Assembly (NCBI GenBank): GCA_045837725.1
Contig: JBEWZL010000200.1
Span: 1 to 64,000, forward strand
Length of the DNA stretch: 64,000 nt
Direction of reading: 5' to 3'
Source of the DNA: Vermamoeba vermiformis
Lineage: Eukaryota
Below, one piece after another: positions 1 through 64,000 of the stretch (within the stretch, counting starts at the first letter, position 1; the number at the start of each line of letters is the position of its first letter). The notes beneath the pieces are model-generated. The model made no database searches, was not told where the DNA came from, and saw only the letters and a program-made list of their open reading frames with translations. The position numbers and the translations under genes are program-made.

Positions 1-228
1 TCCCTCTTCGGCCGGCCAATGCTTTTAGATAAAAATTATACAAAAATTCAGGACCTTTGATTTCCGTTAATCGCCAGAAGAGACTGTAGTACAAAAAATG
101 GTACAATTTTGTTGGGCGATGTCCATTGACAGTGCGCCACACCCCTGCGTGGATCCAGATCAGCCCCGGATCCGATCCACTTCCCCAAGCTTATTTCTTT
201 GTTTTATCATTAAAAAGGGATAAATCGC

Positions 229-600
229 AATACAAGACTTGGTTGAGCAAGCCTAAGTATTCATAGGGAGGAATTTGGCCGGGCCCTAACCCATCCAAGT
301 GTCGAAGTCACGTTGAGGTGACTGACACGGCCAAAACCATGCGATTCATCAAGATAAAGGTCGCAGGCATCAAGATGACACCCCTCCATAAAGGAGACCG
401 TACAACAAAAGAGTGTCCGCTACGGCAAGTGACAAGTCACTTTCTAGCCCATCCAACTCAGTGCCAGTGAGAGTGCTGTTCCGAACCAGTGGTGTCACCG
501 AAGCAACACGACCTCCAGACCATACTCTGACCCACATCGTCGAGAATCAACGCGTAACTTTCTCGTTGTAGCGGCGCTAAGGTTTCACCCTTAGACGCCG
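229..600 (-). ncRNA. Putative structured non-coding RNA, family unassigned
   Basis: No ORF; at least seven adjacent stem-loops, including a C(UUCG)G tetraloop at 492-509 and G-U wobbles that only pair on the minus strand; T5 run downstream (212-216). Confidence 0.5.
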
Positions 601-803
601 GATTGTTTAACATTGTTTATTGATAATTAATAGTGTCCAATAGTTTTAACAATCCTAAATATAATACACAGTGTTAGATAGGCGATGAAATTCACCTTGG
701 AACTGTAAAAACTTGAATTTTGCTGGCACGCATTCGCCGCAACTATGGTACGTAAATTATTACTTACCGTTGCTGTTTCCGTATTGAATTAGTCATTTAA
801 AAT

Positions 804-1746
804 TACGTAGTGCATTGTTTTACCGCATCGATACCTGTTGTATTCAGATCGTGCGCGAAAAACTTGCCGCCTAAAAATATAGCCGTTAGAATTTGCACAT
901 TAATGATTTAAATTTAATAACTGCAATCTATAAAGGTAAGTGTAAGTTTAGAAGCATTGATTTGTAACAGTGCTCGTGCAGAAAATATTTAAAAATTAAA
1001 AAATTCGAATCTGAAATTTTTATACCTGTTTGCTTCTCTTCAGCTAGTATTTTATCGACAATGCATGGCTATATATAAGACAATTTTTTTCCGATTATCA
1101 AACCAAATATAACTTGCAGTTCGATAATTTCCCATGAATGTGGCCGCAGCATCTCCAGTGGACGCGGCCAAGGTGATTTGGTGTCACCCCAGCTTATTCT
1201 GGTAGATGATTTGGTCGTGCTTCATGGTACTGTGATTGCGGAGTGAATAATAAATCGGTTTTGCCAGCGAAAAGACTATTTTTTTGGCAGCGAATCGCCC
1301 GCAACTACAGGGCAGCAAGTGATAAGCTTGCTAAAGTTAATTGTATGCTATTTCATCAATATTATCAAAGATAAAAGACAGAGCGACGCGTTAAAGACCA
1401 GATCGAGTAATAATTTATTTATTTTTTTTACTCGAAGAAATTCAGCAAAAACCTCCCTATAGCTAGGTGTAAATAGCTTATAAATGCGCAAAAAAATGCC
1501 CAATTTAATTGAAATACCAATATCTTCGCCCGAAATTAATTTTTTTTCGTGCGCAGGGATCAAAGGGATATAAGAATTAATTTCTTTCTCAAAGAGCGGA
1601 TGCAGGAAAGAAAAAATATTGTAGCAAGCTTGATAAAGACGATGACTACTTACAGTGGGCTTGTCCTTCCAAATAGAATTGAGTTCGATTTTGGAACCGT
1701 CCAATGCTTGAACAAGGACGCCTGAGAGTTGTTTGTTGAGCGACAT
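804..1746 (-). pseudogene. Degenerate spliced locus whose first exon resembles the N-terminus of AhpC/TSA-2 (peroxiredoxin-like 2) proteins
   Basis: MSLNKQLSGVLVQALDGSKIELNSIWKDKPT then a gtaagt donor; later splice-like exons (about 1026-1068 and 804-870) do not rebuild the FLRxxGCxxC core. Confidence 0.3.
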
Positions 1747-2611
1747 CTGCTATGTTGTTTTGAGGTTTGAGTGTTATTGTTGTACGAATTTTAAATAAGA
1801 AATGCCTCGATTTCTTTCGCTATTTTATGCTCCGTCTGTTCCGTTCTTCAAGAATAATCTACGTGGATCACAATCGCCATTCCAATTCTGGCGAACGAAT
1901 CCAGTTACATCGCGTGATGTCTTCTAGGTCCAATATTCAATACTACTACCATATATGTACAAATGGTTGCACGAGAGCAACTCGTTTGATTAGCTCGTCA
2001 AACACAACTGAAGTGAAATTAATCTTATTCTTTTGCGCATCTGACTTGTTCGTAGCAAGTCATGTCAGAAACACATATTATGTTACTATTATGCTCGTTG
2101 ATAAGGTAAATTATGAACAACATCCTACGTAGCTTTTTAGTTGAACGATCTGGTTCATCCAGATTATTCGCATTTTTTAACGCGTGTAAATTACTTGAAA
2201 ATGCTGTTAAACTATGATTATAATTTTGGCGCGTGTAGAATAAATATTTAGCTTGTTGCAAATTTTTATAGAAATTAAAATTGCATCCAAAAGATTCTGA
2301 AACAAATACTAGCCAAAATGAATATATTATACGGTTTTAATTATTTTGGATACGATATTTGGAACGTAATTAAGTAAACAACTCACTGACCCGAAAGATC
2401 TGGAGATTTGTCGTTGGAAATTGTATGATCTTCGCCGTGTCCTCTGATGATCTTGCTTTGGTAAGTGATACTATCCTTATAACTATAATTATACTAACGG
2501 TTACAATAAGCGCTATTTTAACGTGCCTCCCAAAAAAGGGAGGAAAATTGTACCAACAACCGGCGCCGAACAATTTTTTCTAGCTAGTAGCTTGATAGAG
2601 AACAATTAAAG

Positions 2612-4914
2612 ATGAGAGTAGTTGTATTAGCAATTATTCTCGCTTTAGCTATGGTCGAGGCCAGGGTTACGAACGTTAGAAGCGAGATCCCGCCTAAATT
2701 CGAGTTACTCGATCGTGCACCGGCAGATCAAGTTCTTGAATTTAGATTAGCGTTACAACAGAATAATATGGATATTTTAGAAGCAAGTACCACCGATAAA
2801 GCCTTAATCTCCTTTAGCCTTAGTCAGATCCATTTCTGAAATTTTATTTTTAGGCTACTTTGCTCGATGTCTCTGATCCCGACTCAAAGAACTACGGTAA
2901 GTATACGTATTGATTATTATAAACGAAGTATTGGTTGCGAATAGCTGCGCGAAAAAGCAACTTACTCTTCCATATTTTCGGCACTAGGTGCTTATTTGTT
3001 TATTAGGCAAATGGTGGACAACTGAACAAATTCTCGATTTAATTGCACCATCAATCGACGAGATCAAGCCAGTTGTTGCATGGTTAAAGTCTCATGGAGT
3101 GGAAGAGATCGACGTCTCTGGTCGCGATTTCATTAAGGCAAAGGCTCCTATTGGAATCATCGAACAATTATTCCAAACCGAAATGCATAATTTCCAATCA
3201 AAAGAAACAGGTTTGTTTTCGGCAAACTGGATACGTACCATGAAAATTTTATTAAATTCTTTCCAAATTAGGCAAAATCGTCCCACGTGCGTTCGGAGAA
3301 GTTCACGTGCCTGATCATCTTCACGTAATTCAGTTTGTAATGGGTATCACGGAACTCGTTCCAAATTCGTATGTTAAGAGCAATGGTGTTTCGGATCTGA
3401 AGCGCCATGTTGAGCAAGATCCGCTGGGGTACATTTATCCCGGCATCATTCGAAAGATGTACCAAATCCCTACAGCCTTCAACGTCAATCCGCAAAGCTC
3501 ATTTGCCGTTGTTGAATATCAAAACGATACGTCCTACAACCAAGCGGATCTGACTATTTTCAACCAACAAATGAACGAGAACGCACGAGTGCAGAAGATC
3601 GTTGGACCTTTTTACCCTGATGATCCTGATGTTGAATCCACTCTTGACGTCCAGGTAATATTAACTTCTTCAACACTTCAACAGATTTGATCTGTTGGAG
3701 GATCAGAAATTAACGCAGAATTTTTCGTCGGTAACTAATGATTTTTTTAAATAGTACGGTGCTGCGATCGCTTTGAACACTTCGTTCTGGTTCTGGACAG
3801 TTGACCAATGGCTGTACGAGTTCGCTACTGATTTGTTCAACGCCGAGTCGCAGCCACTCGTCGTGTCAATGTCTTGGGGCTGGCCTGAAATTATGCAATG
3901 CGGTATGACTGCTTGCGTTAATTCATCGATGGGATCGTCATTGCAATACGTCAATAGAGTGAACCACGAGTACATTAAGATCGGTTTAAAGGGCATCACT
4001 TTGCTCGCTGCTTCAGGTGATTTTGGTGCCGGTGGCGATGGTGATATTGGCTGCGCTAATATTTTGACAACAATTTTCCCTGGTGCTTCTCCCTGGGTCA
4101 CTTCTGTCGGTGGAACTATGTTAATACCACCTTCGCAAGCCGTTCATGAACGACGCCAATCCAAGCAGCAACAACCGCCTATCTGCAGTCAGTTAGTATC
4201 ACGTGATATTTAATTTATCAATTTTATTTCTTATGTTCAAACTTTAGAAAACAATGTGCAACTACGACGGTCGAAGGTGTTTCTTCTTTTCCTGGTAAGA
4301 CTTTTATCCTTAATATTTTGTTCTTAGTATTAATTGTTACTATCATTACAGTTGCACGTATTACATCCGGCGGAGGATTTTCAAATGTGAGTGATTTGCC
4401 CGGCTGGCAAAAAGACTATGTCAACGAATACTTGAAGATCGCGACGAATCTTCCGTACGGCCAATTCAAGCCTACTAAACGAGGCTTCCCTGACGTAGCT
4501 GCAAATGCGCACAATTATTTGATCAACATCGCCGGCCAAGGGTTTATGTCTGTTGACGGGTACGTTTTGCGATGAAGTTTGACAGATCTCAATTTTTATT
4601 AATTTTATTATGGAACCAACAGAACTTCTGCGGCGACTCCCGTGTTCGGAGCTATCATCTCGCTGCTCAATAGCTACTTGCTCAACAACGGCAAGAGCTC
4701 GATTGGCTTTGCCAACCCCTTGTTGTACAAGATGTACGCTGCTGACAAGACGACCTTCACTGACATCACCACTGGCAATAATTATTGCGCTGAAGCGTGT
4801 TGTGGCAATACTGGATATGTTGCCACGAAAGGCTGGGATGCAGTGACTGGTCTCGGTACTCCTATCTTCCCCAAAATGCAGGAGTACCTCCAAAAGAACG
4901 TTGTAAACAAATAA
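2612..4914 (+). CDS. S53 family peptidase (tripeptidyl-peptidase I/sedolisin-like), copy 1, multi-exon
   Basis: Signal peptide, prodomain, ESTLDVQ (Glu/Asp), LAASGD, PWVTSVGGT, SGGGFS, RGFPDVAA, DG|TSA catalytic Ser across an intron, GWDAVTGLGTP. Confidence 0.92.
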
Positions 4915-5013
4915 TAGAAAAATATATATTTGGTAATAAAATAAAAGTAGGTCAGGAAATTCTGGTTGTTTTGTTGTCTCGAGCAGATCGCCACAAACCT
5001 ACGCGCAAATTCA

Positions 5014-7329
5014 ATGGCACAATTAAACAGCGCTATATTTATTGTTTTAGTGGCGCTGCTATGCGTCGAGGCGAAGCTAATGTTACAGAGGAATCACGTT
5101 CCTGATAACTTTAGCAAACTTTCTTTGGCCCAACCAGATCAGACTCACGAATTTAGAATTGCATTAAAACAACGCAATCTAAATATTTTGGAGGTAATTA
5201 ATTATATTCCAATTATAATATAATTCATAGCCGATCCTACCAAGATTTTTCGATTTTACGTGACCTAAAAAATTAATATAAACCTATCAATAACGTTATA
5301 ATAATTATAGGAAAAATTATTGGAGTTATCTGATCCTGATTCGCCCAAGTACGGTATGAACGGAAATATCTAAAGAGGATTCAGATCGAGAAGTTTGATA
5401 CCTTACCTATTATTCAGGCAAATGGCTAACCAATGACCAAATTCTCGATTTGATCGCCCCGACTGAAGAAGAGATTAAACCTGTTGTTTCATGGCTCAAA
5501 GAACACGGTGCAGATCGGATTGACGTTTCAGGACGAGACTATATCAAAGTTTCTGCTTCGATTGGAGTCATTGAAAAATTATTCCAAACGAGAATGCATC
5601 ATTTCAAGTCTGAAGAAACTGGTAAGCGAAAAAAACAACCTTTGTCGATCGGGATCTTGCTGACCACCCACATCAATTAGGCAAGATTATAACACGTGCT
5701 TTCGGTGAAATTCACGTTCCAGACCACCTTCACGTAATTGATATGGTGCTTGGTCTCACTGAACTCGTTCCTAAGTCTGAGATCGAGCCCGTGAAACACA
5801 AGCGAGACGTCACTCAAGATCCAATGGGCTACATTTATCCTGGCATTTTAAGACTCAATTACTATATTCCTAGTGCCTATCAGGTCCATCCTAAGAGCTC
5901 TATTAGCATTGTCAACTTCCAGGATCTGTCGGGTTTCAGTCAATCTGACCTCCCAGTTTTCAACTACAATTTCAACGAGAGCACGCATGTGGATAAGATT
6001 GTTGGTCGATTTAGCGGTAATAGCCCGGACTTCCAATCGAATTTACAAGCTCAAGTAAGTATCAAATAATTACATATTGCCAGCATGACGTGCGAAGTAG
6101 CGGATCCAAAATTTTTCACGATAATCGTTTTTTTCGCGGCATTTTATTTCTTTATTGACACAATGTTCAATATAGTACGGCAGTGCCCTTGCATTAAACA
6201 CTACTTTCTGGTTCTGGACGGTCGATAAGTGGTTGTACGAGTTCGCCACGGATCTGTTCAATTCTGATCCGTACCCTCTCGTCGTTGTCATGGGCTGGGG
6301 CTGGCCTGAAGACTTGCAATGTCAAATTGTCGGTTGCGGTGGCGTCTCTGGCTCGTACGCTTATGTCGAACGACTCAACGCAGAATTCATGAAACTGGGT
6401 GTCAAGGGCATTACGCTCTTAGCCTCTGCAGGCGACAAAGGAGCACCGGGAGATAAAGACAGACACTGCAAAAAAGGAATTATGTCGACCATGTTCCCTG
6501 CCTCGTCTCCTTGGGTCACATCCGTTGGCTCGACTATGCTCGGTGTTCAACAAAACAGACTCTTCAAATCGAAGCGTCAAGCCCCAGTTCCTTATGAATG
6601 CACACAGTACGTCTAATAATGATTATAATATATTATTTTACTAATGCTCGCAAATAGAGTCCAATGCGCAAGTTCTAGCTACGAAATTGCATGCGCATAT
6701 CCTAGTAAGTCGCAAAATAAATACAATATTAATGGTATTGATATTAATATTATTCTTGGAAATTAGCTGCATTTATGACTACTGGTGGAGGATTTTCGCA
6801 AATTAGTCCCAGACCTGCGTATCAACACGATGCCGTGAAACAATACTTCAACAATACTTTCACGCTATTGCCTCCCGCCAATTTGTTCAATGCCTCTAAT
6901 AGAGCATACCCTGATATCAGTGCCACCGGTCATAATTACTTGGTCCAAGTTGGAATGAACGGATTCGTGCAGGTGGATAGGTACGTGGTCTGAAAGTGTG
7001 CGATCCACGTCAATTTTTCTAACTAGATCTGCCAATTTAGCTCGGCTGCTTCAGCAACAGTCGTTGGCAGTGTGTTATCATTATGGAACAGCTTCTTATT
7101 TAACAACAATAAGAACTCGCTCGGATTCGTGAATCCGCTCCTCTACAAAATTTTCAAAGAGAATCCTAATGCCTACACGGACATTACTATAGGCACTAAT
7201 TACTGCACAAAGAGTTGCTGCGGTACCATTGGTTATAATGCAGTTCCTGGCTACGATGTGATTTCAGGTCTAGGCACGCCTTTGTTCTCGCCATCCATTC
7301 CTACACTCAAGAAAATTCTCAAGATCTGA
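5014..7329 (+). CDS. S53 family homolog, copy 2, predicted catalytically inactive
   Basis: Same exon structure as copy 1 with open frames, but QSNLQAQ replaces ESTLDVQ and DSSAA replaces DGTSA. Confidence 0.88.
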
Positions 7330-7462
7330 AAGCAGCACTAGTCACTGTATATACCCACGTAAGCTATTATAGCAAATACTGCAATTTTGGTTTGATATAA
7401 AATCATAACTTGAAGATCCAGATTCTCTGAAATTTTTTTTAACGCAAATAGAATTTTATTTC

Positions 7463-8253
7463 TTATACTTGGACGCTATAAACATCCTTAAGAAAATTCT
7501 TTAAGTGAAAATCAGTAATTCGTTTCACCATTTCTCGATAATGCAATTGAAGCCCGTGATTGTCGCCTTTGAAAATTTCCAGTTCTTTTGGATCACGTGC
7601 AAGTGCGTAAAGTTGTTTTGAACAGCGCGGTGTCAAACACGTGTCAGCATCGCCGTGCATAAATAATGAAGCACAACGAGGTCCTAGTATTGAAACTTCT
7701 TCCGTGCCTGCTGTTTGAGATGCGACCGTTGAAATTGCCACGACTGAATTGCGACGAGAAGCGGCTTTAATAACAACGGCACCGCCAAAAGACCATCCAG
7801 CAAGACATATTTTTTCAACTCCGTATTGACTTTGTAGCGTGTCAATGGCTGTCAAAGTGTCAAGTAGACATTCGGCCAGATGTGCTGGTTTTCGGTAATC
7901 AATTCTAAGAACAGTAACGCCTAGTTGTTGTAAGTCAACTCCGATGTCTTCCCATGCACCACATGGGCCTGCGGTACCTCCACCTGCTCCTGACACAAGA
8001 ACGGATCCAAATTTTGATCCTTCTGATAAGTGCAATAATCCTGGATAATAACGAAATATTAAAATTATAGCCCGAAAACACTCAATATAATCAATATATG
8101 ATACTATGAGAGTTAATACTTACCAGAAACGGTACCTTTCAAGATCTGTCCTTTCGATCCGGATTCAAAAACTTTCAAATTGAAGTTCGTGGGCTTAACT
8201 CTAGTGGTGCTTCTTGACATTGTAGAAAGTGCTCTTTTGATGCTCTTGATCAT
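7463..8253 (-). CDS. Alpha/beta hydrolase
   Basis: GWSFG nucleophile elbow, HGDAD and GDNH motifs; one intron (about 8043-8106); basic Ser/Thr-rich N-terminus MIKSIKRALSTMSRS; alternative start at 8220. Confidence 0.85.
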
Positions 8254-8538
8254 AAAATTCTTGATGAAATGAGCAACCGTTCATTCCTGAGCTTAAATAT
8301 TCTCCGAGCACGTGCCTTGAACTAAGCTCGTGATTGATGTCACGTGCCACTACAGCAACGCTTCTAATTACGACAAATTAATTAAATTATTTGCAGCGTC
8401 AAAAACAGTCCTTGGTTCAAAAAAGTAAAATTGGTTGAACTGTTCTTTGGATCTTTTAAGTGAAACGCTTGAACGAACACGCCGAACCAATTTATAAAAG
8501 GAATTGTTACGTACATAATATTTGGAGCCGAGGAAACA

Positions 8539-9464
8539 ATGAACAGTTGGCAAGATCTTCCGAAAGAATTGATCTCATTAATACTTTCATTATGCGACGA
8601 TAAAACACTTGCTGTTAATATTCCACAAGTATGCAAATTATTTTACAATATTTCAAACGATAATGGCGACATTTGGAAAGCCAGATGCACGAACGATCGA
8701 ATTGATCACGGCTTGAAAGACCCAAACGAGACTTGGAAGCAATTTTATTATGCATGTAAGTATATTGCAACTACATAATGCCTATAATAGACCTAAGTAG
8801 TCGACTGCAGGAAATTTAATTATTTTTTTAATTTTTTAAATTTGTTTTTCAATTTTGTAGGTAACATAAAGTTATTTCCGCTGTATGGCTTTACAATTGG
8901 AAAATCTACTCGTGAAGAGTTTCATTCAGTACCTGGTGTATCAGTAAGCCAACAACGAGGCACACGTGGTGAGTTAGTGTTGAATAAGACCACCTTCAGT
9001 TTCGACAGTTCTGGCGTTTTCACGCGTTTAAATTTCATGCGCACAATGAAGACTAAAAATATTCCTCCGTAAGTACTAATTCCCCCTATTAGCTGAAAAT
9101 ATTTTTTTAAATTTTTATTGTACCGAATCCAGATCTTGGTCAAAGTTCGGATTTACTTGGGAGACTTCATTAGAAGAGTACAAAAAAATATTCCATCGAT
9201 GGAACGGAAATTATTCCATTCCAAACAAACTACATTCAAATATGGTTAGCTTAAATACTGTCGCTTTTGAAGGAAATTTCTATTACTTGATCCAGCTAAC
9301 GTTCGAAGGTACTAATAAAAGTACATATATTTAATGTTTATACACTCATAATACCTATTTTCGCAGATCGAGATGGAAAATTAACGTTGCTGAGGATGGA
9401 TCTAACGCACGTAACGAATCCGCATTTCATCGAATTGTACACGAAGAAAGTCATCAATGATTAA
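8539..9464 (+). CDS. F-box protein with an uncharacterised C-terminal domain
   Basis: N-terminal WQDLPKELISLILSLC...VCKLFYNIS...IWK; four exons joined by GT-AG introns. Confidence 0.75.
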
Positions 9465-9622
9465 AGTACATGTGTAGCATATCACCACGATTATATTTAG
9501 TCATATCGCCTTTCACCAAGAACTTGAGGACAAATTTAAGTGTTCCTAAATTAAAATTTAAACGGATCCGTTCGATTTGCTTTTTTTTTGTTCTTGAAAC
9601 TGCTTTTATCGTATTCAAAACA

Positions 9623-11385
9623 TTATTTCTTTTCAACAACTTTCTTGCGGAGATATTCTTGCATCTTAGGGAACATAGGAGTACCGAGACCAGTCACGGC
9701 GTCCCAGCCCTGAGTAGCGACGAAACCAACATTGCCGCAGCAAATTTCAGTGCAGTAGTTGTTGAGTGGGGTGGGAGGGGGGGAAGAAAAAAAAAAAAAA
9801 GGGTAGGAAGATTCGTGGCAATATTCAGTATATTCCGTACCTGTTGCCAGCTAGGGATGCTGCTAAACAAAGAAAAGGCGTAAGAAGATATGAGTGTGTT
9901 GTTAGATGAGAGAACTTCAGTTATTATCGTGGTACAAGTTTAATTTATGCGTGGAATTTTCCTTATAAGGAAAATTCCACAAAACACGATGGGAATTGAT
10001 CTCCGTTAGATTGATCGCGTTATTTAATTTTATTTATCGATACTTATTTGACATTTTAACGTTTCGTGGCGAACTCGTACATCCATCCTGTTGCAGTCCA
10101 GAACCAAAAACTAGTGTTCAAAGCCAAGGACGCGCCATACTTTAATAGAATATTAATATCGTACATAACAGGAGACCGCCCAATAAAAACAGTTGGTTTC
10201 GTACGAAAAAACGAAACGGATCGGATCCGAAACGGAATTTGAATCAGCCATAAAGTTTTTTGATAGTTCAAATTGATCGTATGACTTACTTGCACATCGA
10301 GCGTTGATTCAGCAATAGGTTTGTCGCCATTGTACGGACCAATTACATTCGTCACTACTGCGTTCTCGCTCATTTCGGAATTGAATTGTGCAAGGTCGTT
10401 CGTACTGTACGAAGGGACGTCAAAGAACTCAATCACGGCCAATGAGCTCATTGTGTTGACGTTGTACGTCGCAGGTATTTTGTACATGTTTCTCAATTGA
10501 CCGGGATAAATGATCCCAAGCGGATCCGTTCGCTCTCCGACGTACTTTTGCTTGATATTAGTACGACCGATTAAGCACTTAGGCACCAGTTCAGTGAGAC
10601 CCATGATCATATCAACAATCTCAAGGTGATCGGGAATATGAATGGATCCGTACACTCGTGAGACGATTATGCCTAATAAGGAAATATTAGAAAAATAACA
10701 TTAAAGTTTATTAATTTAATCGTACCAGTTTCGAGTGACTTGTAGTCGTGCATTTCAGTTTGGAACATTTGTTCAATGACACTAATTCGCGCCGCAACTT
10801 TGATGAAATCACGACCTGAAACGTCGATCTCTTCCACTCCATAAGACTTTAACCATGCAACAACTGGTTTGATCTCGTCAAAGGATGGTGCAATTAAATC
10901 GAGAATTTGTTCAGTTGTCCACCATTTGCCTAATAAAGAAAAAGAACATTAGAAATAAGAACATTAGTGCCGAAAATAAGAACATTAGTGCCGAACATAA
11001 TAATAGTAAGTTGCTTTTTCGCGAGTAGCTATTCGCAACTAATACTTCGACGTTCAAAAAAACAGTATGATAGAACACTATTATGTACCGTAATTAGGAG
11101 ATTCAGGGTCAGAAACGTCGAGAAGAGTGGCCTGTTTTCAATAAACCAATTAAGAAATAAATTAGAATAAAGAAAAACTGACTTCAACTGCTAGTAATAA
11201 TCTACCTCTAGTATATCGATGTTCTTTTGCTTCAATGCGAACCTGAACTCGTGTATTTGATGAGGATCTGTCCTAGCAACGATTTCGAACTGATCTGGGA
11301 CGCGTTCTCGCTGGTTCATTAACCTGGCATCGGCGGTGATTACAGCAAGAGCGATTAAAAATATTGTTACTAATTCGCGAAACAT
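9623..11385 (-). pseudogene. S53 peptidase copy 3 with internal deletions (pseudogene or mis-assembly)
   Basis: Intact 5' exons through ESTLDVQ...WMYEFAT; the SWGWPE/SGD/PWVTSV exon and the GTS region are missing; a low-complexity purine run at about 9764-9802 joins ATNLP to NNYC. Confidence 0.75.
10943..10999. repeat. Short intronic tandem duplication (gaacattag...aaataa units)
   Basis: gaacattag occurs three times, followed by a partial fourth. Confidence 0.6.
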
Positions 11386-11831
11386 ATCAAAGGTTCTGTT
11401 GTAGCGACAACCTGTACTCGGTAGAAGATCCCTCTTAACGAAAGTAGAAACTTCGGCTAAAAATTCATAATTAGATAAAACTTCAATTGAGAACTGATTT
11501 AGAAATATAAAACCATCAATGCTTTTCTACGATTGATAGACTTCAACTCCTCAAAACTAAGCTTTTGAAATTTTCGGATCTCGCTTCAGGGGTTCTCTTC
11601 TGTTGATCAATCGAGCATTGAGTACTAGTTAGCGATTGTGATTGCAAGACCAACCACGAGTATGCGAGCCTTTGAGCACTTGAGCTGTTGTTGGTGTTAT
11701 AGAGACCGCGAAATGAAGGCGTCGCCCGAGTACAATTTCATCGGAATTTAATAATGAATGGCGCAATTTATTGATTAATATTGTCTAGAACAGAACGACG
11801 AATCAATTTAAGCGCCTTGTTGTCTTTGACC

Positions 11832-13996
11832 TTAGTTCTTAATAACGTTGTTCTTAAGGTAAGCTTGCATTCTGGGGAACATAGGAGTACCGAGACCAGT
11901 CACGGCGTCCCAGCCCTGAGTAGCGACGAAACCAGTAGAACCGCAGCAAGACTCAGTGCAGTAGTTGTTGCCAGTGGTGATGTCAGTGTAAGTGCTCTGG
12001 TCAGCAGCGTACATCTTGTACAACAAGGGGTTGGCAAAACCAATAGGGTTCTTGCCGTGGTCCAACAAGTAGCTGTTCAAGAGAGCAATGACAGCACCGA
12101 ACACGGGAGAGGAGGCAGAAGTACCGTCGACTTGAACAAAACCGCCGTCAGAACCCAAGTAGATGAGGTAGTTGTGACCGTTGGCAGCGACGTCAGGGAA
12201 GGCGCGGTTGGAAGCATTGTATTGACCGGTAGGAAGATTCGTGGCAATCTTCAAGTAGTTATTGACGTAGGCCTTTTGCCAGCCAGGCATGCTGCTAACG
12301 AAAGAAAAGCCACCGCCGGAAGTGATCAAGGAAGCTAAACAATAAGGTTAACGAAATCACAGAGACGAACTTCGAACGTACTAGGATAAGAGCAAGATGT
12401 TTCGGTGGTGATGGTGGCGCAAGTGAAACTGTAAGGCATTAATTAATGTTCGCTGCGAATAAAATGAGCTCAGACTTACCCCTGTTGTTTGCAAATAGGA
12501 GGTTGGTTCGCTTGACGCTTGTTGTTGGAACTGGATTGGTACAACATGGTGGCACCAACGGAAGTGACCCAAGGAGAGGCACCAGGGAAGATGTTGGAGA
12601 TAGTACCAGCGCAGGAAGTGTCTTCGTCACCAGGAGCACCTTGATCACCAGAAGCGGCCAACAAAGTGATGCCCTTCAAACCGATCTTCATGAACTCGAC
12701 GTTGACCTTGTTCACGTAATCGAAGGATTGTTGAGTGGTCGAGCAACCAGTGATCTGGCATTGCAAGTCTTCGGGCCAGCCCCAAGACATCGAAACAGCA
12801 AGAGGGAAGCTCTTGGCGTTGAAGAGACCAGTGGCAAACTCGTACATCCAGTTGTTGACGGTCCAGTACCAGAAAGTAGTGTTCAAGGCAAGCGAGGCAC
12901 CATACTGCGACACGAATTAGCGATGAGGTACATACTTAAGGTGGAATTAGACTTACTTGAACATCGAGAGTGGACTCAGCAGACGGGCTGTTGGGCAAGA
13001 AAGGACCGACGATCTTGCTGACAACAACTTTCTCGTTCATTCCTTGGTTGAAGGCGGTCATATCGGCGGCTGCGTAAGCACCGTTTTGGCTGGTAATGAA
13101 CTCAGCGACACCATAAGAGCTCTGCTTGTTGACCCAGTAGTTGGCAGGAATCTTGTACATGTTTCTCAATTGACCGGGATAGATGTAACCAAGGGGATCA
13201 GTTTGCTCAACATCACGCTTGCTGAGGAACTTAGAGTTACCACCAACAATAGACTTGGGAACGAGCTCGGTAAGACCCATAACCATTTCAACAACGTTAA
13301 GGTTATCAGGGATGTGAACCTCACCGAAGGCACGGACGACGGTGGTGCCTAAACAACGGTGATCAGATCAGATTTAAGGATCAAAAACGTTTTTGTGGCT
13401 TACCGTGCTCAGTGGACTTGAAGTTGTACATTTGAGTGTGGAACATGCGTTCAATGACGCCAATAGGAGCAGCAACCTTAATGAAGTCACGACCGGAGAC
13501 GTCGATCTGAGTGACTTCGAAGGATTGGAGCCAAGCAACAACGGGCTTGATCTCTTCGCTTGAAGGAGCGATCAAATCAAGAATTTGTTCAGAAGTCCAC
13601 CATTTGCCTAGAAAACGTAAAGGAGATCAGTTACCTACATCCACAAAATTCTTTCTTTTGAGGTAACTCACCGTAGTTAGGAGACTCAGGATCAGAGACA
13701 TCGAGAAGAGTAGCCTGATTTTATACAGAATCGGTTAGTTTGGAGCAAAAGAACTATCGATCGACTCTTCAGTACAATTTTTGTAACTTTATCAAAAAAA
13801 ATCAAAATAATTCGTTTGCCTCGAGAACATCGAGATTCTTTTGAACCAAAGCCAAACTGAAAGTATGGACTTGAGTAGGGTTGGCACGAGAGAGCTTGAC
13901 GAATTTGTCGGGCACTTGGTAGCGAACGTTCATGAGTTTAGCATTGATCATCGCAACAGCGAAGACCAAAGCCAAAACGACTGTAATGCGAGCCAT
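11832..13996 (-). CDS. S53 family peptidase, copy 4, intact
   Basis: Signal peptide, ESTLDVQ, LAASGD, RAFPDVAA, DGTSAS, GWDAVTGLGTP. Confidence 0.93.
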
Positions 13997-14217
13997 CTTG
14001 TCTTACGTTAATAAAACTAAAAACAAACAAACAAAGATTTTTCGTACGAATGTGTAGCGCTATTTCCTCCCTGTTTTTTGGGGAGGCAATTTGTGGCGCC
14101 AACTTACATTTTCTTCGGAACGTTCGAATTTTACGCAATCACCTTTCAACTTACGCAATACCTTAATAATACTCACCAAAAGCGAAGCTCAAAGCTTAAT
14201 TTATTTGAGTAATTGGA

Positions 14218-15335
14218 CTAATGGCCGTGGCTGTGGCTATGTCCACCGTGACCACCGCACGATCCACCGTCGCCATGGCTGTGGCTATGGCTGTGACCGC
14301 CGTGACCACCGCCACCTTGCTGAGCCAACTGCTGTAATTGCATGAAAAGATTGTTGTAATCAGCTTGAGTCAGCGTCTAACAACAGTTAGAAGAAGATCA
14401 GATTGCCTGAAAAATAATGTATTGTGCTTACTCTGTTGTTGACAACCATAGTAGCTACCGAGTCAACAGGCATATGCTCTTCGACGACCATATCAACAAG
14501 TTGCATGAGCATCTGTTGGAACAAGAACTGGTTCTTGCGTGGATCTTCTTCGTTATGCTCCGATCCGTCGGCGAAAGTGTAGGTCAAAATACCAGTAGGC
14601 TTGAACTCCACCTTGGTGATGACCTTAGTATGGGCATCGGCGGGGTTGCCCTTCAACACCCAATGATCGCCCTGTCGTTCCTTAACCTCGTATCTGCGAC
14701 CCTTCTCAACGCGCTCAGCAGCGATCTTCTCCATTGCCTCTGCAGGGACGTATTAGAATATGATGTTACTACAACAAACAAATTACCCATAGTGGCGGTG
14801 GAGGACGATGGCAAAGCCTTCAATGAGGTGCAGATCCAAGGCTCGGACTTGTCGTAGTCGAACTCGAAAACAGCGGTCCAGTCTCCAGGGAAATCGGTCT
14901 CAAACATGTCCCAGTCAGGCCAGAGTTTGACAGTAGCGACAAACTTGACAGGAGATACGACCTCGCTGATGATACCGTAGAACTTGATCCTATGGCACTT
15001 GTCAGTCAACCTACGCTCGTAAGTTGTTGAACTTTGCGATGCTTACCAATTCTTTCCGTGCTTGGGAGTTTTTAAGTTGAAGTTGCAGCAGAAGCCAAGA
15101 CCTATTATAGAACAGTTAGTAGGGACCGGGGCATGTGCGCTCGGGATCCGACATACCAACACGAGGCTTCTTGCCAAAGAAGAACATTTCGTAGTTAGAA
15201 GGATGATACATCGCTCCACCGAAGTCCTTTTCATAGAGCTGCCATTGACGTCAGTATTACAAACAAAAGAACGAACAATTTGACCGGTCAACATACCTGT
15301 GTTGTCTTCGTGTTCACGAAACCTTCGCTGCACAT
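14218..15335 (-). CDS. Uncharacterised protein with a His/Gly-rich C-terminal tail
   Basis: Six exons splice in frame from MCSEGFVNTKTTQ to ...GGHGGHSHSHSHGDGGSCGGHGGHSHSHGH*. Confidence 0.8.
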
Positions 15336-15419
15336 TTGAGGCAAGTCAAAAGTAAACTTTTGGCCAGGGCCCTCAGAGTAGACCTCTAATTAAATGACGC
15401 GGCGTTAGTCTAACGATAA

Positions 15420-16331
15420 TCAATCGAGAGCAAGCGGGCACGAACCTCCTCCATGAGCTTGCAAGAACTTGGCAACCTCAGTGTGTCCGCCTTCTTTAGC
15501 CATGGCCAAAGGTGTTGTGTTGCGCGAGGTCTTAACGTTGACGTTAGCGCCGTGCTTAATTAAGACCTTGGCGCACTCAAGGTTGCCGTGGCATCCGCAG
15601 TAGTGCAACGGGGTCTCCAACAAGAAATTGGCCTTGTTCAAGTCAATAGGAACATTCTGTGCCTTGCACGTGTCGATAAGGAGCTAAATGAAGCCATTAG
15701 AGAATGCATTGCATTATTAGAAAAGCTCACCTCGAGGCAGGCGCCAGATTCGTCTCTCAAAGCGGCGTGAACGGAAGTACTAAAGAAAGTTATTGTTATT
15801 TAGTGAACATGAACAACATTTATACAAAAGATACGCAAACTAAGTTTACTAAGTTTACTACCAGATGTCAAATAATAAATAAATTTAAATTGTGGTTATG
15901 GTCTTTGATTCCAATAAAAATAAATATATTTTACTCATATTAGATTATCAAAAAATATTATTGAATTTTAAAAGGCTCCTTCCACGAATTTCGAAGGACA
16001 GATCGAAAATTAAATAAAATTTGGTAAAGTCATTTGATCGTCTGCGCGTATGTAGTACTTACAATCCTTGAACAACGTCACGCTTGTTTGGATCTGCCTT
16101 GGCTCTGATGAGAGCTTTCATGATCGGACCGAAAATTTTCGGCGCGTCAGCGTAAAGAGCGCAGGCCAAGTGCAAGGCAGTCTCTTTATCTACATTACGA
16201 GCATTGACGTCGGTAGTAGGATCAGCAAGCAAGTCACTGACTTTGCTCAAATCTCCTTCCTGTACCGCGCGATGCAAGGGCCAGTTCTTGCGAACCTTTA
16301 CTTGTTGCTGTTGCTCTTGAGTCTTTTCCAT
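15420..16331 (-). CDS. Small ankyrin-repeat protein
   Basis: WPLHRAVQEG, ETALHLAC, ETPLHYCGCHGNLECAKVLIKHGANVN, TTPLAMA; three exons. Confidence 0.9.
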
Positions 16332-16597
16332 GATTAACGAGTTGTTGTTACTGCTCGATCGGAATAAAAGAATAAAAGCGGACGCCTATTTAACCCTGCT
16401 TTCCGTCAACCAGGGCAGATTCGTGGATTTACCTAGTCGATAATTTCTCAGGTAGTCCATCAAAAAAACGTCAAAAAACTACTTGGAATGTTCGACTAAC
16501 AGTACGTCATTAAGACGTAGATGCTATACGAACATCATTTTACTAATCTACTTAAGTTACTAACATCCACAAACTGCGCAAGCAAAAGACGCAAAAG

Positions 16598-17228
16598 TTA
16601 CTTGCCCTTGAGCTCTCTCTTTTCTGCTTCATGAATTAGCTTCGAGGTGTCTTTCAGCTTGCGATCGAGGATGTTCATTTCTCGTTCGTAGTCCCTAAAA
16701 ATAATAAATGCGAAATTAGATTCGGTCTTTGCCTAAAATAAACCTCATATCTAATTGGAGGTAAGTTTCTGGAACTTTATCGTACTTTTGAAGCTTTTTG
16801 GCGTCTTTTGCTTCGCGTTTGGCGGTGTCGAGACGCTTCTCAATGACTTTGCGGCGTTCCTTGGCGTCCTTTACTTCTTGTTTTGCCGCTACGAGCTGTT
16901 GCTTAATTTGTAGCGCGATTTGATTGGAGCTTTGAGCGCGGTGCATCTGCGCACTTCTTTTATTATCGAGATCGTTCCATTGTGATTTTGCCTCGGCCTC
17001 CATTCTTCTCGCTTCGTCAAGAGACACCACCGTATTCTGTGCGTCTATACGAAACCATGCATTAGCATTTTACATTGTATTGATCTTTCGTGTCTGCTTC
17101 GACTTCTTAGCCCAGTACTTACTCTGAACAGGCTGGTTGTAATAGGTATTTGCGCTATAATTAGAAGGCGGCTGAGGCTCTCTAATCGGAGCTACGTTGC
17201 TATTAGATTGTTGTTGTATAGTCGTCAT
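16598..17228 (-). CDS. Small Lys/Glu/Ala-rich coiled-coil protein
   Basis: Three exons; SLDEARRMEAEAK...KQEVKDAKERRK...EAEKRELKGK*. Confidence 0.7.
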
Positions 17229-17610
17229 CTCTTCCACTTCGGCGAACAGATTTGCAATTGTCAAATTATCTTGGGGTGATTTAGCAACAGACTAGTGTTG
17301 CTTGTTGGTTGATAAGTGCGGTTTATGAAGATTACTGAAGTTGTTTCGTTTGTAGAACCTTTTTGAGACGTGTCGCTACAGATCTCTCATGAATTTCTGG
17401 TCTAAGACTGGTTCGCGGGAATCTCTCAGCAAGCTGTCATAAAGACTTGAAGCAGCTTGGGTACGCACGTCATGGTTAGCTCGAAGGATTATGTGCCTCA
17501 TTAGCTCGAATCTAAAAGATCGGATTAGCTTTTGACGCTGAAGAGTTTGATTAAGCTGCGTAATATTACCCCACGAGAAAAACATTCGCCAAGAAAATCT
17601 TTTGTCAGGT

Positions 17611-18251
17611 TTAGTTTATTGCCTGCTTGCTTCGAGGCTTGTATCCGCCATCCAGAGGGTACTCTGCAAGTAGCTCTCGCTTTTCAATATCTTCAGGCGT
17701 CTGCGTTTTAAAATATGCAAATGCTTCTCTAACTTCGCCAGCACCATTGACAGGCGTAAGAGATACTGGTAGCCGCATGTACAGATGAGGACACTCCTCG
17801 AACTCATCTAAGCGTGCTAAATGTTCTTTATCAACGGTAAATATTTCTCCTAATATTTGGTGACCAACACCTGGCTTATTATAAAGCGCAGGCACGTGTG
17901 AATGAAGTTCAGACACATCCTAAAATTTCAAGTTAATAAGCGAATAATTAAGCTAATAATCGTTAAAAATTAATAGTGTTATATGTCTATAAAATTACGC
18001 AAATAAATAATAAATAGGGTGCACGAAAGAAGCTGCTTCAAAAAAACCGTTGGTTACCTCTTGTAAAGAAATAATAATCATTGGAAACTTCTCTACTGTT
18101 TTGTATTCGCCTACAAATTCGGCTCCTCGCATTTGAACAAAATTATGGAAGTTTCTACGTAGACCAGATTAGAAAAGTGCAGTCGGAAAAATTCATGCTT
18201 AGCTTACCTTTTCAACGTTCCATAAACAAATACGTGCACTCTATCAGCCAT
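17611..18251 (-). CDS. Gamma-glutamylcyclotransferase / AIG2-like (GGACT-like) protein
   Basis: MADRVHVFVYGTLKR; ILGEIFTVD...LARLDEFEECPHLYMR. Confidence 0.88.
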
Positions 18252-18429
18252 TTCTCTTACTGTCGTTTTGTGCTATTATAACGTCGTAAAGCATCAAAAT
18301 AAAACACAAAAAGAAAATCGTTTTTTTGTCAACCTCCGCTGCGGAATTCAGTTCGCTTTTAAATACGAGCGTGATAGCACATTCAAATACACGACAATAG
18401 AGCAAATATTTCACGTGTAACGCCAAGCA

Positions 18430-19312
18430 ATGGAGATCGAACCTGGAACCACTAATGCCGCAGAAGCACCTCCCGCACCAGCTGGACCTGCACCGCCTAA
18501 GAGTGAGTAATTTATTTTAATATAGTGCTTAGTAAGCGTCTTCCGCTAAGTAAAGGGAGTTTTTGGAAAACAAAGAAAACTTTATTTTCAATTATAATAT
18601 TGCAAAATACGGGCAATCGAAGGGATTAATTTTAAAATTAGTATTTTGATTGTTTATCAGCTAATTATGCGATAATTCTTTGCAACTTTAATTAACGCTC
18701 GTATTTTTAATTAATTCGAATTCTCCCTCCATATTTTTACGATCGAAGACTGCTTGACTATTAATACATAATTAATTCGTATTTATAATGCGCTTGTGAA
18801 TGATCGTGTGTTTGTACTGTCGGAGCAGATCCGATCAGACCTTTTGTGAAAACTTCAGGTACAATACTAACCGTTATATCTTTTATTCATTAGTCCTCAC
18901 GCTTGCCGAGGCTCGAGATTTGGATTCACAAGCTAAATCTAAAGCAATGGAAAGCAATAGACACTCTGAAGATTGTCTCAAAGCAGCCCAAGAAGCCAAA
19001 CGAAATGAAACTGATGCCAAGCAGCGCGTGAAGACTATTAAGCAAGAAATTAAAGACGCGCAGAAAAGACAAAAAGAAGCTGAAAAGACCGCAAAAATAG
19101 CCGCTAAAGAATCGAAGGAAAAGAAAAAACAAGCAGATCAGGCGAAAAAGGTAAAATACCAACCCTTCGTTAGCATTATATCGTAGAATTTATTGAATAG
19201 TTATATTTATTTCGTTTTATGACTTTAGGAGGCAAAAACAGCGGACAAAAATGCGAAGGTTGCGGCAAAACAACTAAAGGACGCTGAAAAGCGAGAGAAA
19301 AAGAAGAAATAA
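18430..19312 (+). CDS. Small Lys/Glu/Ala-rich coiled-coil protein related to the 16598-17228 gene
   Basis: MEIEPGTTNAAEAPPAPAGPAPPK exon, then LTLAEARDLDSQAK...KQEIKDAQKRQK...DAEKREKKKK*. Confidence 0.72.
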
Positions 19313-19434
19313 CGATAATAAGATTATTTTGTATCGTATAGATGTAATTATAAACTTTATTTATTAGTTCAGTCGTTAAATTTTGCATCCAATTTATTTT
19401 TCCTTCGGTCAGTTAGACGTCACCACAGATCGCG

Positions 19435-22038
19435 ATGGAGAATACAAAAAATGATAGCATGAACGTAGATTTGGCAGAGAAGAAGGTACCTGAATGGGTG
19501 AATCCGTTTCCTGACAGCGAGCATAACCCAGCTCTTCCATTGATCTGTGGTCAACGAGGAGTGGTCTTTCAAAATTATTATTACGTGATACAGGGCTACG
19601 ATGGAGAATATACAACAGATTGCTATTGCTACGCGTTAGGTAAGATTTATTTTTAATTATTAATAATTTAGAATTCAGTTTTGAGGCGTCATAAAGCTCA
19701 CAACTTGCTCCTATTTAGCTTGTTACGAGGACAATATTTAAACTATTTTTGATAATTTAAAAATCAATTTTTGCAACCCAAATTGAAAGACTGACTTGTT
19801 GCTGTAGATCGAAAGGAATGGATGCCGTTTTATCCATTGAAAGACGCGGACGATTTGGAAGATGTCGGCTGGCAATATCATTCAATTGTTTTAGACGGTC
19901 ATTTAGCGTACATCTTCGGTGGTGCAAGAGACGATAACGGTCTGAATCAACAACTTTCAAACGAAGTGTGGTGCATCGACTTACGTAAGTTGTTATAATA
20001 TTATTACAATAAGGCGAGCGTTTAGATGAGGACGATCAAGTTAAAGAGATAATTCTGCAAATGCAAACAAATCCGCTTTTTTTTTCTTTTCTCAGAACTC
20101 ATAAGATCTTGCTAGGCACGACTCAAAAATACTCTGTTTGTCGAAATGGATTGCCTAGTCCACGATACTTACATACTGCCGTGCTCTACGACAAAAAAAT
20201 GTGGATCTTTGGTGGCCGTACAGGCGTCGATGCACAGAGCTTGAACGACCTATTTTGCTTTGATCTCGGTAACAAATTACAATCATTTGTATATTTTAAT
20301 TAATATTAATTTTAATTTTAATCCAGAGACGAAGACCTGGAAAGAAATTCATTCGACGAATCAAGCACCAGCGCCACGAAGAGCTCACACGAGTTTCGTT
20401 CATGAAGACAGAATGTACATATTTGGCGGGTGGAATGGAAGTGAATGCTTTAATGACATGTGGTTTTATGATTTTGGTACGTACAGAAATCTCGATGTGG
20501 ATCCACACCTTTTTGTTACTATACTACTATTTCAAGCGATTTTTTGATACTTTAGTCTCAACTTTATAACGATATTATTAATTAAGTTATTTATTTAGAA
20601 TTAAATGAATGGGTACCAGTAGACCAAAAAGGCGATGTGCCGTCAGAACGAGAAATCGAATGTAACGCAGAGTACGGTGGAGAATATTATATATTTGGTG
20701 GAGCGTCTAATGGCACTCAAGATAATACTTTATTTGCGTTTAATCCAGGTACCTACCGTAGACCAGATCCAGATCTTGGATCGAATAATTTTTGTTACTG
20801 CGTACTAACACTCTATGCAGTTACGTCTACTTGGCGAATAGTTGAAACTAAAAATAACCCACCTGAGCGCGAAAGTCACGTGCTTGTGGCTTGCAAAAAT
20901 AAGTTACTGGTGCACGGAGGTTTTAGCATGTTTCGTTTAAACGATATTTACGAGCTAGGTAAGCAAAAGAATTAAAAGAATTAATATTTATTTATTAATT
21001 ACAATAATAAGAGCTGCCTATCGTGGAGACTAAGCCGAAAAATTTGTTCGAGAAATTTCAAGAGGACATGCGCAAATTATACAAGAATCGTAACGAATCA
21101 GTATGCAAGCAATTACTACGTATCAGATGCCCTCAAATCAATAGCAGTGCAATTGCGTTTGAAAATCCAAGTCCTGTCGAGGAGATTTTTCTCGAGTGGC
21201 TCTTTACTGATACCATCAACGAAGAGAAGTTTTTGTTTCAGCTTAAAGACGCACATAACATATTTGGCGAGGCATTGAATTGGGCGAGGACGAACGGAGT
21301 AACAAAATTAGCCGATTGGCTCTTGAACTTGGCAACCAGATCTCTTTGCCACGATAATTACGCAGATTTTTTACAATACACTTCCGAACCGGTTATTCAA
21401 GATAGGTAATAATACTTAGTATTTACGTGTTATATATGATTATATTTATGATGGTTTCAAAGGTGTGAGTTTATCCACAATCAAATGACCAATAAGAACT
21501 ATCCTACTAATGTTCATCCCGACAACTTTATTTATCAATACAACTCAACATTGCAAGATGATATGTTAAAATTGCTAAAAGAAGAATCAGACGTCGTATT
21601 ACAACTACCTAACAACGTCACCATGCCGTTACACTCTTGGATCGTGGATCTGAGGTAACTCTTCAAGCTCGCTTTTTGTGATTAATACTAATCATTTAAT
21701 ATCGTAGATGTCCTTATTTTAAGAGCAGTATAGATTTCAACTCGTTAAATGCTCAGCGGACGAAGGTTATTAAGCATGAACCGAAGATCTCGATGTCGGC
21801 ATTAGAATCGATTTTGAAGTATATCTACAGCGGAAAATTAGAGTTTTTGGTTGAAGATTACTTTGATATTGTCAAAGAAGCCAGTTACTACATGATTGAC
21901 GATGAAATGTTTTATTCCGCCATGAGCGACGAATTCATGAAACGAGTAACGAAAGAAGACAAAGAAAGATTGTTAGAACTCGTGAAGAAATATGAAGGAA
22001 ACTTCTTAGGAGAGCTACAATACCTCCAAGAGCTGTAA
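19435..22038 (+). CDS. Kelch-repeat and BTB domain protein (LZTR1-like architecture)
   Basis: PSPRYLHTAV...MWIFGG, PAPRRAHTS...MYIFGG, LLVHGG repeats; C-terminal BTB-like SDVVL...PLHSWIVDLRCPYF...LESILKYIYSG. Confidence 0.85.
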
Positions 22039-22158
22039 TAAAGCCACGTGGACCAAGTTTTCCGGAATTTACCTTGTGACTTTGCGCGGAAAAAAAATCG
22101 CCGGTTTATTTCCTCGAATCTCTTGCAACATGAACACCTCACGAGCTGAAGTTAGAAC

Positions 22159-22452
22159 TTGGAGCCAAGTAGAGCATTCTGCTACTCATGCCTTGCTACT
22201 GAAGCACACGATGGGCCTGCTTTAAAGAAGCGAAAACTGGATACGGATCTTACGCTGCTCGAAGAAACTGAAAAGAAAATGGATATAGACTTGAATAATT
22301 ACGGTTATTCTTACATCGTCGACTTGCCGCCAGAAATTCTGCTTCAAATCTTCGAACTATTTCGAAGTAACAACTTACGTGCTTTCGCTTTAAATTTTAT
22401 GTTTTACTATGGAATCTATTATTCTCACGAACAAACCGTGTTTATAAACTGA
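22159..22452 (+). pseudogene. Truncated F-box-like fragment
   Basis: LKKRKLDTD then IVDLPPEILLQIFELF; no in-frame ATG upstream of the basic motif and little room before the convergent DOCK stop. Confidence 0.4.
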
Positions 22453-22540
22453 ACGAATTGACACGAAGTTAATTTTAATTAGTCTCTCAGTTGTGCAGTA
22501 AAAATATTCACTGTAAGAAGTGTAGTGAAAATGGAGGTCT

Positions 22541-25500
22541 CTACAAGCTTAATTTGGACACGTGCTCGTTGAAAGTCTTCTTGAATCCAGCAAGTGTGCC
22601 TTCCAATTGCAAATGTAATCCACGCATGTTTTCGCCGACCAATCTCTCGTGAACTTTCATGCCTGATTCGATGACATTAGAAAAAATATAATACGTTAAT
22701 ATTATGGCCTTATCAATCTCTTACCAGTCTCGCAAGCTTCGATCTGATCGACGAACAAATCTTTCAATTGAACGATTTGTGCTTTCTTGCTCGGATTCTC
22801 ATTGATGAACACAGGGTTCAAAAACACTTCTTTGTAAAGTGCTGGACCTCCGTTAACAGCTGCGTCAATGACACCTATTTAAGAAAAGTGTTAAAATTAA
22901 ATTTATGTTTAGATCGGATCCGGATTCACCCATTCGAAATTTGACAATATTATATTACCTTTCAATAACATAGTCAAAGGACTAATGTTAATGCCAGCCT
23001 TGTCGTATTTCTCGATTCCTTCGTAAATTTCCTTGTTCTTCGAGCTCATGAAGGTGATCGAGTTGTCGATAGGCTCCAAAGTTTGCTATTAAATGTATTA
23101 ATATAAGAGCTGTTTTAATATATAATAAGTGCCAACGAACCTCCTTGGTATCAACAATAGCTGCACGACGTTGAATGTAAGGCAGTTTTTTCGCGGTAAT
23201 GAAGAAGGTCTTCTTGATCCACAAGTCGGCAATTTCTTCAGCGGGAGTCTCACCTTTCTTCTTATTCTTTCTGAAAGGTCTATAATAACATCATTAGTAT
23301 AAGAACACTCAAATTTATGCTTAGATTTGTCTTACCTTGAGTAAACGAATACATCAATGTTGTTGACAGTGACATATTTTTGAGCTTCAAGCGGCATGGC
23401 ATCGCTCAACTTGCGCTCTTTGCCTTCAAGTTCTTCTTGGCTTCCCGGCTTGACTGCAAAGATTTGCAAGTCTGATCAAAATTAGCACGTGACGCGTCAT
23501 CTTTGGGTCTGAAAGTGTGACACTTACATTGCTTATCCGAGTTGAGAATGTCGGCGGGAGGAATCTCCGTGTACGTCAATGTTTCAGCTTGCGGGAAACG
23601 ACGCTTAATGCGTGCAGTGAAGTCGTCAAGTCTCTCCAACATATTGCCCTTGTAGATGAACTCTTTGTTCTAGAACTAAGTTTTAGCGATCGCTTGGTCC
23701 AGCCCACTTCCAAATAAGGAAATATTTTCGTAGTACTTACAGCGTACTCGCCAAAACCTTTGCCGTAGAATCCGACGCGGAAGTACTCGTGGTAAATGCG
23801 CTCGACGGTGCTGATGTTTTGATAGAACGACGCTTCTTGCTTCAACAACTCAGCGAGTTGGATGTAATCGAAATCAAAGTTTTTGTATTGCGAGGCCAGG
23901 GCGTCCATGACGTTAATCGCCTCTTCCCAGAACTTGCCCTTTTCGAACAACGTGATAGCAGTCTTGTACAAACCGACCTTTCTATCGCGTTCAAGAGCCG
24001 CAGGAAGTTTGCTGACTTCTTCAGCGGGCAAAGGCTTGAGCGACCAACCGAGCAATTTAGCTGCACAGAAAAATTAGAGATCCAATGACACGTGTCAAAA
24101 GTGTCAAAGTGTCAAAGTGTCATACCGTGCAACAAGACAGCGTGCGCGGCTTCAACCCAGTTTTCGAGTGATTTGTGGAACTGAATAAGTTGATGCAAGT
24201 ACTTGGTGTACAAGTTGTAACGCTCGGTCTTCTTCAAGTAGTCCATCATGTTGACAATGCCTGACACTTTGTCGTCTTCGTAAGCAACGTCCTTTGACAT
24301 GGATTTCAACTCGATCAATCGGTGCATCAACTGCAAGGTCTCGTTAGTATCGCACATACATTACAAACTAAAATTTGACTTACGTTGCGGATGTCCTCGA
24401 GATAAGCTTTGCCTGCGGCCTTCATTTCAGCGTTGCTGGACTTTTCGAACAAATCGAGCAAGCTCTGAATGAAGAAGTTCAAGAAGTTCTTGTCGGCGAG
24501 GCCCTGGTTGATGAGTTGATCAAAGTGTTCGATAGTCTGGTACTCGACTTCTTTGAGTTGATTTGTCTGTTGGAACTCTTCTTCGATCATTTGGAAGTAC
24601 AAATCAACACCAGTTTGTCTGATATCAGCTTGGTTCATCTGCAAAAGATAAAAAGTGAGCCAAAAGGTGCATATTTAATTATAGATCGTTCGTTTACGTA
24701 CCAACATTAATTCGATTAATGGACCAATCACGTGCGAGACCAAATGGATTTGGTACTTGCCCAAGACTTCAGACAATTGACGCAAGATGCTACAAGCACC
24801 AAGGCGCATGTCTCCGTACCTTTTTAACACCACCTTGTTAGCTACAAAAGGCGTGTCTGATCGTTGACTTACAGCTCGTTCACGATGGCGAGTTTTGAAG
24901 GCACGAAAGTCTCAACGGCCAAAACCTTCGATCGAATGAACGTGATCAACATGCGAGTGAACTTCAACCACAATTGTTCGCCCTACATTTTCACGTCAAC
25001 ATTAGTGCTTCAAATGATCATGCGAATGACACGTACCTTGGCTTTAGCGGAAACTTCCCACAACTTTTCTTGACTTTGCCACTTGGCCTTGAGCGAGTTT
25101 TCGATCAATGTGCCTGCATCCAAACTGCTCTTTCTTTTCATGTGCGAGACGGATCCAGGACTGTTTCTGAATCTCGAAACTGCCGTCTTCTTCTCGTTCA
25201 ACAAATTATCAGAGCTCGAATGAGGCGATAAGACTGGTGAACTGCTAGGGGAGACGGGCTGAGGAGCAGCCTTGGGAGGTGCAGGCATCGGTCTGGCGTT
25301 TTGACCAGGCGTAGGCGATCTGGCCTTGAGATTGGTCAAGAAAGCGTTCTTAGCCATTGCAAGACTACGCTGGTGCATTTGATTAGGTCTCTGTTGCGAT
25401 TGGAATTGCGCGTATGATTGCTGAATGTTCGTCTTGTCGGCTTGGATTTGCTGTTGCATTGGCGAGAACTTTGGTGACGCGCCTTGCGGACCGGGACCAG

Positions 25501-28500
25501 GGCCGTTAGGGTTCATAGCGACTTGACCGTCAGGACCAGGCTGACCTTGAGGCGGCATTTGGCCGGCAGGAACCATGCCAGGAGGCATTTGGCCGCTAGG
25601 AACCATGCCAGGAGGCATTTGACCAGGCGGCATCATCTTGGGCATCATGCCGGGTGGAGGGCCCTTAGGAGGACCTTGCATGCCAGGCGGCATACCAGGA
25701 CCAGGCGGCATCATACCCGGAGGACCTTGCATGCCAGGGCCAGGCATCATACCTGGTGGGAATCCCTTCGGCGGCATCTTCATGCCAGGAGGCAACGGAC
25801 CCTTTGGGCCCATACCAGGAGGGAAGGGGCCTTTCGGTCCCATGCCGGGTGGGAACGGGCCGTTAGGACCAGGTGGCATACCAGGGCCAGGCATCATACC
25901 AGGTGGAGGACCCTTCGGACCCATGCCTGGAGGGAATGGACCAGGTGGCATCATTCCAGGGGGTGGTCCCTGCATGCCGAGTGGGAAAGGACCGGGTGGC
26001 ATCATTCCAGGCGGTGGTCCCTGCATGCCGGGTGGAGGGCCTTGCATACCAGGGCCAGGCGGCATCATTCCAGGAGGCATGGGACCTCGCATTTGAGGGT
26101 TGGAACCTAATTGCTGCTCGATCATTTGGTGCTGCTCGGCGATGATTTCTTCCAATTGGAACTTGTTCAATTGACCCATCAAGTCTTGTTCGCCGCCCAA
26201 CAACAACGCGATCAACGGCAAGCAAGTCTCTTCGACGACCTTCAATATCGTAGAATAGTAGAACATAATGACTGAGAACCAGTGCTCGGGGAACGCGTCG
26301 GTAGTCATCATCTTTTGCAAGAGCTCATAGACGCCTGTCAAAAACTCCAATCGAAGCTCGCCTTGAGCTCGTCCCAAGATCAACTTTGTGAAGTCGTTTG
26401 CTTTCATGAGGTGGAACGCAGTCATCAAACACAAGATCAAGACTGGCACTTTCTTCAAGTCCTCCGTTTGCGATAACGCTGTCACCATAGCGGGGACAAG
26501 GTTGAGCATTGGTGTCACGGGCAATTTCTGCACGATCAGTTAGAGCACTATTTCTTAGAAGTACTGAATAGTTTTTATGACGTACCCAGTTATCGAAGCA
26601 GTCCAACAAGTTGCTAATGAGATAACTGCACTTCGAGACTTCATCTGTAAGAGTCGAAGACAAGTGCATAGTCAAGTGACGGACGACGGTTGGTAGCAAT
26701 ACAGCTCCTAAACAGGTCATATTAGCTACTACGATATATTTTATCGGGATCGCGTACCTTTTCGGTCCAAGAACAAAGAGTCAGCAATAATGACTTGCAT
26801 CAAGTTCAACTTTTCGATGTTCAAGTGATGGTTCTTCACGTTGTACGTGATATTGTCCAACAGGTTTTCAATCATTTTGATCAATTCTTCGTTGGAGATC
26901 ACGGGACGAAGTGTTTGAGTCAACGACCAGAAGTACTGCAGCGAGTATTGGTTAGAATTAACATCATAAAGGTCGTGGTGTGCACGGGTCAGGACGTACC
27001 TGCAATGCAACAGCTTGACTTCCGAGCCACTGTTGGTCAGTCTTTCTCATCATAGCAATGAAAAAGCCAAAGAAATCTTTCACGTCCTTGTCGAACTCAG
27101 CGTCCTTAATGATTTGACCGCCTTGATTGTTGCTCGAAGGACCTTGTTCGGCATCTTTCTTGGCCTTCATAGAAGCAATAATGAACTTGAACAAGTAACC
27201 CAAAGCCTTCAACGTAGTGATCAAGTCGTTAGGCTTGACGTTGTCCAAGTCGCCGAAGTAATGCTTAATGCAGTGCATCAGTTGTTTGTAGGCGTTAGGA
27301 CTCGAGAAGTAGTTCTCAATGTAGTCATCGAGCACGACCTTGAACTTGTCGCTGTCTTGCTTCATCTTGTTCACGAGCACGTCCAACAACGCAACGATGG
27401 TGTTGTACACGGCGAACGAAATTTGATCATTGCCAGCCTTCAACTCTAAGACAGCGAAAAGAGCGTCCAAAATATCAGGTACAAACTAAATACGTTATAT
27501 TAGCATAAGAACGGCAAGACCATGGAAGTGACGCGTACCTTCACTGTCTCAGGATCGTTGGCAATGAACGTGAAACGGTTCAAGATGGTGCTTAGCGAGT
27601 TCATGTGATTGCGCCAGTTCAACAATTGAGCAATAATAGCTATATATAACGTTAGCAAGAAGCTTCTATATGAATAGACTTACCATTTTGAGTGATTCTG
27701 TTCGACACCAAGTTAGTTCTGATGGTAATAATATCAGGCGACTTCTTGTTTCTGCACGTGTCATCAGCGGCCTTCATGGTGGCAGAATCCAACTTAAATT
27801 CCTTGCTCATCTTCATGCATGCAATGTCGTGTTGGCCAGTTTGAATGGCAGTGCCGTCATCATTGACGAGTTTCTTGACACCAACGAAGCCAACGCTGTC
27901 TTTGTCAGCCTCCTTCTTGGTCACGGTTTTAATTGTGAACACTAAATAGGCGTCGTTGTATTGCTCGGGAGACAAGACAACCTTCAGCTGTTCAGCGTAA
28001 CTGGGTGTGTTTGTCTTATAGTGAACAACACCGCGGTACTCGCTGGTCGGTTGATCAGCTGAGCCATGGAACAACGAATCTTGAATCGTGTCACCACGTG
28101 AGTTTCTGAGCTGCACGCGCACTTCGTAATTCTTCGCCTTAGGGCCGCTGGCGTAGTTACCACTCTTAATGTTCACGTACAAATCATTGCGAACAAAACC
28201 ACAAGGAATGACCTGTGAAAAGTCAGTCACGTGTAAATTCGTTTAAGCTAATACTTACATCAGGCAAGCTGAGCTTGTTGCAGATAGTAATTAACGGGTA
28301 CTTCGGCAACAAGACCTCAAGTTCCTCGCGGTACATGGCAAGAGTGAAAGTAAGTGCTTTGGGCAAGTTAGGCACTTCGGTGAACTTTTCCTTGTCATTC
28401 TTAATGACGTCTATAGTACTCAATTAATAAGGGTACCAAGATGATTAAGGTCTTATGAATGGCATATAAAGTGAACGAGTACGTACATTTGTGCAAGTTG

Positions 28501-31122
28501 CTAAAGTGATCGTCACTCTTCGGTTGCATTACTTGAAGATTGTGCTCGTATTCACGGCCAGGCACGAATCGTTCAGAAATGCGAAGTACAGAGACACCGT
28601 AAGGACGTCTGAAAGTCGTTTGTTGTGCTTTCTTATCGCCAAACTTTAACTTTCCTCGACGATGGATCTTGCACACCAAGTACAATTCCGAGGTCAAATC
28701 AACCTTCGAAATGTCCTATAACATCTTGTAAGCATTGATAAGGCCAGCAGCCGACAGACTTACTTTAAAGAACGCTTTAGGATTTGAATAAAGAATAGAG
28801 CCTTTGTCAGTCAACTCGACTAAAGCCTCGTCACTAATGAACATATCCTTCGTGGCATTGTAGACTGAGAACAGTAACTCGGATTCCTCGCCGATCTATA
28901 TGAAGCATTAGCCATATTATATTGAATAGGACGTTAGAATAGGACGTACTGGGCAAGCAAAGGCCTTGAAGTTGAGCAACATTTGCACGTTGGCTTCTGG
29001 TTGCAAAGCAGCCAAAGACTCTTTAACTTTCTTATTAACCAACGAGATGGCACCGCGGCTACGAGCACTCTTTGGCGTTGAGTCACCACCGGCGGGCGTA
29101 CCAGCCATGTTAGAGTTCATAAGTGACACGGAAGGTGACGGACCACGTTGTTGAGCCACACTCGCGGACTAAACCCACAACAATATTAGTCATTACTCTC
29201 CACATGATATTATTGTCCTAAACTTACGGGTGCGCGACTTAAAGTGACTTGAGGCTTGGCACCTGAGACAGTCTGCGAGTGACTGCGCGGCGAGGCCACA
29301 GATATCGCGGTTGACGAGGAAGTCTTGTTAGGCGATGTAGGGCCGCCCGGTTGCTGTAAAGTGACACCTGACAGATTCAAACCGAACTTTGGTGGAGCGC
29401 CGCTGGGAGCTCCAGGTTGATTAGTCGGAGCGAACGGAGATTGTCCGGGAGTAGGAATTGGCGCAAACGGTGACTCGCCAACATCTTCGAAAGGCGAGGC
29501 ACCCAGGTCTTCAAAGGGCGAGGCTTCGAAAGGCGACCCGGCTGGAAGTGACGGTGCCGACATCGGAGACTGCGTTGGTGGCGTGCCAAAGGAGCCAGAA
29601 GAACCAAGAGTGAATTTGCCTTGTTGAGGGCTGTTTTGAAGGGGCTGTGCCACGAGACCGAACTGAGGACTGTTTTGCATCGGTGACGAAGGTTGTTGTT
29701 GCGGTGGCATGTTCATTGGTTGCGAGAGCGTAAAAGGACTCTTTGGTGGACCTGCAGGATTAGGCATAGGACGTCCCACTTGAGGGCTTCCAGGTGCTGA
29801 GCGATTAGACTCGATGGTCTGACTGACTGCAGCTTGCTAAAGAAAGTGTCAGATCCGGATCTGCTACACCCGCTTAAAAACCATACCGATTCGCGTCTCA
29901 TCAGCAAGGGCGATTGTCCTCCCTTCACTGACATCTCGCGCTTGTGTCTAACAGTAACTGACTCGGTCTTCTCCTTGTCTTTGAAGTTGTCCATAACAGC
30001 CACGTGCTACACAAGTGAAGGGTAAGAATTGTCTCACCGATATCGTTCTACGCTTACCATCTCGTACAAAGCCAAGATAGGAGTGTTGTGCTCCGTTGCC
30101 AACTCTCCCGTGTTAGTGCGCAAGAAAATATCTTGACCAAGTTTTCTTCGACCTTCCTCGATCTTGTCCAAGACAAGGGTTTTCAACGAGTTCTTGACTT
30201 CCTACAAATAATTATACACGTTAAATAGTGTAAGATTGGCGTTGTCGGGTGTTATTCAATATGGTTTAAATTTTTGAAAGGCTTCAAGAGAAGAAAAAGT
30301 CCTTACAGGAGTAGCGTTCGCAGAGGCCAATTGTCCGTGGTATTTAAGCAATGAGGCCATTATATCCATCAAATCCGATGATTCTTGGGCTTTGCCTTGC
30401 TAAATATACCGATTATATTAGTAATCAAAGAGATTTAGAAGCACCTGGCAAGCTGGATGGCACGAGCTAGAACATCTAAAATTAGCTTACGCGATAATAA
30501 TCCTTCAATAACACGACCCATTCTTTTAATATTTGCTGCAGCTCTAAAACTACTTCATCGCGTTGCGGCAAGACGGTCACAAAGTTGGCAGGGAAGATGC
30601 CGCACTCTTTTGTCTTGGAGCGGACTCCGCTAATATAAAAAATCGTAAATATGAATATACCGTAATATTTTGCACGGTAAATAAGCACTTAAATAACTAA
30701 ACTCGTGTCTACTGGTTCGTTTATGCTTACCGGTACCAGGTTTTGTCAGATGTCATTTCCAAGAGCTCCAATTGCTCTCCCGCTTCGAAACTAATTTGAT
30801 GCTCACCTCCTTTCTCAAAGGAATAGGTGGCTAAATAAAATAATGCGAGTTAGTCCTCAAACGTCAAGTTCATCTGACAAACTAAAATCTTTGAGCATTC
30901 GAAATTTGATTATATTAGTACAACGACGTGCATTAATAAAAATTAATTCGCGAATTTTGAATTGATTTTCTGACGCGTAACAAAAGATCCGAAATTGACA
31001 GATGCAACTAACCGTTGTAAATGTCAAACTAATTAAGCGTATATTATGATATTAATCGACTTACCAACCACCACTGTTTTTTCTGCAGGGTACGGTTGCC
31101 AATAGACGTTGTTCTTCGCCAT
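22541..31122 (-). CDS. DOCK family Rac GEF (SH3, C2/DHR-1, DHR-2), multi-exon
   Basis: N-terminal SH3 (TWYR...CGIFPANFV), RNDLYVNI DHR-1, EYFRVGFYGKGF, GVIDAAVNGG nucleotide-sensor motif. Confidence 0.93.
25480..26095 (-). repeat. Coding Pro/Gly/Met repeat tract within DOCK
   Basis: Repeated GPPPGMMPPGP, GMQGPPP and PGMGPKGP units in the open 507-aa frame. Confidence 0.85.
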
Positions 31123-31521
31123 TATTATTGATCAGTCCACTTGTTCTGCGGATGGCTTTTGTTGCGTTTTTTGTTTGATTTTTTGTAATGTAATGATATA
31201 ATAATACAAGTAGTGGTACTAATAATACAAAAATAAGTAGTAAACAAAAATCTTGTCAGTTTGCGCGAGCAATAAACTGACAAGAATAACGTGCTTGGAA
31301 CAAAAGCGAATTTTACCACGCTGGTATAGTATTATTATAATTCCTTATATAATACTGTAAATAACATTATGCATATTGGGCTAGATAAGTTACCGCGGCT
31401 GTTTGTTTCGGATCACCATTTATTTGACCCGAGACACATCCGTACAAAATTGTCGTGCAAGTCAATAACGGCCATAATATAATATCGCTATAAGTATAGT
31501 ACGTAAGTATAGCAATAAGAT

Positions 31522-32337
31522 TTAGTTCTTCTTCTTGGGAGTCTCAGGCTTGGGAGGGAAGAAGAGCATCCAAAGAGTAGAAATACCTTAATAACAAATA
31601 AGTATTGCCATACTGCCATTATAAAATAATATTATCGTGTCATATTGCTTTTGCGCTGAAATAAATTAGTGCAAGGTACATCCGATTTTCAATGATCCAG
31701 ATCTTGCTTCAATAAATTCGGACACCCATATTTATGTCGTATATAAATTACTTACTAGCGATAGAGAAAGGACCCATAAACTGAGGGAAGATAGGCACGG
31801 TCTTAGCAACAAAAACTTCGTGCGTAAAGAATCCAAGAGCCACGAGGAAAGTAAACAAAGTGACACGATAGACGGACTATTTAATATATAAAAATTAATA
31901 TACACGATATAGTACATTTATATGATGTTTACGAACCTTGTTGGTTACATCCAAGGCGCAGGAAAGTCTGATCGCGGTAGCAAGGAGAGTCCAGCAACCA
32001 AACAATCGGTTGGTTAAAGGAGTAACTATAATTAAATATTAGGCTCGTATTAAATTAAACAAAATCCAAACAAACGCTTCGTACTAAAATAATTACGTAA
32101 TTGAAATAATATCGGCGCCGATTAATTTCACAATTTAAATATATATGCCTCTAAATATCGTGTTTTCATTGCCACTATTATTTAAATTAATTGTAATATT
32201 TTGTTTCACTTACGCTGACTGCCGGCCAGATGGAACGTGCCGAGTTCCAAGTTGTGAGGCAAGAAAAATGCTTGGTAAGTTCCAAAAGCAGACGTAGCTG
32301 CAACAAAGCCAAGCCAGACACTCAATGCACGAACCAT
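31522..32337 (-). CDS. ERG28: Ergosterol biosynthesis protein 28
   Basis: Four exons: VWLGFVAATSAFGTYQAF, VTPLTNRLFGCWTLLATAIRLSCA, VYRVTLFTFLVALGFFTHEVFVAKT, STLWML; C-terminal KKKN ER-retrieval-like motif. Confidence 0.85.
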
Positions 32338-32670
32338 TGTGTTTATCTTGTTCGAGATTCAACGAAATAGATCAAATTCGCAATTGTATTTTCCCTGCCA
32401 GAAGTTCCCACCACAAACCAAAAATTGTGGGTAACTAGCACGGTTATATATATTATTATGCAAGAATTAGGTTGCGCAATCAGAGCGAAGAGTTACCACG
32501 AAATATAAATTTTTCCCCATCAATCACGTTTCTAATCTTTGGGGAGTGATAAAAAGGTGTTTCGCTAAGCGATTATCTTGCCTTTTTTTGATTGGTTCCT
32601 ACACGGAACAAAAATCCAAAAATAGCCAAAAAAAATCGTGATTTTTAAAAATTCAAATCAAGACAACACC

Positions 32671-34412
32671 ATGCGACTCTACCTTACGGTCACTCTTTGC
32701 TTGTTTGTCGGTGGACTTTACAGAACCGCTACTGCTGCCTCGTACGAACCCATCTGGATTTCTCCGACCAACGTTGCTAAAACTGGCGTTGGTGAGTAAA
32801 TTCCACAAAAAATAGTAAAGGATATAATACGCACCAATTCAATTTAAGTGGAGTATGTTTTAATTTTAAGACTTACTGTAGTACAAAGAATTGTTGCCAA
32901 ATCTAACTAACTCCAATAATTTAGCCGATATTTTGGAGAGCTACACTGCCGAGAAAGGCGTTTGGGCTACTATCGATGTTGGAGCTGGTTCTCGTGGAGT
33001 ATCCCCTTTAGCAGCAATGGATTCCAAAGGCATTCTTTGGATCATGTTTGGATCTTATCTTATCAACGATGATACAAAGAATTTGTTCAACGTATGGAAC
33101 TACAATCCTAAAACTGATCAGTATCGCTATGTTTGGGGAAGCATTGAAACTTCCAGAACGAACCCACGTGGGTGACCCTGGCGACCTTCGCGTACCTGCT
33201 GAAACCAATCACCCTGGTGCTATCCGATATGCTGGCGTCACTATTGATAGAAATGATAATATTTGGTTCACTTCTTTCAAAGATGGAGGCGAGTTGTGGA
33301 TGTTCAACACCACATCCATGATGTTCGTCAGAATGCACGGATTCGATCTAACAACTGTTTTCCCAAGTATTGGTGCTAACCCTGGCAAACCTGGAGAGGA
33401 TGTGTGGCCTGGATTTACGGAAGGAGATTGCCTGGTCACTGACTCTAACAACGACATCTGGAAGTTGTCCGGTTCCAACTTCAATGGTGTAACGAGCAGT
33501 GTTTGGCACTTTAACACAACATTGTTGCTATGGACGTTCATTACTGGCAGCATTGAAGAACTGCCAGCAGGCAATTATAACGCTACATTTTTTGGTGGTG
33601 TACGAACTCCTGGTTGTTTCATTGATGAAAATGATCGTGTCTGGCTCTACGGTGGTTGGGGAACCAGTGCTGATGGCCATGAAGACTATGGCAGCATTTG
33701 GACATTTGACACGCGTGTCAAGCGGGAGTGGGAGTTAGAGTTCGGTCCGGAGAGAGTTTCTGCCCCTCCTAAATCTGTGTCCGCTGATTATCATCCTGAC
33801 AATCAGCCTGGCAGTGGTGAAACCATGTTGTTTGTTGATCGCATGGACGGCACTGCGATGTTGGTTGCTACTGTTGGATTCAACGATGCTGGAACCTGGG
33901 GATCGTTGAATCAAGTGTGGCTGTACCACAAGACTCTGAAGCAGTGGAAGCTCGTGCACGGCGACACGAACACGGTGGATGCCGATGTTACTACTGCCTT
34001 TGTGAACTACCGTCAGCCTGGTTCTAATTATACTGGCGCAACCTATCCTGCTAGAATTAACGGGATAAACACTAACGGCGATGCCTACATTGTGGGTGGT
34101 GGTTACTTTCAAGTAGAGCCAAATTTTAACACCATCTGGTTCATTCCCAACGACCAATGCGCTTCTGCCAGTGCCAACAAATGTTCAGTGAACGCGCAGT
34201 GCATTGAAGAGATGTTCGGATACTCGTGTGTGTGCAATGATGGCTTCACTGGCGATGGATTCACTTGCAATGCCATTTCCGGGGGGGTTGCCCCTGTTGA
34301 TGGTCCTGTGGCTAATAACGTGCCTATTGCCGCCACTCCAAAGGCAAAAACTAGCAGCGCTTCAATTGTCGGTCCTGCAGTTGCTTTGATGGCACTCGCA
34401 CTCGCCTTTTAA
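32671..34412 (+). CDS. Secreted kelch-like beta-propeller plus EGF domain surface protein, with one frameshift
   Basis: Signal peptide, Trp-rich propeller repeats (VWLYGG, LWMF), CSVNAQC...YSCVCNDGFTGDGFTC, hydrophobic GPI-like end; frame change at about 33140-33170. Confidence 0.75.
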
Positions 34413-34881
34413 ATTAATTATTAGTTATTTGGTAGGGATTATTCGTATATTATAATAAATAGTATGATACTCGCGAATGCATTAGTAACGCCACGAAAAA
34501 AGACTACTGAGCGTATAGATCTGCAATCTTGCACGGATCGCGATTCCTTCAAACAAGCTTCGGTTTTATTCAAAGAGATTGATCGTTTTTCAATGGGCGC
34601 CACTCAAAAAATATTATTAGCACCAACGATAGACTTACCAACCAGCGCCAAGTCTCCTACGATGAGCAAAAAAATTAGCAAACGAATTAGGCGTTCCGTA
34701 CATTGAAACGAGCGCCAAGAACGATATTAATATTAACGAAGCTATAATTATTCTCGCGCTTAATATTGAACGAGTTGTGGAGCGACATCCACCGCCGCCG
34801 TATCATACTAATAAATTACTGTAGTATAGTTAAAAAGAATCAACGTTAGATCCAGATCGACCGTTTTGTACAAACCCCACT

Positions 34882-37426
34882 TTACATTACGAGCAATGAT
34901 AACAATACTAAGACCGTTGATATCATTAATTTGCATCCATCGGATACGATATTAACAGAGGGTTGATCTGGTGAGCTTTGAGGCACGTCGGTACCAGTAA
35001 CTACGAACGTCAGATCAGATCTACAAATAGTTGATAAAAGACTTACCTTTTATAGTAACTACGGTCGAGGCAGTAGTACCAAAAGTGTCCTGTGCCATGA
35101 ACGTAATACCATGAGAACCAATGTCAGTCAGTAAGGGCGCTATGACTAAAGTAATTGCAGAGGCGCTGCTTGATGACACGTTGACAAATGACGGCAGTGT
35201 TGAGTAGTTGAATGACACGCACGAGTCAAAAGATTCAGTCGCTTAAGATTAAGTCGTCAGGTATATGAACAATTGTACGTCGGATGGTAATTTGAAACTT
35301 ACAAGTGCACGTGACAGTGATTGACAATTCATGATCGACGAGCACGTCGTATTCTTCATTTGCGGAAATAGCAGGTGGTTGATTCAATAAGGCTATAACG
35401 CAAAGTATTATAAGCATCGAGTATTAAAGAAATATTACAACTTACTTTTTGCCGCTAGCAACGGATTAATTCTTCCGAAACCAAATGTTGTGTCCTAAAT
35501 AGGCAATTAGATGGTGTTTCTATTAATAGAAGTAATGCTATTCGGCGTACTTGTCCGGCATCGCCCAAATCAACAGCAGTGCTGGTAAACAAGTCCATCA
35601 GTTCTGAGGCACCGATACTCGGTTTGATCGCCTTCATCAGCGCTGAAATTCCGCTGACAACCGGTGTGGCCATTGAACAGCCAGTCCATTGCTCGTAACC
35701 TCCTGACTTGACTGTGCTCCAGATATTTGTTCCTATTGAATTCCGATCGATTAGTTTCGCCGAAGTGACTTTTCATTCACGGACTTTCATACCTGGAGCA
35801 GCAATGTCAATGTACGAGCCAGTGTTTGAAATAACGTTCCGTTCATCAGTTTCGTTGATGTTAGTCACCGCAAATGCGTTTGTGTAAGCGGCAGGGTACC
35901 ACGGCTTATTTGAGTCTGAAAGGTAGCTATTGCCAGCGCAGGCATTAACAATGATTCCTATTACTCTCATATTAATAAAGGGTACGACTATGAATAGGAC
36001 GTACCTTTGTTGTACAAGGCATTGACGGCATCTTCCATTGGTTGCCAGGTCGAGAAACCCTGTCAAATTAAAATTGTAAATTTGACCTCATAAAAATTAT
36101 CAGTTAATAAATATGTTAAATAGCCGTGTTGCTAATTTTGGCCTTTCTGACAGGTGTCGCATCAAGACAACGGATGTGTCAAATTGACATGCCGCGAAAT
36201 TTCCGTAGATTTACGTACACCAAGACTCAAGCTAACGATATCTGCGCCCAAATTAGCGGCGTCTAACATGCAAGCCACAAAGTCTTCATAAGTGCCCGAG
36301 TTCGTAAAGTCAAGGACCTTGCCGATAATTAAGTTGACGCCATATGATACTCCAGCGACACCTTTAAGATAGAAAATCAATTCAATTTGCGTTTGTGAAG
36401 TATTCGTGCCAATAATATTCAAAAATTAACTAATTAGTTCACAAAATTTGAGTGCGTTTCAAATCTTTGCCGGCAATTAACCGAATATATTGAACGGATC
36501 AGACGTTCTGTAGATGTAAATTTATTCCCAACGTACCTATTGTATTGTTGATAGTAGCGGCTACAATGCCAGCCACGTGCGTTCCTAAACGAAAAATGAC
36601 ATCTGTTAGATCAGATTCAATTTCGAAGCTATTGTCATATTTATTGCTAAATATAGCATTACCATTAAATACGTACCATGACCATATTCATCCTCAGCAA
36701 TGTCGTCTAAGTTCACGTAATCGTACTGCCAGACAATTCTTGACGCATCCAGATCGGAATGCGATGCGATTCCAGAGTCGCAAATAGCAACTGTCTGATT
36801 ATAATCACATTTAAATTGATGGTTCATCATATTATTAACGAGCAATAATAACGTACGATGTTCTTGACAAGAGTTTGTTGATACGAGATCAAATCCCAAA
36901 CATCGCTCATTTGAAGCTTCGCCATATGCCACATTGAGCTCCATTTCTCATCATTTGGCACCGCTCCGCCAAATCCTATTAAAAAGTATATCGTCAATCA
37001 ATTTAATTGTATTGCTAGCATTGCGTTAAAGATTTCAACAAGAATTTAATACCCCTTGGAATTTCATCGACATGAGAAAATCGCGGATCTGCACGCAGTT
37101 TATCAATTGATACCGTATCGGCAACCTATTTATAATATCGTTAATTATATTATCAAGTTGTTGTGAGTCGGAAATCATTGTGTGCGTGTGTATTAGCGCC
37201 GATAACAATAAAATTGAGAATAATCTTATGATAATAGTCATAATACCTCTATTATGAAGCCTCCTATCTCTTGGAACTCTCTCATAATCTTCCCGACATC
37301 CTGTACTACATCCACTGCTCGTTTTTTGGATGTCGGATCTGGTTTAACGTACACTCGTTTGCATTCAGCTAAGCAAGCAATAGAAATGACGCTCAACAAT
37401 ATAATATATTGTATCCGAATGAGCAT
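34882..37426 (-). CDS. S8 subtilisin-like peptidase with C-terminal Ig-like domain and hydrophobic anchor, copy A
   Basis: VAICDSGI, HG|THVAG, ACAGN, DIAAPG, WTGCSMATP; signal peptide. Confidence 0.88.
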
Positions 37427-38246
37427 CACGCCGAGTGGTGTTCAGTTGGTTACAAAAATCATGAATGAGTGATTTTGGGGCCTGTGCATGAAATTGTCGT
37501 TTCCAAAATTGGTCCTCCTTGAAAGTTTCAAGTCATGAAAACGGCTAATTAATTGCATGAATTGTAATTCGAATATGCAGCAAACCTCTGATTCGATTTA
37601 ACGAAAACTTCCGTAAGCGGACAGGATTAGAAAAATTGTTGTGTTGTTTTTTCCTGATGTATTATTAATAATTATATTTTATTGTAATATGTCGTAGAGG
37701 TTTGCAAAAATAGCTCGAGCGCGGAGCTCAGATTCGTAAGTAAAATCAAAAATAGCTTTTTGCTAGTTTACCTTGCGTATGTATACATGCATGTATTTAA
37801 ATACCAATATTATATTAATTTGCATATTATTTTAATATCGTTATAAATAGTTTTCAATGTGGTAACAGCGGACTTCAGTATTCAAAAATCGATCTTGTTA
37901 TTAATAGACAGTCCAGAGCTATTCGTAATAACCACGAATTAAGGTTAATACCTTGCATGCAACCATAACCTGCATTTTTAGGAGCTGCTGGAATAATCTG
38001 GATGTGGGAGAAGATCTGTAAATGGTGTGTTCCGACGCATTTAATCGCTTATGCATATAACAAACTCCATCCTTTGATTAACTGCCATTAGTAGATATAT
38101 GTGTGGTTTTGTCCTCCTCTAAGATCACACGGGTCATTTGTGTTGCCTTTGTCCTGAATTGACATAACTGTTAATTAGCACGCGTCGATGAAAGAAAAGC
38201 CTCAAGCGATACAGAAAATTTAGATCATCCAAACAAGCGAGTTAAA

Positions 38247-39825
38247 ATGGAAGCAGCAAGTTTAGTGATTGATCAGCCCGAGATCTTCGGAAGAATAATT
38301 TCTTACCTTATTTATAAGCCAAGTTACGCAATTAATTTTGCTTTAGCTTCGAGGAAGTAAGTATTGCGATAAGAAATCGTTTAGCGGATCTACAGCAAAC
38401 CATTTACCAGAATTTTTTTCGATTAAAATACTGAATTAATATTTAATTTAGGCTGCACCAAAATTTGTATAGTACGATATCGTGGAATTCGGCAGGATTT
38501 AATTTTTTGTTGTCCAGTAACGGTCGGATCGACAAAAATGCGTTGGATCTGGCTTTACAAAAGATAGACAATGAAAGGCTGATTGCTAAAAATATCAAAA
38601 TTCAACAGAAAATTACTGCATATACACGTATGCGAGAGAATCGTGGCCGAAAACCGACCCTAATGGGACCTGGATCCGTTGTCACCGAAGAAGCCACAAA
38701 ATTTCAACAATTAAGGTACCAGATTTTATAATCTTAAGGCTTATATAATAATCCTTATGAAGGGATGCTTTGAATGTCGCTCATGGCATTGATAAGACCC
38801 TGCCAGTGGATTTCTACGAGCAGATTTTAGTGAACCAGATCTTGAGCGAGTCCGTCATCAAGTCAATCGCGAATACTATAGATGACAGATTTAAACTCGT
38901 TTCAGAAATATTTAGAGCTTTTAACTTCGTCTTAAGCACTCCACGAGCTGATCTGGAACTTGAAGGTACCTTATCGCATTATTTAAAGCTGAAAGTTACA
39001 TTACAATATTATACAAATAATTTTTAAATAATTTTTTCTATTTATAGCTAAAAAGAACGAGAATGTCTTTGTAAAAGAGTATCGTGAAATTTCATCATGG
39101 GGTCGGACACAACCAGCACTACGTGGGTAAGTTACAAAGTAATCATTTGTTATATTGAAAGAATATTTAACGCTGAAGTATAGCCTTTACATTGAACTTG
39201 ACGAAGGAGCTACGGATCCAAATCAGTTGATGAATGCAGATACTTTCATCGTTTGCAGTGGTGAGGATCATGATTATGATGCAGAATGGGATGAAAGAGT
39301 CATATTTACGTACTCTTGTTTCTTCAAGTACATTTGCGACAATAAGAAGGCAGTTATTTTTGTCACGCAGTACTCCGACGATAACACCAAGCTCGCTGTT
39401 TATTGGAAGGTATGCATATAGTTAGCTACTTATAGGAATGGATTCGATTTTCAATTGCAAAAGAATACGACAGTTGTGACACGTGTCATTTTTTTGACGT
39501 TTTGTTTTTCATCGAAATTTCGTTCTAACTTACAATAGCTTTATTTCATTGGTTGACTATCAGTACGACAATACGTATTAAATGTTGTTAGGTTGATTTA
39601 GTAACTAAAGCAGTTGAAGCGGCCGGTTCTCTGCACGATCTAGCAAGAAAGCAACAAGCACGCGCTGGGAGTAACAAATTTTCTCGTTTGACACGTGCAC
39701 TGCTTGAACTATTTGAAATTGACATTACCAATGAAGTACTTCAAAAGAGCCGTGGATCGGAGTGGTTGTACGAGTGTTCCGCAAAAGCTTTCGTTGTTCA
39801 ATCATTGGCTGATGCCAAATTATAA
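38247..39825 (+). CDS. Uncharacterised protein with a weak F-box-like N-terminus
   Basis: Exons splice with GT-AG; VIDQPEIFGRIISYL...NFALASRK; the start may lie further upstream. Confidence 0.6.
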
Positions 39826-39928
39826 ACACTTTCCAAATTGACACGATATTATTGTTTTATTTAATCCTAGTAATTTTAAGTAAAGTATAATTCGCTAGTA
39901 GCAATAGTAGCAAGGAATCGAATTTGCA

Positions 39929-42302
39929 TTACAGCACGAAGGTAACAAAGAATATGGCGAAGGCCAAGAACGCCGTTTTCTTATTTCCGCTCGAGACATT
40001 GTTAGCTTCAAGTTGATTGGGTGAATTTGGCGATGGTATAGGCTCTGCAGTAACTACAACAATAAAAGTTAGTTAGCGTACTCTTGAGAAGTACTACATT
40101 GATCCTCATACCTTTTATAGTGACATCTTTTGTCGTTGAAGTGTTAAAAGTGTCAACTGCTGTGAATGTAATAACGTATGAGCCAATATCGGATTTTGAC
40201 GGCACTCCTTCCAACGTGATTGAAGAGATACTGCTCGATGACGCATTGACAAATGCAGGGAGCGTAGAGTCGAAGCTGAATGAAGCACACGAGTCAAAAG
40301 ATTCGCTCGCTTTTGAAGTTGTTAGTAACGCGAGGAATTGCAAGGACAGATTAAAACTCACAAGTGCAAGTGATATTAAGGGTTAACATTTCGTCAACTA
40401 GAACATCGTACTCTTCGTTTGCAGTAATGACAGGTGGTTGATTCAACAGGGCTGCATAAGATTGTTAGCGCGTTCGACAAAAAAAATTCGTGAAATTTCA
40501 ACAAACGTACTTTTAGCAGCCAGCAACGGATTAATTCTTCCGAAACCAAATGTTGAGTCCTTTAACAGGCAATTAGACGGTGATACTATTAATCAAAGTA
40601 ATATAATTCAGCGTACTTTTCCGACGTCGCCCAAATCAACAGCAGTGCTGGCAAACAGGTCCATCAGTTCTGAGGCACCTATACTCGGCTTGATCGCCTT
40701 CATTAGCGCTGAAATTCCACTGACAATTGGTGTGGCCATTGAACAGCCGGTCCATTCTTCATAGCCTCCTGACTTAACTGTACTCATGATATTTGTTCCT
40801 ATTAATAATCGTTTAGTTTTTTTTGTTAAAAATTGGTCGTTATTAGAGATTCACGGACATCTTTCGAAAAAGGCAAATAAGACTTTCATACCTGGAGCAG
40901 CGATATCAACGAAATCACCAGTGTTCGACATGCCGTTTCTTTGATCACTGGCATCAATATTTGTAACTGCATATGCGTTTGCATACGCGGCAGGGTACCA
41001 CGGTTGATTTGCATTTGAAATGTAGCTGTTCCCAGCACATGCGTTCAGTAGGACTCCTACATAAAGTTAATAAAATTCGGATACACTTACAATCTATATG
41101 TATGAACCGGACGTACCTCTGTTGTACAAGGCGTTGACGGCATCTTCGAGTGGTTGCCACTGAGTAAAGCCCTATTATAAAATTAAACTAATAGTCAAAT
41201 ATAACAGGCATAATGGCGACCAGGTCCGAAAACGGCAAATTTTGACTTGTGTATGATAGTTAATCTACATACGCCCACACTCATGCTAATGATATCTGCG
41301 CCCAAATTCGCTGCGTCTAACATGCAAGCCACGAGTTCTCCATAAGTACCTCCTTTCGTCGAGTTAAGGACCTTGCCGATAATTAAGTTGACTCCATATG
41401 CAACTCCAGCAATGCCTATTCGTCAAGACTTAGTACTACTCGCAGTAACAATCGTATGAAGGTTACTATACCAATTGTATTGTTGGTCGTTCCTGCAATA
41501 ATGCCGGCCACGTGAGTACCTAAGCACATCCGTTAGTTGAATCTTTTCTGCCCGCTATATCATTAAATATAGCATTAATAGAACTTACCATGGCCTCCAT
41601 CATCATCTGCTATATCATCGTCTGTCATATAATCGTACTGCCAGACTATTCTTGACGCATCCAGATCGGAATGCGATGCGATTCCAGAGTCGCAAATAGC
41701 AACGGTCTGATTATAATCACGTTTAACTTGATGGTTCATCATATTATTAAGGAGTAATAGAAACGTACGATATTCTTGACAAGAGTTTGTGAATATGAGA
41801 TCAGATCCCAAACATCGCTCATTTGTAGCTTCTCCATATGCCACATTGAGCTCCATTTCTCATCATTTGGCACCGCTCCGCTAAATACTATTAAAAAGTA
41901 CATCGTTAAGAATATCAATTGTACTGCTAAATTTAGCTGCGTATAATGCGGGCTTACTAACAGGTATTTCATCGACAAAGGAAAATCTAGCATCTTCTCG
42001 CAGTTTTTCAATCGATAGACTATCATCAACCTGCGTTACAATTTTAATTAGAATTTTCGGATCCGAACGGAGAATGATAATGATTGCAAACCGCTTTCTA
42101 ATGGTCATAATACCTCTATTATGAAGCCTCCTATATCTGGGAACTCTCTTCTAAGTGTTCCAATCTCTTGCACAAGATCTACCGCGCGTTTGTTTGAACT
42201 CGCTGGATTTGGTTTAACGTAAACTCTCTTGCATTCACCTAAGAATGCAATAGATATGACGCACAATACGAAAATGATATACTGCGTTCGTTGGCAGACC
42301 AT
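39929..42302 (-). CDS. S8 subtilisin-like peptidase, copy B
   Basis: Same motifs and exon structure as copy A, with long near-identical DNA blocks (e.g. 41630-41880 vs 36720-36970). Confidence 0.88.
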
Positions 42303-42520
42303 CGTGTTGACTCACTGAAAATTTTTTGCGTTTGTGTTCAAAAAGGAAATACTTGTCGGCACAAACCGACAAATGTGGCAACCCTGGCACGTGGTCGAAA
42401 CATACCGAAAAATTTGGCCAGTAAGTACTTGAACTGGTGTTGTGTGTAAATAACAGGTCGTCAAACGTTGCCACAAGGGGTATTTAAATGTGCGGTCAAC
42501 GGTATGACCAATGATCGTGC

Positions 42521-42733
42521 TCATATGACTTCTAACCCTAGCCTGCCTTTTACGTTTCGCCCTGACAAAGAAGTGAATGGTAAGCTGCCAGTGATAGGAC
42601 TAAGTAGCGTAAAGGACATTGAGCCCGTAGGAGCGGGCACAGAGACACTGGAGTACGTCGTGTTGAGGCATGAGACGGATGTAGTCAGCGAGCAAAAGAG
42701 GGCAGCGAACAAAATTAGTCCGAGCGTGCGCAT
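42521..42733 (-). other. Short signal-peptide ORF (small secreted peptide or gene remnant)
   Basis: MRTLGLILFAALFCSLTTSVSC followed by a Ser/Thr/Pro-rich stretch; no further exon identified. Confidence 0.35.
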
Positions 42734-43547
42734 CTTGTTGAGTAATCTACGAATAAACAAATCAATCATCGGTCAGTTTGCTTTAAAAGCTGTACCTTAA
42801 ACGGGCGTGTTCGTCCCGATGTCGTCCCTTGCTAATCGGGGAAAATACCGTATCTTCAGTTTTAAGGGAACACTATATTAATTGACAGGAGGCCTTCTCC
42901 CAAGTTGTCCTATTCTATCATCGAATAATTTTCACGTTTGCATTGAAATTAAATCAGGCGGGATAAAATTTTAATTTTGGCGGAAGTATCAACAGTGCTA
43001 GCACAATTATTAATCAAGGTATTTCTAATTAATTTAATTTATTCGGCATAATTAACGTAAAGGAATATTTATTTTGTCAGATTCTGATCAACAATCTTTT
43101 TGTTTATTCTTCTTTTTATATATTCACTAATCAGAAATATAATATTATATGATTACCTCACTGGACATAACTTGTTTCATTGTTGTGGGTGTTGGTCGTG
43201 CAGATAAAAATAAATTACTACTGCTAATAGTTATATTTAATTAGGTTTCCAAATTATGACAACCAGAGCTCATTAGTTCGGGCTTAGATTATTAAATTAC
43301 GCTGGAATTACCCGGCAACAGATCGAACTTGGCACACAACGGCCAGCTTTCGTTTTTGCGTAAATAATGAAAATTACGAGCGATATTCACGCATTCAATT
43401 TAGCCTATTGGCCTAAAGCCACGCGGTGCTTTTTGCCGAAGAGATCCTTTGTAGATCTCAACCGAGAATTCAGTACACAGCTGGTTTATAGCTTGATTCA
43501 GCTGCCTTATCGCATTTAAATCGAACTAATAGGCAGATACTAGCAGC

Positions 43548-46500
43548 ATGAGCTCTGTAGTCACTAAAGAAAAGCTTTCCGTGACCGGATCCCGTTCGCT
43601 GGATCGAGCTTCGAAAAGAATATCGATCGAGTATCAAAATACTCGTATTAGCATTAATGAGAGTATTGAGCAATCATCTGCGGAGGGTAAATTGCCCGAT
43701 TATCATTCGATTCCTCTCGAAGACTTCTACACTCGTTATCAAACAAGTGCAGATGGACTTGCCGCCGAAGATGCAGCATCACGATTAGGTAATATATAGC
43801 TTCTACTGTATATACATAAGTATTAATGATCAGGTTTTAGGCAAGAATGGTCCTAATGTCCTTTCACCGCCGGCTGAAAATGTTGGATTGAAATTACTCG
43901 GGTATTTGTTTGGCGGCTTTGGACCCATTCTTTGGGGCGCCTCAATTCTCTGTTTTATTGCTTGGCGGCCGTTAGTAAGTGCCTAGTGATAAGGACGTGA
44001 ACGCGTAACTGCATCTGATTTTATTATTTTAGGGTGATCCGAATCCGGACACGAATAACCTTATTTTGGCTCTGGTATTGATTGGAGTTATTATCATACA
44101 AGCTGCATTCAATGCCTATCAAGACTTTACGTCTAACAGGGTCATGAATAGCATTAAAAAACTTTTGCCTTCATTCGCGACTGGTATTCGAGAAGGTGCC
44201 CAAGTTCAGATTCAGACGTCGACTATAGTGCCAGGTAACTTAATTGTTTAATGCTTGATCAGAAAATCTAATGATTTTATAGGCGATGTGGTCAGTGTAA
44301 CGCTTGGAAACAAAATTCCGGCGGATGTGCGCTGGATTCAAGTGAACAAGCTTAAACTAGGTACGAGTAGCATCAGCTAAACATTATTTAGTATTATTTC
44401 TATACAGACACCTCCCCATTGACGGGGGAAAGCGAACCAGTTACCGCAGCTACAAGTTCGACCTCAAAGAACTACGTTGAAAGCAAAAATGTCGGATTTA
44501 TGGGTACTGCTGTCGTGCAAGGATCGGGTATTGGTGTCGTGGTTAATACCGGTGAGATCATTACTCTGAAATTAAAGAATTGCACATGATTAAATTATAA
44601 TTTTTTCCTTTTTAGGCAATAAAACGGTCATGGGGCAAATTGCGAGGACTGTATCGAAGCCAAAAGTCGAATTATCGCACCTTCAGCGAGAAATTCGTCG
44701 TTTCGTCTTAACAGTTTGTTCTCTGGCCTTCTCCATTGCAGTAATCATCGTCGTAGTGTGGGCTGCTTGGCTTAGAACATCTTATCCTGGATTTATGCCT
44801 CCTAGTGCCCTCTTGCTCAATATTATTGGTGCTGTTGTCGCGTTCATTCCTGAAGGCTTACCCGTTGCTGTGACGTTAGTGCTGACTCTCATCGCAAAAC
44901 GAATGTTTAAGCAAGTACGTATATATTGTTTTAGATTATGTATTCATATCAGAGTATTATTCGAGGATTGAATTTTTTTGAACTTGCTAAAATTTTGTTT
45001 ACACGAATATCGATAGTGATCTTTTTCCTTTTTAGGCAGTACTCGTAAAACATCTTCCTACTGTCGAAACGCTTGGCAGTGTTGATACCATTTGCAGCGA
45101 TAAGACAGGAACGCTTACTCAGAACAAAATGACCGTCGTAGATTTCTCTATCGGAACAACTGTTTATCCGTCGCGAGTCGCGGTAGATTTCACTCAAAAG
45201 AAGAGTTGGCAAGACCTCGCATTGATTGGTTCGCTTTGCAACAAGGCTGTGTACGACAAGTCCAATCCTAATGCTGCTGAACCTGTCGTTATCGGGGACT
45301 CAACTGACACCGGTATTTTGGTGAGTTTTGCCAAATAAGGCAAATACAGTCCGATTAATAACTTAATTAGTTCTAATATAACTATTTTTCATAGAATTTT
45401 TGCAATACCTTCGTGTCCGTGGAAGAAATGCGAGAAAAATATCCTGAAGTTACTGGAATTCCGTTCAATTCCAAGAACAAATGGGCCTTGACGATCAACA
45501 AAGTGGATAACAACGATGCGTTGATTTGCATGAAAGGCGCAGCTGAGTTTATGATCGATCGGTGCCCGACGTACATGAACAAAAATGGCGAAGAAAAAGA
45601 ATTCACTGAAAAGAAGAAAATGAAGCTGAAAAAGCAACAAGAAGAAAAAGGTGGTCAAGGCAAACGCGTGCTTGGTTTGTGCAAGAAAACAGTTCGCGCA
45701 TCCGAATTCGACATTTACGACGAAGATTTTGACATTGATCTGGCTGAGCAATCATTGCCATTGAATTCAATGTGCTTTGTTGGTTTGATGGCATTAATGG
45801 ACCCACCGAGGTACGTTTTTCTGTAATATTTCCTAATTTGGCAAAATTTCTAAACTTTTTTGATTCAGACCGGAAGTCGTTGAAGTCATCGCTGATTGCA
45901 AAACTGCTGGTATTAGAGTAACTATGGTGACCGGCGATCATCCTTCGAGTAAGTCACAATGCACATCCAGATCCGTACTTGTCCTAGCGGAATTAAGTCT
46001 AACTTGGCTATATTCCAGCGTCACTTGCTATTGCTCGCATGGTCGGTATTGTGACCAAAGACAAAGTGCATACATTTGCGGACATGAAGAATGACCCGAA
46101 CTACATCGAATTGACGAAAATGACCACGGAGATCAAAAAAAGCAAAAAATGTAGGTTATTCATGAAAAAAAAGAAGAGGGGGCAACGAGATCTCGAACGA
46201 GCGGAGATACAAACGCCAGATAAAGGCGAGATTGAGCTCGGAGCTTTCACGTCAAAAGATGACTGCGCCCTCGTACTTCAAGGCTCAGAACTGTCTTCAG
46301 AGCTGATGAACTCTCACGCCTGGAATTGGTGCATCAAGTACCACTCTCAAATTGTCTTTGCTCGTACGACACCTGACCAGAAACTTCGAATCGTTAAAGA
46401 GTTCAAAAAACGGGGTCATTTGGGTACGTTCAACTCTTGACACTTAAAAAGACGTCATGTTGACTCAAGAATATCTTTTTGACACGCTACGCAATCTTTC

Positions 46501-47563
46501 ATGAAATTATTAGCTGACTTACATTACGGAGCTATCAATGACAAGTGTTAGAGTTTATGACACTTCATCTAACGTGTTTTGTCTTCGCAGTTGCTGTGAC
46601 TGGCGATGGAGTCAATGACGCACCAGCGTTGAAAGAAGCGCAAGCTGGTGTAGCGATGGGCAGTGGCAGTGACGTGGCAATTCAAGCGGCGGATATCGTG
46701 CTCTTGGACTCGAACTTTAGGTCACTACTTGTTGGCATCAAGAACGGTCGATTGGTCTTCGAAAATTTACGCAAAGTCATTATCTACTTGCTGCCTGCTG
46801 GCAGTTGGTCCGAGCTACTGCCTATTTTGGTCAACGTTTTTCTCGGAATTCCGTTGCCGCTCAGTACCTTTTTGATGATTTACATTTGTGTTATCACGGA
46901 CATCTTGCCCTCGCTGTCATTGATGTACGAAAAGGCCGAATCAAATCTCATGAAAAATCCTCCCAGAAACCCAAAGAAAGACAAAATGGTCAATTCGCGA
47001 TTGTTCTTGCACGCCTACTTGTTCTTGGGCATGATTGAATCATTTGGCGCATTCTTCATGTACTTCTACTACATGGACTCCATTCATGGAATCAAGGCCG
47101 GCGATCTGTTTTTAGCTTTCGACAAATGGACTGATGGCTATTTAGGTACGAAAACTTTCGCGTGTCAAAAGTGTCAAAATGTCATTTTTCCTTTTTAGGT
47201 CTTACTCAGCAACAACTAAACGAAGCACTTGCTGGTGCTCAAACGGCGTATTTTATAGGTCTTACGTTCATTCAGTTTGGCAACTTGATGTCAACGAGAA
47301 CACGTGTTCTGTCGTTCTTTCAACACGATCCGTTTTCAGCCAAATCGAGAAACTTGTGGCTATTTGGCGGCATTACTGGTTCATTGGCTTTCATTCTTAT
47401 TCTGATCGAGATTCCGATATTCCAAGAAGTTTTCTCGGTTCGAAACATCGAGTACCAGTTTTGGCTGATGCCGCTTGCTTTTGCTGTATTGTTGTTCTGC
47501 TGCGATGAGATTCGCAAGTTGATTATCCGCCGCCATCCTTCAGTTCTATCGTGTTTTAAATAA
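43548..47563 (+). CDS. P-type ATPase, type IIC (Na+/K+ or H+/K+ ATPase alpha-like)
   Basis: [54 protein letters not shown]. Confidence 0.93.
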
Positions 47564-47614
47564 TTTTTACCAATAAACAACACAAACTGTGAAATCCTTA
47601 TTTATTTAAATTGT

Positions 47615-48964
47615 TCATATTACACGTCTAATCGATTGGTCTTTGAAGATTGATCGTGCAATTGGACCAAAGTCAAGTGTCACTCCTGGATATTTGACAT
47701 GTGACACGATCAACACCCAAATGTCACGTGGTAGTACTGGCATTGATTTGTCTGATGAATTATTGCAATGACTTGATCGTGCAATATTGTACAACAGCAC
47801 TATCATCGATCGAACTCGTTCGTTCTGAAGTTTTCTGTTACGAAGCGTTATCTCTTTGATCTGCCCTTTATCAGTGTTTCGATATAAATCACAGTCTACT
47901 ATTGATTCGTTCTCTCGTAGTATTGACAGGTCATTGAGCGGAGACTTCAAAATGAGATCCAACTTTCGCAAAGACTGTGCCTTTTTTAATCCATTTTTAA
48001 AGTCGATATTATCCACTATATTATCGGTATTGATATATAACCATAAATCTTCTAATTTCGGAGAATTGGCGAGTATTTTTCCGATCAAAGAGTACAGATC
48101 CGGCATGCAGAGGTAATCATAAAGTTCTATGTGTAAAATCCTCACTCTACTGTCCGCCAAAGCATCAAATATGTCATATCTAGAGTTCTTGTCCCAAAAT
48201 AATCCAAATTTCAGCTTCGTTAATACTTTTGATCTTTGGATCAGCCGAACTAGATGTGGCATTGCCGGTGCAGTGACCATTACATGTGCCAATTCCAGTG
48301 ATACTAATTTGTCATTATGCTTAATAAAGTACTCGCAGAATTCTTTGAATCCTTCAGCTGGAACATCGTCGCCAAACAGAGTTAGCTGTGCGAATGAGAA
48401 CTGATTGAAATTCGTTCCACTTGAAAGTATTGCTGTGATTTCGGTGAATAATTTAGTCCAATTTTCAATGCAAGAAATATCCAATTTGAAATGCTTCGTT
48501 GGGCAGTGAAGACCGTTCAGTTTTGTACTGAGCGGTGCACGTGCACTGTCATCTTCGGTGACTTCCAAAGTCACAAGATCTATATTGCAGCGATTATTAT
48601 TGTTATTGTACTCCTTAATTGCGTCAAACAGGAGTTGGATGTGCTCGCGGGTTGTCTTCGCATCTAAAACCAAAGTGATCTCACTGATTTGATAAGAGAT
48701 GTTTGAGTGCTTAATATCATCAATAAAGTATTTAATATCTTCTGCAAGCTGGGTTACAGCGATGATGACTTTTTTTACGCTTGGGTAATTAAAAATTCTG
48801 GTCTCTTTCTTCGATATTATTATCTGAATGCATAATAATTAATATACATAATAATACATCCATAGGTATATTTTTGGGTCGATAACAAAATACCAGTAAC
48901 GAGAAAATTAAAAGATAATTCGAAATCTTTGACCAATCTCAATTTAAATGGTTACCTGTGACAT
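47615..48964 (-). CDS. RNI-like LRR protein with C-terminal F-box-like motif, copy 1
   Basis: Micro-exon MSQ plus one large exon; LxxLxL repeats; LPRDIWVLIVSHV near the C-terminus. Confidence 0.8.
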
Positions 48965-49230
48965 GATTATATTGACATAAATTAATTTTGAGCAATTTTG
49001 TAGTGCTGAGCCAATGACAAAAAAAACAAAATGAAATCCGGATGTTGTTTTGGATCAAAAAACAGGCAGGTTATGTTGGCTCAAAACCAAAACTGAACTA
49101 GCTAAAAAATATTCGTCTGTTCGAACGCAACAAATAACAAAGAAAATCGTGAGAAGTGGCCGTTTTCTTGATCCCAAATGACACTTTAGAAAGTCTTCAC
49201 TGAACACCTATTAAATCTCGCTCATTTTAT

Positions 49231-50604
49231 TTATATTACACGTCTAATCGATTGGTCTTTGAAGATTGATCGTGCAATTGGACCAAAGTCAAGTGTCACT
49301 CCTGGATATTTGACATGTGACACGATCGATGTCCAAATGTCACGTGGTAGTACTGGCATTGACTCGTTCGGTGAATTATTGCAATGACTTGATCGTGCAA
49401 TATTGTACAACAGCACTATCATCGATCGAACTCGCTCGTTCTGCAGTTTTCTATTACGAAGTGTTATCTCTTTGATCTGCCTTTTATCAGTGTTCCGATA
49501 TAAATCACAGTCTACTATTGATTCGTTCTCTCGTAGCATTGACAGGTCATTGAGCGGAGACTTCAAAATGAGTTCAAACTTTCGCAAAGATTGTGCCATT
49601 TTTAATCCATTTTTAAAGTAGATATTATCCACTATCCTATCAGTATTCATATTTAACAATAAATCTTCCAATATCGGAGAATTGGCAAGTATTTTTCCGA
49701 TCGAAGAGTACAAATCTGGCATGCAGCGGTAGTCGTCGTAAAGTTCCATGTGTAAAATCCTCACACTACTATCCGCCAAAGCATTAAATGTATCATATCT
49801 GGGGTCCTTGTTACAATAAAATCCAAATTTCAGCTTCGTTAATGCTTTTGATCTTTGGATCAGCCGAACTAGATGTGGCATTGCCGGCACGGTGACCAGT
49901 ATATGCGCCAATTCCAGTGATATTAATTTGTCATTATGCTCGACAAAATATTCGCAGAATTCTTTGAATCCTTCCGCTTCAAATGGAATTTCGTCACCAA
50001 AAAGAGATATCGCAGCGAATGAGAACTGATTGAAATTCGTTCCACTTGCAAGTGTTGCTGTGATTTCAGTGAATAAATCAGTCCAATTTTCAACGCTAGG
50101 AACATCCAATTTGAAATACTTCGTTGGGCAGTGAAGACCGTTCAGTTTTGTATTGAGTGGAGTTGAACTGTCATCTTCGGTGACTTCCACAGTCACAAGA
50201 TCGATATTGCAGTGATTATTATTGTTATTGTACTCCTTAATTGCATCAAACAGGAGTTGGATGTGCTCGCGGGTTGTCTTCGCTTCCAAATCAAAATTGA
50301 TCTCGTTGATTTGATAATTCATGTTCGGTTGCTTAATATCATCAATAAAGTATTTAACGTCTTCTGCAAGCTGGGTTAGAGCGATGATGACTCTTTTAAC
50401 ATTCGGGTAATCCAAAATTCTGGTCTCTTTGTTTGATATTGTTATCTGAATGCATAATAATTAATATACATAATAATACATCTATAGGTATTTTTTTGGG
50501 TCGATAATAAAATCATACCATTTAATAAAAAGAGAAAATTAAAAGATAATTCGAAATCTTTGACCAAGCTCAATTAAAATAATTACCTCATTGATCTGCG
50601 ACAT
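49231..50604 (-). CDS. RNI-like LRR protein, copy 2
   Basis: Micro-exon MSQINE plus one large exon; similar to copy 1 throughout, including intron and upstream DNA. Confidence 0.8.
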
Positions 50605-50867
50605 GACTATATTGATATAAACTAATTTTGAGGCAATCTTGTGGTGCTGAGCCAATGACCAAAAAAACAAAAAATGAAATCCGGATCTTGTCCACAAGTG
50701 TCAGTTACGTTAATAAACCTAGATTAGCCCCAAAAAAGATTGCTCTCCAAAATCACTCAATGCCAAATAACACCGATTCTTGTGCGATGTTTCATCTTGA
50801 TCCACCAAAATGACATTTTAGTAAGTCTTCGCCGAAGACTGTAATGTTTAAATCTCGCTCATTTTAT

Positions 50868-52277
50868 TTATATTACACGTCTAATCGATTGGTCTTTGAA
50901 GATTGATCGTGCAATTGGACCAAAGTCAAGTGTCACTCCTGGATATTTGACATGTGACACGATCAACGTCCAAATGTCACGTGGTAGTACTGGCATTGAT
51001 TGGCCTGACTCGTTCGATGAATTATTGCAATGACTTGATCGTGCAATATTGTACAACAGCACTATCATCGATCGAACTCGTTCGTTCTGAAGTTTTCTGT
51101 TACGAAGTGTTATTTCGTTAATTTTGCTGGTCGGATTTGTCTTATGAACATTAATTGCGCATTTGAATTTTATTAACGATTCATTTTCTTCTAAGAAATA
51201 TGCGGCTTGCTCTTCGCTCAAGGATAATTCGGGTAGTGAAAGCGATTTTAACGAGTGTGCTGTTTTTAACGCTTCTTTAAATAGCTTCTTGTGATTAGGA
51301 TCTTCGATTAATTCTCTATCAAATGACGTTACGATCAATTCTTCTAATTTTTGAGAATTTTTAATGAGGCCAATGCACATCTCGAGGCTTGCGACTGTTA
51401 AGTTCTTTATGTTGCTATTCAGTATAGCGTCATACATGCTACTATCTCCCTTGTATAGGAAAGATGGAAATTCATATTTGAGATCTGTTAATGCTCGCGA
51501 ATTTTGTATGAGTTGACTGATCTGTTGATAATTCTTGAGGCCAATATCGAAGTTGAAGAACTCTAATGATAACAATTGCTCTCTATTTTCACTAAAGTAT
51601 TCGTAGAATTGGGTAAATCCCTTGTCGAGAGTTAACGGGCAATCGTACATGAAATTTGCATCACGGAAGGCGATCTGATTGAAATTTGTTCCGCTTCGAA
51701 GGACTGACACTAGGTCTTGAAACATACTGTCAATATTATCATCGATCGAGGCACTAAATTTGAAATATTCTGTTGGTCTTTGAAGATTTTTGAGTTTTTC
51801 AAGAGATCCGATATTTTCTTCTTCATCCTCAGCAATATTAAGGCGTTCTATCATAATAGTCAAATTACGAATCTTGTGGGTACCGGTATTATTGTATTGC
51901 TCAATCGTTGAAAAGAGTAGTTGAAAGTGCTCGTATTTTGTTCGCGAATCCGCACAAAATATCACTTCGTCTATGACTAATGGCGGCTTAAGTACTTTTG
52001 GAAGTTCAGCTATATCATTTGCATTATCTTTTAACTTTATATGGAACTGTTTGACCTCTTTGTTCGGAGATGTAATGGCGCGAATGAATATCTGCGGAAA
52101 TAAATCAGAAAATTATAAATGACGAGGCTAAAATTATTGCATCAAATTGGCACGCTATAAACCAATTTTTCAACGTTATTGTATTTATGCAACGCAAGAT
52201 GCGTTTTCGGCGAGAGCTAAACGGCATTAGTATGCTCATTATTTAGTCACCAACAGAAAATTACTCACGTTATCCAT
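50868..52277 (-). CDS. RNI-like LRR protein, copy 3 (divergent body, near-identical C-terminus)
   Basis: Micro-exon MDN plus one large exon; shares SGTNFNQ and the terminal ~75 aa with copies 1 and 2. Confidence 0.8.
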
Positions 52278-52544
52278 TTTTAGTGCTAGATTGCTGTTGT
52301 TTCGGACGTGGTAAACACTGCAGCATTCAATTAAATTAGATCAATTTTTTTTTCAAACCGTTTTCATCTTTCTCCGGAAGACGCACCAGTTAAGGGTATT
52401 AATTAGGTAACTTAATGCAGAAACAGATGTTATTATTACGGACTGACGAATATAATTCGGTGAATTGGCGCTCAGCACCAACGCGAACCTGGTTCGTTTT
52501 GAAAACGGGAGTTTAGTTAAATAACTTTGAACGGCCTCGTTTAT

Positions 52545-55110
52545 TTATTTATTTTTTAGCAATTCAACGCACTTTTCAGCGTCTTCTCCTCGCCGCATTG
52601 CCTCATCCAAAGCAGTTTCATCGTCAACGTTCTAACAAAATGAAAATCTTAGTTAACGGCACCGTGAACATGATTATATGATACGTACCACTAGTGATGG
52701 ATCGGCACCATTTTCAAGCAAAAATTTAACCACCTAATCGAGATCCAGATTAGTACACCATTCTACGCTTGATCAAGTGGTCCGGTATATATGTATATAC
52801 GGTATTTACATCCCATATATACTATTAAATAGCTTACCTCATCTCTACCGAACTTAGCAGCCAAGTGTAGCGGCGAATCTTTTCCGGGATTGGACTGAGT
52901 ATTGACGAGCAACTTGTCCTTATTTAATATAACCCGGATACTATCAATAGCACCACCCATAGCTGCAACGTGAATAAGCTCGCCACCATCGATGTAAACG
53001 TCGACAAGTTTGTTTGTCAGATCCGGCTTTACACCGTTGTCCAGCAATAGCTGCAAGCCTAAAAACAATAATTATAAGTAATTGAGCGTTATATTAGCGT
53101 AATTATAACTGTGAACTACCTTCAGCAAAGTTTTGAGCGGCCATTTTGTGCGCGATCGTGTTTCCATCGCTGTCTGTGAGCTCTTCAATTAAGTTTGCAT
53201 CAAAATGAAGTTTCTTGTCTTTTGCGAGGTAAGTGAAACAATGCATCGCATGAGACTTGAGCGCAGTTAAAATTAACGTTTCTTGACGGTCATTCTTGAT
53301 AGATGCAAGATCCAGATCCTCCCAACCTAACAACAACATTAGTTCCATATCAGTATTGATTAGGATGAGGTATGATTATGAATTTTAAATTAAAACTGAA
53401 TCGGAATTCCGCTGTTTAAGGAATAGCCCGTCGGAACATTATGTAATCCTAATTTGGTAATTCAGTTTTTTTACGGATCTCGGAGCTTACCGGAAAGAAC
53501 AAATTTCAATGGCCCAATGAGATCTTCTTCTACAAATAAATGGAGGACGCCGCGACCTCCGAATTTCAAATCAAGTACGCCGTGGAAATTGATCGGCACA
53601 ACTAGTGCTTCTTTGTGAGTCGTTATATTCGACAACAACGTATCAAAATTGAAAACATTGCCCACCTATACATAAAATAATATTAGTACTAGTTTAATAG
53701 AGAATAGGATGTTAATCGCCCTACTTTCAACTGAGTTTCAAGCGGAGTTTCGCCGTTGTTATTTTGGACTACGACGGATCCACCAAAGCTCATTAACAAC
53801 TCTAAATACTCCGAAGAGCATGCTGTTAAATGCACGGGTGTATTTCCTGCATTGTTCTTCTTGTTCGGATCTGCTCCATGTTCAAGCAACAATTTAACAT
53901 GATCTGTTTTAATATTGACGCCAGCAGTAAGTTTACGATCACCTACATAAATATTGTTAGTATTATAAAAACAAGGGTATCATGATAGATTGAATTGAAG
54001 TTACCTGCTAAATGTAGGACAGTATTTCCATCCAGATCCGCAACGTTTACGTCGATTAATTTTCGTTCAATAATATCGGTGACAATATCCGTGTTGCTCC
54101 ATATAGCTGCTTCGTGTAGCGGAGTGTATCCCTTGTTATTAGGAGTCGAAATCAACTGCTGGAGCTTCCCGTGATCTACCATAAAAATAAATCACATGAT
54201 TACAATTATTGCCGGAAGTTCGCGTTAGAAATTTAATTTAATATGAAAGCAATATTACGCTTTAATATGATTTTTGTTAAATTTGGAAATGTTTTCGATT
54301 GTGTACGAGATCTTTTTCGGTTTACCTTTTTCGTTTTGCATAAGCAGATCTACTAATAATTTGAAGCACTTGACGTTGCCTTGTCTAGCAGCTTTTAATA
54401 GAGGAGTATCGCCTTGCTTATTTTTTTCAATTAAGCTCGCGCCTTTGCTCGCCAAAACTTCGATAATTGCCGTCGGATCTGCACCTGGTCTTGATAAAAG
54501 CTAAATTGATACATTAATACTAATAATAGTACGAGCATATTAATATGATATTATTTTGCTTACAGCGTGTATTATAGTGTTCCCTTGATCATTTTTTTTG
54601 TTGATATCGGCACCAGCATCGATAAATAATTGGCACATTGGTAAATGATTATTTAAAGCTGCGAAAAATAAGCAACTATTGCCCTTTTCATCGGTCACAT
54701 CGACTTTAGCCTTATTAAAATTAAATAAATTAGAAAAAAATCTGAAAAATTACCGTATCTATATTTCTTGGGATTACTTACGCCTGCCTTCGTAATTAAA
54801 TATTTACATGTATCAAGTGATCTATTTACAGCATTTGTCGCAGCCAAAAGTGAGTTTGTAAGTCCGGATCTTCCGCGTTTTTGAATCGTATTTGGGTTAG
54901 CTCCTAGAGATCGATTAATATGTTAATTTTATTAAAATAATACGCACCCTTGCTAATTAACACGTCCAATATTTCTTCGGACACGCCCAATCCGGATGCT
55001 TGAAACAAAATCTCATCCAATGAGGTTTGCAAGTTTTCAGCTGGAATTTTAGCTATTAGGTCCACTAATGCGGACTTATCGCCCTTCTGTAGTACACCTA
55101 ACGAGTCCAT
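52545..55110 (-). CDS. Multi-ankyrin-repeat protein
   Basis: GDTPLLKAARQG, GYTPLHEAA, GNTVLHLA, GNTPVHL, DSPLHLAAKFG across about 12 exons. Confidence 0.9.
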
Positions 55111-55223
55111 CGTAAAAATGACACAAACACCCCTGCGAAAGATTTTTTGGCTTAAATTTTTTGCGCGCCATTTTGCAATATAATTTTTGAATTTCAAACG
55201 TCGATTTGGCGAGAGAATACAGC
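55111..55223. promoter_or_regulatory. Probable bidirectional promoter
   Basis: Only 113 bp separate the divergent start codons of the ankyrin gene and XRCC4. Confidence 0.55.
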
Positions 55224-57404
55224 ATGGAAGTTACTATTAGTCGATTTAAATTAGCAGGAACGCTATTTTATTTCAATTGTCGCTGGTTCGACACGTATTT
55301 TGAGGTCGATCTTTCAGATGGCAAATACGTCTGGCAAGGCAACGGTAAGATCTGGCTGTATTTTGAAATAAACTATTTTTTAATATTTTTAATAGCGACG
55401 AGAGAATATATTGAAGAAGAACTCAAGCCTAAAGGCATGGATTTTTCAGAATATATTAATTTAGTCAAAGAAGCGTTTGCCGTTCAAGATCTGACCAAGA
55501 AAAAATTCTCGTATGGTATTCAAAAAGGCGATACGAGTAATCAACTTAAGGTACGATTAAAATCGCCAGATCCAGCGTTCTGAACGAAATGTTTTTTTCC
55601 TAGCTGATCTGGAGTATTCATTTGGGCGAAGACGATGAAGAAGTTAAATTTGCGGTAATATCTTGATCATAATAATAATTCTGTTAAAAGTTGCTCGCTC
55701 TTATACCGTATAACAGATGCAAGGTCTGCTTATTGTTGAACGTATCGCTGAATCTCGACAAGTGATTCAAAAATATTTTGATTGGCTTATTGACAACAAG
55801 GTCAAGTTAGAGGTACGACTAATAGAATAAGAGATAATGGATTTCTGAATCGAGATCTAACTTTTGATCCAAGGAGGAGAACAGAGAATTGAAGAGAGTT
55901 AACAAATCGGTTTCTAATCAACGAGATCTGGCTATTAAACAATTTGATCAATTGATTATCGAGAAACAATGTCTTGAAACTGAACTCTACGGCAAGGTAA
56001 GAGATCTTGCTCTATTTAAATACCGCCGCTAACTTCTATGATAACAGTTCGTAGAATTGCTTAACGAGAAAAAAAAGAAGATCAGAGAACTGAAAGATGA
56101 ACGTAAGTTTGAAAACAGATCCGTTACAAAAAAACTCCTCTAATTCTTGTCGTTCAGTGAAAGCGAGACCTTTTCAACGCCAACACTCGCAATCCATTGA
56201 ATTACAAGGCAGTGACGACGAGAGCGAGAGCGAAGATGGATTGAATAGTACAATGGTACGTACAATCGATTTCAATGCTTCGCGTACTGACGGATCCAGC
56301 TTCAAACAGGAGACTCCCAAAGCGCATTAGAACAACGACAACTGGGCTCACATTCGACAGCAACGTTTAATATGAGTATTAACCACATGGCAACCCCATC
56401 GATGGATCTGCTCGCGACTGAAGAATCGGCTGTATTAGAACCTGTAATTAGACGAAGGTACGACCAAAATTAATTAATTCTAGTCACGTGACATTACCTA
56501 ATTTGGAATAATATTATGAAGGTACCGCCCGAACTTCCCAAAACAGAGCACTAACGTCACGGCGATGAAACAAACGACTGAGTTTGGATCTCCTATTCAA
56601 TCGCCGATTAAAATGTTATCGCCACTTTCTACTACTAAAAAACGAAAACGATCTGAAATGGAATCTCCGACTAATAATGCGACATCCAAGAAGAGTTCTA
56701 AAAATAGTCCGGATGCGAAACCAAGTGGCAAGGCAACGTCGTCTTCAAAGACTTCTACGAGCAAGACAGCAGTTGAAAATACGAGCAAAAATTCCAAGAA
56801 TACTAAGAACAATAATGATTCGCCGCCAGCCATTACAAAGACTAAAAATAGGTGCAAAAACGTCTCACCACCGAATAACCATAAGAAGACATCTCCACCG
56901 ACAAAGAGCACCAAGAATAATACCAATACGCCCAGTAAGACTAATAACAATCATAACAATGACGTTAATAGTCCGACGGCGAAGAAGATCGGTCAAAATT
57001 TCCTTAAGAAAAAAACAGCCGCATCCAACACCATTCAACGACCAGACCCCATTAGAATTGCAATTAACAACGAAAATATCGATACTAGCAATATTTCAAT
57101 CAAATCTCCGTCGTTATCGCACAACACTAACACATCCAATAACTCGCACATGACCAACGTAGATCTGACAAACAATCCAATTACGAGCCAATTAAGCAGC
57201 AGTTACAGCGATTTGCCGTTGAAATCTCCTGAAAAGAAGACAGTTCAAAAACTATTCAAACAGCCTGCACCGACTTCAAAATCATCGGTCAAAGATGAGC
57301 CAGCGAAAAAATCTAAAAATGGACCTGGCAGTAATTATAATCAACCGTTGAATTTAACTCTTGAAGATGACGCTAGCGAATTGATTAATATGATGAGCTA
57401 TTAA
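55224..57404 (+). CDS. XRCC4: DNA repair protein XRCC4 homolog
   Basis: Head domain FEVDLSDGKYVWQG...MDFSEYINLVKEAF; coiled coil EKQCLETELYGK|FVELLNEKKKKIREL; long disordered tail. Confidence 0.85.
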
Positions 57405-57562
57405 TAGCGCAAACTAACCACCTGGTTAGCACTTAACGCTGGTCAAGTACCGCAACCTGTAAATTGTTTATTAAACCTGTACCATAACATTAATTCTAAT
57501 ACTTTAACGTGTTGTGAAGATTTTTGGCCTTTAGATAATAATTGATATACAGTCTATCTGTT

Positions 57563-59750
57563 CTAATCACTATCGCTGTCTGACTCATCCTCGTTTTTTT
57601 GCTCGTTGTTGCTTTGATAAGAATCAGAAGAAGCGTCGTCACTATCAGATTCGTAATGTTCTGCATCAGAGTCGTTTGAATTGAGAATCAAGTCTTCTGG
57701 ATCTGGTCCAGATCCACTATCAGAATCAGAGTCAACCTCGTCTCCGACAGGTTTCGAAGCAGGTCGTGTGTAATAGGTCTCTATTGAGGACAACGAAACT
57801 ATTGTGTCGAAAACTCGGAAGTCTTCGACATCTAAAATCAGTTTTCTGATCAGCCATTCGAGTGAGAATTTTTTGCCAACAACGTATTGATTCAACACTC
57901 TATCAATGATATCCACGACTTCCTGGTGTCTAAATTTAAATTTAGGATACTTCGTGTTTCTCGGTTCGTAGGGCCCGCTGTACGCAATCAACAGCCTCTC
58001 TAAATCTTTTTCTTTTAGAACTGCGGTCATAGGCTTCCAACCAATGCCGTTGACGTAAACATTTACCATTTGCGATCCTCGTTCGGAAAATAACTTTAAT
58101 TGAAAATTGTCAGTCAAAGTCGAGTTCCCTTTAGTCATTGCACTTACTATTTGTATAGTGACTTTCAATTGCAATGAATCCGAAAAAATCAATTTGATGA
58201 TATGAGTCGCCACGTATGCAACGTCAAATGGCGGATCCACTGAAAAATAAGCGTCAGCAATAAGTTAACTCCAAAAATTTTGATTACTTGACGATTCGAT
58301 TGCTGGAACGAAAGATGTTTCGGTTTTGACGAATTCAAGGATGGGCAGAGTATTTTCCACGTATTTCTTCATTGTTTTAGCCTCCGCGTCTCGGTAGAAA
58401 TCTCTATCGTCGCACAAATTGGCCATGCGAAGGTTTCCCAAGACCCAAGTGTTTGTAAAACCCCTTAATAACGTGTAAAATTGCTCGGCCTCCTCGTACG
58501 AGTGGAAAGTAGGATTGAGATCTAGCACTTTTTGCTTGATCTGCTGGAAAACCTCGACACAGGGGTATTGAGCTTTCTTATGGGCGAGCTTCGGTAAATA
58601 ACGGTTACTATAAGTATCTAGGACCTCTTATATGCTGTTAAACGTACCACAGGAGCAACTTCTTTTTCTTTGAGCGGGATCTTGTTCGGCATAAAAGGTA
58701 CATTGGGAGATTTCGTGAGCCCTTTTGACACGATTGAAAAATTGATCGTTTGCCAATTGATTGCTATATTAGTAAATCCGTGAATAGCAAGCAAAAAGCG
58801 CGGGAAAAGGAACTGTTTCTCGTCTTCAGCCAAACTCCATTCTACGCATCCGAATTCTGCTGCCAAGCTAAGCGAGTTTAATACCGTAGTAATTGAAACA
58901 TATGCGAGTATGAGTACTTATTGAAGGCAGTTCTATTTAGCCTGAACGATGCTGGCGTGGTATGGTCATGTCTGATCAGCAAGCCCAAGTATTTCGCAGG
59001 GCTTTTGAATTGTGTTCTGATCTGCTTTCTTTTCTTTTGGAGTAAATCACTGATGTCTTCATTCTTTACATCTTCGGCGAATGTCATAGCGCCACCAACA
59101 AACTGATGGCATTGTTCGCGTTGCAATGGGAACGAATCCAGAAAAACTGGTAGGTACAAAAGATTGTCAGCGTGAAGCAAAAGATATTAATTTAACCTTT
59201 TGTACCTATTTTATGAGTATCATTTGCTACTCGGCTAGCGATCAGAGTTTCTGGTGAACCCACGAGGAAAGTAAATCCAGCGAAAATGTCCTTTGCCTTA
59301 GCCCGATCTTCCGGCTTGTTGAATATTTTATCGATCACAAACGGGATAGTTTGACGTAATCGCTTTGCAAATATGAACTAAAAAAGGTAATAATATTATT
59401 TTCGGATTTAAAAAATTTTAAATTCGGTTAGGGCTTACGCCTGTAAGATCCGACGTCGCGAACCCAACAGTAGAAGAGTTCATGTCTTTGGTAGAAAATC
59501 TGACGCCTTTAGTTAAGGCTTGTAATTTTGGCAACAGCTGAATAAATTGAGGACCACAGAAATGCGTTGCAATGCTGCTGAACTTCTTGTTGACTAATCT
59601 ACAAGCCAAAAGACTGTCTGTTGTGCGTTCGATAGCTTCATAATCATCAGGCGATTTAAGGACAGTCACGTAGGTCGGCGATCGGCTGGTCTTTGCCTCG
59701 TCGATGATTTTCGCGAGGATTTCCTGTGGTAAGTCTAATATTGAGCTCAT
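57563..59750 (-). CDS. F-box protein with acidic Asp/Ser C-terminus
   Basis: SILDLPQEILAKII...LLACRLVNKKFSSIA; several spliced exons; a further 5' exon near 60037-60155 is possible. Confidence 0.72.
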
Positions 59751-60549
59751 CACTGTTGCCAAGCTTACAAAATACTGAAGAATAAAAATGCAATTATTTT
59801 TAGCTCCTAAATAGAAAAAATCTCTCGAGCGAGATTGCAGAGTAGGATGTTATCCATATAAATAGGATTAGTTGCATCGCTTGCATCGGCAAAAACGAGG
59901 ATATGCAATAATATGCTGTATCATTATTGCTGTCTAGACGACTGGCATGAACCACGTGGTTCAATAAGGTTTTTCCATTCTTGGCATTTGGACTAATTGT
60001 TATTCTAATCATCGATAACAACTACAATCGACTTACCAAGCTCTTCGACGATGCCTTTCGAACCAACATCTCGCGAGAATCGTCGTCCGTTGCCGCTGAC
60101 CTTCTGCATGACTTTCGTTGGCCAAATCCACGAACTCAGGCGTCGCATGCGCATCAGACCTAGCTGGGCTAAAGTAAATATTAGTAATGCTGCGTTTAAA
60201 GGTACGAGTATTACGTACTGACCTTTGTGGTAGCGTGTTGAGAGAGTCGAATCCGCGCCAGTACAAATGGGATTGACTACTGATTACTTTTCGATCTTTT
60301 TATTTTGATAATACATTGTAAGAAGTTAATAAACGACTAATATTAACAAATGGAGATTAAAATAAAAATTAAAATTGAGTTTTCTCGATCCAAATACTTC
60401 GACCTTGAAATTAGCCGAAATATATGAATAGAGAACATAAATAATTTAAAAAACATTCGCCATGGATTGTAGCGAGTCTATTATCACAATATTGTATTTT
60501 TTGGCAATGAAGAGTTGAAGCCAAAATTTTTGTTGGTACATCCACTCGC

Positions 60550-63500
60550 TTACTGAATGGTGCACCGCTTCTTCTTGCCCTTCTTTCCCCTCTTGCCATT
60601 CTTTTTACGTCCTCGTCCTGATCGAGACTTTTCTTCGCTGCGATGAGCGTTGGCAGTATTGTTTCGAGAACTCTCAGCAGGTCGCTCAGTTACCTAATGA
60701 TAACGATCGCATTAGCTTATTGCTATCATTGATTGATTGTAGTAATGATTGTATCGCTAACATTATGGCTACTTACTCTTGGGGTTGAGGAGGTGGATGC
60801 GCTTCCGCTGCCGGATTTGCTGCCTTTTGAACTACAGAAAATAGTTAGCTCGTGCATTACTTATTACTAAGCAAAATATGAATATGAAAGCAGTTACAAG
60901 CCACTAATCAAATTTAAAACTCATTTTCAAGATCTTAGCGCGCTTTTGGATTCGATTTGTAATTATCATAAAACAATACTTCTACTCGTGTTAATAAACT
61001 ATTACGCACCTTCCAAGCTGTCTGAAAGGTCCAGATCGACGAGAATCGTCTCGTTCACCACCAGCCTCCTTAGGTTCAAAGCTCTCGGCTGGAGCAGGAT
61101 TAAAGGGATCATCGTAATCGCCAGCAGGTGCAGGTGCCTCTCCGTACAAGGTCTTATATTCCTCGCGCTTACGAGCCTCTTCAATTTCCCAATCGAACAA
61201 ACTCTCCTCAGATGCGTTGTTCTTCTCCAACAAACCTATTCGATTATCGTTAGAAAAGCCAAAAATAACCTCTTTAAGCAACCAATATATTATTGTAATA
61301 TTTTTAGCTCGTTGCACGGCATTATAACTTACTCTTCATCAGATCGGTCAAATAATCGTAGTTCGGTCGGTCTTCATAGCGCAAAGTCTTGAGGTGATTC
61401 ATAAACTTCAAAAATTCCTCAGGCAAGCCCTTGACTAGTCGTTCATTGTTATAAGCTAATTTCATATCTCGAACTTTATCGAGGTTAGAAATTCCTCGCA
61501 GATGTGCCCATGGAACTGTGCCAGTATAGAACTCGACTAAGACGTATAATAGTGACCACAAGTCATCACGACGACCTTGTTCTTTCTGTAATGAAACAAT
61601 AATTAGCTCGGGGAGCGAATAAAAATTGTCAACGCGAGGAGTCACATCCACGCAAAAATATTTCGATTATTTATATGTGCTTACCCTCAAATGAGTATTG
61701 ATAGACATATATCGTCGAGAGCCAACCCATCGCGCAGTCTTTCGTTTCTACAAATAAAAAGTATGTCAAAAAATGTCTTGTGAATATGGCGCCTGTCAGC
61801 ACATTGACGAAGCGGTAGATCAGTCCCAAAAAATTCAATAACATCGTAATTACGATATGCTGACAATAGATGTCGAGCACTATTGTAACAAGTGTATTGA
61901 GTATAGAAGGGAAGTCACGAAGGGGAAATTTATATTCGTAAACTTCATGTGAATTTTGATCATACCACGAGTTTTCAGCAATAAAAAAACTCCTACTCGC
62001 GATCGGAGCTAGCGTAATACGAACAAATATATGACTATAATATCTATCTCAATATTAAATTCGAATGATCGTTTGACTTACAGGTCTAACGCCTCCGTCA
62101 GGTCTGAAATGTCGTCTGCTAAGTCCAAAATCGATAATAATAACAGTACGCGGATTGCCAGTTCGTTTCGTGCCTAATACAAAATTGCCCTAAAATAATA
62201 AATTGACCGTTAGAAAAAATGAATTGGGTGGCACACCACGCCATAAATCAAGTATTTAATTTGGATTGGCAAACACCGAAAATAATTCGAGCTATTTTTA
62301 GTTTTAAAAATATTTCGACTAAAATTGAACCAGAAGGAGGAGATTTAACCAATCAAGATGAAGGATCAAGATCCGATCTAATGAAACAAATAAATAAAGA
62401 CTTACGGGTTTTATATCTCTATGAAGATATCCTCGGTCATGCACTTCTTTAACTGCACGAATAGTTTGAATTGCTAGCAATGCCGTCGTAGTGAGAGAAA
62501 ATCGATGATCTGCTTGTTTTCGTCTCAAACTGCTCAAATTATCGGCATAGAGGTCCATAACTAATATATAAGGATGATTAGTATTTTTCGCTCGGGAACT
62601 TGACGTAAAAGCTCCAAAATAATACAGCGTTGGTAGATCCCGCTTGCTGATCGACAACGCCGTTCTGTGAATTCTGGCAATAATGAAATATTTCTCCAAA
62701 ATAAAGAATGAGAGTTGTCATCTCTTTCTTGAATGATTCACGCAGAACGCAATTCGCAAAATAAATTATTTTCCTGATCGGGCAATCAAGACATCAAAAT
62801 AATGGTATGTCCCATAACTTACTCATATAATTGACTTGGTCCTTATGGCGGCCAGTTGATAAGAGTCGTGGTACATATTTACAGCCTATAATCAAAACAA
62901 AGTCCGTTAGTAATCTCGCTCCATGGATCTCGCATAGAATTTAAGGATTTTACAAAGTTGCACGTGCATAAATAAAGTTTAATATCGGTGACTATGAGGG
63001 TATAATCCTATAGCAATACGTTCTTCGGAGAGCTAAATTGTAAAACTAGATTTGCTCGTTGGAAAAAAGATATTGAATTATTGTGCGTTTGTATAGTAAA
63101 ATAATGATATGTGCGGTGATCAATGAACGTTATATGTTCTATTTGCGCGTAAATTTCCAATACCAAAGGTTTAATTATTGAATTGGAAGTTTGATCGAGC
63201 GTTAGAATCCGAAAACATTGCAAAATTAGAGCGGCTAATCGTATTTTCATTATATTTGTGTTATATTACATATAAATACGGTATTCCACGCTCAGAGAGG
63301 CTATTTGAAGGTTATCTATGACCAGATTTGATCGGGCCCGTAAATTTTTGAATGGGCGCAATTTGATAATTGAATAAAGTGGTCTTAAAAATATCATACA
63401 TATCAAATTATATGCACGTCCAATGTAATCATTATTGTATTAATTACGATATTTTTCCGTTATGATTTTTCAGTTTTAATAAAGATGCGAGTTAATATTT

Positions 63501-63835
63501 TCTCCAATGGCTTACCTTTTAAATTTCTTAATATCCTTTCTTCTTCTAATAAATTTCCAGGTTTACTAAGTCGTTCTACTTTCACAGCGACGGAGTCTCC
63601 GGTCCTAACATGTCTTGCTGAATATATTTCACCTAATTTATTGCATATTAAATCAATCCAGTAATAATAATATTGATAATATTGCTGGCGTATTAATAAT
63701 ATTATGATAATTACCATAACCTCCTTTGCCTAATCTCTTCACAATTTTGTATTTTTCATCAATGACGTCGCCCTCGCTGAAAATATCTTCCTCTTCTTCA
63801 GCGGCACTACCTTCATTTCTGCCTTGCTGCGCCAT
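60550..63835 (-). CDS. CK1-group kinase, tau-tubulin kinase-like
   Basis: LGKGGYG|EIY, VAVKVE, YLHRDIKP, IIDFGLS, RYMSINTH, EQGRRDDLWSLLY; ends KRGKKGKKKRCTIQ*. Confidence 0.92.
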
Positions 63836-64000
63836 TGTGTTATTATTGATGTCTAGACAGGCCGAACACGCAACAAAAACACAAAATTAAAATTTAGCGA
63901 GCGCTAGATAAACTTCATAAAACGGATGCACAATTTTTTCTGTCAGGCGACTCCGACATTGCCAATTATGCTTGTAGCAAGTAATGACAACCCTCATTAC

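Follow-up and report, generated by a model that had tools for sequence, protein, structure and literature searches.

A candidate orphan structured RNA of about 385 nt on the minus strand of an amoebozoan genomic window

The minus strand of the window (the whole 64-kb stretch of DNA that was analysed) carries, between position 219 and about position 604, a structured element of about 385 nt. The element folds better than chance, is biased towards one strand, has sharp boundaries and gives neither a family signal nor a coding signal. It belongs to no described RNA family and is a credible candidate for an orphan structured non-coding RNA. The explanation that we place first, although tentatively, is that an amoebozoan has here a gene of its own for a small non-coding RNA with a defined structure. 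Which polymerase makes this RNA, where it starts and stops, and what it binds and does are all inferred.

The stretch 212-605 had been described in a first-pass annotation as hairpin-dense and as a candidate structured RNA of the minus strand, and a comparison with dinucleotide shuffles had been suggested there. The outcome of this comparison supports the description. The folding energy of the minus strand is -144.1 kcal/mol, against a mean of -122.1 kcal/mol (sd 5.7) for the shuffles, giving a z value of -3.88, and none of the 100 shuffles folds as well. The plus strand of the same stretch reaches -114.1 kcal/mol with a z value of -2.04, and two of its 100 shuffles are as good. As a background, 27 other 394-nt pieces of the window were folded on both strands with 15 shuffles each. 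The resulting 54 control strand-windows have a mean z value of -0.16, a standard deviation of 1.0 and a minimum of -2.25. The element thus lies outside all of the controls, showing that its folding beats chance.

The signal is unevenly distributed over the element. The 3' domain (219-350), folded alone on the minus strand, has a minimum free energy of -51.4, a z value of -5.77 (0 of 200 shuffles as good) and an ensemble frequency of the minimum free energy structure of 0.23; on the plus strand its z value is -3.56, again with 0 of 200 shuffles as good. The central domain (357-515) alone gives a z value of -2.51 on the minus strand and -1.44 on the plus strand, equalled by 3 and 16 of 200 shuffles, respectively. 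The piece 425-520 by itself folds no better than its shuffles (z +1.22), and the 5' piece with two hairpins (541-600) has z values of -2.55 on the minus strand and -3.79 on the plus strand, so that here the plus strand is favoured. Both flanks are shuffle-like, with z values of -0.96 / -1.44 for 88-200 and -0.77 / -0.48 for 606-740, the latter being without structure. The structured unit therefore extends from 219 to about 604.

Base-pair probabilities were computed over 219-604 of the minus strand. The RNA would begin with a 5' terminal hairpin (572-600) having the stem CGGCG-U-CUAAGG / CCUUAG-CGCCG and the loop GUGAAA, with pair probabilities of 0.98-0.99. It is followed by a linker (516-571) that is predicted to form either a CGAGAA/UUCUCG hairpin (541-565) or an alternative local fold, these folds competing at probabilities of 0.57-0.79. 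A small CAGA/UCUG hairpin at 516-529 appears inside the linker in the pair-probability fold. The central multi-branch domain (357-515, helix probabilities 0.88-0.94) is closed by the helices GAGGUCGU/GCGACCUU (508-515/357-364, probability 0.91) and GGUGACACC/GGUGUCAUC (491-499/374-382, probability 0.90) and contains a CUUG hairpin at 427-442. The 3' domain (219-350, helix probabilities 0.88-1.00) consists of two branches, each capped by a hairpin with a CUCAAC hexaloop (306-323 and 235-254). It is closed by a helix of 10-11 bp, GAUGAAUCGC/GCGAUUUAUC (341-350/219-228, probability 0.96). A run of five T residues (212-216), which is a candidate RNA polymerase III (Pol III) terminator, lies 2 nt past this terminal helix, where the first-pass annotation had placed a U5 run after the last stem.

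All of the stems listed in that annotation (572-600, 541-565, 492-509, 427-442, 340-365, 274-335 enclosing 306-323, and 229-261) were found in the sequence at these positions. Their standing in the global fold is less uniform. The UGCGA/UCGCA and UUCG hairpins are out-competed by the long-range helices 341-350/219-228 and 491-499/374-382, respectively, and in the model the local hairpins and the long-range helices would be alternative folds. The loop GUUGA of the 541-565 hairpin is complementary to the CUCAAC loop over 8 bp (547-554 with 309-316), making an intramolecular or intermolecular kissing contact possible.

The choice of the minus strand rests on several strand-specific observations. 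The minus strand is favoured because its z values are better for the whole element, for the central domain and for the 3' domain. In the modelled high-probability helices at least 11 G-U pairs occur on the minus strand, which would be A-C mismatches on the plus strand; this bears out the earlier remark that the G-U pairs work on the minus strand only and is a second reason for preferring it. A third is that the C(UUCG)G and CUUG tetraloops are confined to the minus strand.

Two short sequences occur twice in the element, as had been noted previously. The motif UUGGAUGGGYUAG (repeat family D4) is present as UUGGAUGGGCUAG at 444-456, within the central domain, and as UUGGAUGGGUUAG at 286-298. 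The 9-mer AUCUUGAUG has its two copies, at 368-376 and 347-355, in the region between the central domain and the 3' domain. The repeated 9-mers are marginal, 23 of 500 mononucleotide shuffles also having two or more of them. A local alignment of the two halves of the element covers the 13-mer only, with a score equalled by 16 of 300 shuffles. The proposal of "repeated protein-binding modules" was built on linear repeats that reach only about p 0.05, and in that form it is not supported. The identical hexaloops are a better argument for repeated modules. The CUCAAC loop is indeed common to two stems of different sequence; chance agreement of a given pair of 6-nt loops is about 1 in 4096 by our estimate, which makes the shared hexaloop on unrelated stems a less likely coincidence than the linear repeats.

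The element does not match known RNA families. Over the whole 64 kb, none of the 4227 families of Rfam release 15 reaches its gathering threshold, in agreement with the earlier failure to place the element by eye. At E<=10, positions 1-1200 give four matches of 14.5-17.5 bits against thresholds of 36-100, which is sub-threshold noise, and positions 195-625 (431 nt, lax filters) give a single match, to SNORD56, of 15.8 bits against a threshold of 36. ARAGORN finds no tRNA or tmRNA gene in the window. The element had been said to have no open reading frame. Stop-to-stop frames of up to 67 amino acids do run across it, and the five element-crossing frames that were searched have no Pfam match at E<=1. 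The statement that the element is more GC-rich than its flanks holds on the right side (0.47-0.53 against 0.27-0.40), while the left flank (1-200) is little lower at 0.455.

A count of copies, which had also been suggested, gives one copy within the 64-kb window: BLAST finds no further copy there. The sole weak internal match is between 610-646 and 55937-55972 (78% over 37 nt, E 0.10), the latter being apparently coding. There is no similarity by blastn to the plasmid and phage collections, and exact words of the element are absent from the viral contigs and prokaryote genomes scanned. In the literature, a full-text search for such words gives nothing but feeding trials with broiler chickens. 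A scan of metagenomes with a two-motif pattern returned five contigs. BLAST of the element finds nothing in any of the five, and the two that were inspected are unrelated tandem repeats.

Several classes of RNA and of mobile sequence were considered and rejected. Box C/D RNAs have a C box (RUGAUGA) and a D box (CUGA) at a terminal stem, and H/ACA RNAs have an H box (ANANNA) and an ACA 3 nt from the 3' end. The element has UGAUGA at about 345-350 without a downstream CUGA, and no ACA near its 3' end. A box C/D or H/ACA snoRNA or scaRNA is rejected on the missing box pairs and on the sub-threshold score of the lone snoRNA covariance model match, and a cluster of such snoRNAs was rejected by eye. 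SRP RNA is characterized by an Alu domain, by a helix 8 that has conserved internal loops and is capped by a GNAR tetraloop, and by a helix 5 in which the 5' and 3' parts pair. By eye, GGUUCGGAACAGCAC has only a superficial likeness to the helix-8 apex, no SRP model matches at E<=10, and the ends of the element do not pair with each other. A cluster of miRNA-type hairpins was rejected by eye, the stems being just 6-11 bp long, as was an introner or MITE, there being neither GT..AG ends nor terminal inverted repeats. A DUSE-type promoter reading of the plus-strand motif was likewise rejected by eye.

The window is intron-rich eukaryotic DNA using the standard genetic code; alternative codes opened no long frames. 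The plus strand carries two tandem genes for sedolisins (S53) between 2591 and about 7329, with GT..AG introns of 60-120 nt. An exon of the first gene has 79 relatives with identities of at most 66% and no near-identical entry. The named relatives are dictyostelids, with one EukProt entry bearing a Physarum-like identifier, which places the host among the amoebozoans. An intron or UTR had also been suggested as the site of the RNA; between 606 and about 2500, neither strand has a recognised coding exon to which it could belong. On the left side the window ends 211 nt past the element.

A TATA-like box, TATTAATTAT, can be read directly at 623-632, about 19-28 nt upstream of the presumed start at about 600-604. 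A run of five or more T residues begins within the next 10 nt for 2.8% of minus-strand positions. Together, the box about 25 nt upstream and the T5 run 2 nt after the terminal helix would fit an externally promoted Pol III gene. The suggestion that the RNA is of the Pol III type is only partly upheld: the box and the T5 run are at the right distances, but two internal T4 runs in the RNA sense (407-410 and 333-336) are awkward. Such runs would terminate Pol III in organisms where T4 suffices.

If the element is an independent gene, its transcription is most likely driven by the external TATA-type promoter and carried out by Pol III, and the transcript would end at the T5 run. The product would be a nuclear RNA that starts with the 5' terminal hairpin and ends in oligo-U, the sort of 3' tail to which proteins of the La or LARP7 type bind. 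It could, with low confidence, act as a scaffold in which the rigid 3' domain displays the two identical CUCAAC hexaloops. These loops and the two UUGGAUGGGYUAG motifs might then offer docking sites in duplicate, to be occupied either by one protein, which might be a dimer, or by an RNA of complementary sequence; this is again a low-confidence suggestion. As a reading less bold than that of a telomerase RNA (see below), the minus-strand RNA might represent a new family of Pol III scaffolds bound by the amoebozoan La or LARP7. We know of no RNA partner of amoebozoan LARP7. LARP7 has been reported in Amoebozoa (PMC7928011).

Parts of the stretch are present in 13 small or environmental sequencing runs outside the source sample, with shares of 0.11-0.49; two of the 13 were aligned. 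Wastewater, biofilm, freshwater, groundwater, water, soil and canine samples are among their sources, as are three other organism labels, and none of the runs that contain the stretch is recorded as RNA. A 154-nt contig from a run labelled as another organism matches 219-341 with no differences. Beyond 219 it continues with 31 nt unlike the window, so that the break coincides exactly with the final base of the terminal helix, and a 30-letter piece of this loose end is absent from the window at up to 3 mismatches. There is no T run in 30 of the 31 loose letters, indicating that this copy does not share the terminator. In a further run, a contig of 151 nt agrees with 439-588 except for one difference. 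The break in the 154-nt contig fits a discrete RNA unit that stays identical while its flank differs, and the foreign copy might come from an orthologous gene, from a paralogue or from a retrocopy. Two raw-read RNA-seq runs that carry the same species label, although presence of the organism in them is not shown, contain 0 and 1 reads on positions 1-1200.

The strongest competitor of an independent gene, although itself unlikely, is that Pol II makes a longer transcript of which the structured block is only a segment, such as a lncRNA, a UTR or a host transcript from which the RNA is processed. The two internal T4 runs, the passage of the foreign contig through 219 without a T run, and the fairly GC-rich left flank (0.455) together with the end of the window 211 nt downstream are all compatible with such a transcript. 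However, the structure ends sharply on both sides, the TATA-like box and the T5 run are at canonical distances, and the region 606-2500 lacks a recognised coding exon on either strand.

Less probable is that the element is a copy of a dispersed sequence. It might be a retroposon resembling a SINE, a small RNA that was retrocopied or some other sequence with many copies, and the flank of the foreign contig would then be another insertion site. The identity of that contig up to 219 and its unrelated sequence beyond are what such an element would give. The parts found in the 13 outside runs point weakly in the same direction. An A-rich stretch after the T5 run and the 10-mer GGTTCGGAAC at about 475-484, which resembles the B-box consensus, also count on this side. 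With respect to a tRNA-derived SINE, this B-box-like 10-mer is present and, by eye, there is no good A box. A dispersed element is opposed by the single copy in 64 kb, by the lack of any tRNA-like part according to ARAGORN, and by the failure to see terminal inverted repeats or a convincing target-site duplication. Moreover, the pieces found elsewhere are 99-100% identical and not degenerate.

Slightly less probable again is a non-functional sequence that folds well by chance, for example a decayed palindromic or GC-rich remnant. It would be in keeping with the marginal repeats and with the lack of expression or covariation support. The z value outside all 54 control windows, the value of -5.77 for the 3' domain and the 100% identity over 123 nt in a copy with an unrelated flank argue against it.

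It is very improbable that the element is an RNase MRP or RNase P RNA that has diverged strongly. For this reading the 5' hairpin was taken to be P3, GAGAAAGUUACGCG (550-563) to be CR-I, the central domain to be the specificity domain and ACCUCAACGUGACUU (305-319) to be CR-V, with AAGUUACG and CGUGACUU presumably forming P4. The order of these elements fits, a GAAAGU motif is present, and 553-560 and 305-312 are complementary over 8 bp, but a match of 8 bp with G-U pairs is expected by chance about 0.15 times by our estimate. Furthermore, RNaseP_nuc and RNase_MRP are absent from the matches even at E<=10 (431 nt, lax filters), and the ends show no P1 or P2 pairing, the 3' end being paired with 341-350. 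The 3' strand of the putative P4 is locked in a perfect 11-bp hairpin (probability 0.97-1.00). Membership of the RNase MRP or nuclear RNase P family was rejected on the P4 strand in a hairpin, the lack of a P1/P2 end helix and the lack of a covariance model match. A search of the literature on amoebozoan MRP RNA found nothing relevant.

The least probable reading is that the plus strand encodes the telomerase RNA of the amoeba, which would be the first known from Amoebozoa, would be of the Pol III type and would be the missing partner of the amoebozoan LARP7 and TERT. It was considered because the 9-nt sequence CCCUAACCC at 284-292, a possible TTAGGG template, lies inside a helix-closed loop. 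On the plus strand, CCCTAACCC at 284-292, contained in the complement of the second D4 motif copy, amounts to 1.5 TTAGGG repeats. A perfect 8-bp helix (274-281/328-335) closes the loop; its 5' strand stops 2 nt short of the template and would serve as the template boundary. Counted over both strands, the 64 kb contain only three such 9-mers including the present one, or about 0.02 per element. In the plus sense there is no internal T4 run, the first being at 644, and the 3' domain still folds better than all of its 200 shuffles. The accessible part of a 2025 review names no amoebozoan telomerase RNA (PMC12133305), and the reported occurrence of LARP7 in Amoebozoa counts on the same side, as do TTAGG-type repeats at the ends of Acanthamoeba scaffolds, described in the accessible part of PMC9528979.

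Against this stand the strand-specific signals, namely the z values, the G-U pairs, the UUCG and CUUG loops and the placement of the T5 run, all of which favour the minus strand. On the plus strand no pseudoknot involving a U-rich strand can be seen, TTAGGG is an assumed telomere repeat for this organism, and CUAGCCC, the sequence of the second copy of the motif, is no template. The minus strand of the element contains no template of the CCCUAA or CCUAA type. Since the strand-specific structural evidence points to the minus strand, the telomerase reading is left with only a very slight chance.

Amoebozoa are poorly represented in libraries of RNA families. An RNA of about 385 nt that has a single locus and folds into three well-defined domains would be the founding member of a new family, and through it promoters of the Pol III or snRNA type could be approached in a free-living amoeba. 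If the RNA were a true telomerase RNA or a LARP7 partner, a real gap would be filled; if it is merely a lineage-specific scaffold, the addition would be modest.

Comparison with ciliate and plant-type telomerase RNAs shows one similarity, which is the geometry of template and boundary formed by the plus-strand CCCUAACCC loop and the helix 2 nt upstream of it. The differences are that the template would be on the strand disfavoured by structure and that no pseudoknot was identified. The Class I RNAs of dictyostelids are, like the element, lineage-restricted non-coding RNAs of Amoebozoa. They are about 60 nt long, contain a single short terminal stem as well as a motif of 11 nt, have a DUSE about 60 nt upstream and are reported to be restricted to Dictyostelia, and many of their genes have a T run downstream that suggests Pol III (PMC7919456). 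In contrast, the element is about 385 nt long, has three domains and lacks a CCC run at about -60. Membership of Class I is excluded by the size and the three-domain fold.

The element resembles 7SK, the metazoan regulator of P-TEFb, in being a modular hairpin scaffold of similar size with repeated short motifs; both have a 5' hairpin, and in both a U run comes after the 3' hairpin. The hallmark of 7SK is a 5' hairpin with paired GAUC motifs that bind HEXIM. No GAUC was seen by eye in 219-604, and neither the 7SK nor the Arthropod_7SK model of Rfam matches; on these grounds, and with an amoebozoan host, 7SK RNA was rejected. HEXIM is reported to have its origin in the metazoans and the unicellular lineages nearest to them, other groups having no more than a patchy occurrence of HEXIM-like sequences (10.1101/2023.02.19.529146). 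This distribution makes a 7SK-like role unlikely for the element.

The closest parallel in gene layout is with the type-3 Pol III genes, which include U6, 7SK, RNase MRP/H1 and the plant and ciliate telomerase RNAs. The layout of these genes and the features of their families are well established. The element differs from them in its two internal T4 runs and in the lack of a covariance model match to these families. It has in common with them the TATA-like box about 25 nt upstream, the hairpin within a few nucleotides of the presumed 5' end, and the terminal helix followed by a T run, and it falls into the same size class of 300-450 nt as the 7SK, MRP and P RNAs.

The minus-strand candidate structured RNA is partly matched by a 154-nt contig from another sequencing run (X12), which is identical to positions 219-341 and then continues for 31 nt beyond 219 in sequence unlike the window. 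This unrelated flank has the 10-nt word TGTTGCTTCG in common with the UUCG hairpin in the central domain of the element (~499-508). The sharing may be due to chance (~1% by our estimate), or may alternatively hint at a related neighbouring element.

Just past the T5 run (212-216, minus strand), a candidate Pol III terminator, there is a palindromic GC-rich block (140-175, both strands) having two GGATCC sites (GTGGATCGGATCCGGGGCTGATCTGGATCCAC). The region 88-200 folds no better than its shuffled counterparts (z -0.96 and -1.44).

On the plus strand, where a telomerase RNA has been considered as a low-probability alternative, the 9-mer CCCTAACCC at 284-292 corresponds to 1.5 TTAGGG repeats if read as a template. 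It is situated in a loop closed by an 8-bp helix (274-281/328-335), and is one of only three 9-mers of this type in the 64 kb.

Farther along the window are an open frame that encodes an EGF_3 domain within its 454 aa (33048-34412, plus strand), an exon encoding the C-terminal domain of a P-type cation ATPase (46545-47198, plus) and three paralogous ORFs of 352, 394 and 365 aa arranged in tandem (47615-51965, minus). The paralogs have identities of 84% and 43%, and no Pfam family was found for the three.

Closer to the element, a single-exon alpha/beta (dienelactone-type) hydrolase gene (7463-8119, minus) was possibly acquired horizontally, because almost all of its nearest Atlas clusters are bacterial. 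The two tandem sedolisin/tripeptidyl-peptidase (S53) genes at 2591-7329 (plus), which are interrupted by short GT..AG introns, have their closest named relatives among dictyostelid proteins, one of which is called physaropepsin.
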